Shown here: in pieces, positions 1 to 64,000 of the stretch
Layout of the letters: each line of letters starts with the position of its first letter
Numbering within the stretch: the first letter of the stretch is position 1
Source: Piromyces finnis finn
Lineage: Eukaryota > Fungi > Neocallimastigomycota
Direction: 5' to 3'
Assembly (NCBI GenBank): GCA_002104945.1
Contig: MCFH01000004.1
Span: 868,001-932,000 of the forward strand
Length of the DNA stretch: 64,000 nt
The notes under the pieces: generated by a model
Told to the model about the DNA's origin: nothing
Databases searched by the model: none
What the model saw: only the letters and a program-made list of their open reading frames with translations
Translations under genes and position numbers: made by a program

Positions 1-291
1 GATTTCCTTCAACAAAACGGTTACTCTTCTTACGATAGATACTGTCCATTCTACAAGACTGTTGGTATGCTCCGTAACATGATGTACTTCTATGACCAAT
101 CTATTCACGCTGTTGAAGCTTCCTCTAACCAAATTACTTGGAACAAGATTCGTGACAGCATGTCCGATGTTATCTACAAGCTTTCTTCCATGAAATTCGA
201 AGATCCAGCTGATGGTGAAGAAGTTATCAAGGAAAGATACCAAAAGTTACAAAAGGAAATTGAAGAACAATTCAGAGCTCTTTTGGATTAG
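1..291 (+). CDS. VMA1: V-type ATPase catalytic subunit A, 3' end (gene truncated by window start)
   Basis: Frame 1 from base 1 reads [32 protein letters not shown]...[13 protein letters not shown]...FRALLD*, the typical V-ATPase A C-terminus. Confidence 0.93.
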
Positions 292-871
292 ATTATTTAA
301 TAATAAAACTAATTAATTAAAATAATAATAATAATAATTTAGAGGATAATTTTAAAAAATAAGAAAAATATATAAATTTTTTTTAATTTTTTAATTTTAT
401 TTTTTATTCAAAATAACACCCAAATTTAAATTTATATATCAATATAATTGAATTTTATTAAATTTTTTAAAATAATACATATTTTTTTTAAAAAAAATTA
501 ATTTGACGAAAATAGAGGAAAATAAAACATTAAATTATATAAATGAATTAGTTACCAAAAATAAAATATAAAAACACATAAATTAAAAGAGGGAATAATA
601 CAATTATTAAAAAAAAACACACAAAAATAAATACAACACATACAAAATATAAATAAAAATTAAAAAAAAATAATTAAAAAACTAAAAAATGAATCTAATC
701 AAAATTATATTTTTTTTAAAAAAATATATATAAATAATAAAATCAAATAATTAAATAAAATATAATTTTTTTTATTATATACTTTGGTGATGTTATAATT
801 TTAGAAGTTATTTTAGAATTTATGAAGATTAAAAAAAGTATATGTAAACGGTTTAAATTCCTGAAAAGTTG

Positions 872-1608
872 GTAATAATAACAATAGTAATAATAACAAT
901 AGTAGTAATAGTAATAATAGAAATAGTAATAATAACAATAGTAGTAATAGAAATAATAATATTAGTAATGATAGCAATAGTGATGATAATAATTCTAATT
1001 TAGATAGTAATTTAGTTAATGATAGTAATAGTTCTAATAATCCGGTGAATATTAATGTGTATGATTATTCTAGTGTGTGCAGTGAAATATTTAAATTCCT
1101 TCTTGGGGAAGAAGTTTTAACAATATTAATTACAATTCAAGGGAATGGAAAGAACTTTGTAAGCGTCAGATTCAATCTGGTACTAACGAAGGAACACCAT
1201 TCTTGACGGTAACCGCGGAACTTCTAACCAAAATCATGCCTTTTGCTATTGGCCAGCAATGGACAATGTTCAAAAGGTTTGAAGCAACATCCAAGAGCGT
1301 CAATGCTGAAGAAACAGTAAGACAGGCCAGGAGGGCCAGCGCAACCAATGGAGATCATAATTTTGTTCCATGACGAAATTTTGATCTTTGGCTCGGTGTC
1401 CCATTGGAAGTCAAATACAATTATTATACTTTAGTATGATAGTGGCTTTCTTACTTTAATTAAAATTACTAGAATACATTATACCCAATTTTTATTCATT
1501 TGTGTTTATTTAAACATATTTTTTTTATTTTTATTTTATTTTAATTTTTATATTACATGTATTATAATTTTAATTAAATTAATAATAAAGTTTAAAATAT
1601 TTGATGCC

Positions 1609-1646
<38 letters not shown>
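872..1646 (+). mobile_element. 5'-truncated LINE fragment F1 (family 1, same family as the full-length copies)
   Basis: Near-identical to about 28200-28967, ending ...ttgatgccgtt plus 35 A. It has one G fewer in the cttggggg run (frameshift). The 5' end lies in the Asn/Ser-rich repeat, so the boundary is approximate. Confidence 0.92.
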
Positions 1647-1648
<2 letters not shown>

Positions 1649-2318
1649 GCAATAGTGAAGATAATAATTCTAATTTAGATAGTAATTTAGTTAATGATAG
1701 TAATAGTTCTAATAATCCGGTGAATATTAATGTGTATGATTATTCTAGTGTGTGCAGTAAAATATTTAAATTCCTTCTTGGGGGAAGAAGTTTTAACAAT
1801 ATCAATTACAATTCAAGGGAATGGAAAGAACTTTGTAAGCGTCAGATTCAATCTGGTACTAACGAAGGAACACCATTCTTGACGGTAACCGCGGAACTTC
1901 TAACCAAAATCATGCCTTTTGCTATTGGCCAGCAATGGTCAATGTTCAAAAGGTTTGAAGCAACATCCAAGAGCGTCAATGCTGAAGAAACAATGCTGAA
2001 GAAACAGTAAGACAGGCCAGGAGGGCCAGCGCAACCAATGGAGATCATAATTTTGTTCCATGACAAAATTTTGATCTTTGGCTCGGTGTCCCATTGGAAG
2101 TCAAATACAATTATTATACTTTAGTATGATAGTGGCTTTCTTACTTTAATTAAAATTACTAGAATACATTATACCCAATTTTTATTCATTTGTGTTTATT
2201 TAAACATATTTTTTTTTATTTTTATTTTTATTTTTATATATTACATGTATTATAATTTTAATTAAATTAATAATAAAGTTTAAAATTTTTAATGCCGTTA
2301 AAAAAAAAAAAAAAAAAA
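1647..2318 (+). mobile_element. 5'-truncated LINE fragment F2 (family 1, copy-B subtype)
   Basis: Starts directly after the F1 poly(A) and ends atgccgtt plus 19 A. It carries the 14-nt caatgctgaagaaa duplication (1977-2004) that gives AEETMLKKQ*, as in copy B. Confidence 0.93.
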
Positions 2319-3893
2319 TATCTTGGAATCCCATTCGACGAAGATCTCTCTCTGGCTCCTATTCTGTCTAATATGTACAAAAATGTTCAGAAATCTCTAT
2401 TCTCTTTTAAGAGCTTCCTCACTAACAATTGTGTTCCTATTGGCTTAAAAAATATAGTAATTCATTCCTATATTTTATGAAAAGTCTCTTATTATGCTCC
2501 TTTACTTGGTTCCAACAAAAATAGAATTAGAAGAGTCCAATCTCTTATCAATACTACTGCTTTATGGAGTGTCCATAGTTTTCACAATAAAAGTCTTAAT
2601 AACAAAGATTTTGTTTTTGAACGAAATTCATTTATTAGTCTGTATGCTCTTACAAGAGATATGAAGATTCCTACCCTTTCAGGTATTTGTGCTGCGCAAC
2701 AAGTGAAATGCTTTGTTAAATGGAGAAAATCAAATTGTATTATTAAAGATCTCGTCCGATCTACTCCTCCCATGTCGCATTACTCTTGGGCCAAAGAATC
2801 TTGTTCACTTCATAAGAAGCTTATGAAAATAAATATTAAAAGTACTAAAGATATTAGAGAATATTATTGGAATAATAATAGCCTAAATAATGGTAGTAAA
2901 GCCCTCAGATATACTAACAACAAATTCCTTAATTCAAATCGCCTAATGCCTATCGGTCTCAACAAACCACACTTAAATTTAGGAATTACCTGGATTATTC
3001 GTATTCGATGCGGTTATGAAAGTACTACCCGAATTGCTATTGCCAGTAATAGAGTTACTCCTGACTGCCCTCGTGTCTGTTCATATTGAGGATATAACGA
3101 ACAATCTTTTTACCATTGGATATTTGAATGTTTTGCATTCTCTGAATACAGAATTTCTTCACTTAGCTTTCTTGATGATTTTTTTTACCCTTTTTTACAA
3201 TAAATATAAGAATCAATTCATCACATACTTTCTCTCTGAAATGGAAGTAAGAAAAACAATTTATAACTATATTTTTACGTTCTTTCTTGGTGGAACTTTA
3301 GCTTATGATGAGCTACAAATCGGTAAGGCGTAACAAAGGCATTTGAATGAACAACTTTACAGTTCATCGGGGTCTCATGTTCCATATGTAGAGGGTCTCG
3401 CGGCTTTTCTTACTAAAACAATCCCTATCATCAGTAGCTCTATGAGGCTACTTTTTGATAGGTTTAGTAAAACACCTAACATAATTAAGAGCGCCGACGT
3501 CGTACCTATATGGCAAAGGAACATTCTCAGTGTTCCGTACACAGGGTTCAATGTTAGTATTTCTTCGAATGAAAACATTATGAACTCATGGGAGAGTTTA
3601 GTGGACACCACACTATCATACCTGATGTTACTTCTTTTTTTTATTTCATTTAATTTATTAGGTAGGGACCAATCCCACACAGTACAAATTGCAGAGTTCA
3701 TTGAACTTTTATGCAACTTAAATAATTTTTTTATATTATTTTATATTTATATATATTTATTTATATTTTATTATTTTTATTTATTATTTATTATATCAAT
3801 ATGTATTATCACCTAATATTATGTAATATCACAAATTAAATAAATAAATAAAAGATGTGTATTCTCTTCCTAGTCTAAAAAAAAAAAAAAAAA
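2319..3893 (+). mobile_element. Decayed 5'-truncated LINE fragment F3 (family 2, related to family 1)
   Basis: YLGIPFDEDLSL, YAPLLGS, CAAQQVKCFVKW, RCGY and CPRVC..HWIFEC are collinear with the family-1 post-RT region. It has stops and frameshifts, and ends gtgtattctcttcctagtct plus 17 A. Confidence 0.85.
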
Positions 3894-4824
3894 TTTCTCA
3901 TTCTATCTGTCAAAGAAGAAAATTTAAAGGAAAAGCTACTTATGTTGCTTTTCTAGACCTTAAAAAAACATACGACTCAGTTCCTATTTTTAATATCCTT
4001 ACAAAGTTATATAAATTAGGTATAAGTAAGTGTTTTGGTTTTCTTAACAATCTCTACTCTACCTCAAAAGCTCGTGCACGTTTCTTGGATATATTTTCTA
4101 ATGAATTCCCTATCAATCGTGGTGTAAGACAAGGATGTCCTCTTTCTCCTATTCTATTTAATCTCTTCATCAATGATATTTTAAATAAATGCGAAAGGCT
4201 TGGAGTTAGCTTAGGAAATAAACGTTGTTGTGGTGGCCTTTTCGCGGATGAAATTGTTCTGATTGCTCCTAGCAAGAAGAACCTTCAAAAGATGCTCAAT
4301 CTAGTCCTTGATTGGGCTAATTTAAATGAAATGTCTTTTGGAATAAATAAATGTGCAACTATTGTTGTTAAACCTATCAACTTTAATAGATCTCCTAGTT
4401 ATGTCGACCCAACATTTTACATCGGTATGTACTCGACTCCAAAGGTTTCTTGCTATACTCACTGACTCCTATTCTGTCTAATATGTACAAAAAAGTACAG
4501 AAATCTTTATTCACTTTTAAGAGCTTCCTCACTAACAATTGTATTCCTATTGGCTTAAAAAATATTGTCCTATAGTTTAAGTAAAGTTTCTTATTATGCT
4601 CCTTTACTTGGCTCCAACAAAAATAGAACTAGAAGAGTCCAATCTCTTATCAATACTAACAACAAATTCCTTAATTCAAATAGCCTAATGCATGTCGGTC
4701 TCAATAAACCTCACTTAAATTTAGGAATTACTTGGATTATTCGTATTAGATAATGTAAAATTGCATAATAAATAAATAAATAAATACAAGAAGTGTATTA
4801 TCTTCCTTATCTAAAAAAAAAAAA
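3894..4824 (+). mobile_element. Internally deleted LINE fragment F4 (family 2) carrying the RT core
   Basis: RT motifs FLDLKKTYDSV, GVRQGCPLSPILFNLFINDI, GGLFADEIV and FGINKC. Several internal deletions relative to F3. Ends gtgtattatcttccttatct plus 12 A. Confidence 0.87.
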
Positions 4825-4857
4825 TCATATTTCTTTAAAGTAGAGTTTACCAAGTTT

Positions 4858-5222
<365 letters not shown>

Positions 5223-5799
5223 TTGATATAGAATCAAAAAATAATAAAACGAAAACGAAAATTACTTTTATTTCAATGATAAATTGAATAAAATCTGGAA
5301 CAATGTCATATTTAAAAAAATCATTTCAATTATTTCAGACACTAGTTAAATGATATTAATGTAGTAAACATTAATATATAGAAGATAAGCATTTTCAATT
5401 TTTTGTTTGACACAATACAATTCAAAAGAGATTTAAAGAGTACTAACAATAGAAACATATATTTTAATTTTTAAATTAAATATAAAGTTTATCACATATT
5501 AAATTATTGTTAAGTATTTCCAATCTTTCATATTTCATATTTAATCTAATTTTAAATATCGAGAATTAAATATTCATATTTAATTTAATATAAATAATAA
5601 ATAAAGTTAAATACAAAAGATAAAAATATACATTGAAAGTTTATTAGTATTGCTATTATTTTTTCTTTCATTTAACATTTATATTAAAAAAACAATATTT
5701 AAATGCGTGAAATTAATTAAGAAAAGTGAAATATGAAATATGAAAGAAAATTATCAATAATAAAATATATTAAAAATATAAATTAAATATATAAAGAAA

Positions 5800-8700
5800 A
5801 TGTATAATAAAAACAAGTATAATAGAAGCAATAGTAATAGAAATAGTAGTAGTAGTAGTTGTAGTAGTAGTAGTAGTAGTAGTAGTGAGTGTGAAGATGG
5901 TAGTGAAAGTGAAAATGGAAGTGAAAATGAGTTAAAAAATTTTGACAGTCATTATTGTATTAGAAATATAATAAAGCAGTATGAGAATCCAATGAAAAAT
6001 TTGTCTATGACTTCATCAATTGCAACTCCTTTTATGCTTAAGAATAGTAGATTAAAAAAACATAATATATCAAAGAAAAAGAAGAAAAATGTGAAAAATA
6101 ATAGTGAAATAAAGGTTAAAGAATCACAAAGCTTAGATGAAAAGAAATTGAAAGCATATAATAATACTTTTATTAATGATAGTCAAGTGAATAATGATGA
6201 GCTAATTAATAATAATAAAGATAAAAGCAAAATAACTGATAATCCTATTAATTTCGAGAATTTTATTAAAAATAATTCATTAAATGATATGGAAAATAAA
6301 AAAATTTTAATAGATGATGTAGGGACTAATGGTAATATCAGTAATTTAGAGGAAAATAAAATTAATTGTAATAATATTAGTGGACGATTAAATAACATAG
6401 CAGATAATAATAATAATAATAATAATAATAATAGTAATAATAATAATAATGATAATAGTGGTGATAATGATAATAGTAATATAAGAATGGATGAAATAAT
6501 AAAGAATGATGATGTTAATAATCAAGTAGCAAGTGATGTAATAAATAATAATAATGGTAGCGATTTAATGGTGAGTAATAATATTAAAAATCCGGATATA
6601 GACAAAAATTTCATTGATAATGTTAATGACCCTATTGAAAATATAATAAATAGTAATAGTATTAGTGATAAAAAAAATGATATAATAAATAATAAGAGTA
6701 TTGATGATAGTAATGTTAATAGTCAAGAATTAAATATTGATGTAATTAATAAGAATAATATTGATAGATCAATAATAAATAATGAAATAAATAACAATAA
6801 TAATGTCACTATTACTAGGGATTCAGTTGATGATATAATAGACAATAATAATATTTGTGGTACAGAATTGTATAATATGATGAATAATGAACATGGTAAT
6901 AATCAAAGTGAATCAATTAAAGAAGAAATTAATAACAATATCAATAATACTACAAGAAATCTAGAAATAGATAATATAATAAATAATAATAGCATTAATA
7001 TTTTAGTAGTGGATGATAATAATATTGGTAGCATAATAGAAGATGCTATTAATATTAATAATAATGGTAACATTAATAGTCTGGAAGTGTGTGAAGAAGT
7101 GAATGATGATGATATGGATGGTTCAATTGTTACTAATGCGATAAACAGTAGTATTGATAGATCAAAAAGGAGTAATGTCATGAATGACAATATTAATTAT
7201 TCAATATTTAATGAAGTTAGTAATGATAATATCCATAATTCAAATGAAAATGCAATTGGTATAAATAATGATGATAAAATTGAAAATGTAATAAATAATG
7301 ATAATATTTGTATTGAAATAAAAAATACAACAAATAATAATGCTAATGATTCAGTAATAGATAATGCATTAGATAATGGTAGTTCCAATGATGCAGTATT
7401 TGAAAACGTAATAAATGATGATCAAATTACTAAAATGGGTGTAGATAATAATAAAAGCAGCAATAATAGTAGTGTTCAGGTGAACGATATAAAGTGTGTT
7501 GATAATGATGAAATATATAATGATTATTTTAATAGTTCTGAAGTAAATAATATAGTAAAAACTGATAATATTAATACTCTATTGGTAGAAAGTGTAAGGA
7601 ATAACAATGCTATACATGTAATAGTGAATAAAGTAATGAATGAGAATGAAATAAATAAATATATATCATTGAAATATGAAAATAATGATACAAAAATCGA
7701 AAAGAAATATAATAAAGAAATAAAAGGAAATTATAAAGCTATCATTTCTGAAGAAGATGAAATAGATATCAAAAGCAATTCAGAAAACAATGGTATTAGT
7801 AATTTAGTAGTGAATGGTAATATAATAGAAAATGAAAATTCTAGTAATTTAAAAATGAATGGTAATGCTTTAGAAAATAATGATAACAATATTAGCAATC
7901 CATTAAATAATGAAGGGAATAATAATATTGTTTATAATCAAGTGAATGGTTTATTAAATAACAATAACTATAGTTCAATCGTTAAAGATTTAAAAAATAA
8001 TAATAATGGTTCTAATAATATAATAATAGATATAATAAATAATAATTGCAAAGTCAATAAAATTAAAGAAAACGAATTATTAGAAAACGTTGATGAAGAA
8101 CATTATTATACTTTAATAGATAATGAAATAAATAATGACTACGATAAAAAAAGAAATATAAATAAGATAATCAATGAAACTAATGGTATTTATAAAATAA
8201 AAGAAGATCAATCAGACATAAATAATATTTTATATAATGATAGTATTGATGTAACAAGGGATAAAATGAATGATGATTTTATTCAAGATATAAAAGAAAA
8301 AGCCTTATTAAAGAAAGATGGTATTCTTAATCCACAAAATAATAACATAAAGGAATTAATAATTAGTAGTGATAATAATTTTGAAAATAACAATATTATT
8401 GAAAAAAATAATAAGAGATATATTGAAGGTGAAAATAATATTAATACTAAGGAAATAAATACGATTAATAATAAGCATGATGTTAATGATAATAATGAAA
8501 TATTAAATAATTCAATAGAAGTAAATACAATGAACAATGATAAAATTAATCAAGAAGAAATAAAAGAAAATACAACATTAAAAGATGAAGATAATGAATT
8601 AATTAATATTGAAATGAACTGTTGTATAAAAGAAAGCGTAAATGAAAACCGAAATATTGAGAATAATGAAAATGACTTAAAAGATAAGGATATACTTTCT

Positions 8701-8853
8701 GAAGAAATAAATAAAGTTTCATTAAATACTGCAAATATTGAATATAATAATAAAAGTAAAGATAATAATATAAACCATTTAGTGGATAGTGAAATAAGCA
8801 ATAACGATGATAGCATAGGAAGAACAGAAGATAAATCATTAAATAATATAATA

Positions 8854-8911
<58 letters not shown>

Positions 8912-10779
8912 GAGAAATATACAATAATAACCACATGAAAAGTGAAAATGATGATAATAATTTGGAATATATTAATAAAATTGATAACAGCAATATTAAT
9001 AATAATAGTATTAATGTATTAAATAATAACATAGTTTTAAGTTTAATAAATGATTCTATTAGTGATGAAGATAATAAAGATAATAATAAAAGTTCAAAAT
9101 ATGTCGTTGATGATATTAATAAAAATAGTGCAAAAGACTTAAAAAATGATTTATTATACAATATAAATAAAGAAATAAGTAATAAAACCAATAGTGGAAA
9201 TGATAATAAGAATATTAGTAAAAATAATCAAGAAAATACTACAAAAATCCATAATCATAACATTAATAAAAATAAGAGTATTAAAGATATAAATAGAAGT
9301 GAATTTAATTTAAATTCTATAATGAATAGTAATTATTATCCAAGTAATACAACATTTGTTCAGTCAACTGATGAGAATGAATCAATATATAATATAAATG
9401 ATGATTTTAATAATATAGATGATGATAATAATACTATAGATGTCGTATTGAATAGTAATATCAATTTAGGAGACATTAATAAAAATGAAAATTATATTGA
9501 TATTAATAATATAAATATTTCATTAGATGATATAAAAATTAATAACGATACCAAAAATCATAATAAAAATATCAAATTCAGAGAAAAATTTGGTGATAAA
9601 TTCAGTTACACTATTAATGGTAGTGGCAGTAAAAATAATTTAGGGGATATTACAAGAATTAGTAAAAATGATCATAATAATAATGTTAAAAATAAAAATA
9701 TTAATGATGCAGTTAAAACTGATATTAATTATAATAGTATCAAAAATAAAACTATCGATAATATTAGTAAAAGTAATTCCACAAATATAAATAATAAAAA
9801 CGGTTTAATAGATATTGTAAAAATAAGTCATCGTAATCTTAATAAAAATATTAATAATAAAAGTATCAATAATATTAATGATATTAAAAATAGTAAAAGT
9901 ATTGAACAAATTTTTATTGATGAAAAATCTGCTCAATCAGTGTCATTAGATGATGTCCCATTAGTAGTAGGTCATGTTAAAAAGTTTCATATATATAAAG
10001 ATATTTCATTATCATTTGCAAAATCATTAGGAAGAGTAAATGAAGAAAATAGAAGAATAAATCAAGATGAAAAAGATGATAAAAAAGCTTTTAAATATTT
10101 TAATAAAAGGGCATACTTATCAAGAAGCTATGATTCTTTAAACTGTAATTTTAACATAGAAACGGAACATATACCTTTGCAAAACAATAAAAAAACTAAG
10201 AATAATAGTATGCTATTTCTTAGTTCTATCAATGAAAGACTAAAAAAGAATATTTATTCTAATGAAGATAGCAAAGTAAAAAAAAATATAGAATTAAACA
10301 AAAAACAAGAAAATATAATCAATAGAGAAAATATTAATAGTGATAATAAAAATTATATTAAAGATTGGATGGTGAATAACATGAATGAAAAAATTAATTT
10401 TAATCAACTATGTTATGATGTATATTCAGTACCAACATTTGATACTAATATAAATAAAACTATTAAGCATATTATTAATGAAATGAATGTACAACAATCA
10501 GAAAAAGAAAATAAATTAAGTTCAAGAAAAAATTCTTTTAATAATATAATAAAGAATGAAAAAACTATGGATTATAATGCTAATAGCAAAGATGAATGCC
10601 ATGATAATATAAACCAACAAAATAAAACCGATATTACAGAGAATGGTTTTGAAAACAAAAAACAAACAAATATTAAGGAAACTAAATTAAGGAAGAATAA
10701 TATAGAAAATCAAGATAACTGTAATAATATCAAAAAACAGGAAAATATTATAGAGAGATCCAATAATATTTTAAATAAA

Positions 10780-10822
<43 letters not shown>

Positions 10823-11142
10823 TTAATTATAAAGAATATAATGAGAAAAAAATTAATAATAAATTAAATGAAATAAATGATTACATAAAATTAAAGAATT
10901 CAATTAATATTGGATCTTCATTATCAAATAAGTCTTTCTTTTTATTAAATTCAAATAAAAAAGAAAATAATTTGGGTAGTTATAATAGGGAAAAACAAAA
11001 TGGAAACAATTTTTTCAATATACATTTTATTTTTTTTATAATTATCATATGTATTTCATATTTATTCTATTTATATTTATATTATTATAAATATATAGAA
11101 TTGTTTGATATTATTTTTTCTCCAAATGTTACTATCACTTAA
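5800..11142 (+). CDS. Uncharacterised 1780-aa Asn/Asp/Ile-rich low-complexity protein with a C-terminal hydrophobic segment
   Basis: A 5.3-kb stop-free ORF in ~80% AT DNA. It has short non-repetitive islands (e.g. SLDDVPLVVGHVKKFHIYKDISLSFAKSLGRV) and ends FFNIHFIFFIIIICISYLFYLYLYY. No family recognised. Confidence 0.75.
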
Positions 11143-12130
11143 TCAAAAGTCTTGTAATAATCTTTTATCAGATTATTATTATTAAATTTTGATAATTCAA
11201 TTTTAAAAATATAAACATGAATTTTTAAAATATATTTTCTGTGATATATTAAACAAATAAATAAAACGTTAAAACAATTTTAAATAATCATTTTTTCAAA
11301 ATCTATTATATATAACATAATTTAATAAAAGTAAAATAAAACATAGTACTTTAAAAATATTTTAATTTTATTATTTTTATTTAATAATTATTATTTTATT
11401 CTTTTTTTAATTTTATAATCAACATTTGAAGTGATTATTTAATTTTATTTATCGAGAATACAATGGTTTTAGTATTACTTTAATAACATTTCTTTATATT
11501 TTTAATGTGGTGTATAATAAAGGATAAAAAAATTTAATGGAATTACACAACAGAAATTAAAGTTTATTTTTGTGTAATTATAAAGTATAATTATTTATTG
11601 ATTCACCTTCATATTTATGAGATAAAAATAGTATTAAACTTTATTTTAATAAAATAATAGTATAAATATATATTATGAATATACTTTTTTCAAAAAAAAA
11701 ATGATATTATCTTTCTTGTTTTTTAAGTTTAAAAGATTTTGATTTTATCTTAATTTAATAAATATTCAAAAACTTTAATAATGTAAAATAAGAAAGTTTG
11801 TGTAATTTTTTTTAATTTAAAATTTTGAAATTAAATATTAATTTAAAAAAAAAAAAATTAATAAAAATTTTCAAAAAAAAAAAAATTTTAAATTTATTAG
11901 ATTTCATTTTTTTTTTTTTTATTTATTATATGTAATTTTACAAAATTTATAAATTATTAATTCTAAATGCAAGTTTAAAATTATAATATATATTATTATT
12001 ATTATTATTTTAACTTTTCATTATAAAGCATATATATTTCACTGAAACTGGATATAAATAAATGTTAATATAAATAAAAATAGAATATATTAATATAAAA
12101 TTTTATTAATTATAAATTAATGTTATTGAA

Positions 12131-15800
<3,670 letters not shown>

Positions 15801-16197
15801 AAAAGTAAATTACAATAAAATTGTATATAATAATACTTTTAAAATATATAAAAGAAAAAAAAAAAAAAAAAAAAATGGAATAAATTAATATGAACAGAAA
15901 CAACAATAATAACAAACAATATTTTTTAATAAATCAATAAGCTTTTGATATTTTATCTTTTTTTTTTTTTTTCATATATTTTGTACGTTTATATATAACA
16001 TTTTCCATTTGTATATAATAGTATCTATTAATTTTAAACTAAAAAAATAAAAAAAAATAAATAAATAATAAAAACTAAAATTTAAGAATATATTTTTAAA
16101 ATAATTTATTATTATTGTATTTCATTTCAATTTATAAGCATTGAAAATTTTGTTAGGGTTTAAATTATAAATTTTATTTTATTTTATTTTATTTTAT

Positions 16198-16231
<34 letters not shown>

Positions 16232-16232
16232 T

Positions 16233-17754
16233 TTAGTCTAAGTTCATGTAATTTTTTGCAATTTTCATAAGGTCTAAACCAAGGAATCTTCCTAAGAGAC
16301 CTTCACCAGCATTTATTTCTGAAAAACTTTGTACATTATCAATTAATATATTAGTATTTGATACATCCTTGTATAATGATTTTATTTTAGCAATACAAAA
16401 TGGAACTGGTTCACAACTATGATCTTTAAGTAACATTGGAGTGGTATGATCTCCTGTTATGAGAATAGTATACTAATAATAAAAGAAAAAAGTTTATTAT
16501 TTTGATGTTAAATATATATATTTATAAAAACCACATAATTAAAATATATTTATTATATTTACTTCAACATCATTTTTCTTTTCGTCTTCAATTAAATTAT
16601 TTATAAGAGTTCCAAGCATATTATCAATATCATTCAAAAACTTTGTCTTTTTAAAAATATATATATTGAATAGTATTTTAATTTTAAATATATTTTTTTC
16701 ATTATTAACTTTATTTATTTATTACCTTTAATTCTGGTTTATTATCATGACTGGAATCATCAATTGCTTTTATATGAAGGAAACCAAATGTATAGTTCTT
16801 TTCTGTAATAAAAAATAATTATTAATATATATTTTAAAGTATTTATTATAATTCTTAATAAAAATACCTTTATCGGTGATAGTGTTAAAGAAATGTTTTC
16901 CCTTTGCATTAAAGTCCGTATGATAATCACCAGTAGCTCCTGGAACTTTAATGATATCAATTTTAAGAGTAGAACCTAATCCTGCAATAATACATGTTGG
17001 AGCTATCATAAATGGCTTTAAACCATGTAATTCCTCAACACTTGGTACCTATTGTTATTATATTATTGATATTTTTTTCATCAATAATTTTTTTATTTAA
17101 TAATTTATATATAATCCTGAAATTTTTTATATTATTTATTAACTGATAAACAATTACATCAATACAACAACCACAGCCACGAAGAAGAACACAATTAACT
17201 AATGGTTTTCCTTCCTTCTTGCGTTCTTCATTATATGGATGCTTTAAAAGAATATCTGAAATAGTATCTGAAAGCTCATTGACTAACTATATATTAATAT
17301 AAATTGAATATAAGGATTAAATACAATGTAATACAAAAGAATAATAATGATATTGAATTGATTGATTATACTAATTTGATAACATACTCTACTGGTAAAT
17401 TCAGCTTCTTTACTATTATCAGTTGGTTCACAATATACTAGTGGTAAGCTTGATATAAAGGATATATAAATATTAAATTTTTGATAAACAAAATCTTTTA
17501 ATTCTTATATTCGTTATTAGTTTACTTGTCTTTTAAAGGATCTGTTCCTGTAATTTGATTTGATAAACCTGGTCCACTAACACGAACACCACAACTATAT
17601 GATAATAACAAAAGAACAAAAAATTTTAAATATTAACATTAAGAATTTTATATAATAAAAATATATTTTATAGAATTACCGATGTTCTGTAGCATATTTT
17701 ACAGTAACTGAATATTCTGGGAAATTTGGTAATTTTCTTATCAAAAAAAAAAAA

Positions 17755-17786
<32 letters not shown>

Positions 17787-18775
17787 ATATCAGTAAAATT
17801 TTTAATAAGAGTTTATTTTTTTTAAAAAAAATAATATATATATTATCAATTAATAATATTTTACAATCCATTTAATGCATCACAAAGAATTGGTCCTGGC
17901 TTTTCAAAATTTCTATCAGCTCTTCTATGGGTAACAATACCAGATTCTTTATCTAATATAGCAAAATTTGACTTTTCAAACAAAATGATAAAAATATTAT
18001 CAACATTTTTTTTCCAGAAAATTATACTCTTAAAAAAAAGATTTCTATTATTTACCTTGAAAGCAATATCACCTGGAATCATATCAATTCCAGCACCAAT
18101 AGATTCAAAGGCACCTCTTCCTTTGTAGTATCTATATCATTATTTATTATTTATTGGCATATTAATTTATTATTATTGAACAACACCAAAATATATTATA
18201 AATTTATTCTTTTGAATAATTACTTTCTAGGATCATAACCTAAAATTGACATGTGAGCAGTATCAGAACCACATGCTAATCCTGGCTCTACTGGATCCAT
18301 TAAACCATTGATACCATTTTCTGTTTGTAATATGTAATATATAAATAAAATTATTGTTTTTTTTTTTTTTTTGTTTGATAAAATTAAAATTTCAAATTAG
18401 ATTTCAAATTATATAAATATATATAAATGTATTGTTGTTAATATTTATAATAATAATATATTTGATTTTCTTTCTTTTTTCTTTATTTTGAAATGTTATT
18501 TTTTGAATAAATATTACTATTTGTTTTTTGCTTTCTCTAATTTATTTCCAATACATATTAGAAATTACTTATTTATTTATTTTTTTTTTACAATTCTTTG
18601 CGGTATTATATCTTTTTCTTTTTATTTTATATATTTATTTTTCAAAATAATTACTTGAAATGGAATCAATATTTTTTATATTAGTAAAGGATAATGGAGT
18701 TTTCATGTTTGTATATGGGTGAGCTATGTCACCAACACCATCAATTAATATAAAAACTAATTTCTTTTGAACCAT
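16233..18775 (-). CDS. Cofactor-independent phosphoglycerate mutase, archaeal-type (ApgM-like, alkaline phosphatase superfamily), multi-exon
   Basis: Exons read MVQKKLVFILIDGVGD..KTPL, GLMDPVEPGLACGSDTAHMSILGYDP, YYKGRGAFES, IVTHRRADR, VPGATGDYHT.F..K and DHSCEPVP, which match ApgM-family motifs. Confidence 0.85.
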
Positions 18776-20108
18776 TTTTACTTTATTATAAAAATAGCTA
18801 ATTTTTTTTTAAAATATTTTAATGCTTTATCCTTGATTGTATTATTATTTTTTTTATAAATGAAAAGATGTTTTTTTTTATTTTCACTTTATCTTAAGCA
18901 TAATTAAATTTGATATATAAAAATTTCTTCTTTTTAAACCATAAATTTAATCTATATATTAATATGTCATTATAAACTTTATTGATTAAACTTTTTTATT
19001 TTACAATAAATTTAATAGAATATAATTTAATTAATGACTTTGATGAAAAAAGGTTTGATGGCATAAATTCAAAAATATCTTAACAGCCTTAACCTTTTTT
19101 TTTCTTTCTTTTATTTTAATCAAGTATCCAATTCCTATTATTTTTCTTTCTTTCTTTCTTTTTTATTTTTTTTTATTACTCTTTTATAATATCTAGATAA
19201 TATGTAAATATAATTATTATTTAAATTATACCATCAATAATATATTCAATTGACTTTTTAATTATTAGTATTTAATGAAATTATATTATATGATATTATA
19301 AAATATCATATTAAAGTGTTATATTTGTATATCCATATTATTTAAAAAAAAATAAAGTATATTATTGTTAATGAATTTCTTTTTTTAATTAATTTTTGAT
19401 TTGATAGTTGTTTTATTCTTTTCATGTAAAGGCTTTTTTTTTTCTTTCCTTTTTTCATAGTAAGAAGGATATATAGTAAAATTTTACTATTATCGGGTTG
19501 TATTACATAATGAATATTTATAATCTCCCATATTTATTTAAATAACTATTATACATTTATTTATTTAATATTAAATATTTATTTGTTTTTTAATTTTATT
19601 TATTTAATTTTAAATTAAAATTACTACAATATAAATTATTAATGGGTTTTTCGGTGCAATTCTTTCAATATGTCTTTTTCTGGTTTTTTCCGGTAATAAA
19701 AGAGATTTTTTAATTTATTTTAGAATATAAATAATATATGGAGAACATTTATTTGATATCATTATCTGATATATTATGTAAATATTAATCAATATATTAT
19801 TATATATTAAGAAAATATTAGAAATAAAAATAAAAATTCTGTAAAAATTTTGATGGTTAAATTAATAAAAAATTTTAATATATAAAAGAGCTTTATTTTT
19901 TCAAATTTTAATAACAAAAAATAAACTTTTATTTTTAAAAAAAATACATATAAAAATACAACTAAAATAATAATAATAATAATAGCAAAAAAAAAAAAAA
20001 AATACATATATATATAGGAATAACAATAATAGTAAAACAAATTAAAAATAAAATAAATAAAAATATAATTATAATAGGCTTAAAATTATATATTATAAAA
20101 ATATTAAA

Positions 20109-22544
20109 ATGTACTCAATTGTTGGTAAAATCGGAAAAGGAAATATAAACCAATGTCAACTAAGAAATTCAATTGCTGTAAAAAAGTTAAACATTAGTGC
20201 TTTAAGAAGTATCACTTTACAAGGAAAAACCCTTCAACCAGTACGTCTAAATATTAGCAATATTAAACCTGTTCAATCATTTCCATTACAAAATTCAAAT
20301 TGGAATATTCAAAATAAATTAAATAATTTTTCAATTAATAATGAAATAAAACGTTTCTATTCACAAGCACCTGAACAGGATACAAAATACAAGAAAGGGG
20401 AAGCATTAAAAGAATTTGGTGTAGATTTAACCGAGTTAGCTTCTCAAGGAAAATTAGATCCTGTTATTGGAAGGGAAGAAGAAATTAGAAGAACTATTCA
20501 AGTATTAAGCAGAAGAACAAAGAATAACCCAGTATTAATTGGTGATGCTGGTGTTGGTAAAACAGCTATTGCTGAAGGTCTTGCCCAACGAATAATTAAT
20601 GGGGAAGTTCCGGAAAGCATTAAGGATAAAAAGGTTGTGTCCCTTGATCTTGGTTCTCTTATTGCTGGCGCTAAATATAGAGGTGAATTCGAAGAGAGAC
20701 TAAAGGGTGTTTTAAGAGATATAACAGAATCTGAAGGTGAATTAATTATGTTTATTGATGAATTACATTTAATCTTTGGTTTAGGAAAAACTGATGGTAG
20801 TATGGATGCAGCTAATTTACTTAAACCTGCTTTAGCACGTGGAAAATTACATTGTTGTGGTGCAACCACAGTCGAGGAATATAGAAAATACATTGAAAAA
20901 GATGCTGCTTTAGCAAGAAGATTCCAAGCTATTTTAGTTGAAGAACCAACTGTCAGTGATACTATTAGTATTTTAAGAGGTTTAAAGGAAAAATACGAAG
21001 TTCACCATGGTGTTCAAATTAGTGATTCTGCTCTAGTTGCTGCTGCTCAACTTTCTAATCGTTACATTGCCGATAGAAGATTACCAGATAAGGCTATTGA
21101 TTTAGTTGATGAAGCTTGTTCAAAGTTAAGATTGCAACAAGAAAGTAAGCCTGAACAAATTGAAAATAATGATAGACATATATTAAAGTTAAAGATTGAA
21201 TTGGAATCTTTAAAAAAAGATAATGATCCATCCTCGATTGAAAGAAAGGAAAAACTTGAAAAGGAGTTAAAAGAAACTGAAGAAGAATGTGCCAAAATGA
21301 CAGCAAAATGGAATGAAGAAAAGAAAAAAATTGATGAGATAAAAGAATTAAAACAAAAGTTAGAACAATATCGTAATGAATTAGATCTTTGCCAAAGAAA
21401 AGGTGATTTATCTAGAGCTTCAGAATTAAAATATGGTATCATTCCAAATATCGAAAAACAGATTCCAAAAGATGAAAAGAAAATTGAAAGTTTATCATCA
21501 GAAGAATCTTTTATTCATGAAAAAGTTACTGCTGATGATATTGCTAATGTTGTTTCAAAGAATACCGGTATTCCAGTTCAATCCATGCTAACAAGAGAAA
21601 AAGAAAAATTAATAAATATTGAAAACGAATTGTCAAAGAGAGTTGTTGGACAACCAGAAGCCATCAAGACCATATCTGATGCTATTAGACTTTCAAAGGC
21701 TGGACTTCAATCTTCTAAACGTCCAATTGCTTCTTTCATTTTCCTTGGTCCAACTGGTGTTGGTAAAACAGAACTTTGTAAAGCTTTGACAAACTTTTTA
21801 TTTGATAATGAAAACTTTGTTCGTATTGATATGAGTGAATATATGGAAAAATTTTCTGTTTCTAGATTAATTGGTGCCCCACCAGGTTATATTGGTTATG
21901 AAGAAGGGGGTGAATTAACTGAAGCTGTCAGAAGACATCCATACACTGTTATTCTCCTCGATGAAATTGAAAAAGCTCATCGTGATGTCGCTAATATTTT
22001 ATTACAAATGCTAGATGAAGGTCATTTAACAGATTCCAAGGGTAGAGTTGTTGATTTCCGTAATACTATTATTATTGCTACCTCTAATTTAGGTGCAGAA
22101 ATGCTTGTTAAATCAGAAAGTGTTGCTGATGCTAAAGGACCTATTATGGATCTTCTTAGAAAACATTTTTCACCAGAACTTGTTAACAGATTTGATGATA
22201 TTATTTTATTTGATCGTTTAAATAAGGACGCAATAAGAGGTATTGTTGATGTTAGATTAAAGGAAATTCAAGATATGTTAAAGGAAAAGAAGATTACTCT
22301 TAATGTTGATAATGAAGCTAAAGACTGGCTTGCAAAGGAAGGTTATAGTCCAGTTTATGGTGCAAGACCATTGAATCGTGTTATTTTAAAAAATATTCTA
22401 AAACCATTATCTATGAAACTTATTGAAGGAAAGATTATGAATAATGAAGAAGTATTTATTAGTATTGATAATCAACATATCCATATTAAGGATAATCATG
22501 AAATAAATAACGACAGTAATGAAAATAAACCAGAAAAAAAGTAA
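20109..22544 (+). CDS. HSP78: Organellar (mitochondrial/hydrogenosomal) ClpB-type disaggregase Hsp78, intronless
   Basis: Two AAA+ modules ([14 protein letters not shown]; [17 protein letters not shown]) with a middle coiled coil and no ClpB N-domain. A basic/hydroxylated N-terminal leader ends KRFY|S. Confidence 0.93.
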
Positions 22545-22824
22545 TAAGTAGGATAAAAAAAAATTTAAATAATTATTTATCTAAATACTATTGCTGTATA
22601 AACTTATATCAAATATTTCTTAATATTTTTATTTATAATATTACGATTTTCTTTTTTTTTTTTTTAATTTTGTTGTATAAAGCAATTAATAAAAGTATTT
22701 GCTTTATATACCAAAAAAATAATAAATATATTTATAAGATATTATACCATTTTTTATCTATCATCATATTTAACCTTTTTTTTCTTTTTGTAGAATAATA
22801 ATTTTGTAAAAATAAAATAAAATA

Positions 22825-23091
<267 letters not shown>

Positions 23092-23274
23092 GATAAAAAA
23101 AGTAAATAAAATATTAAAAAATAAAATATTTTTAAAGGTCTATTTATTGTGTACAATAATATAAGTATCAATTTATATAATTTTATTATAATTCGATTTT
23201 GATATATATATAAATTATAATAACTCTATATTTTTTCATTTATAATTTTTTTTTTCTACATCTTAGTTAAATAA

Positions 23275-23520
23275 CCCTCTTGGGAACGTGCCTTCATTTA
23301 TTTAATAAATGTAGTTTCTCAAGGGGGTCTACTCATGCTCATGGTACTGAGAGAGTAGAAAGAATTAAATCCAAGTATTGCGCAATGGATGCTTGGTGCC
23401 CTCTTAGGAATGTGCCTTCATTTATTTAATAAATGTAGTTTCTCAAGGGGGTCTACTCATGCTCATGGTACTGAGAGAGTAGAAAGAATTAAATCCAAGC
23501 ATTGCGCAATGGATGCTTGG
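23275..23520 (+). repeat. Two tandem 124-bp monomers at the LINE 5' end, plus a partial third hairpin to 23567
   Basis: ccctcttggg at 23275 recurs as ccctcttagg at 23399. The core ctcatggtactgag occurs three times. Confidence 0.95.
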
Positions 23521-24169
23521 TTAGTCTTCAAGGGAAAATTATTAGGACTAAGCTCATGGTACTGAGCGATTAAAAAACATTTTATTCATCGAATTTAAGT
23601 ATTTGATGAATAAGTTGAATGTTTGATATTCAGGTAAGTTTGTATAGTATTTAATTAGAAGAGTAATACATTTTGTTGCTGTATTTTTTCTTTTATTCAT
23701 GTATTCTTGTAGTACTACTCTTCTCTTGTAAGAATCCAATGTAGTCAACTTTAGCATTTGCATTGTTCTTTTATATTCATGTAGCTATTGTTGTATTGTT
23801 TCTTGTAAGAGACTGATTCACTCTACATCATGTAAAAATACTATTCACAAGCTTTCTGGTGTCGACATTCTTGATTCAAATTTTTTACCAATTTAAATAT
23901 TTAATGAAAAGTAAAGTCAAACAAGTTTAGTGTCAAAAAGCGAATCGAATTTACTAACAACAAACCAAAACTAGAATTTTTAAAAAGAGTTAACAACTAG
24001 AATTCAAAAAAAGAAACTTTAAACTTTAAACAAAGTATCGTAACAATTTTTGTACTATCCAGTACTTTTAAGAAGAGAGAGAGAGACAGATTTTTTCCAT
24101 ATACGTTATATTTATAATTTTTATTAGTATTTATTTTATATTCAATTTTTTTAATTAGAATTAATTATC

Positions 24170-27100
24170 ATGTCAGTCCTTTATATTAAAGATAAGAATT
24201 ATATCAGACGTGGTACCCGGTCTTATGGTATCCCCTTAGATGATATTCGCTCCTTCTTTATCCGTGGTATTCGATCATGGTCAGTAAATATGCTATGGGA
24301 AAAACTCGAGGTTATTCTAGAAGATAAATTTAATTCAGTTATTAGTGTTAAATATTTTCAGACTTTCAATGATCACTTTTTCTTAGTCAAGGTTCATGGT
24401 TCATCGAAAGATTGTATTAAAATCTTACACATGTTAAAGAAGAAACTTTCAGTTACCTCAATTTCCTTTTCAGCTCGTAGTAGAAGGAATCACAAATACA
24501 CTTTTTCCACTCTCAAACGTAAAATTTTAGTTTCTAATAAACATCAACATTCTATTCAACAATCATTTCAACAATCAGTTCAACAATCTCATCAACAATC
24601 CGATCTTCAACTAGATCTTCAACAAGATCTTCAACAAGTTTCCAATCATGAAAATATTCCAGATCTACAGCAAACACAATTTCATTCTCAACATTCAACA
24701 ATTAATTCTAATAGCTCTATCAACTCTGATAACAGTTCAATAGTTGATAGTTCTTCAGTTTCACAGCCATCTAGTAATAGTTCTACTTATTCCTCTGATG
24801 CATCATCCATTAATAACGATGACTTTAATAATAATAATAATAGCAACGATTCTTCCTCATCCAACAAGCCTGATAACTTTTCTTTTTGTCTTAGTTGGAA
24901 CACCAATGGGTGGAATCACGAAAAGAGAGATAGTATTAGCTATTTCACAGCTATTTTCAAACCATTATTTTTATGTTTCCAAGAAACTGGTAATGGTTCT
25001 GGATCGAATACAGATTATCCTTGTCGTGTTACTTTGCGAAACTATAGACACTTTTTCAAGAAAGCTGACGAATCAGTTCCGGGAATGAGAGGTTTATATT
25101 TAGGTTTTCACAATTCATGTCAAGCCTCACTTGAAAACTTCTCTGGAAAGTATATTATTTCTATTTATACTTTTAGTCTCTGGAATAGATTCAAATGCTC
25201 GATTGGTAATGTTTATATGCCTCATAGTCATCACAACATCTATGTTGATCATGCAAAGTTAGAAGTTCGCTTGTGGTTACAAACTCATTCATCCCATCCA
25301 TCGATTCTTGTTGGTGATTTTAATATGTCTAAAGTAAAATTATCCAACTGGTTATCAACTAATGGATTAGGAGATTGGGAAATTCTTCCGCTTAGAGGGT
25401 CTACTATCTCTTGGACTCGAGGTGATCAATCTTCCGACATTGACCATGCTCTTATCAATTCGAAGATGAAAGATCTTATTCACTCAGGATCATTTATAAA
25501 TAATTTTTATCCTGTATCAGACCATAAGCCACTTCTTATTAATGGTAAAATTATTCCTATGGAAGATTTTTCTAATGACTTTAATGTTCCTAAGAAAATT
25601 CTGAAATGGAATAGATTAAAATGTATTGAGGAAAAGGAATCTATTCTCAGTCATAATAAATTCCAAATACTTTCAGCAAAATCCAACGATCCTAATGTTT
25701 CTACAGATGAACTTTCCAAAGAGTTTACTTCAACTGCTTTCTCAATTGCAGACGAGCTCAGTATTACTTCAGCAAATAATGTTATAAAGTCTTCATTTCA
25801 TATTTCACAACAAATTTTTAATCTTCAAAAAATCAAAATGAAGTTGTATAAGAGATTTAAAAAAGAAAGAATTTATGATATAGATGAATTTATTAAAAGA
25901 ATTAAAATCTACCGTAAACTCATTGATTACATCCACAAAAGATGTAATGAATTTAGGAAGCAAGAATATCTTCATTGGATTAAAACAGGATGTGAGTATA
26001 TGAAGAGTCATAATCCTAAGAAGGCCTGGAAATGGATCAAGAAAACTGCAAAAATTGGAAAAGATTCTTTCTTTATTGCTCAACCAATTAAAAATAAAAA
26101 TGGAGAATTAGTTGTTGCTACGGAAGAACAACTAGAAGTGTGGCATGATCATTTCGAAAAGCTTGCATCAGACCCAAGTGGTGTAAGTCTTGATTTGGAG
26201 CATTGGTATGAAGAACCAATGAATAAACGTTTTTCACTTCCTATGCTTGATGAGTGGGATATCAACCAAGATATTAGTATTGATGAAGTCAAGTCAGCTA
26301 TCCTCACTACTCCAAATTATAAAGCATCAGGTCCGGATGGTATTCCAATTGAATTTTACAAAGCATTAATTCCATCAAGTAATGATTCTAATAATGCTAC
26401 AGATAATAATTCTTCTGGTAATACTACTTCAGATAATGATGCTCATGGTTTAAATTTTATTCTTAAATTATTCAACCGTATTTGGGATGGAGATTTCCCC
26501 AACTCATGGAATGAATCCAGTATTGTTTCTATTCCTAAGAAGGGAGATTTGACAGATTGTGATAACTATCGAGGTATATCACTTATCAATAATGGTATTA
26601 AGTTGATTTCCAAAATTGTCACCACTAGAATCTCAGAATATGGTCTAAAGAATAATTTCATTAGACCTGAACAATTTGGTTTTCGAAAAAAGGAAGAAAG
26701 TATTAGTCTTTTCATTTCAATCCAAGAAATATGCCGTAGACGTCAATTAGATAATAAAGAGACATATTTGGCCTTTTTAGATCTCAGGAAAGCATACGAT
26801 TCAGTCCCAATCGGTAATATTCTCCATAAATTAGATTGTTTAGGAATCCGAGGTAAGAGTCTACAATTTATCAAAAATTTATATTTAACATCTAAGGCTA
26901 ATGTCAAATTAGATGGACAATTCTCGAAATCTTTTGATGTGAAGAAAGGAGTCCGTCAAGGATGCCCTCTTTCTCCTATTCTCTTTAATCTCTTTATTAA
27001 TGATATATTTAGAGAGTGCGAAGATCTCGGAGTCAGTTTAGGTGACACTCGATGCTGTGGTGGACTTTTTGCAGATGATATAGTTATTTGTGCTCCAACA

Positions 27101-28693
27101 AGAGGATGCTTAAAAAAGATGCTTAGAAGAGTTAATGAATGGGCACTGTATAATGAAATGGAATTTGGTATCCAGAAATGTTCAACGATGGTGATTCGTC
27201 CTGAATCAATAGAAAATCAGAACAAGAGAGATCCAACATTTTACTTAGCAGGACAACCCATTCCAACTACTGATTGCTATACTTATCTTGGTGTTCCATT
27301 TGATAAGAATCTGTCCCTTAAACCAGTAATTAAAGCTCTTAATAACAAGGTTTTGAAAGGACTTTTCTCAGTCAGTAAATTCTTAAGAAATCCTAATATT
27401 CCTATTCCTTTCAAAAAACTAGTACTTAACTCACAAGTAATCAGCAGAGTTTCATACTTTGCACCATTACTTGGATCCAACAAAGCTAGGTCTAGAATTG
27501 CTCAGAAGCATGTTAACAAAGGAATACGATGGGTTGCCGGAGTTCATAAAGCTGTATCGTTTATATCTTTATACTCTATCTCAAAAGATTTGAATATTCC
27601 TCCATTGTCAGCCAAATGTGCGTTAGCTCAGGTTAGATGTTTTAACAAATGGAAAAACTCAAATTGTATTATCTCACACCTTGTCAATTACATTCCTAAA
27701 TTTAGAAAATACACGTGGTGCAAATCAAGTAGGACACTTGATAAAAAACTAAAGAAACATGGAGATGTTAAAGCAGTTAAAAACTTTTATTGGAAAGATC
27801 TCAAAGGGAATTCAATCAAAGCGCAATATTATGATGATAATAAATTTATTGAAACTAAAGATTTTATTAAATTATGTTATGAGTACCCAGAGTTTGCCTA
27901 TGGCTTCTACTGGCTATTGAAAGCAAGAAGCGGATACAAGTTGGATGCTAGAGTTGCCAAAGCTGCCAAATTTGTTGATCCAGTTTGTCCTAACTACTGT
28001 CCATGTTGCAAGTGTGGTGTTCAAAGTATTAAACATTGGTTATTAGATTGTCCAACATTTAGAGATATCCGTATTAAACATTATGATTCCATAGTTCAGC
28101 TATTAAATTTTTTCAGTCAACGTAATTCCAATAGTCCTATCAATAATAATGAAATTGATAATATCAGTAGAGATAGTAATAACATTAATAGTAATAGTAA
28201 CAATAGTAGTAATAACAATAGTAATAGTAACAATAGTAATAGTAACAATAGTAATAATAACAATAATAGAAATAATAATATTAGTAATGATAGCAATAGT
28301 GAAGATAATAATTCTAATTTAGATAGTAATTTAGTTAATGATAGTAATAGTTCTAATAATCCGGTGAATATTAATGTGTATGATTATTCTAGTGTGTACA
28401 GTAAAATATTTAAATTCCTTCTTGGGGGAAGAAGTTTTAACAATATTAATTACAATTCAAGGGAATGGAAAGAACTTTGTAAGCGTCAGATTCAATCTGA
28501 TACTAACGAAGGAACACCATTCTTGACGGTAACCGCGGAACTTCTAACCAAAATCATGCCTTTTGCTATTGGCCAGCAATGGTCAATGTTCAAAAGGTTT
28601 GAAGCAACATCCAAGAGCGTCAATGCTGAAGAAACAGTAAGACAGGCCAGGAGGGCCAGCGCAACCAATGGAGATCATAATTTTGTTCCATGA
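24170..28693 (+). CDS. LINE polyprotein, 1507 aa: N-terminal extension, APE endonuclease, reverse transcriptase, CCHC-like knuckle
   Basis: APE motifs SWNTNG, FQET, VGDFN, IDH and SDH. RT motifs GPDGIP, YRGISL, FLDLRKAYDSV, GVRQGCPLSP and FADD. Knuckle CPCCKCG.....HWLLDC. Confidence 0.97.
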   Translation: MSVLYIKDKNYIRRGTRSYGIPLDDIRSFFIRGIRSWSVNMLWEKLEVILEDKFNSVISVKYFQTFNDHFFLVKVHGSSKDCIKILHMLKKKLSVTSISFSARSRRNHKYTFSTLKRKILVSNKHQHSIQQSFQQSVQQSHQQSDLQLDLQQDLQQVSNHENIPDLQQTQFHSQHSTINSNSSINSDNSSIVDSSSVSQPSSNSSTYSSDASSINNDDFNNNNNSNDSSSSNKPDNFSFCLSWNTNGWNHEKRDSISYFTAIFKPLFLCFQETGNGSGSNTDYPCRVTLRNYRHFFKKADESVPGMRGLYLGFHNSCQASLENFSGKYIISIYTFSLWNRFKCSIGNVYMPHSHHNIYVDHAKLEVRLWLQTHSSHPSILVGDFNMSKVKLSNWLSTNGLGDWEILPLRGSTISWTRGDQSSDIDHALINSKMKDLIHSGSFINNFYPVSDHKPLLINGKIIPMEDFSNDFNVPKKILKWNRLKCIEEKESILSHNKFQILSAKSNDPNVSTDELSKEFTSTAFSIADELSITSANNVIKSSFHISQQIFNLQKIKMKLYKRFKKERIYDIDEFIKRIKIYRKLIDYIHKRCNEFRKQEYLHWIKTGCEYMKSHNPKKAWKWIKKTAKIGKDSFFIAQPIKNKNGELVVATEEQLEVWHDHFEKLASDPSGVSLDLEHWYEEPMNKRFSLPMLDEWDINQDISIDEVKSAILTTPNYKASGPDGIPIEFYKALIPSSNDSNNATDNNSSGNTTSDNDAHGLNFILKLFNRIWDGDFPNSWNESSIVSIPKKGDLTDCDNYRGISLINNGIKLISKIVTTRISEYGLKNNFIRPEQFGFRKKEESISLFISIQEICRRRQLDNKETYLAFLDLRKAYDSVPIGNILHKLDCLGIRGKSLQFIKNLYLTSKANVKLDGQFSKSFDVKKGVRQGCPLSPILFNLFINDIFRECEDLGVSLGDTRCCGGLFADDIVICAPTRGCLKKMLRRVNEWALYNEMEFGIQKCSTMVIRPESIENQNKRDPTFYLAGQPIPTTDCYTYLGVPFDKNLSLKPVIKALNNKVLKGLFSVSKFLRNPNIPIPFKKLVLNSQVISRVSYFAPLLGSNKARSRIAQKHVNKGIRWVAGVHKAVSFISLYSISKDLNIPPLSAKCALAQVRCFNKWKNSNCIISHLVNYIPKFRKYTWCKSSRTLDKKLKKHGDVKAVKNFYWKDLKGNSIKAQYYDDNKFIETKDFIKLCYEYPEFAYGFYWLLKARSGYKLDARVAKAAKFVDPVCPNYCPCCKCGVQSIKHWLLDCPTFRDIRIKHYDSIVQLLNFFSQRNSNSPINNNEIDNISRDSNNINSNSNNSSNNNSNSNNSNSNNSNNNNNRNNNISNDSNSEDNNSNLDSNLVNDSNSSNNPVNINVYDYSSVYSKIFKFLLGGRSFNNINYNSREWKELCKRQIQSDTNEGTPFLTVTAELLTKIMPFAIGQQWSMFKRFEATSKSVNAEETVRQARRASATNGDHNFVP

Positions 28694-28928
28694 TAAAATT
28701 TTGATCTTTGGCTCGGTGTCCCATTGGAAGTCAAATACAATTATTATACTTTAGTATGATAGTGGCTTTCTTACTTTAATTAAAATTACTAGAATACATT
28801 ATACCCAATTTTTATTCATTTGTGTTTATTTAAACATATTTTTTTTATTTTTATTTATTTTTAATTTTTTATTACATGTATTATAATTTTAATTAAATTA
28901 ATAATAAAGTGTAAAAATATTTGATGCC

Positions 28929-28972
<44 letters not shown>

Positions 28973-29174
28973 GTTAAATAAAAATATAACTTGTGTTGAA
29001 TAAATTTAAAGCATATATATATAAATTCTATATTGTTATTATTATAATTTTTTTTTTTTTTTTTTTTTTTTTTTTGAATGTTAAAATAAATAATGTAAAT
29101 AATAAAAAAAAAGAAAAAATAGGATAAAAAAAAAAAAAGAAATATTAAAAAAAAAGGGTAATATTTAAAAAGAT

Positions 29175-31634
29175 CTATCCGAAAATACGTAAACCATCGT
29201 TAGTTGTTATCTTTCCGTCTTCAGCATTAACTAATTCTAATTGTTCATTATCAGCAGCTTCCTTTTCTTCTTCCTTTACAATGTTTCTGTTGAAGAGACT
29301 CTTAAATAATTCATTGGTCATTTCTTCATGCCAGGTACCCATCTCTATTGGAACCATAAAGTTTTGAATCTTTTCATGTACATGGTATCTAATTTTTCTT
29401 CCTTTACTAGCCTTAGTATCGACAACCTTCTTTTTCTTATTTTGTTGTTGTAATGCCTTAAAAGTAGCCCATTTCATACTTAATGCAATTGGATCATCTT
29501 TTTATTATTATTATTATTTATGTTATAATAATATAAAGAGTTTTTATCAAATAAGATAAAATAAAATGATTATTTCAACAATGTTTCAATAAATAATTAT
29601 AATTTTAGTTTTTTATTTTTTAAATAGTAAAAAAAAAAAAAAAAAAAAAAAATACTAATAAAATTGTTATTGTTATTTATCAGAAAATTACCTGTTTCAG
29701 ACATTCTAGATTCAATTAATTCCTTGAGTAACTGTTGATAGAAATCTGTATCATCGAAAATTTCTGGATCATAATTAGCTAAATGTTCATCAACATGTTC
29801 TTTTTCATCTTCTTTTTTTTCTTCTTCTTGCTATTAATGATTGTATAATTATTGAAATTATTGTTAGATTTATTATTGAATTTTAATTGTTTATTGTTTG
29901 TTATTGACCATTGTAGATAATATTTATTAAAAATGCATTATAACATTATATTATTTTAAATGCCAAAAATATATATAAAAATTTTTTTAAATATATTTTT
30001 AAATTATTAAATAAAATGTACCTTTCCTAATGATTTAAATTCTGATCTTTTAAGTTGAGTTCTTTTTATTAATCTTTCCTTATTAGCTAATAATTGTTCA
30101 ATTTGAGCTACAATACTTTGATTGACAGCTTTAAATTGTTTTTGTATTCCTGATGTTGTTTGGACTTTTTTATTCCATTTTTCTAATGTATTATTTTGAT
30201 ATTTAGCAAAATTGGTATTATATTCATTAATATCTTCCCAAAGTCCTTCTATTAAATCATCATCATCAATTTCTCTTTTTCTCTTTCTGCTTATATTATT
30301 TACTTTTTTTAATTCTTTATTATTTTCTGTTAATTCCTATTTTTTAAATATATATATAATTATACCAAAAAATTAATTCGAATTTTAAATTTATAAATAA
30401 AGAAAAATTATTTTCTATATAATAAATTTAATATATTTTATTTACCATTCTAAGGTCTAATAATTCATTTATTAAATCTAGAGTTTCTTTTTTAGTTTCA
30501 TTAACTTTCTCTTCAGCTTCTTCATTATTGAAATATGAAAATACATCATATTGTGGTAATTGATTTGCTATATTAACAGCTTTTTGAATTCTAATTCTTA
30601 AATCTAATAATGAATCACATAAAGACTATAATTGAAATTATTTAATATATTAATATAAATTAATTACCACATTTTTAATTATTTTCGGTATTTTTTAATT
30701 AAATATAATTTTTTAATCATGTCGCTTACAATTTGTTTTTTAACTTGTTTTCCCTTTTCAATATCTGATTTGATAGATTGTGACATGCTATTAACCATTT
30801 CATTTTGTTCTTTTTCTAATTGTGCAAATTCATCTTTTAATTCATCATTTAAACTATTGTCTTCTTCTTCTAATTCATTATCTTCTTCCTCGTCATCATT
30901 TTCTTCGTCATCCTCTTCTTCATCATCATCATCATCATCATTATTCTCATCCTCTCCATCATCATTCTCTTCTTCAATTTCATTTTCTTCATCAATTTCA
31001 TTTTCTTCATCATCAATTTCATTTTCTTCATTATCAATTTCTTCACTCTGTATAAAAACATAATTTTATATTATTACCATAAGTATATTTATGCTTTTAT
31101 TATTATATTATATATAATATACTACATTTAACAAAATAAATTTTGAATTTTAATTAAATTTTTAATATATACATTAATTTCATCATCATCATCTTCCTCT
31201 TCAGAACTTGAATCTCCATATAATTCCTTTCTTGAACTTTTTTTACCTTGATATTTTTTATCAGTAAGTTCAACTAATTGACTATTCTTTAATTTACTTG
31301 GACTGAATTAATATTATTTATAAATAATTTAATATTATATATATTATATAATTTATTAATTGTATTATATTTGTATGAAATTTAAAAAGTATTAAAAAAA
31401 AGTACGAGCAATAGTAAAAATAAATTATTTAAAAAATATAATTTAAAAATTTAAAATAAAATATTATAATTTATTATTTTTGAAAAATATATACCCAACA
31501 TTGAGGTAATGATCTCTTTCAGCATTTTTTCCATTTAATAAACTTTTTGCTTCATATTCATATTCATCTTCTGGATCTACTTCAGCTGGAGCTGGATTAT
31601 TTAAGGTTTTAAGAAAATCACCTAATGAGGCCAT
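29175..31634 (-). CDS. BFR2: Bfr2/AATF small-subunit processome protein, multi-exon
   Basis: C-terminal TRAUB motif VDTKASKGRKIRYHVHEKIQNFMVP, FDDTDFYQQLLKELIE, an acidic tract and LDLRIRIQKAV. ATG at 31634 (MASLGDFL). Confidence 0.9.
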
Positions 31635-33299
31635 TTCTTATATTCGATATTTAAAATAGTATAAAATATAATTTTTTAAATAATTTTAATTTTTTTTTTT
31701 TAATATTTAAAAAATATTAACCAATGAAATAAAAGTTTTGATCAAGTTTGAAAATGTATACATTAATAGTACAATATTCTAAATGTAATAGAAATTATTT
31801 ATTATTAAATTTATTTTTTATTTAATTAATAAAAGGCAAAAAGTTTTTTTTTTTTTTTATTACTATATTGATTCTGTTTTAATTTCATTTTAGTAATATA
31901 AGTTTATATTATATTTATATTTATGTAGATTTTTAAAACTAGTTATATAAGTTTTTTAAATATTCATTAAAATTAATATAAAATTAAAATAATTAGATAA
32001 TAATAAATATTATAGTACTTTAATACTTCATTTTTTTTAATTGGTAAAACTAACATTAATATAAACACTTTTTAGGCATTCAATATTTTTTACTTTGCTA
32101 TTTACATATTTACATATTTATTATAATATTTACAATTAAATACATATATACAATTATTTATATATAAAGTAAAAATTATTTTACATAATATAAATAATAC
32201 AACTATTTACTAACTATATACAATATATACAGTTTTTACACTATATATATTTATAGATATAGTACAACTGCGCTCTATAATTCAATAATTCAATATAAAA
32301 TAAATTATTATATATATAATATATTGAATTTTTAGATGGCAAGCTTAAGAAGTTGAGGTTGTTACAACAAAAAAATGATTAATACTCTTACAAATTATAT
32401 TCTTAATTTTTTGTTTCTTTTATATTCAGAATATATTGCAAATATCATCAAATTCATCTTTAACCCAAATATACCTATTCTTTTCATTCTATTCTAAGAT
32501 ACTAAAAAATCTTGAATACTATATATATTTTAGATATAATTCAAGATTCATCTTAATAATGAAATTAGGAATTTTTATTTGGATTATATATTATATTGAT
32601 GATTGTCCTGCAATAAAAAAGGATTATACCTTTTTTTTTAGTAGACACATGAGATTATATTTTTATCTCAAGATAGCAAAATATTCTTTTGAATATTTGA
32701 AAAGAAACAATTGTAATTTATGAATAATAATGTGAAAAGAGTTTATAAATTTATAATTTTGTTGTTAAGGGTGTTTTGTAAATTAATATTAAAGAATTTT
32801 CATAATCTTTAAAAATTAATATAAATATGTATTTGGATAATTGTGGGATTAGTGATATAGAGTACATGTTTTGTCGTATTTACAAATATATACAATTTAA
32901 AATGGATTTATATGATGAATAATAGTGTATTGATAGGATATTATTGTCTTGTTTTACTTTATAAAGTTTTGGAATTATATTACATAATTTTTTAAATATA
33001 TTACAGATTGAAAATTCATTTTATTTAAGTCGACCAGTTTAATACCTTTAGACTTTCCTATTTAGAATTTTCAATATTTTAGAAATCTATTTACAGTCGA
33101 GAGTGATTCTCTCAATATATACATTTTTTCATTTTAATTTTTTGATGGCTATTTGTTGAAAGGTATATATATATTACTGGAATTTTTGATGATTTTTTTT
33201 TTAATGAAATATAAATACCGCTCAGTGTATATAAGCATAGTATATTGCAACAGAAAGGTATAACATTAAATTATATTAAAGTAATGTAGGTTATAAACT

Positions 33300-34400
33300 G
33301 TTATATATACAAATATTTACAAATCAATAAACAAGTCATATTGATAAATATGGAAACAATTTCTTATGTACATGATATATATATATAACCATGTTGATAA
33401 ATATGGATGATTTACTTTTTATATCTTACGGCTGATAAGCTATTAAATTAAATTAATAATGATTATTTACAAATATGATATATATACAGAGTTATTAACA
33501 GTTGAGTTAATATATACAGTAGACTTATTTACATTTATTTACATCAATCTTCGATTATTTAAAAAGATAATATGTACAGAGTTATTTACAGTTTAAGTTG
33601 TTCATACTAATTATTTACAGAGATTAATAATATACAGAGTTATTTACAATTTTAAGTTATTCACATTATTTACAAGGATTAATATACAGGGCTATTTACA
33701 TTGCAGAATTGTTTAGAAGCAACTATTTACAAATTTTCATCTATATTACAGTGGTTATTTACAGATGTTGAAAAAAATGGTTATTCATTGGTGGTCATAT
33801 TTTACAGTGATTATATACAATTATTTACAAATGTTGAAAAATATGGTTATTCATGAGAGGTTAATTTATACATATTTTACAGTAATTATTTACATTGGTT
33901 ATATACAAATGTTTTTGAATATAGAAGTTATTTACATATAATTTACAGTGATTATTTACAATTGTTGAAATATAGAATGGCTATTAATGAGGTTATTTAT
34001 ACATAATTTACAATGATTATTTACAATTGTGGTGGAAGATATATGGTAGTTTTATAGAGAATTATATACATAATATAATTGTGAAATATTTACATCAATG
34101 ATATACAACTATATACAGTTTTGCACAATATACAGATTTTGTTTTGATTAATTATGGTACAAGTTCATTTTCTTATTATAATAAGAATAGCTACTATACA
34201 ATATATTACAATTATTTATGGATTATTTGAAATGGGATATCATTATATACAACTTGTTTGTTTATAGTGATATATGGATAATTATTGATAAATAATGGTA
34301 AATGTTGAATTTATATTTACAACATATATTTACAGCATTTATTTACAGGTAGAATACAATATATACAGAGTATAATATTTACAAGGGTATTTTACAATGA
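33300..34400 (+). repeat. Degenerate minisatellite built on TATTTACA/TATACA motifs
   Basis: Hand count of about 22 TATTTAC, all on +. A ~63-65-bp higher-order unit repeats about 4 times at ~33760-34030. Confidence 0.8.
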
Positions 34401-34574
34401 CTAATTATACAAAATATATACAGGGTCATTAACTGTTTCATTAGTTGTTCCCAATTTTTAATTAAGATATAATTTTTATTTCAGAAAAAGACATAGTTTT
34501 TCATAATAAAAAATGATATAAATTAAAAATTAGAAAGTAACAACACGAAACATATACTGTTAACGGCCAATATG

Positions 34575-34719
34575 GTTTACTTATTTTTTGATATTTCCTT
34601 TTATTTAAGGAGTTTCCTTCTAATTAAAATGTTTCAATAAATATTTTATAATTTATTTAAAACATTTTAAGGAAATATTAAAATAAGTAAACTGATATAC
34701 AATTGTAGAAGGAAACTCC
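34575..34719. repeat. Three-arm imperfect inverted repeat
   Basis: gtttacttattt..atatttcctt pairs with aaggaaatattaaaataagtaaac; ggagtttccttcta with tagaaggaaactcc; aaaatgttt.aataaat with atttatttaaaacatttt. Confidence 0.75.
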
Positions 34720-36592
34720 GAAAAAATAAAAAAGCTCGAACAATTTGATGTTTTTATATAATTTTTTTTTGTACTAATTAATTATTATTTATTATATTTA
34801 CATATTTACTTTTTCATTTTCAAAATGGTTGCACTAATTTCTATTTTTAATTCTTTTCAATATATTTATTTTTTTTAATATATTAAATGTTTAAACCCAT
34901 TTATAGACTAAGCGGTGAATTGATTAACATTTCTATAATTTATTAAAAACTATTAAAATTAGTACGACTTTTAATTAACTTTTTCGTATTAATATATTTA
35001 TTTATTTTAATAGAAATTAATTATTCATAATAATATTAAAGTAAATATATATAAAAATAGCTTTAAAACTATATTTAGTAATACATAATATCAATAATTT
35101 TTTTTATGTTGTTTAATTATAAAGTTTTTTTTTTATTATGGTTATTAATAACATGTAATTTTGCATTATGCTATATTAGATGTCATATTTTTAATATAAA
35201 AATAATGATTAATTTACTATAAAAAAAAGTTTAATATAATTATTTTGTAAAAATATATCTTTTAATAAAGCTTATTTTAAACAAGATAAAATAAAAATAA
35301 ATGATTGTTTAATTAAGAAAAAAAATAATAAATTATCCAAAATTATTTAAAAGTTAATCTATATTTAATAGATAATAATAAAATAATAACCATAATATTT
35401 AAATTTAATATACTAAAAAGCACTAAAAAAGTATTTTTTAATTTTTTTTAGGCATAAAGAACTTATTAAATATTATTACAAATAATACTTTTTTTTTTTT
35501 TTTGTGTTTTGAAAACGAATCTAAAGAACGAAACTAAAAATTAACTATGGTTTTATTAAAAAAAAAAGTTAGTAATTATTAATTTCATTGTTTATTAAAT
35601 GTTTAATAGATGAAAGTGTGAGTAATACTTTTATCATATAAAAGATATTTTATTTTAAGAAAATATCTTTTTTTTTTTTTTTTTTTATTTTCTAATAAAA
35701 AACTTAATTTTTATTAGTTTTTATTTAAATAATATAAGCATTTTCATTTTTAATAAAAGTTACATTATAAATATTGATAATGGAAATTTTTATTTAAAAG
35801 AGATATTAGTATCATTTATATATAATAAAAAATAAAAAAAAAAGTAAATAATAAAATATATACATATATAAAAGGCATTTAAAGTGTATACTCTATTATT
35901 TCTATATGAGTGTAAATGTATTCATTTATAGTTTTACCAATTATTTTTAAAAAATATTAATTATTAATATAATAGTAAATAAAAGAAATGAAAGGACTTT
36001 TTATTCTTATTTAGTTTTATATATTAAAGAAAATAAAAGTTACTTATGATTTTAAAATTTGTAAATAATAATTATATTATGCCAAATATATTTATTAACA
36101 GATGAAAAATAAACGAATTGTTATTTAAAATTTAGTATAAACAGACGAATTAAAAATCAATATAATGTACCTAAAAAGGTTTATTAAATTAGATTGACTG
36201 TTATTCTAATTTTTTTTTTTTTTTAATAATGCTTAATTTTAATCGAATAAACATTTTTATAAAACAGAATGGAACATAAAAATTCTTTATATATTCTATT
36301 TTTATATGCATGTAATAATAATATTAATAATAATAACTATACAAATTATAATAACAATTACAATAGAAACTACAATAATATAATTAAAATTAATAATTAA
36401 AGAAAAAAAAAAATTAAAAATCATTAAAATTAAAACAAAAGTGAAAAATTAATAAAATTGAAAGTAAAAAAAAAAATAATCCGATTTCCGTTGAAAAAAT
36501 TAAAAATATCGTTTTCTCAATAAAGAATAATAAGGTTTCACATAGTATTTCAATAAAATTTCTAAAAAATTTTTTTTTCTTATTATCAAAAA

Positions 36593-36782
36593 CAATGGAG
36601 ATCATAATTTTGTCCCATGAAAAAAATTTGATCTTTGGCTCAGTGTCCCATTGAAAGTCAAATACAATTATTATATTTTAATATAATAGTAACCTTCTTG
36701 CTTTAATTAAAATTACTAGAATACATTATACCTGATTTTTATTCATTTGTGTTTATTTAAACATATTTTTTTTTTATTTTTA
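36593..36782 (+). mobile_element. Short diverged LINE family-1 3'-end fragment
   Basis: aatggagatcataattttgtcccatga...gatctttggctcagtgtcccattgaaagtcaaatac...tttaaacatattttt aligns to 28667-28850. No poly(A) is visible. Confidence 0.88.
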
Positions 36783-37588
36783 TACTTAATCTTAAAAGAG
36801 AAAATCTGATGGAAACTTTAAATTATTTTCAATAAAATGTGGAATATTTTTCTTTATAACTAATATTTCTCTAATAATCATTATTAGTACTTTTAATAAA
36901 TTAGTAATTAATAATTTCATTGTTTATTAAATGTTTATTTAAAAAACAAATAGAAATCATATCAATAATTGTCTATTAAATGTAATTTATAAAATCATAT
37001 CAACAATTCCATTGTCTATTAAATGCTTAAAATGAAAGTGTGAAAATACCATTTACTCAATAATAATTAATAAATATAGCGCTTGTATTTATTAAAAATG
37101 TTTATTTACTTATTTTAAATAAGAGTATAAAAACATATTTAAATTATAATAAATTGTTTAAATATCGTATATTTTATAATTGAAATTATAATAAATTGTT
37201 TAAATATCGTATATTTTATAATTGAAATTTTTTTAGTGTTAAATATTAATTATAATTTTAATTATTTTTAAGGTTTTTAATTATGGTTATTTTGGTAATA
37301 ATTAAAGTTTTTAAATTATTTAAATATTTTTGTTTTCTTTTCTTAAAACAAAAAAGTTTTTATGTATGATAATATTGTAAAATTTTAAAATCAAGATTTA
37401 TACTAAAGAATACAAAACTTTTACAACTACTGAATAGTTTAATAATATAATAAACAAAAAATATCCATAAAAACAATATAATATACAGGAACAAGAATTA
37501 TAATTATAATAATAAAAAAAAAATAAATAAATACTTTGGTTATTAAAATTTTTTAAATAGTAAAGGAAAAAAACACATATACATCAAA

Positions 37589-38065
37589 ATGAGATATTTT
37601 GTTTTTTTAATAATTATATTATATGTAGTTACACTTTCTTATTCTCTTTTAGTTCTTACACCAATTGTATATAATAGTAAAGATGGGGATATTTCAGAAA
37701 ATTGTCATAAATATTTAAAAAAGTATAATGAAATGGTCAACGATTGCGCAAATGATAAATGTATAAATGATTTTTCAGAATTATTTATTGAAGATGTAGG
37801 AGATAATTGTAATAATAATGATATTGATAAAAAAATATACGAACAAATCGAAAGCACTTTTTTATTTAATTCTATTTCTAAACTAGAAGTTGATGGAATG
37901 AGTTGTAGCATATATAGTATTAATTTTGGTCAATCCATTGAAAGCCGTTGTAAATGTATGAAGAAGATGATAGATTATTTAGAAGATTATACAACTAAAC
38001 ATGAAAATTCAATAATAATTAATTCAATAAATGATTTCAAATTAGAAATTTTAGAAATTTGTTAA
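37589..38065 (+). CDS. Small secreted cysteine-rich protein, 158 aa, unknown function
   Basis: Hydrophobic signal-like N-terminus MRYFVFLIIILYVVTLSYS, 8 Cys, and a stop-free ORF inside otherwise non-coding AT-rich DNA. Confidence 0.65.
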   Translation: MRYFVFLIIILYVVTLSYSLLVLTPIVYNSKDGDISENCHKYLKKYNEMVNDCANDKCINDFSELFIEDVGDNCNNNDIDKKIYEQIESTFLFNSISKLEVDGMSCSIYSINFGQSIESRCKCMKKMIDYLEDYTTKHENSIIINSINDFKLEILEIC

Positions 38066-39522
38066 TAAAATTTGAAAATATATTTAGTATGTATAATAAA
38101 GGCGTTTTGTTCTTTATAAACATAATAAATTGATTATAGCAAAAAAATTTTATTAAAGTAAATATTAAATTCGTTTTTTTTTAAAAAAACATTTAAAAAT
38201 TATGTTAATTTTCAATGCAACATTTTAACTATTTGAAGAATTATTGTAGAGTGTAGTGTTTTTTATAATATAATATTTAGTATTATAATATTGTGGTATG
38301 AGAAAATATATTATTTTGAAATTAGTATTTTGTTTCATATATTAATTATTCTTACTTTTTTTTTTTAGTTAAAAGAAAAATCAATAACATTTAAACTTAA
38401 ATATTTTATATATTTAGTAAAAGTATTATTTTATTAAGTATTTAAGATTAATCTTTTTTACGATTTTCGATTTTAATTATTTCTACTTTATAAAAAATTG
38501 GTTCACCTAAAGTCTTTGCATCTTAATTGAATAAAGTAATATTTTATTTAAATTTATATTTATTCATTCACTTATATATTTAAAAGGTATTTTTAATAAA
38601 ATGTGCTATTTTTTAGTAAAGGAATATTAGGAATGTACATTTCATTTAAGATTTCAATTGTACACAAAGGAAAAGACTTAACACATATATTCCATTATAC
38701 TTTAATTTGTGGGTTTGTTTTATTATTATATTATTAAAGTTTAAATGAAAAGATTTGAAATAATTTATGTATATTGTATATATTGTATATATAAAATAAA
38801 AAATGAATCATTTATTAATTATAATTATATTATAATATATTTATAACATATAAAAACTAATTAATTAATATTTGTATGTAATATATTACATTTTTTTTTT
38901 AAATTTCTATCTAAAATAATTTTATACCAAATTATTATTAATGAATATAAAAGATCGATGAATTAATTTAATATATTGCACATTATTATTATTAATTAAT
39001 TTTTGTATTTACCCATATATTAATGTAAATTATTTTTTTTAGTGTAATAATTTAAAATTTAAAAAAAAAAAAAAAAAAATCAATGAAAATTTAAAAAAAT
39101 AATAACAACAAAAAATAAAGAACAAATTGAAAGTAAAATTTAAACATTTAATAATACAAAGTAGATTAGAGTATTTTAAAAATAAAAAAGTAGTAATAAA
39201 ACATTAAAAGAAAAAAAAACAATTAATGAAATTTTATTATTATAATACATTTTCTTTAATTTAGTATTTTTTTTTAAAAAATAAAAAAAAGAAATATTAA
39301 GACAATTAAAGTATTAACATAACATCAAATATATAATAGAAAATCTATACTATATTTAATTAACAAACAAAATTAAAAAAAAAAAAAAGAAAATATAAAA
39401 ATAAAGAGATTAAAAAAAGAATAATAGAATTAAAAATAATAAATCAATAATATATAAAAAAATAAATATTTTGAATAAACAACAAAAACAATAACAATAA
39501 TAATAATAGCAACAAAATAAAT

Positions 39523-40923
39523 ATGAATAATAACAATAATATTAAATATAACAATAACTATCAAAGAGTAGTTTCAAATTCACCTACTCTTTCAGAATCA
39601 TCAAATTTATCATCAAATACCTTAATTAATATTGATGATTCTGACGAACAAACTTTGATAAATTTTGGTGTAAATAAAAAGACAGAATACTTAAAAACTT
39701 ATCAAAATAATAATAGTAAAACTTTAATAAAGGATGCTATCAATAAATATATATCATTTAATGTCTTAAAACTAGGATTTCTTATTATAGGATGGTATTG
39801 TGCTTCTGCTTTTCATAGCAACTATCAAAAAAAGGTGTTAAAACAATACAAACATCCATTTACTATAACTTATTTACAATTTTTAAGTATTGTATTTTAC
39901 AGTGGAATTAGTCATTTCGCTGGATTTACTAAACTTCAAAAAATTTCAAAATATGTAGTTAAACAAACTCTTCCATTGAGTATGTTTCAAATTTTTGGAC
40001 ATTTATTAAATACTTTTGCTTTATCTTTAGTATCTGTTAATTTTGTTCAAACCATCAAGGTAAATAGTATTGTAAAATTAAAAAATAATAATTTTGTAAT
40101 TTTGTGTATTTAAATATATCTAAATGTTAAACTCTTTTCTAATGCAATATATGAATATATTTATTAAATATTAAAGGCATTAAGTCCGTTATTTATTATC
40201 GGTATCTATAGTATATTTTTCCATGAAAAATATTCTAAACAAACCTATTTTTCATTAATACCTTTAGTATTTGGTGTGATGTTAGTATGTTTCAACAAAA
40301 GCAGTTTTAATATTATTGGTTTTCTTTGTGCATTCTTTTCATGTTTTATCTTCGCACTTCAAAATATTTTCACTAAAAAAGTATTATCAAATTATAAATC
40401 CAAATCAGAAAAACTTGATAAATTCAATGTATTATTTTATTTTTCATTACAAGCCTTTATTCTTTTAACTCCATGGTGGTTTAAAGTAGAGGGATATCAA
40501 CTTTTCTTAAGTGGTGAAGAAAATGGATTAAGAGTAGGAGAAGATGTCAATAAAGCTATGTTGTTATTTAATATTATTATTAATTCAATTTTCAATTTCT
40601 GTCAAAGTTGTTTTGCTTTTACACTCATTCATCATGTCAATCCAGTTACATACAGTATTACTGGTTTAGTAAAACGTATTTTTGTAATATTAGTCTCTCT
40701 AATATTCTTTGGTGATAGTGTTACTTTAATTCAAGGTATTGGTATCACTATTACTTTTATTGGTTTATTCTTGTATAATAATGCAAGACATGCTTCATCA
40801 TCAAATAAAAATGATGAAAGTTTAAAAGCGCCAAAAAGAACTTTCTCATTAAGACGTTTTATTTATTCAAAGAATATATTACCAATATCAAGTAAAGAAT
40901 CTGATATAGAAAAATCGCAATAA
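39523..40923 (+). CDS. Triose-phosphate/nucleotide-sugar transporter family protein (TPT/SLC35E-like); exons 39523-40059 and 40177-40923
   Basis: WY..SAF....KK.LK...HP..ITY.QF and SL.SV.FVQTIK|ALSP joined across a GT-AG intron, QNIFTKK, and VNPVTYSITGLVKRIFVI. Multiple TM segments. Confidence 0.9.
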
Positions 40924-42297
40924 ATCCATTTCTTTCCGATTTTACAAAATTTTTATAAAAGAATTTTTTATTTATAAATATGATGTCATGAAAGGATAAT
41001 AGAAATATAATCACAGTAATAATAAGCAAAATAATCACATAATTATAATAATTGTAATAATGAAAATAGAAATATAATTATATAGATATATTTATATTTT
41101 TCATTATCATTTAAAGTATAGACAAAGAAAACAAGACAACTTTGTATATACAATTAATTTTTATTTTTTACAGAAAGAAAAAAAAAAAAAAAAAGCATAT
41201 TAATGATAATATATATATTATCGAAAATTACATATATACTTTATAGAATATTATTATAATAATAGATGAAGTATATATAGCTATTTATATAATTGGATTT
41301 AATTAGCATTAATCTAAATTTATTAATATATACCTTTTTAATAATATAGAAACTGGGGTAATTTATTCAATTAGTTAAAAAGTAGAATAATAATTAAATA
41401 AATATATATTAAAACAATTTTATACATTAGTATTATAAAAGTTAAAATAATCATTACTATAATAATATAGTATTAAAAAAAAAAAAAAAAATAAATAAAT
41501 AATTTAAAAAAGCTATAATAATTAACCATAATATCAAAGTAAAAATTGTGGCGTTGTTATTTGTAATATAAAAATTATTGTAATAATGACTATATAAAAG
41601 TTAATACTACCTTTAATGTAACATTATAAAAAAAATTTGAAAGATGTTACCCTTTTGCATAAAAATTTGTTTAATATTAGTGAATATGTAATTTTTAAAT
41701 GATAATTATTTTTTTAAGATTACTTAATTTATTATTAACAGCATATACAAATTAAAGTGTCGAGGGAAAAATTATTTAACAACAAAAATACTTGCAAACT
41801 CTAAAAATGTAATTTACTTTTGGATTATCAAGAAATAAAAAAAAATTTTTTTTTAATATAAAATATTTAATTATGCATAATTGGTAAAATAAAATAAATA
41901 AATTATTAATGTATAGAAATTCATAATTAAAAAAAAATTGAAAAAAAATTTTTTTTTTATGTGTTTTTTCTTTTATTTATTGTTTTACCTATTCACAGGC
42001 TTTATTTTTTAATATTTATTATAGTACTTTTTTTTTTTTCATAAAAAAGAAGGAATTTATGTTATATCAACAAAGATTTTATCTAGAAAAGAAAAACAAA
42101 AGTTGATATGTGTGATTAATAAATTTAAAAAATAAAATTAAAATTTTCTATTAAAGAAGAAAAAAGAAAAAGAAAAATAGGCATTCTATACATATATACA
42201 TTATAATAAACTGACTATCAATAATACTAATAGTCTAATAGTACTAATAATAAATTGTATAAAAAAGAATATTTATATTTAAAAAGATAAAAAAAAA

Positions 42298-45200
42298 ATG
42301 ATAATATCAAAAATAAAAAATAAATTAAAAAAAATAATAGAAATTATTGAGTCAATATTTTATTATAATGCTAAATTTAACAGTACCTATCCCTTATTTA
42401 CTATAATAAGTATAGTTATATTTATTATTATATTCTCAGCTCCAGTAATTCAACAACTTTTCCTAAGAATAAATTATCTACCAGAAGAACAAGTACAATT
42501 TCTTGATACCATATATCAACCACTTAATAAAATAAATCTGGAAAATATAGAAGATAATATTAAATATAACGAATTACTTTCTATAACAAGAAGTAAAATT
42601 AAAAATACTAATTTAAATTATAAAAACGGTGAACCATATAGTTATTTATTTGAAAAGGATGAATTAAATAAAATAAAAAATAAAACGTTACAAAATTTGG
42701 ATAAAGATAAATTAGGAAAATATATTTCTATAATAGAATATGTAACAGTAGATACAGAACATATAGATACAGAGTATGTCCTTGGCAGAGGTCAAGGTGT
42801 AATTAATAAAAATACAATATATCAAACTTGGAAAATACAAAATTTATTGGAAACTATGAACGTAGAAATACCAGAACAATATTTTCAATCCCAACCAAAT
42901 AATAAAAAACTAAATATAGGAGCAGCAGCGGATAAGACTATTGAAAATAAGAATATTCACAGTAATTTAAATTCCAGTCAAGAAAATGTTAAAGTAACAC
43001 CTCTTAATAATGACAATAAAAATAATTTAAATTTGGATAATAAAAATATACCCCACAAAACTTTTAATTTAAATGATATTTGCGTAAAAAATGAAAATAA
43101 AAAGTGTATTATCCATTCACCTTTAATGATATGGAAATATAATATTACTAAATTAGAAATAGATAATAATATTATAGATACCATAACATCTTATATTCAA
43201 AATAATGTTAATGAAACAGTATCATTTCATTCCATGTTTAGTGGAATTTCATTTAGTTCAACGGGAAAAATGAAATCATCTAATGCATTAATAATTACCT
43301 TTTTTATAGAATCAAAATTAATTTCTGGTACAACTCTAACTTCAAGTAAAGCTTGGACTCTCCTATATAAAAAAGTATTGAACAATATAATGGATAAAAA
43401 ATATCAAGATATTAAAATTTCTCAGTATAGAATTTCAAAAATTTCAAAAGAATTAGCTTATAAGGTAAAAATATCTTTTTTTTTTTTTTTTTGTTATCAT
43501 TATTATTTAATATATTAAATTATTATTGTATTAAAAAAAAAAAAAAAAAAAAAAAATTAATCATTTTTATATCAATTATTTATGTTGTAATATTATTTCA
43601 TACGTATATATATATATGTGATATAGACCGATAAGATTGATATTATACCTTCAGAATACATCGTATTATTTGCTATATATGTATCATTATTTATATATAT
43701 ATCTTTTTCAATTGGTAGAATTGAGTTTGTTAAATCAAAATATATTTTGGGTTTTGTAGCGGTTATTTCAGTTTCTTTATCCCTTATTATATCATTGGGA
43801 TTTTTAGAATTTTTATTTGGCGTTAATTCATCTATGTTTTATCCTTGGTATGACTTAAATATTTATTTGGATAAAACTAATTAAAAAACTAATTAATAAT
43901 AAATATTAATTATCTATTCTAATACAAATATTTAATAGGAGTGTATTTCCATATTTAATTATGACTATTGGCGTTGAGAATATAACTGTAATTGTAAAAT
44001 CAGTTGTAAATACATCCATCGAATTACCATTCACTGAACGTTATGCATTAGGTGAGTAAATATAGCTAAGAATGATTTTTTTTTTTTTTTTTTATTATTA
44101 TTATTATATAATTCATCATAAATTTTTAATTATCTTAATTTTTATTACCACTATTTTTTCCATTATTTATTAATAATCTATTAATTTTACGGAATATAAA
44201 AATTATATAATATTCAAATAATAATGATGTAGGAATGAAAAACATTTCATGGGAAATTATTATTCCTTTAATAATAAATGTAATAAATATTTCTTGTGGC
44301 ACTTTTTCTTCATATAGTTATATATCTGTAAATATTCATAATATTACATAAGAATTAGATTTATAAAGATATATTGCAATAATATTGATGAAATATTTTT
44401 TTTATTTATATTATTACTTTATAGGAGTTCTGTTTCTATACATCACTATGTATTGTATTTAATTTTTGGTTACAGACATGTTTATTTGGAACAGTGTTAT
44501 CTATTGATATTAAAAGTTTAGAAGTAATTATTGATATTATTATCCTCATTATTACTATTAAATTTTTGAGATATTTAAAAATGTTAATTTATCTGGAATG
44601 GTTTTATTAATTTAATATAAATATATATATATATATTTAAATTATTATTAGTTATACGATTTATATAAAATGCAATTTGAAAAAAATCATAAATTAATTG
44701 ACCGCATTGGAAAAAATAATATCCGTTATAGTAGTGATAATGAAAATAAACCATATCACCCAATATTAGATATTAAAAGTGAAGATTTTAGCGATACAGA
44801 AAGTTTAGACAATACTAAAAATAATAATAAGAGAAAGGTTCGTTGGAATTGGACTGTTGTATTTGTAAGTTTAATAAATTATTAATAGGATAATAAATAT
44901 ATATACATATTATTTATATTTTTTAAATCATTAATTAATCATTCTTTTTTTTTTTTTTTTTTTTTTGGTAATTTAAACCTTTCTAGATTGTTTTCTCATT
45001 ATTAATATTTGGTAGTAATATAAATCAGGATGAAGAAAATAAAGATGTTTTTTATTATTCAGAAAATTACAATAAAACTTACAATTCTTTATCTATGAAG
45101 AATAAAGATAGTATTGATTTAAATTCAGATGTCATTACTAGTATCAGTCATATATTACCTAAATATTGGAATATATTACAAAATAGATATAATGAAAAAA

Positions 45201-48148
45201 TTAATGTGGTATCATCGGATTTCACATCAATGAATATTAATTATTTTATTGTTATGAATAATTTACTACATATTTCTGTGGAAGATAAATTTGAAAAATT
45301 ATATGACCCGTCTGTTAATATCTTTGGTATAAATATTCTCAAATATCATTCATTCGTAATTATTCTCATTATGTCTTTTGGGCTATTAATGGTTATTTTA
45401 TTTTACATGTTTTTAAATTCTTGCTTCTATATCCTTTATTCAAAAATATCGGAATATTCTAAACGTATTACATCAACTTTTGTAAATTTACTGTACTATT
45501 TTGTTCCTATTTTTGATTATGATAAATTTATCTTTAAAAAGTATATAAATCCTTTGTATCAACCCAACTTTATTACTAAAGTAAAAAAAGAACAATTAGA
45601 ACACTATCAAAAATATATTAATTATAATGGTGCCTACTCCTCTTCCATTGATATTCATATCATTAATATTGATGAATATGAAACAATTGATTATATAATT
45701 ATTAAAAATCCAAATCAAAAATATATTTCAAATCGTTATCAACAGAATTTCGATGGAAAAGATGAGAAAGCTATTATTTTATGGGGAGGAAAAGATGGCA
45801 GCATCTATCTTTGGAGTGATGAACCTTTAATAAAAAAAAGAAATTATCAAAATAGAAAAGAAAATCCTGTAGGTGTCTATTATTATCGTAATCTTTACCT
45901 GGCGAAAGCAAAATATTATAAAAAGAATGATAATAATATATATATCTTTGAAAATTTTAGTGTTTACATTAACAAACCTACTTTTAAATGTGAAAAGAAT
46001 AATAATTATCATATAAATGATCTTTCACTTGACGTTTTCAATGATAATGTTCTGATGGCTAGTAAAACTTTTCTTTATCAATGGGAATATATTAATAAAA
46101 AAATTAATTATTTTGATATTATTAAAGCAGGGGAAGATGATGAAATTCTTTGGATTCTCAATAGTAATGAATACTACGATAATATCCAAAACTATAAAAT
46201 TAGTCAATACCTTCAAAATCAACAATTCTTTGATAATGATCTTGGTGCACAGATAAATAATAATGAGGAACCCTTTATAAAAATAGTCATCACTAAAAGG
46301 GGAAAGATTATTATTTTTGATGCTTTTATGAATATTATTAGTAGTAAAGAATCAGAAGAAACAGAACATCTTTTAAATCAATATCAATGCTATACCAGTA
46401 CCATACATGACAAATTATCAACGTCAGTTTATACCTCAGCTCACGATGAATCTTTTCAACGCAATAATCTTTCTTCTGTCAATAGTAGTACTACTAGCCC
46501 CACCTCGTCTATGACATCACCCTTTAATGAATATAATTTCCCTTCCTATAACCTTCCAATAAATAATATTCCTGTATGTTATCATTACGATGCCCTTAAT
46601 CGTCTTTGGATATCTTTTAAAAATAAAATGATTATATGCTATGAACTACCGTTATTGCAACCCTTATTTGTTCTAAATGAAAATATCATGCATTTTACAG
46701 TTTTGTCCCCTCAAGCGAAAGCAGAAATTAATATAAATAAAAACAATAGTTTCTATACCAACAACAATAACAACTATTGGTCTTCTCAATATAAAGGACA
46801 TAAACGTAATAGTAGTGATTATGGTAATAGCATTAATGAAAAATTATTTATATCGAGAAAATATTCCAAACTCATGACTTCTAATGAAGAAGTGGGATGG
46901 CTTGTTACTAGTGATGCCACTGGTTATATGACGGTTTGGAATATTAAAGAAGGAAGGGTATGGGATAATGTGAAATGTCCATCCTCAATCACCAAAATTT
47001 TTATTGTAAAATCGCAATCAAAACAAGGAACTTGGTGGATTGTAAGTAGTCATGAGGATGAAACTGTTAGATTCTGGAGTACCAATGCTGGAATTTTAAG
47101 TTGTTCTTCAGTATTATATCAACCAGGATGTAATACTATTGCTTGTCATAATAATGTAATTGCAGGAGTACGTCGCGTTCGTATTCAAGATAATACATTT
47201 ATTGAAAAGACAATGGTAAAACTTTTTATTTATTTGGTTCTGGTTCTAAACCTAATTGTTAATATCTTTCTCCGTTACTACCATTCTGAATCCTATAGTT
47301 CAGTGGATATCATCTATGAATATTTAATTCAAATTTACTATGACAAAGGAAGAACCATCCTACGTCGTACCTTTATTCGAATTCTTGACTTTATTTTCCG
47401 ATTTTTACCATTACCGGAAAATCTTACTTCTTCTACCAATACCCACTGTCAATTTAAAAACTTTCGTAATCTCCATCGTCATTGTCATCATCATACCTTT
47501 ATGGATTCAACTTCCACATCAACCTCTTCCTTTTCAAACTCTACAAAAGATGACAATCTCTGGATGTGGCAAGTTTGGCTCTACAATGTAGATACCGATT
47601 TACCGCGTTATCTAAATTTTGCTGTAGATAAACTTAATGGTTTAGGCGTACCTCCACAACGTGTGGTAGCTATGCCTCGTTTAAATATTCTTTTTCAGAT
47701 CTATGATCTTACCATTACCGAAGAAAATAATAGTTTTTCTTCAACTTCCTCATCGTTCAATCCTACCCATCCTCATGATGAAATGAGAAATTCCCAATCT
47801 ATTATCAGCAAAGGTGAACATTCCTTTAAGAAAAAGCAAAATGAGTTAAATATTCATGAAATTGGTAAATTATATAATGAAATACCTTCAGACGTAAATA
47901 TTGAAGATATTGGAAATAGTCTTGGAATAACACCAAATGAAGAATTTCATATTCACTTCCCAGAACATAAAATTCCTAATAATGTTAATAGAAAAGAACA
48001 CATTCTCCGGAAGTCGTATAATCAACCTCCTGTATTAAAAATTAATCATATCAATATTAATTCTAGACTTATCTGTTTTGATTTTGGACAACATCTTCGC
48101 GTCTTTTCATTTAAAAACATTGAAAGAAAAAAAAAAAATATGCATTAG
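42298..48148 (+). CDS. SCAP: SREBP cleavage-activating protein (sterol-sensing domain plus WD40), about 7 exons
   Basis: Luminal loop C.IHSPL.IW. SSD exons VFPYLIMTIGVENITVIVKSVVNT...ERYALG and EFCFY...LQTCLFGTVLSIDIKSLE|LYDL. The large last exon has WD-like motifs (WLVTSDATGYMTVWNI, WIVSSHEDETVRFWS). Confidence 0.85.
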
Positions 48149-49833
48149 AAGGTCTCCTTTAAACCAAAAAAAAAAAAAAAAAAAAAAAAACATTTATCAT
48201 TCAACTAATATATATAATCAAATTATTAGAAGTTATTTTTATAGTAAATAAAAAATAAAAATTATAAATAGAAATTATAAAATGGTTTTTTTTTCTCATT
48301 ATTATTTTCAAAAAAATTAAAATACTTTTAATCTTTTTTTTCTATTTAAAAGTATTAATAATATTTACTTATAAACATATTTTTAACATATTTATTAATT
48401 TATTTATTACTTAAAAATCATAAAGAATATCAAATAATTCTTTAAAAATAATACCATAGTAAAATAAAATATATCTATTAATTCACAGTCCCAATTTAGT
48501 AATCATTTTAAGATAAAAAATCATTAAAATTATTGCTTCTTTTAGATACAGGACAACATTAAGGATTATTATACATAATGTTACTTCTTATGTTTTTATC
48601 AAGTAACATTATCTATAAAAATAGTACTAATTAACGCTTTAATAAATAAAAAAAAACTTTATAAAAAAAATATAAAATAAATAAATATACATTTCTATTT
48701 AAAATGTAAATCTACTTCTTTATTTATGTTTCAATTAAAAATATCATTTTATATAAAACTGAGATCATATATAAATACGATACTTTCTTATTGATATAAA
48801 AAAAAAAGTAATAAAAGAGAAATTAAAAAGAATAAATCTTTCAATTTCTAATTTATTCCTTATCTTTTTACTTTATTTAATTTTGCTAGGTGTCTGGACA
48901 ATATATACATTAAAATAAATATATATTGTAATTTGCAAAGCGTATTATTTTTTTTTTAGACTTTACAATAAAAAATTTTTTTTTTCTTATATATAATATT
49001 AATAATTTGTCATTTTTTATTTCATGTTTATTATTAATAATTTTTTAATACAACTTTTTTTTTAACTTTTGATTTCTTCTTTAATTTTTATATAAAAAAA
49101 TTAAAGAAGAAATTGATATATTAATAAAAAAAAATTGATTTTTATATATAAATTTTTATTTCATTTTGATTGGGCCTTAAAAAAAAAAAGCTTGATTTTC
49201 AATCTTCTAATACAAATACATTATTATAGAATGTAATTATATTTTTAATAATTGTATTTTAAACATTTACATAAATTTTAACAGGGATTTTTAGATATTA
49301 TTATTGATTCATTTAATAAAAAATATACAATATTATTTTATCCTTTTTATAAGGATAGGAATATTTTGATTAATTCTATAAAATAATATGCAAATGCTTA
49401 ATTTAGGTAAAATACCAAAGAATTATAAATTTATTTTTATTAATTATTTTTATTCTTTTGTTATTTATTATTTATTATTTAATCTTTTATTTTTATTTTT
49501 ATTATTTATTTTTTATTTTATTTTGTTCTTAATTATATGATTAAGAATAATGATCAATACTAATCTATATTTAATATAATATAGTTAATAATCAATTATA
49601 TTAATAGATATTAACAAGAAGTAATAACTGTGCTGTGTGTAATTAAAAAAAAAAAATCAAAAAATTGGGATAAAAAAAGTAATATATGATACTTTTTTTC
49701 AATTATTTTTTTTACACAAAAAACTAAAGATGAAATAAATGATACATACGCCATTAATAAAAAAAATATGTATTCAATTCGTAATAGAAATACCACTAAA
49801 ATACGAAAATTCACCATTTATTTGTTATTATTT

Positions 49834-52371
49834 TTAAGATGATTGATTTGATTGTCCTGGTTGAGCTTGACCAGGTTGTGCTGGATATACATAAGCATAA
49901 TTTGGTGGTGCAGCACTACTGAAAGAACCATTTTGTGTTTGTGGATATCCATAAGGTTGTTGAACATATACATAACCATATGGATATTGTGCACCTTGTG
50001 GAGCATAAACACTACCTTGTGGAACAGTACCAGCTGGTGCATAAACACTGCCTTGTTGTTGAACTGTACCAGCTGGTGCATAAACACTACCTTGTTGTTG
50101 AACTGTACCAGCTGGTGCATAAACACTGCCTTGTTGTTGAACTGTACCGGCTGGTGCATAGACACTACCTTGTTGTTGAACTGTACCAGCTGGTATATAT
50201 ACACTACCTTGTTGAACTGAATTTGTTGGAGCAATGTTTGGAGAAGCTGATGTAGGTTGTGGTGATATTGTTGGGGACATTGTTTGAGATATTGTTTGAT
50301 ATTGTTGAGGAGGATAAGTATATTGATAAGGAGTGTAATTATTTGTAGTGGCATGACTATATATTGAATTACTAACTCTATTTGTTTGACCTGTTGATGC
50401 AAAACTAGCATTTGGATCAAGAACAAAGGAATTTTCTTTACCAGCAATAAATGAACTTTGACGTTCGAAAGCTGGAGTATATTCACTTATGAATGAACTT
50501 TCTGCATTAAGTTGTTTTGGTTTTATATTATTTTGCTTCATGTACAATATAAATTGTTCTGGAATTTCGTATAAAACTTGTTTAGCTAAAACCTTTGGAT
50601 CGTTAGCAGCATTAACTGCACGATAAGGAACGAACTGAACAATATCACGATTCATAACAATATTACCATCTCTTAATGGAACTTCATCAGCATCAAGTTC
50701 ATTCATAGTTTCAAAATCGTCATTACCAACACCAACAATAATGATTGAGATTGGTAGGAATGAAGCTTTTACAATGCTTCTAATAGTTTCTTCTCTATCA
50801 CTAATTTTACCATCAGTAATAATTAATAATACATGGTAATTATTACCTTTACCTTCATTATTTTGCATTTGTTCACACTCAGCTATAACTTTATTAATTA
50901 CTGGTGAAAAGTTGGTTGGACCATATAATACAATATTTCTTAAAGTGTTTGCATATGAATTCATAATACCTTCAATACCAAATACTTTAGGTTGCATTTC
51001 ATTACCATTTAACGGGAAACAGTGTGAAACTCTACTGTTAACTTTAGCACCAAAACCGTAAACAGGGAATTGTTTATCCTTACTATAAACTTCTAAAATT
51101 CTTGATACAGAATAAATTGCTTGTTGATATTCATTATATGCACTTGGATTACGATAATGAAGAGATGATGGATTACTTGGTTCTTTATTTGAAGCAGTAA
51201 AATCAACAGCAATAGTCAAATTAAAGTTGGTTTTTCCTGCTAAGTAATCTAAGAAAGAGTATTCTTCTCTAACTTCACAATATTCAGATATAAAAATACC
51301 TGAATTTTTATAACTTTTTCCCTTCTTTGCCTTCTTCTTAACATTAATAATATCGTATTCTTTATTTTTGAACGCGGATAATTCAGCAATTGAAGTTTCA
51401 AATTCTCCAATGTAATCACGATCACCATTTCTATTCCAATCAAAAATTTTGATAACTAATGGTTCATCAATATTAGAATTACTAATTTTTGCTAATTTTA
51501 CTTCACCCTTTTTCCAACTTGGATTTAAATTGTTTTTAATAACTTCACTTTCATAAGTTAAAAGAAGATTATCCCCAATATTACCATTATTTACACGACG
51601 ATACACTGCAAAGAATGGATCAGATTTTCCGAAGAAATCTTTTTTATCTAATTTTTTTGCACTGAATTTGTAGGTAACAACTTTTTTTGAATCACTAATT
51701 TCTTCTGCAGTTATTATAATATCACCATGTTGGATTTTTAATAATCTACCCTTTATCCTCTTATTACGAGCATTAACTATTTAAAATAATAATAGTTATT
51801 TATTAATACTTAATAAAAATGTCAAAAATTACGAATTTTAAAAAATTAATATATATACCAATATTAGCTAATGTAGTAGTGTATTCACCAAGGAAATCGT
51901 TTTTAGTTGAATTTGGATTTTTGAAATCATCAATATCATAAACAACAAATCTATAAAACATGTATTTAATTAATTATTATAAATCTGATAAATATAAATA
52001 TATATATATCTATTTACTTACTTTAATTGTTGTTCTTCCTCAAAGAAATAATCAATTTCAATTGGCTTTGCAAATTCTGGATTTAAATTATTCATAATAA
52101 CTTCAGTTTTCCCAGCTTCTAACCATTGTGCCTTAGTACTTTGTCTACAATATACAGTAACTTGTGGATCTGATTTAGAAAAAGTATCTTTATCAACAAG
52201 ATTACTATTTATAAAATTATGAATACGATACGTTCATTTAATATCAATTAATTACATTTTAAATAAAAATAAATAAAATTATAAAATATATATTTTAAAT
52301 TATAATTACTTCAATTTAATTCTTAATTGAACTTTGGATACTGGAACATTAGCTCCATAGATTTCAGTCAT
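49834..52371 (-). CDS. Copine (C2-C2-vWA) with a Q/P/Y/G-rich tail, 4 exons
   Basis: DKDTFSKSDP, LDKKDFFGKSDPF, NNLNP.W, FDWNRNGDRDYIGEF, AVDFTASN, YGFGA, LLIITDG, SIIIVGVG and RDIVQFVP. Confidence 0.93.
50000..50220 (-). repeat. 39-bp coding tandem repeat (QQQGSVYAPAGTV, about 5-6 copies) in the copine tail
   Basis: The unit accagctggtgcataaacact(a/g)ccttgttgttgaactgt repeats in phase. Confidence 0.95.
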
Positions 52372-54282
52372 TCTCTTAGTATAATGTTTTTTTTTTAAAA
52401 AAAAATATTAATTTTGATTTATATATTTATTTTTTTTTTCTTTTTTTTTTTTTTTTCTTTTTCTTTTTTTTTCGACTTTGTTTAATACTACTATTCTATA
52501 GTTTAAACAAATAAATATTATAGTGAATTAATTACTTTAAATTTCAAATAATTAAATTTATTAAAGTTTTTAAAATTAAAGTATACTACAATAATTATTT
52601 TTTTATATATATTAAATTTAATAACAAAATGAATCTTTTTCCTTGTTTTCTTTTGTTGTTAATAGATAATATATCTTTTTATTTTTTATAGGTAAATATT
52701 ATTCAATTATAATTATTATAACTATTTTATTTGATTTTATAATTGACAATATTTTATATAAAGATTTTTTTTTAAAAAAAAAAAAAAATAAAATATTAAT
52801 ATTTTATTTTTTATTTTATTTTATTTATAATAATTTTTTTTTTTTTTTTTAATATTAATTTTTCAGCTAAAAATGCCTATGAAATAGGATAAACTCTTTT
52901 TATATATAATAGAATAATTTAATTATAAAATATATGTAATCCTATAATCTTATTTATATTATATGTAATATAAAAATTTAAAATATTAAATACTAGGTTA
53001 CACTGCATATATTACAACTTATTGTTAATAAATGAAAATATATATTAAATTATATTAATATTAAACATAAAACTTTATTAAATAATAAAAATATTATTTA
53101 ACATAATTTTTGAATTTTTTATATATTATAAAGTTTTATTATAATATATTTTAAATAAAAAAAAATATTTATCAAATGAACCACAAATTTAATATATAAT
53201 AAACTAATAATAATAAATTAAAATATTAAACTAATACTACATTACTATTATATTAACAATACATTCATTTATATTATTATAATATATTAAAAATGGTTGA
53301 TTTTGTATTAAGAAATTTCATCTTTTAATTTTTATATTTTGTACAAATACAAAATAATTTAATATAATTAAATGAAACATCATGAGCAGCGTGTGTCTTC
53401 TTTAGAAACAAATAAATTCTACTACATTTACTGCCAAAAAATAGATGAAGTAGTAAGCATCAATTAATTCTACAAATGCTTTTTTTAAAATAAAAATATA
53501 GGAATAAAGGAAACTTTTAATGTAATGTTTCCATATAAATAATTGTTTATTCCGTTTTTTTTTCTAACCTATTGATCCCATTCAAATAGTAACTTTAGAT
53601 TTTCTATTAATTCAGTTTTTAAAGAATCTTCTAAAATTCTTGAATTATTTTAAAAAAAAAAAAAAACAGTTTAACATATAAATACTATATAAAATAGTAA
53701 ACATTTTTTTATAATATATATATTTTTTTTGCATAGCTATTTTTGTATAATTATATCAGCAGTAACTAGTGGACTATTAATTTTTTCATACATTACAAGA
53801 TCATAATTGCTTTTTAAAAATTATACTTTAAAAGCTTTATTACATATTCTTTCAATTAAATAATAAAAACACTGGTTATTTAAAAAGAATTAATTTATAA
53901 GCAAAATAAAGTTTGTGTCTACTGTCTGATTTAAAAAATGATTTATTAATAAATTTTAAATTATATAAATTACTGAAAATGTATAATTAATAAAAAATAT
54001 GTATTTTTTTTTTTTATTAATCACTTCAACCCTTATTACATAATAGAAAAGTGTTGATAACAATTCATATAATTTTTCAACACTTTTCATAGTTTTAAAT
54101 CTATATATAATTAAATATAATTAGTTAATATTATATATTATAATTATTACTTATAATTAATATAATAATTCATTTGAAAAAATGTTTAAAAATCCATATA
54201 TATTACATAAATATAAAAATAATTATTAATTTTACTGCCTGTTATTTATTACAATTAAACATAGGAAAAAGGGTGGAGTTTT

Positions 54283-54410
<128 letters not shown>

Positions 54411-54422
54411 AATATATTATAT

Positions 54423-54655
54423 TATAAAAAATAGTTTATAATATGTTTTGATTTATAGTTTTTTTATAATTCAATGGAAAACTATCTTTATTATTATATA
54501 AAGAATAATTTTAAAAAATAGTTATTTTCCTATTAAAAACATTTTTTATTATGAAATTTATAAATATTTTAAAATAGTTATAAAGTATAAAAAGACATCC
54601 ATAATAAAAAATTAAACATGTAATTTGCAAAGTTTAAACATATTAATAATTGTAC
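54423..54655 (+). repeat. First copy of a ~230-bp direct repeat; the second copy (55356-55400 plus 61113-61316) is split by LINE copy B
   Basis: tttataatatgttttgatttatagttttttt(t)ata..tcaatggaaaactat...aatttgcaa.gtttaaacatattaataattgta is found in both places. Confidence 0.9.
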
Positions 54656-54659
54656 ATTT

Positions 54660-54925
54660 TGAAATTACCAATTATTTGGTAATCAAGGTTGTCTTGATTC
54701 CTGATCATGTTGAAAAAGTGAAAATCAAACTATTCAACATTGGTCAGCCGAATATCCATAATTTAATGTTACCCGTATTGAATCATGACCTTATTTAATT
54801 AATGATGAGTATAATTAAATTAGAAATAATAATAGTAACAATGATGACAATAATATTATTAGTAATGATTATGTATTTGAAATTATAATAATTAATAGTC
54901 ATAGTGAAAATGATAATTCTATTTT

Positions 54926-54962
<37 letters not shown>

Positions 54963-55365
54963 GTTTAAATACTAGTTTTGTTAGTGAATAGTTTTAATAA
55001 TCTAGTTTGAATATTAATGTGTATAATTATTCTAGTATATACAAAGAAAAACTCTTGTGGAGGAAAGATTTTTAACAACAACAATAATAATGATAATTCA
55101 AGGGAATGGAAAAGAATTTTACAAGTGTTAAACATGAGTACTTTTGAAAGATTTCCATTTTAATATTAACCTGCAATAGTCAATTATTCAAAAGATTTAA
55201 AGCAACACATCAAGAGTCAAATTGGATGTTAAATAAAACTATTATATTCAAGTATAGATAGTGACTTTCTTACTTTAATTTCAAAAAGATATTACATTAT
55301 ACCCATTTTCTAATTTATTAAAGTTTATATTTATATTTTATTATAATTTTAATTTATAAAAAACA
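54660..55365 (+). mobile_element. Old, decayed LINE 3' fragment related to family 1
   Basis: Broken knuckle region (QTIQHW...P.F...RI), atattaatgtgtataattattctagt, aattcaagggaatggaaa, ttcaaaagattt.aagcaac and atagtgactttcttactttaatt align in order to the 3' end of copy A. Confidence 0.8.
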
Positions 55366-55397
55366 ATTTATAATATGTTTTGATTTATAGTTTTTTT

Positions 55398-55437
<40 letters not shown>

Positions 55438-55725
55438 GGCATCAAATATTTTAAACTTTATTATTAATTTAATTAAAATTATAATACATGTAATAAAAAA
55501 TAAAAATAAAAATAAAAATAAAAAAAATATGTTTAAATAAACACAAATGAATAAAATTTGGGTATAATGTATTCTAGTAATTTTAATTAAAGTAAGAAAG
55601 CCACTATCATACTAAAGTATAATAATTGTATTTGACTTCCAATGGGACACCGAGCCAAAGATCAAAATTTTGTCATGGAACAAAATTATGATCTCCATTG
55701 GTTGCGCTGGCCCTCCTGGCCTGTC

Positions 55726-58700
55726 TTACTGTTTCTTCAGCATTGTTTCTTCAGCATTGACGCTCTTGGATGTTGCTTCAAACCTTTTGAACATTGACCA
55801 TTGCTGGCCAATAGCAAAAGGCATGATTTTGGTTAGAAGTTCCGCGGTTACCGTCAAGAATGGTGTTCCTTCGTTAGTACCAGATTGAATCTGACGCTTA
55901 CAAAGTTCTTTCCATTCCCTTGAATTGTAATTAATATTGTTAAAACTTCTTCCCCCAAGAAGGAATTTAAATATTTTACTGCACACACTAGAATAATCAT
56001 ACACATTAATATTCACCGGATTATTAGAACTATTACTATCATTAACTAAATTACTATCTAAATTAGAATTATTATCTTCACTATTGCTATCATTACTAAT
56101 ATTATTATTTCTATTATTGTTATTATTACTATTGTTACTATTACTATTGTTACTATTACTATTGTTATTACTACTATTGTTACTATTAGTATTAATGTTA
56201 TTACTATCTCTACTGATATTATCAATTTCATTATTATTGATAGGACTATTGGAATTACGTTGACTGAAAAAATTTAATAGCTGGACTATAGAATCATAAT
56301 GTTTAATACGGATATCTCTAAATGTTGGACAATCTAATAACCAATGTTTAATACTTTGATCTCCACACTTGCAACATGGACAGTAGTTAGGACAAACTGG
56401 ATCAACAAATTTGGCAGCTTTGGCAACTCTAGCATCCAACTTGTATCCGCTTCTTGCTTTCAATAGCCAGTAGAAGCCATAGGCAAACTCTGGGTACTCA
56501 TAACATAATTTAATAAAATCTTTAGTTTCAATAAATTTATTATCATCATAATATTGCGCTTTGATTGAATTCCCTTTGAGATCTTTCCAATAAAAGTTTT
56601 TAACTGCTTTAACATCTCCATGTTTCTTTAATTTTTTATCAAGTGTCCTACTTGATTTGCACCACGTGTATTTTCTAAATTTAGGAATGTAATTGACAAG
56701 GTGTGAGATAATACAATTTGAGTTTTTCCATTTGTTAAAACATCTAACCTGAGCTAACGCACATTTGGCTGACAATGGAGGAATATTCAAATCTTTTGAA
56801 ATAGAGTATAAAGATATAAACGATACAGCTTTATGAACTCCGGCAACCCATCGTATTCCTTTGTTAACATGCTTCTGAGCAATCCTAGACCTAGCTTTGT
56901 TGGATCCAAGTAATGGTGCAAAGTATGAAACTCTGCTAATCACTTGTGAGTTAAGTACTAGTTTTTTGAAAGGAATAGGAATATTAGGATTTCTTAAGAA
57001 TTTACTGACTGAGAAAAGCCCTTTCAAAACCTTGTTATTAAGAGCTTTAATTACTGGTTTAAGGGACAGATTCTTATCAAATGGAACACCAAGATAAGTA
57101 TAACAATCAGTAGTTGGAATGGGTTGTCCTGCTAAGTAAAATGTTGGATCTCTCTTGTTCTGATTTTCTATTGATTCAGGACGAATCACCATCGTTGAAC
57201 ATTTCTGGATACCAAATTCCATTTCATTATACAATGCCCATTCATTAACTCTTCTAAGCATCTTTTTTAAGCATCCTCTTGTTGGAGCACAAATAACTAT
57301 ATCATCTGCAAAAAGTCCACCACAGCATCGAGTGTCACCTAAACTGACTCCTAGATCTTCGCACTCTCTAAATATATCATTAATAAAGAGATTAAAGAGA
57401 ATAGGAGAAAGAGGGCAACCTTGACGGACTCCTTTCTTCACATCAAAAGATTTCGAGAATTGTCCATCTAATTTGACATTAGCCTTAGATGTTAAATATA
57501 AATTTTTGATAAATTGTAAACTCTTACCTCGGATTCCTAAACAATCTAATTTATGGAGAATATTACCGATTGGGACTGAATCGTATGCTTTCCTGAGATC
57601 TAAAAAGGCCAAATATGTCTCTTTATTATCTAATTGACGTCTACGGCATATTTCTTGGATTGAAATGAAAAGACTAATACTTTCTTCCTTTTTTCGAAAA
57701 CCAAATTGTTCAGGTCTAATGAAATTATTCTTTAAACCATATTCTGAGATTCTAGTGGTGACAATTTTGGAAATCAACTTAATGCCATTATTGATAAGTG
57801 ATATACCTCGATAGTTATCACAATCTGTCAAATCACCCTTCTTAGGAATAGAAACAATACTGGATTCATTCCATGAGTTGGGGAAATCTCCATCCCAAAT
57901 ACGGTTGAATAATTTAAGAATAAAATTTAAACCATGAGCATCATTATCTGAAGTAGTATTACCAGAAGAATTATTATCTGTAGCATTATTAGAATCATTA
58001 CTTGATGGAACTAATGCTTTGTAAAATTCAATTGGAATACCATCCGGACCTGATGCTTTATAATTTGGAGTAGTGAGGATAGCTGACTTGACTTCATCAA
58101 TACTAATATCTTGGTTGATATCCCACTCATCAAGCATAGGAAGTGAAAAACGTTTATTCGTTGGTTCTTCATACCAATGCTCCAAATCAAGACTTACACC
58201 ACTTGGGTCTGATGCAAGATTTTCGAAATGATCATGCCACACATCTAGTTGTTCTTCCGTAGCAACAACTAATTCTCCATTTTTATTTTTAATTGGTTGA
58301 GCAATAAAGAAAGAATCTTTTCCAATTTTTGCAGTTTTCTTGATCCATTTCCAGGCCTTCTTAGGATTATGACTCTTCATATACTCACATCCTGTTTTAA
58401 TCCAATGAAGATATTCTTGCTTCCTAAATTCATTACATCTTTTGTGGATGTAATCAATGAGTTTACGGTAGATTTTAATTCTTTTAATAAATTCATCTAT
58501 ATCATAAATTCTTTCTTTTTTAAATCTCTTATACAACTTCATTTTGATTTTTTGAAGATTAAAAATTTGTTGTGAAATATGAAATGAAGACTTTATAACA
58601 TTATTTGCTGAGGTAATACTGAGCTCGTCTGCAATTGAAAAAGCAGTTGAAGTAAACTCTTTGGAAAGTTCATCTGTAGAAACATTAGGATCGCTGGATT

Positions 58701-60222
58701 TTGCTGAAAGTATTTGGAATTTATTATGACTGAGAATAGATTCCTTTTCCTCAATACATTTTAATCTATTCCATTTCAGAATTTTCTTAGGAACATTAAA
58801 GTCATTAGAAAAATCTTCCATAGGAATAATTTTACCATTAATAAGAAGTGGCTTATGGTCTGATACAGGATAAAAATTATTTATAAATGATCCTGAGTGA
58901 ACAAGATCTTTCATCTTCGAATTGATAAGAGCATGGTCAATGTCGGAAGATTGATCACCTCGAGTCCAAGAGATAGTAGACCCTCTAAGCGGAAGAATTT
59001 CCCAATCTCCTAATCCATTAGTTGATAACCAGTTGGATAATTTTACTTTAGACATATTAAAATCACCAACAAGAATCGATGGATGGGATGAATGAGTTTG
59101 TAACCACAAGCGAACTTCTAACTTTGCATGATCAACATAGATGTTGTGATGACTATGAGGCATATAAACATTTCCAATCGAGCATTTGAATCTATTCCAG
59201 AGACTAAAAGTATAAATAGAAATAATATACTTTCCAGAGAAGTTTTCAAGTGAGGCTTGACATGAATTGTGAAAACCTAAATATAAACCTCTCATTCCCG
59301 GAACTGATTCGTCAGCTTTCTTGAAAAAGTGTCTATAGTTTCGCAAAGTAACACGACAAGGATAATCTGTATTCGATCCAGAACCATTACCAGTTTCTTG
59401 GAAACATAAGAATAATGGTTTGAAAATAGCTGTGAAATAGCTAATACTATCTCTCTTTTCGTGATTCCACCCATTGGTGTTCCAACTAAGACAAAAAGAA
59501 AAGTTATCAGGCTTGTTGGATGAGGAAGAATCGTTGCTATTATTATTATTATTAAAGTCATCGTTATTAATGGATGATGCATCAGAGGAATAAGTAGAAC
59601 TATTACTAGATGGCTGTGAAACTGAAGAACTATCAACTATTGAACTGTTATCAGAGTTGATAGAGCTATTAGAATTAATTGTTGAATGTTGAGATTGAAA
59701 TTGTGTTTGCTGTAGATCTGGAATATTTTCATGATGGGAAACTTGTTGAAGATCCTGTTGAAGATCTTGTTGAAGATCGGATTGTTGATGAGATTGTTGA
59801 ACTGATTGTTGAACTGATTGTTGAAATGATTGTTGAATAGAATGTTGATGTTTATTAGAAACTAAAATTTTACGTTTGAGAGTGGAAAAAGTGTATTTGT
59901 GATTCCTTCTACTACGAGCTGAAAAGGAAATTGAGGTAACTGAAAGTTTCTTCTTTAACATGTGTAAGATTTTAATACAATCTTTTGATGAACCATGAAC
60001 CTTGACTAAGAAAAAGTGATCATTGAAAGTTTGAAAATATTTAACACTAATAACTGAATTAAATTTATCTTCTAGAATAACCTCGAGTTTTTCCCATAGC
60101 ATATTTACTGACCATGATCGAATACCACGGATAAAGAAGGAGCGAATATCATCTAAGGGGATACCATAAGACCGGGTACCACGTCTGATATAATTCTTGT
60201 CTTTAATATAAAGGACTGACAT
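55726..60222 (-). CDS. LINE polyprotein, 1498 aa (APE, RT, knuckle), intact apart from an altered C-terminus
   Basis: Same motifs as copy A. It has 4 extra residues in the QQS repeat, and the 14-nt duplication shortens the C-terminus to AEETMLKKQ*. Confidence 0.97.
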   Translation of the reverse strand: MSVLYIKDKNYIRRGTRSYGIPLDDIRSFFIRGIRSWSVNMLWEKLEVILEDKFNSVISVKYFQTFNDHFFLVKVHGSSKDCIKILHMLKKKLSVTSISFSARSRRNHKYTFSTLKRKILVSNKHQHSIQQSFQQSVQQSVQQSHQQSDLQQDLQQDLQQVSHHENIPDLQQTQFQSQHSTINSNSSINSDNSSIVDSSSVSQPSSNSSTYSSDASSINNDDFNNNNNSNDSSSSNKPDNFSFCLSWNTNGWNHEKRDSISYFTAIFKPLFLCFQETGNGSGSNTDYPCRVTLRNYRHFFKKADESVPGMRGLYLGFHNSCQASLENFSGKYIISIYTFSLWNRFKCSIGNVYMPHSHHNIYVDHAKLEVRLWLQTHSSHPSILVGDFNMSKVKLSNWLSTNGLGDWEILPLRGSTISWTRGDQSSDIDHALINSKMKDLVHSGSFINNFYPVSDHKPLLINGKIIPMEDFSNDFNVPKKILKWNRLKCIEEKESILSHNKFQILSAKSSDPNVSTDELSKEFTSTAFSIADELSITSANNVIKSSFHISQQIFNLQKIKMKLYKRFKKERIYDIDEFIKRIKIYRKLIDYIHKRCNEFRKQEYLHWIKTGCEYMKSHNPKKAWKWIKKTAKIGKDSFFIAQPIKNKNGELVVATEEQLDVWHDHFENLASDPSGVSLDLEHWYEEPTNKRFSLPMLDEWDINQDISIDEVKSAILTTPNYKASGPDGIPIEFYKALVPSSNDSNNATDNNSSGNTTSDNDAHGLNFILKLFNRIWDGDFPNSWNESSIVSIPKKGDLTDCDNYRGISLINNGIKLISKIVTTRISEYGLKNNFIRPEQFGFRKKEESISLFISIQEICRRRQLDNKETYLAFLDLRKAYDSVPIGNILHKLDCLGIRGKSLQFIKNLYLTSKANVKLDGQFSKSFDVKKGVRQGCPLSPILFNLFINDIFRECEDLGVSLGDTRCCGGLFADDIVICAPTRGCLKKMLRRVNEWALYNEMEFGIQKCSTMVIRPESIENQNKRDPTFYLAGQPIPTTDCYTYLGVPFDKNLSLKPVIKALNNKVLKGLFSVSKFLRNPNIPIPFKKLVLNSQVISRVSYFAPLLGSNKARSRIAQKHVNKGIRWVAGVHKAVSFISLYSISKDLNIPPLSAKCALAQVRCFNKWKNSNCIISHLVNYIPKFRKYTWCKSSRTLDKKLKKHGDVKAVKNFYWKDLKGNSIKAQYYDDNKFIETKDFIKLCYEYPEFAYGFYWLLKARSGYKLDARVAKAAKFVDPVCPNYCPCCKCGDQSIKHWLLDCPTFRDIRIKHYDSIVQLLNFFSQRNSNSPINNNEIDNISRDSNNINTNSNNSSNNNSNSNNSNSNNSNNNNNRNNNISNDSNSEDNNSNLDSNLVNDSNSSNNPVNINVYDYSSVCSKIFKFLLGGRSFNNINYNSREWKELCKRQIQSGTNEGTPFLTVTAELLTKIMPFAIGQQWSMFKRFEATSKSVNAEETMLKKQ

Positions 60223-60866
60223 GATAATAAATTCTAATTAAAAATATTGAATATAAAATAAATACTAATAAAAATTATAAATATAACGTATATGGAAAAA
60301 AAATCTGTCTCTCTCTCTCTTCTTAAAAGTACTGGATAGTACAAAAATTGTTACGATGCTTTGTTTAAAGTTTCTTTTTTTTGAATTCTAGTTGTAAATT
60401 TTCTTTAAAAATTCTAGTTTTGGTTTGTTGTTAGTAAATTCGAATCGCTTTTTGACACTAAACTTGTTTGACTTTACTTTTCATTAAATATTTAAATTGG
60501 TAAAAAATTTGAATCAAGAATGTCGACACCAGAAAGCTTGTGAATAGTATTTTTACATGATGTAGAGTGAATCAGTCTCTTACAAGAAACAATACAACAA
60601 TAGCTACATGAATATAAAAATACAATGCAAATGCTAAAGTTGACTACATTGGATTCTTACAAGAGAAGAGTAGTACTACATGAATACATGAATAAAAGAA
60701 AAAATACAGCAACAAAATGTATTACTCTTCTAATTAAATACTATACAAACTTACCTGAATATCAAACATTCAACTTATTCATCAAATACTTAATTCGATG
60801 AATAAAATGTTTTTTAATCGCTCAGTACCATGAGCTTAGTCCTAATAATTTTCCCTTAAAGACTAA

Positions 60867-61112
60867 CCAAGCATCCATTGCGCAATGCTTGGATTTAATT
60901 CTTTCTACTCTCTCAGTACCATGAGCATGAGTAGACTCCCTTGATAAACTACGTTTATTAAATAAATGAAGGCACGTTTCCAAGAGGGCACCAAGCATCC
61001 ATTGCGCGATACTTGGATTTAATTCTTTCTACTCTCTCAGTACCATGAGCATGAGTAGACCCCCTTGAGAAACTACATTTATTAAATAAATGAAGGCACG
61101 TTCCCAAGAGGG
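60867..61112 (-). repeat. Two tandem 124-bp 5' monomers of LINE copy B
   Basis: Reverse complement of 23275-23520 with a few substitutions. The element boundary is again at the first C of ccctcttggg. Confidence 0.95.
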
Positions 61113-61820
61113 TAGTTTTTTTTATAACTCAATGGAAAACTATTTTTATTATTATATAGAGAATAATTTTAAAAATAGTCATTTTCCTATTAAAATTTTT
61201 TTTTATTATGAAATTTATAAATATTTTAAAATATATATAAAGTATAAAAAAACAATTCCATAATAAAAAATTAAACATGTAATTTGCAAGGTTTAAACAT
61301 ATTAATAATTGTATACTAGTTTTTTTTTGTTGTTTATAAAAATTAAATTAATAATAGCATTAATTCAGTATGACAGACCAGGCGGATCATAACCACCTAG
61401 CAATAGGAAATAGTCAACATTTCTCTAAGAACCACTACTATTATGATCATTTATTTTCATTTTTTTGTACTAGAAAAAATAATAATATTTTTTATAATTA
61501 AATTATTTAAATAATAATATAATAATATAATATTAATTATAATACATTTTCATTAATAACAAAAAGAAACCATTAAAAATTTGGAATATATTTATAATTT
61601 AAAAAACTAACACATGTAATAATCAATTCAATAAACACATACTAAAGATTTTATATTAATTATATTAATTTTATTAATTTATAATTTACAATTATACATG
61701 CAATTTTATATTAATTATTAAAACTGATATAAGAAAATAAAAAAAATAAAAAATAAATTAAAGGTTTCTTTTACTTTTTTTTTTTATCCTTTTATCAAAA
61801 AATTAATATTATTAATTAAT

Positions 61821-63290
61821 TTAGAGTGGTGGGTTAGCGTTTTCAAGACCTTGTTCGAAGTGCTTTTGGAACCATTGACCGGCTTCTGGAGCTGGCTTCA
61901 TAGCGGTAGCGTGACCACAGTAACCATCGAAACGCTTAGCACTTTCATCAGAGGTACCATCAGATTCACCAAGTGGCTTAACCCAGTAGAAAGCATCAAG
62001 GTAATCCATACCAGAAACTGGATTGGCTTGTGGTCTGGCACCAATACCAACACCAGTTTGGTTACACCATTCACCTGGGTGAGTACGGTCAGTCTTGTGA
62101 CCATTACGAGAAGTATCTTCAATGAAGTAAACAGACTTAATACCAGCGGAAGTAAAGTCCTTGTACATAGCTTGAATGTATCTCTTTTCATCTGGGCAAG
62201 AGTTCCATTCGGTATCTGGACCACGAGAAAGAGTTGGGTCTTCCCATGGAGTGTAGTTAGAAACGTTAGAAGCGAAACCACGAACCTTACCTGGAGAACC
62301 AGAGGCAATAGCCTTAGAGTAAACCTTACCAGCCTTTTCACGGTTATCATCCCAACCTAACCAGAAGGCGTGACCAATATCAAGATACATAGCAACGTGT
62401 GGAAGAACACCAAGCTTCTTAATTAAGTAAGCGTGAGCATCTAAGTAGTACTTTTCAGAAGCAGCACAAGCTGGAGTAGATTCAATGTTAGTAACCATGT
62501 TAGCAAGAGAATCTGGTTCAACAATAAGAACAACTGGTTGAGACTTGTAAGTCTTTAACTTTTCTTCAATAACATCAATGTATTCAGACTTGTAACGAGC
62601 AGCATCACTATCGTTAGCGAGAAGTTCACCATTAGAGGCAAGAGCGTGACAATCACGACCTGGTAAATCGTAAACAACGAAAACGGTTAAGACCTTGGTA
62701 CTACCACTTTGTTCAGCAAGAGCGGTCTTAAGGTTCTTTTCTAACCATTCATTCATGTTCTTAATGGTATCTAACCAAATAGCGTTAGAGTATTCCTTCA
62801 TCTTCTTGGCCTTGGCAATAAGAGAAGAGTCGGACATTTGAGCAATAGCACCATCAACTTCAGCAGTGTAGTATGGGTTAATGAAGAACTTAACACCAGA
62901 GAATGGGTTACCAGTGATAGTGTATTGTTCACCTGGGGTAACATTACCACCGGAACTGCTGGAACCACCACTGGAACTTCCACCCTTTTGAATACCACAC
63001 CAGTTACCATTTTCAACACCCCAATCACCATCACCATCAGTGTAAACTGGAATAGAAGTAGAAGTACAACATGGGTAACCTAAAGCTTGAGACCAACATC
63101 CAGCAGATTGACTGGTAGATCCACCAATACCACACCAGTTACCGTTTTCAACACCCCATTGACCATCACTATCAGTGTAAACTACATTGTTTCCACTACA
63201 ACATGGATATCCTAATCTTTCAGAGAAACAAGAGGCAGAAGCCTTAGCAGCAAGAGCAGCAATAGCAGTTAAAGCAAAAGAAGCCTTCAT
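61821..63290 (-). CDS. Cellulosomal GH6 cellobiohydrolase with signal peptide and two N-terminal fungal dockerin (CBM10-like) modules, intronless
   Basis: C....GYPCC......Y.D..G.WGVENG.WCGI twice. GH6 motifs [48 protein letters not shown] and [10 protein letters not shown]. Strong codon bias. Confidence 0.97.
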
Positions 63291-64000
63291 TTTAATTAAT
63301 TTTTATTCTAATTAAAAAATCTAAATTTATAAATATATATTTTTTAATTTGATGATACTTTTTAAAAGCAGTAATAACTCCTTGTTTATATAGTAAAATT
63401 GATAATTTAGATTAAAAATTTAAAATTTAATTATAGTACATAAACTCTATAAATAGAATTTTATAAAGTATAAAAATTATATTATTAATAAATTACCTTT
63501 TTTTTTTATTTTCATATTTTTTATTTTATTATGGTATAATTTAAAGTTTTTATTTATTTTTTCAATTTTTGTTTCATTATTAATTATAATTTAAAATTTA
63601 ACATTTTATAGCTCACTTTAACATACATAAAACACACAACTCACACGCACACCCTAAAAAACAAAACAAAACAAACTAATATGTATATAAATTAGTTGTA
63701 ATTAAATTTTTAGTTTTATGATAATTTAAATTCTTTTTAATAGTATTACTTTTTTTTAAGTTTTTTTTTTTTTTTTTTTTTTCCATTATAATTAAAAAAA
63801 AAAATTCAAATATTTACAATAACTAAAGTGTTAATTAATAATAACAGTTGATAGCTGATGTATATAAAATTTGTCACTATTTTAAATAAAAAAAATAAAA
63901 CAAAATAATATATTTTGCTAATTTTAAATAACATTGATTTATAAATATTATTAACATTTTTATTTTTCTTGTACCTTTTTTTTTTTTTTTGTTTTACTAA

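Follow-up and report, generated by a model that had tools for sequence, protein, structure and literature searches.

The window analysed here is a 64,000 nt stretch of the Piromyces finnis genome (contig MCFH01000004.1, positions 868,001 to 932,000), and it contains two intact, full-length copies of a LINE in opposite orientations, designated E1 and E2. They align at 98.25% identity over 5723 nt, from 23274/61113 to the poly(A), and each is bounded by target-site duplications (TSDs). Both insertions begin exactly at the same base, the first C of a 124 nt tandem monomer (CCCTCTTGGG), and the 5' end of each consists of two such monomers followed by a decayed third unit. The features of the locus, with strand, are as follows.

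23261-23274 (+), 5' TSD of E1, TCTTAGTTAAATAA; the same 14 nt recur at 28968-28981, directly after the poly(A)
23275-28967 (+), full-length LINE copy E1, with the 5' head, a 5' UTR of about 900 nt, a single ORF at 24170-28693 (1507 aa, RVT_1; relatives carry an APE endonuclease domain), a 3' UTR, and poly(A) at 28932-28967
23275-23398 (+), monomer 1, the terminal head, with H1, pseudoknot strand, inner hairpin, H2 and H3
23275-23327 (+), H1 domain, with 5' strand 23275-23286, pseudoknot strand GUGCC 23288-23292, inner hairpin 23295-23311 and 3' strand 23316-23327
23328-23359 (+), H2, with outer stem 23328-23334/23353-23359, inner stem 23338-23341/23348-23351 and the 6 nt loop UGGUAC at 23342-23347, positions 2-6 of which are predicted to pair with 23288-23292
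23371-23396 (+), H3, stem CCAAGUAU/AUGCUUGG with a loop holding GCGCAAUG
23399-23522 (+), monomer 2, an internal copy with private changes G8A (breaking an H1 pair) and C13U; H2, the pseudoknot strands and H3 are intact
23523-23567 (+), decayed, 5'-truncated third unit, with a UUAGUCUU/AGGACUAA hairpin and an exact copy of the H2 apex, GCUCAUGGUACUGAGC, at 23552-23567
23582-23613 (+), 13 bp AU-rich hairpin closing the structured leader
55401-61112 (-), full-length LINE copy E2 (ORF 55726-60222, 1498 aa), with TSD ATAAAAAAAACTA at 61125-61113 and 55400-55388
60989-61112 (-), E2 monomer 1, with one difference from E1 monomer 1 (U105C, turning a U.G pair into C-G)
60865-60988 (-), E2 monomer 2, with four private changes (G10A, U36C, C44A, G52A), all breaking pairs of the H1 domain

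A tandem repeat search (TRF) placed the repeat at 23275-23521 (period 124, 2.0 copies, 97% matches). The start motif of the monomer occurs four times in the window, at 23275 and 23399 (+) and at 61112 and 60988 (-), where none is expected by chance. The minimum free energy (MFE) fold of one monomer gives H1 (nt 1-12/42-53), the inner hairpin, the two-part H2 with loop UGGUAC, and H3, at -43.4 kcal/mol (z = -4.70; 0 of 200 shuffles as stable), and the 346 nt leader gives z = -8.0. The pseudoknot strand GUGCC (23288-23292) is complementary to GGUAC (23343-23347) in the H2 loop, and H1 contains two G.U pairs, so it is specific to the sense strand. The monomer is 41% G+C, in a window that is mostly 12-30%. 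An earlier note on this sequence had described the common start of the two insertions, these helices and the possible pseudoknot, the third GCTCATGGTACTGAGC (23552-23567) and the 13 bp hairpin, and all of these observations were confirmed, as was its remark that covariation among the four units is weak, with some changes breaking pairs.

Comparison with related LINEs provided evidence that the earlier note did not have. Ten relative loci (designated by L numbers; 8 distinct module types), whose ORFs are 44-57% identical to that of the window, carry the same architecture at their 5' boundary, nearly always as a single copy. In independent MFE folds, each shows H1 starting at nt 1-2, followed by a two-part H2 with a 6 nt loop, with z values of -2.5 to -6.0 for 8 of 9, and the sense strand is more stable than the antisense in 8 of 9. 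The common core is C3-4, N3-6, GGGR, N1-2 and a 5 nt pseudoknot strand (J), then a variable insert, the H1 3' strand and, 0-5 nt later, H2, with positions 2-6 of its loop (L2) pairing with J. It was found in the window monomers and in L027, L052, L002/L003/L028, L029/L032, L043, L005/L008 and L038, but not in L013 or L049-L051. Lineages B and C (L050/L051 and L013) start with a C-run and a stable stem, but no H2-loop pseudoknot was found in them.

Core sequences are only 42-73% alike, yet the stems stay paired with different letters. The J:L2 pairing holds in one register throughout, with 40/40 standard pairs and 2-4 pair types in all five columns, as in GUGCC:GGUAC (window), ACACC:GGUGU (L052), CUAGG:CCUAG (L043) and CCGUA:UACGG (L029). 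None of 20,000 column shuffles reached this, and against shuffled J strands the per-lineage p values were 0.002-0.1. The sequences are related, so the shuffle counts overstate independence, and both the pseudoknot register and the helix-anchored alignment were chosen by hand. MAFFT alignments of all heads were not structurally coherent, and pair tables were therefore anchored on the MFE helices of each sequence. Two covariance models built from the short-loop heads recovered only those heads plus L027 (22.7 bits, E = 6e-4), and with default filters did not recover the window monomers, L052, L043 or L005. A fold-based descriptor scan found every known head but also gave 14 hits on reversed or complemented control sequence, and is not specific without the energy and position criteria.

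The 5' boundaries of the relatives rest on flank divergence only (L029/L032, L002/L028 and L005/L008), as a search for TSDs in them failed because their contigs end before the 3' ends. The boundary is less sharp for L002 and L003, which share 6 of 7 nt upstream of the CCCC. In all lineages the first base is C, and it follows an arbitrary flank base. The unit is single-copy in L003, L005, L008, L029, L038, L043 and L052, while L051 and L050 show tandem or internal duplication of their heads. The H3 loop is invariant, with different stems, in L027, L052 and L002/L003/L028, and H3 is absent from the other lineages. Heads are also modular. L027:201-1100 matches L049:80-981 at 99%, but L027 carries an extra 151 nt head, and L002 and L003 share a head although their ORFs belong to different lineages.

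Within the window, substitutions are unevenly placed. The two monomer 1 copies differ at a single pair-preserving site, whereas all six private changes of the monomer 2 copies lie in nt 1-53, the H1 domain, and five of them break pairs; the third unit has lost H1. The H2 apex is kept in all units, including the decayed third one, and so is the H3 loop.

An Rfam scan had been named beforehand as a check on the structure. Scans of 7 kb, of the 421 nt stretch 23240-23660 at E <= 10 and of 12 relative loci at E <= 5 gave no family match, with only chance-level miRNA and sRNA hairpin hits (E 2-8 in the 421 nt stretch). No HDV-like, twister, hatchet, hammerhead, pistol, twister-sister, hairpin, VS or xrRNA model was matched. 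A captured cellular RNA (a tRNA, snRNA, 5S or 7SL head, as in SINEs) was rejected for lack of an Rfam hit. No paper was found on a LINE 5' RNA in Neocallimastigomycota or Piromyces, nor any linking xrRNAs to retrotransposons.

The interpretation in the earlier note, a candidate new structured RNA or ribozyme, is partly supported. A structured RNA is strongly supported by the compensatory changes among diverged relatives; the fold is real and uncatalogued, but nothing yet shows that it cuts itself, and the ribozyme remains a hypothesis. The view that the tandem monomer is the functional unit needs correcting, as the conserved unit is the H1-pseudoknot-H2 core, and H3 and the tandem repetition are lineage-specific additions.

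Our preferred explanation, held tentatively, is that the monomer is a duplicated copy of a conserved, pseudoknot-braced 5'-terminal RNA domain (a 'head') carried by a whole group of APE-type LINEs of anaerobic gut fungi, which marks or protects the end of the LINE RNA. The analysis itself establishes the core, its position at the very start of the element in every lineage (H1 at nt 1-2), its specificity for the sense strand, and the gain, loss and exchange of heads between ORF lineages as modules at the 5' tip. The rest is inferred. The head would work only at the very tip of the RNA, locking the first nucleotides into a braced helix and so fixing and shielding the 5' end of the retrotransposition template. 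In this view the end is most likely set at the RNA level, a longer transcript being either trimmed 5'->3' until the fold stops the nuclease, or cut at the base of H1. Initiation at C after an arbitrary base is atypical for a polymerase, which fits this view. Older heads pushed inside by a new tip would lose H1 but keep the H2 apex and H3, which probably also serve in every unit as protein or transcription-factor sites, making the region a dual RNA/DNA element in the manner of L1Tc Pr77. However, H1 and H2 are joined by only 0-2 nt in most lineages, which makes a cis loop-loop contact sterically demanding, and the pairing could instead be intermolecular.

Other explanations were considered less likely. 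A monomeric internal Pol II promoter, as in the mouse L1 A/Tf/Gf monomers, with transcription starting at the first C, is the strongest of these but still doubtful. In this case the palindromes (GCTCA-N6-TGAGC and ATTGCGCAAT, a C/EBP-type bZIP site) would be transcription-factor sites, and the RNA fold would be secondary, serving RNP assembly, translation or stability. An abundant autonomous LINE needs a promoter, tandem 5' monomers are the classic promoter arrangement, and the intact ORFs of both copies suggest autonomous activity. The pyrimidine-rich start (CCCUCUU) resembles a TCT/TOP-type initiator, and the parts kept in all units are the H2 apex and the H3 loop (GCGCAATG, invariant across three lineages). 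On the other hand, stems and pseudoknot covary, which selection on DNA binding sites does not produce, G.U pairs make the fold sense-strand specific, most relatives have a single head rather than an array, and the start is a pyrimidine with a random base at -1. An RNA dimerisation or packaging signal, with J and the H2 loop, and the H3 loop UGCGCA, pairing between two LINE RNAs or neighbouring monomers in a kissing-loop contact like retroviral DIS elements, is very unlikely. Self-complementary tetramers (often GUAC or CUAG) do sit in most H2 loops, the short H1/H2 linker disfavours a cis contact, and the third unit keeps an H2 apex with no J partner of its own. However, the loops of L052 (GGUGU) and L029 (AUACGG) are not self-complementary, yet their J strands match them, so the conserved pairing is J:L2 and not loop:loop, and no LINE is known to need RNA dimers.

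A new class of self-cleaving ribozyme, cutting at the base of H1 and releasing the LINE RNA from read-through transcripts, as HDV-like ribozymes do for R2, RTE and L1Tc and twister variants do for Perere-3, is unlikely on present evidence. It would account for the position of H1, the C after arbitrary flank and the compact, pseudoknotted fold with low sequence but high structure conservation, and in known cases the TSD abuts the cleavage site (PMC8501958; PMC3185411). Both two-monomer copies carry different H1-breaking changes in monomer 2 and none elsewhere in it, which is what survivorship would give if an intact internal H1 caused loss of the upstream monomer. Against this, no known ribozyme class is matched, no unpaired junction nucleotides are conserved apart from GGGR, H1 length varies from 7 to 13 bp, and the persistence of monomer 2, of intact internal monomer boundaries and of stacked heads (L027) through retrotransposition argues against constitutive HDV-style cleavage. 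A broader possibility, which we also consider less likely than not, is that the head is a new class of RNA that sets its own 5' end, either as a self-cleaving ribozyme with a kissing-loop architecture unlike HDV, twister or hatchet, or as the first exonuclease-stopping (xrRNA-like) structure used by a cellular retrotransposon to define and protect an uncapped template RNA.

The HDV-like ribozymes of R2, RTE and L1Tc (PMC3774820, PMC3185411) are likewise pseudoknotted domains of about 70-130 nt at the extreme 5' end of a non-LTR retrotransposon, with structure conserved far more than sequence and a first helix (P1) starting at the first nucleotide of the element, a feature shared by H1. Threading onto the HDV topology, a nested double pseudoknot with a catalytic C in J4/2, by hand was rejected, since the partner of J lies inside the apical loop of H2 rather than 3' of a closed P4, there is no 3 bp P3 or P1.1, and +1 is C, not G; the heads of L003, L028 and L029 (type II) have an unstructured 15-17 nt H1 loop with no P3. 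The L1Tc Pr77 hallmark (promoter as DNA, ribozyme as RNA; PMC3383444, PMC4035085) is a short 5' sequence shared by related elements, and the head may similarly act both as DNA and as RNA, its H2 apex and H3 loop being kept in every repeat unit and H1 only at the tip, but there is no sequence or fold similarity. Twister T-variants of Perere-3 in Schistosoma (PMC8501958) also define a LINE 5' end by an RNA motif with loop-to-internal-loop pseudoknots and a TSD directly next to its first nucleotide. Threading onto this topology was rejected too, as the twister core nucleotides and the A at +1 are absent, and in Perere-3 the flank supplies the P1 5' strand whereas here H1 lies wholly inside the element.

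Mouse L1 monomers are tandem units of about 100-200 bp at the LINE 5' end, ending in a truncated older unit and variable in copy number, and tandem units are likewise present in both window elements. They are conserved as DNA sites, and are not known to carry covarying stems or to start the element at a helix base. In the xrRNAs of flaviviruses and plant viruses, a helix at the 5' edge is braced by a loop pseudoknot so that the 5' strand is enclosed, as proposed for the head, and the protected RNA begins at the structure. The first structure met from the 5' side would be the one that counts, which fits retention of internal monomers, but the three-way junction or 3'-tail pseudoknot of known classes is absent, and exonuclease resistance of the head is inferred by analogy alone.

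How LINEs without site specificity obtain a precise, heritable 5' end is solved only for a few clades, by internal promoters, HDV-like ribozymes and twister ribozymes. Here, a whole group of LINEs in Neocallimastigomycota shares an uncatalogued pseudoknotted head that is swapped and stacked as a module and appears to be constrained only when terminal. The comparative set supplies natural compensatory variants of J:L2, H1 and H2, a ready-made mutational design. If the head processes or shields the RNA, it adds a new fold to the short list of end-defining RNAs, and would be a compact part for stabilising uncapped RNAs. If it is only a promoter with an RNP site, it still explains how 5' monomer arrays arise, by repeated addition of a new tip and decay of the old one.

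Scans for further relatives found none among viral contigs and, among genome contigs, one fungal contaminant contig in a rumen MAG. Of other contigs examined for heads, that of P0003 had no flank, and the 20 kb contig of P0023 holds a 5'-truncated copy without a head.

Tandem Repeats Finder reports a repeat with a period of 124 nt, 2.0 copies and 97% matches at 23275-23521, and the first 37 nt of the unit occur four times in the window, where none is expected by chance. The motif GCTCATGGTACTGAG occurs six times, three per element. The two LINE copies, E1 on the plus strand and E2 on the minus strand, align at 98.25% over 5723 nt, from 23274/61113 to their poly(A) tails, and each holds one long intact ORF. 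Both ORFs have an RVT_1 domain, and relatives also carry the APE endonuclease domain PF03372. The features referred to below are as follows.

23275 and 23399 (+), first and second monomer starts of E1
61112 and 60988 (-), first and second monomer starts of E2
24170-28693 (+), ORF of E1, 1507 aa
60222-55726 (-), ORF of E2, 1498 aa
23261-23274 and 28968-28981, target-site duplication of E1, TCTTAGTTAAATAA
61125-61113 and 55400-55388, target-site duplication of E2, ATAAAAAAAACTA
23552-23567 (+), exact copy of the H2 apex in a 5'-truncated, diverged third unit
23582-23613 (+), 13-bp hairpin

The target-site duplications can be read directly from the sequence, so both independent insertions begin at exactly the first C of CCCTCTTGGG, which is also the monomer boundary. 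The third unit follows monomer 2 and keeps only a short hairpin and the H2 apex. Immediately upstream of the E1 insertion site lies an (AAAT)n microsatellite of about 78 units (22810-23125), and an intact gene for an 811-aa ClpB/Hsp104-type AAA+ chaperone (20109-22544; AAA_2, AAA_lid_9 and ClpB_D2-small domains), which appears to be an ordinary host gene, lies next to the LINE.

The minimum free energy (MFE) fold of one monomer contains three helical elements. H1 pairs nt 1-12 with nt 42-53 and encloses the strand GUGCC and a 7-bp inner hairpin, H2 consists of 7 bp, an internal loop, 4 bp and the loop UGGUAC, and H3 has 9 bp and a loop holding GCGCAAUG. The energy is -43.4 kcal/mol (z = -4.70), and none of 200 dinucleotide shuffles folds as well, while the whole 346-nt leader gives z = -8.0. 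GUGCC (23288-23292) is complementary to GGUAC (23343-23347). The observation made in the earlier note, that the 5' end of the LINE is a tandem 124-nt monomer able to form these hairpins and a possible pseudoknot, is confirmed in every detail. Its interpretation as a candidate new structured RNA or ribozyme is partly supported, in that the structured RNA is real, whereas the ribozyme is at present only a possibility and is somewhat disfavoured.

The ORF retrieved several hundred relatives from gut and rumen metagenomes, the closest of which are 44-63% identical. Contigs were obtained by exact protein, by an alignment of ORF N-termini against JGI metagenomes, and from one fungal contaminant contig in a rumen MAG; the loci on them are designated L002 to L052. 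Wherever enough upstream DNA was present, the region 800-1100 nt upstream of the ORF was inspected at the point where different copies stop being alike, and there sits a G+C-rich stretch beginning with C3-4. Folded one by one, these stretches give the same architecture, in which H1 starts at nt 1-2 and is followed, 0-5 nt later, by a two-part hairpin H2 with a 6-nt apical loop. The loci are L002, L003, L028, L029/L032, L043, L005, L008, L038, L027 and L052. One of these public contigs (L032:1-57) starts with a sequence resembling an Illumina adapter (…CTACACTACGCTCTTCCGATCT), 16 nt before the LINE head, which is an assembly artefact in the public record. The z-scores are -2.5 to -6.0 for eight of nine heads, and -1.65 for L043. 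The cores are only 42-73% identical in pairwise global alignment, and the ORFs behind them are 44-57% identical to that of the window. The H2 outer stems are all different but complementary (UCUACUC, AGAUCAUCU, AGAUGCU, GAAGCUU, GAUAACUUUC, UUAACUUUAC, ACAACUAC), and the inner pairs of H1 vary among C-G, U-A, A-U and G-C. The sense strand folds better than the antisense in 8 of 9 cases, because of G.U pairs. This is the signature of a structure selected in the sense RNA, not of DNA palindromes.

In every one of the eight distinct head types the 5' half reads C3-4, N3-6, GGGR, N1-2 and then a 5-nt strand, J, which pairs with positions 2-6 of the 6-nt H2 loop (L2).

Table. Pairing of the J strand with H2 loop positions 2-6 in each head (J : loop).
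window, GUGCC:GGUAC
L027, GUAUC:GGUAC
L052, ACACC:GGUGU
L003 and L028, CCGUA:UACGG
L002, CCGUA:UGCGG
L029, CCGUA(U):(A)UACGG
L043, CUAGG:CCUAG
L005, L008 and L038, GUACU:AGUAC

All 40 cells are standard pairs, and each of the five columns shows two to four pair types, with changes on both sides. Shuffling the 3' letters within columns gives 24.9 +/- 2.5 paired cells and never reaches 40 in 20,000 trials, and within each lineage, shuffling the J region gives p = 0.002-0.1. However, the register was chosen by us, although it is the same for all heads, the sequences share ancestry, and MAFFT and two covariance models could not align all lineages, so that the counts come from a helix-anchored table and not from a blind alignment. 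The cleanest single case is the comparison of L052 with the window, since both have the same overall head type and the same H3 loop, and two pseudoknot pairs are changed on both sides (G-C to A-U, U-A to C-G). The 5' C-run can also pair with the nearby GGGR (a CCCC-N3-5-GGGG mini-hairpin; window 23275-23284, L003:152-162, L005:181-193) instead of the distal G-run of H1, and this alternative, which is conserved in nearly all lineages, could act as a co-transcriptional folding switch.

H3, with its invariant loop GCGCAAUG on different stems, is present in the window, L027, L052 and L002/L003/L028, but is absent from L029, L043 and the L005 group, and the inner hairpin of H1 is optional. Tandem repetition is the exception, as most relatives have one head. 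Lineage B (L050, L051) and L049 start with CCCCGAUGA and a long terminal stem, and L013 starts with a C-run hairpin, but no H2-loop pseudoknot was found in any of these. The conserved unit is, then, H1 + J:L2 + H2, and not the 124-nt monomer. A different kind of tandem 5' leader is seen in the relative L045, where an array of 52-58-nt C-rich repeats (CCCTCAAGTGGTAAAGGG...ACCCCCAACCCCC) lies upstream of the ORF (L045:470-830).

The heads behave as modules at the tip of the element. L027 and L049, two copies of one family, are 99% identical over 900 nt of 5' UTR, yet L049 begins at CCCCGATGATGG (L049:79) after AT-rich flank, whereas L027 carries an extra 151 nt (L027:50-200), a window-type head with H3, in front of that very point. 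The L027 head is preceded by the end of the endonuclease coding region of another LINE, and that of L050 by a piece of its own family's ORF (nested insertions). L002, which belongs to the ORF lineage of the window, and L003, whose ORF is 45% identical to that of the window, share a nearly identical head and then diverge. L051 has a tandem head-plus-spacer repeat, and L050 an internal duplication. The array in the window fits the same picture, with an intact terminal unit, a slightly damaged second unit, and a decayed, truncated third unit. The two terminal monomers differ at one site, which turns a U.G pair into C-G, while the two internal ones (23399-23522 and 60865-60988) carry six private changes, four of them G-to-A or C-to-T. 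All six lie in nt 1-53 (the H1 domain), five break pairs, and none touches H2, the pseudoknot strands or H3. If changes fell uniformly along the 124 nt, six of six in the first 53 would have a probability of about 0.006, although the numbers are small. Either H1 is needed only at the tip or an intact internal H1 is selected against, but with two copies relaxed constraint, selection against an intact internal H1 and a deamination-type process acting on the repeat cannot be told apart.

Searches of Rfam 15 gave no match to any family in the 7-kb element region, in the 421-nt leader at E <= 10, or in 12 relative loci at E <= 5, the only hits being chance-level miRNA and sRNA hairpins. This excludes recognisable HDV-like, hammerhead, twister, twister-sister, pistol, hatchet and hairpin ribozymes, known xrRNAs, and captured cellular RNAs. 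By topology the head is not HDV-like, since the partner of J lies inside the loop of the next hairpin rather than 3' of a closed P4, and the short heads have no P3. It is not twister either, as +1 is C and there are no core nucleotides. No paper on LINE 5' RNAs of Neocallimastigomycota or Piromyces was found. The head is a new RNA fold in a known functional niche, the 5'-end modules of non-LTR retrotransposons.

What the comparison establishes is a conserved, sense-strand, pseudoknotted domain whose first helix starts at the first nucleotide of the element, the modular gain of heads at the tip, and a pattern of change in internal heads that fits relaxed or negative selection on H1. That the head acts only at the RNA tip, to fix and shield the 5' end of the template, is inferred, and three mechanisms fit, namely nuclease arrest, self-cleavage and a promoter-defined start. 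Definition or shielding of the end at the RNA level is our tentative preference. One way this might occur is by nuclease arrest, in which a 5'->3' exonuclease would trim upstream read-through sequence, or a decapped leader, and stop at the first braced helix. This would explain the exact coincidence of the end with the base of H1 and the C start after arbitrary flank, and it is the only model that directly predicts that internal heads and monomers are retained. In this view the J:L2 pairing closes a ring that contains the H1 3' strand, and the 5' strand is wound through that ring, as in xrRNAs, but this is speculative and no known xrRNA class matches.

The other RNA-level possibility, self-cleavage at the base of H1, has LINE precedents (PMC3185411, PMC3774820, PMC8501958), and the H1-specific damage in both second monomers is what survivorship would produce. 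However, intact stacked heads, the lack of conserved junction nucleotides and the variable length of H1 weigh against it, and we consider a ribozyme unlikely. Somewhat less doubtful, but still less favoured than RNA-level end definition as a whole, is that transcription starts at the first C from an internal promoter and that the fold serves RNP assembly, translation or cap-proximal stability. The H2 apex palindrome and the H3 loop (ATTGCGCAAT in the window, a C/EBP-type site) are kept in every unit, so they could be the DNA elements, and a dual DNA/RNA role, as in L1Tc Pr77 (PMC3383444), is quite possible. Dimerisation or some other role is unlikely. There is one physical difficulty, in that H1 and H2 are joined by 0-2 nt in most lineages, and a cis kiss therefore needs a sharp hinge at exactly the place where the 5' end lies; the pairing might instead be made between molecules or between neighbouring units.

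Just after the structured head, at 23631-23639, is a perfect 5' splice-site consensus, CAGGTAAGT (and ACAGGTAAGT at about position 500 of L003), within an intronless retroelement. It may be a U1 snRNP site, suppressing premature polyadenylation in AT-rich RNA, or a real 5'-UTR intron. A second conserved 5'-UTR hairpin lies about 530 nt into the element (23808-23824), with the stem AGAG/CUCU and the loop ACUGAUUCA. It has no Rfam match, but is also present in L005 (~520), L002 (~690), L028 (~530), L027 (~760), L050 (~425), L051 (~350), L008 (~1480) and L038 (~380), and relatives keep the loop NNUGAUUCA while the stem changes to GGAG/CUCC, UGAG/CUCA or GGA/UCC (covariation). The leader at 23641-23860 holds 10 UGUA motifs in 220 nt, against 1.7 expected (maximum of 7 in 2000 shuffles). 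They occur mostly as YAUGUAG or CUUGUA, the same motifs flank the conserved hairpin in all relatives, and they could represent a cluster of sites for a PUF-type or element-encoded RNA-binding protein.
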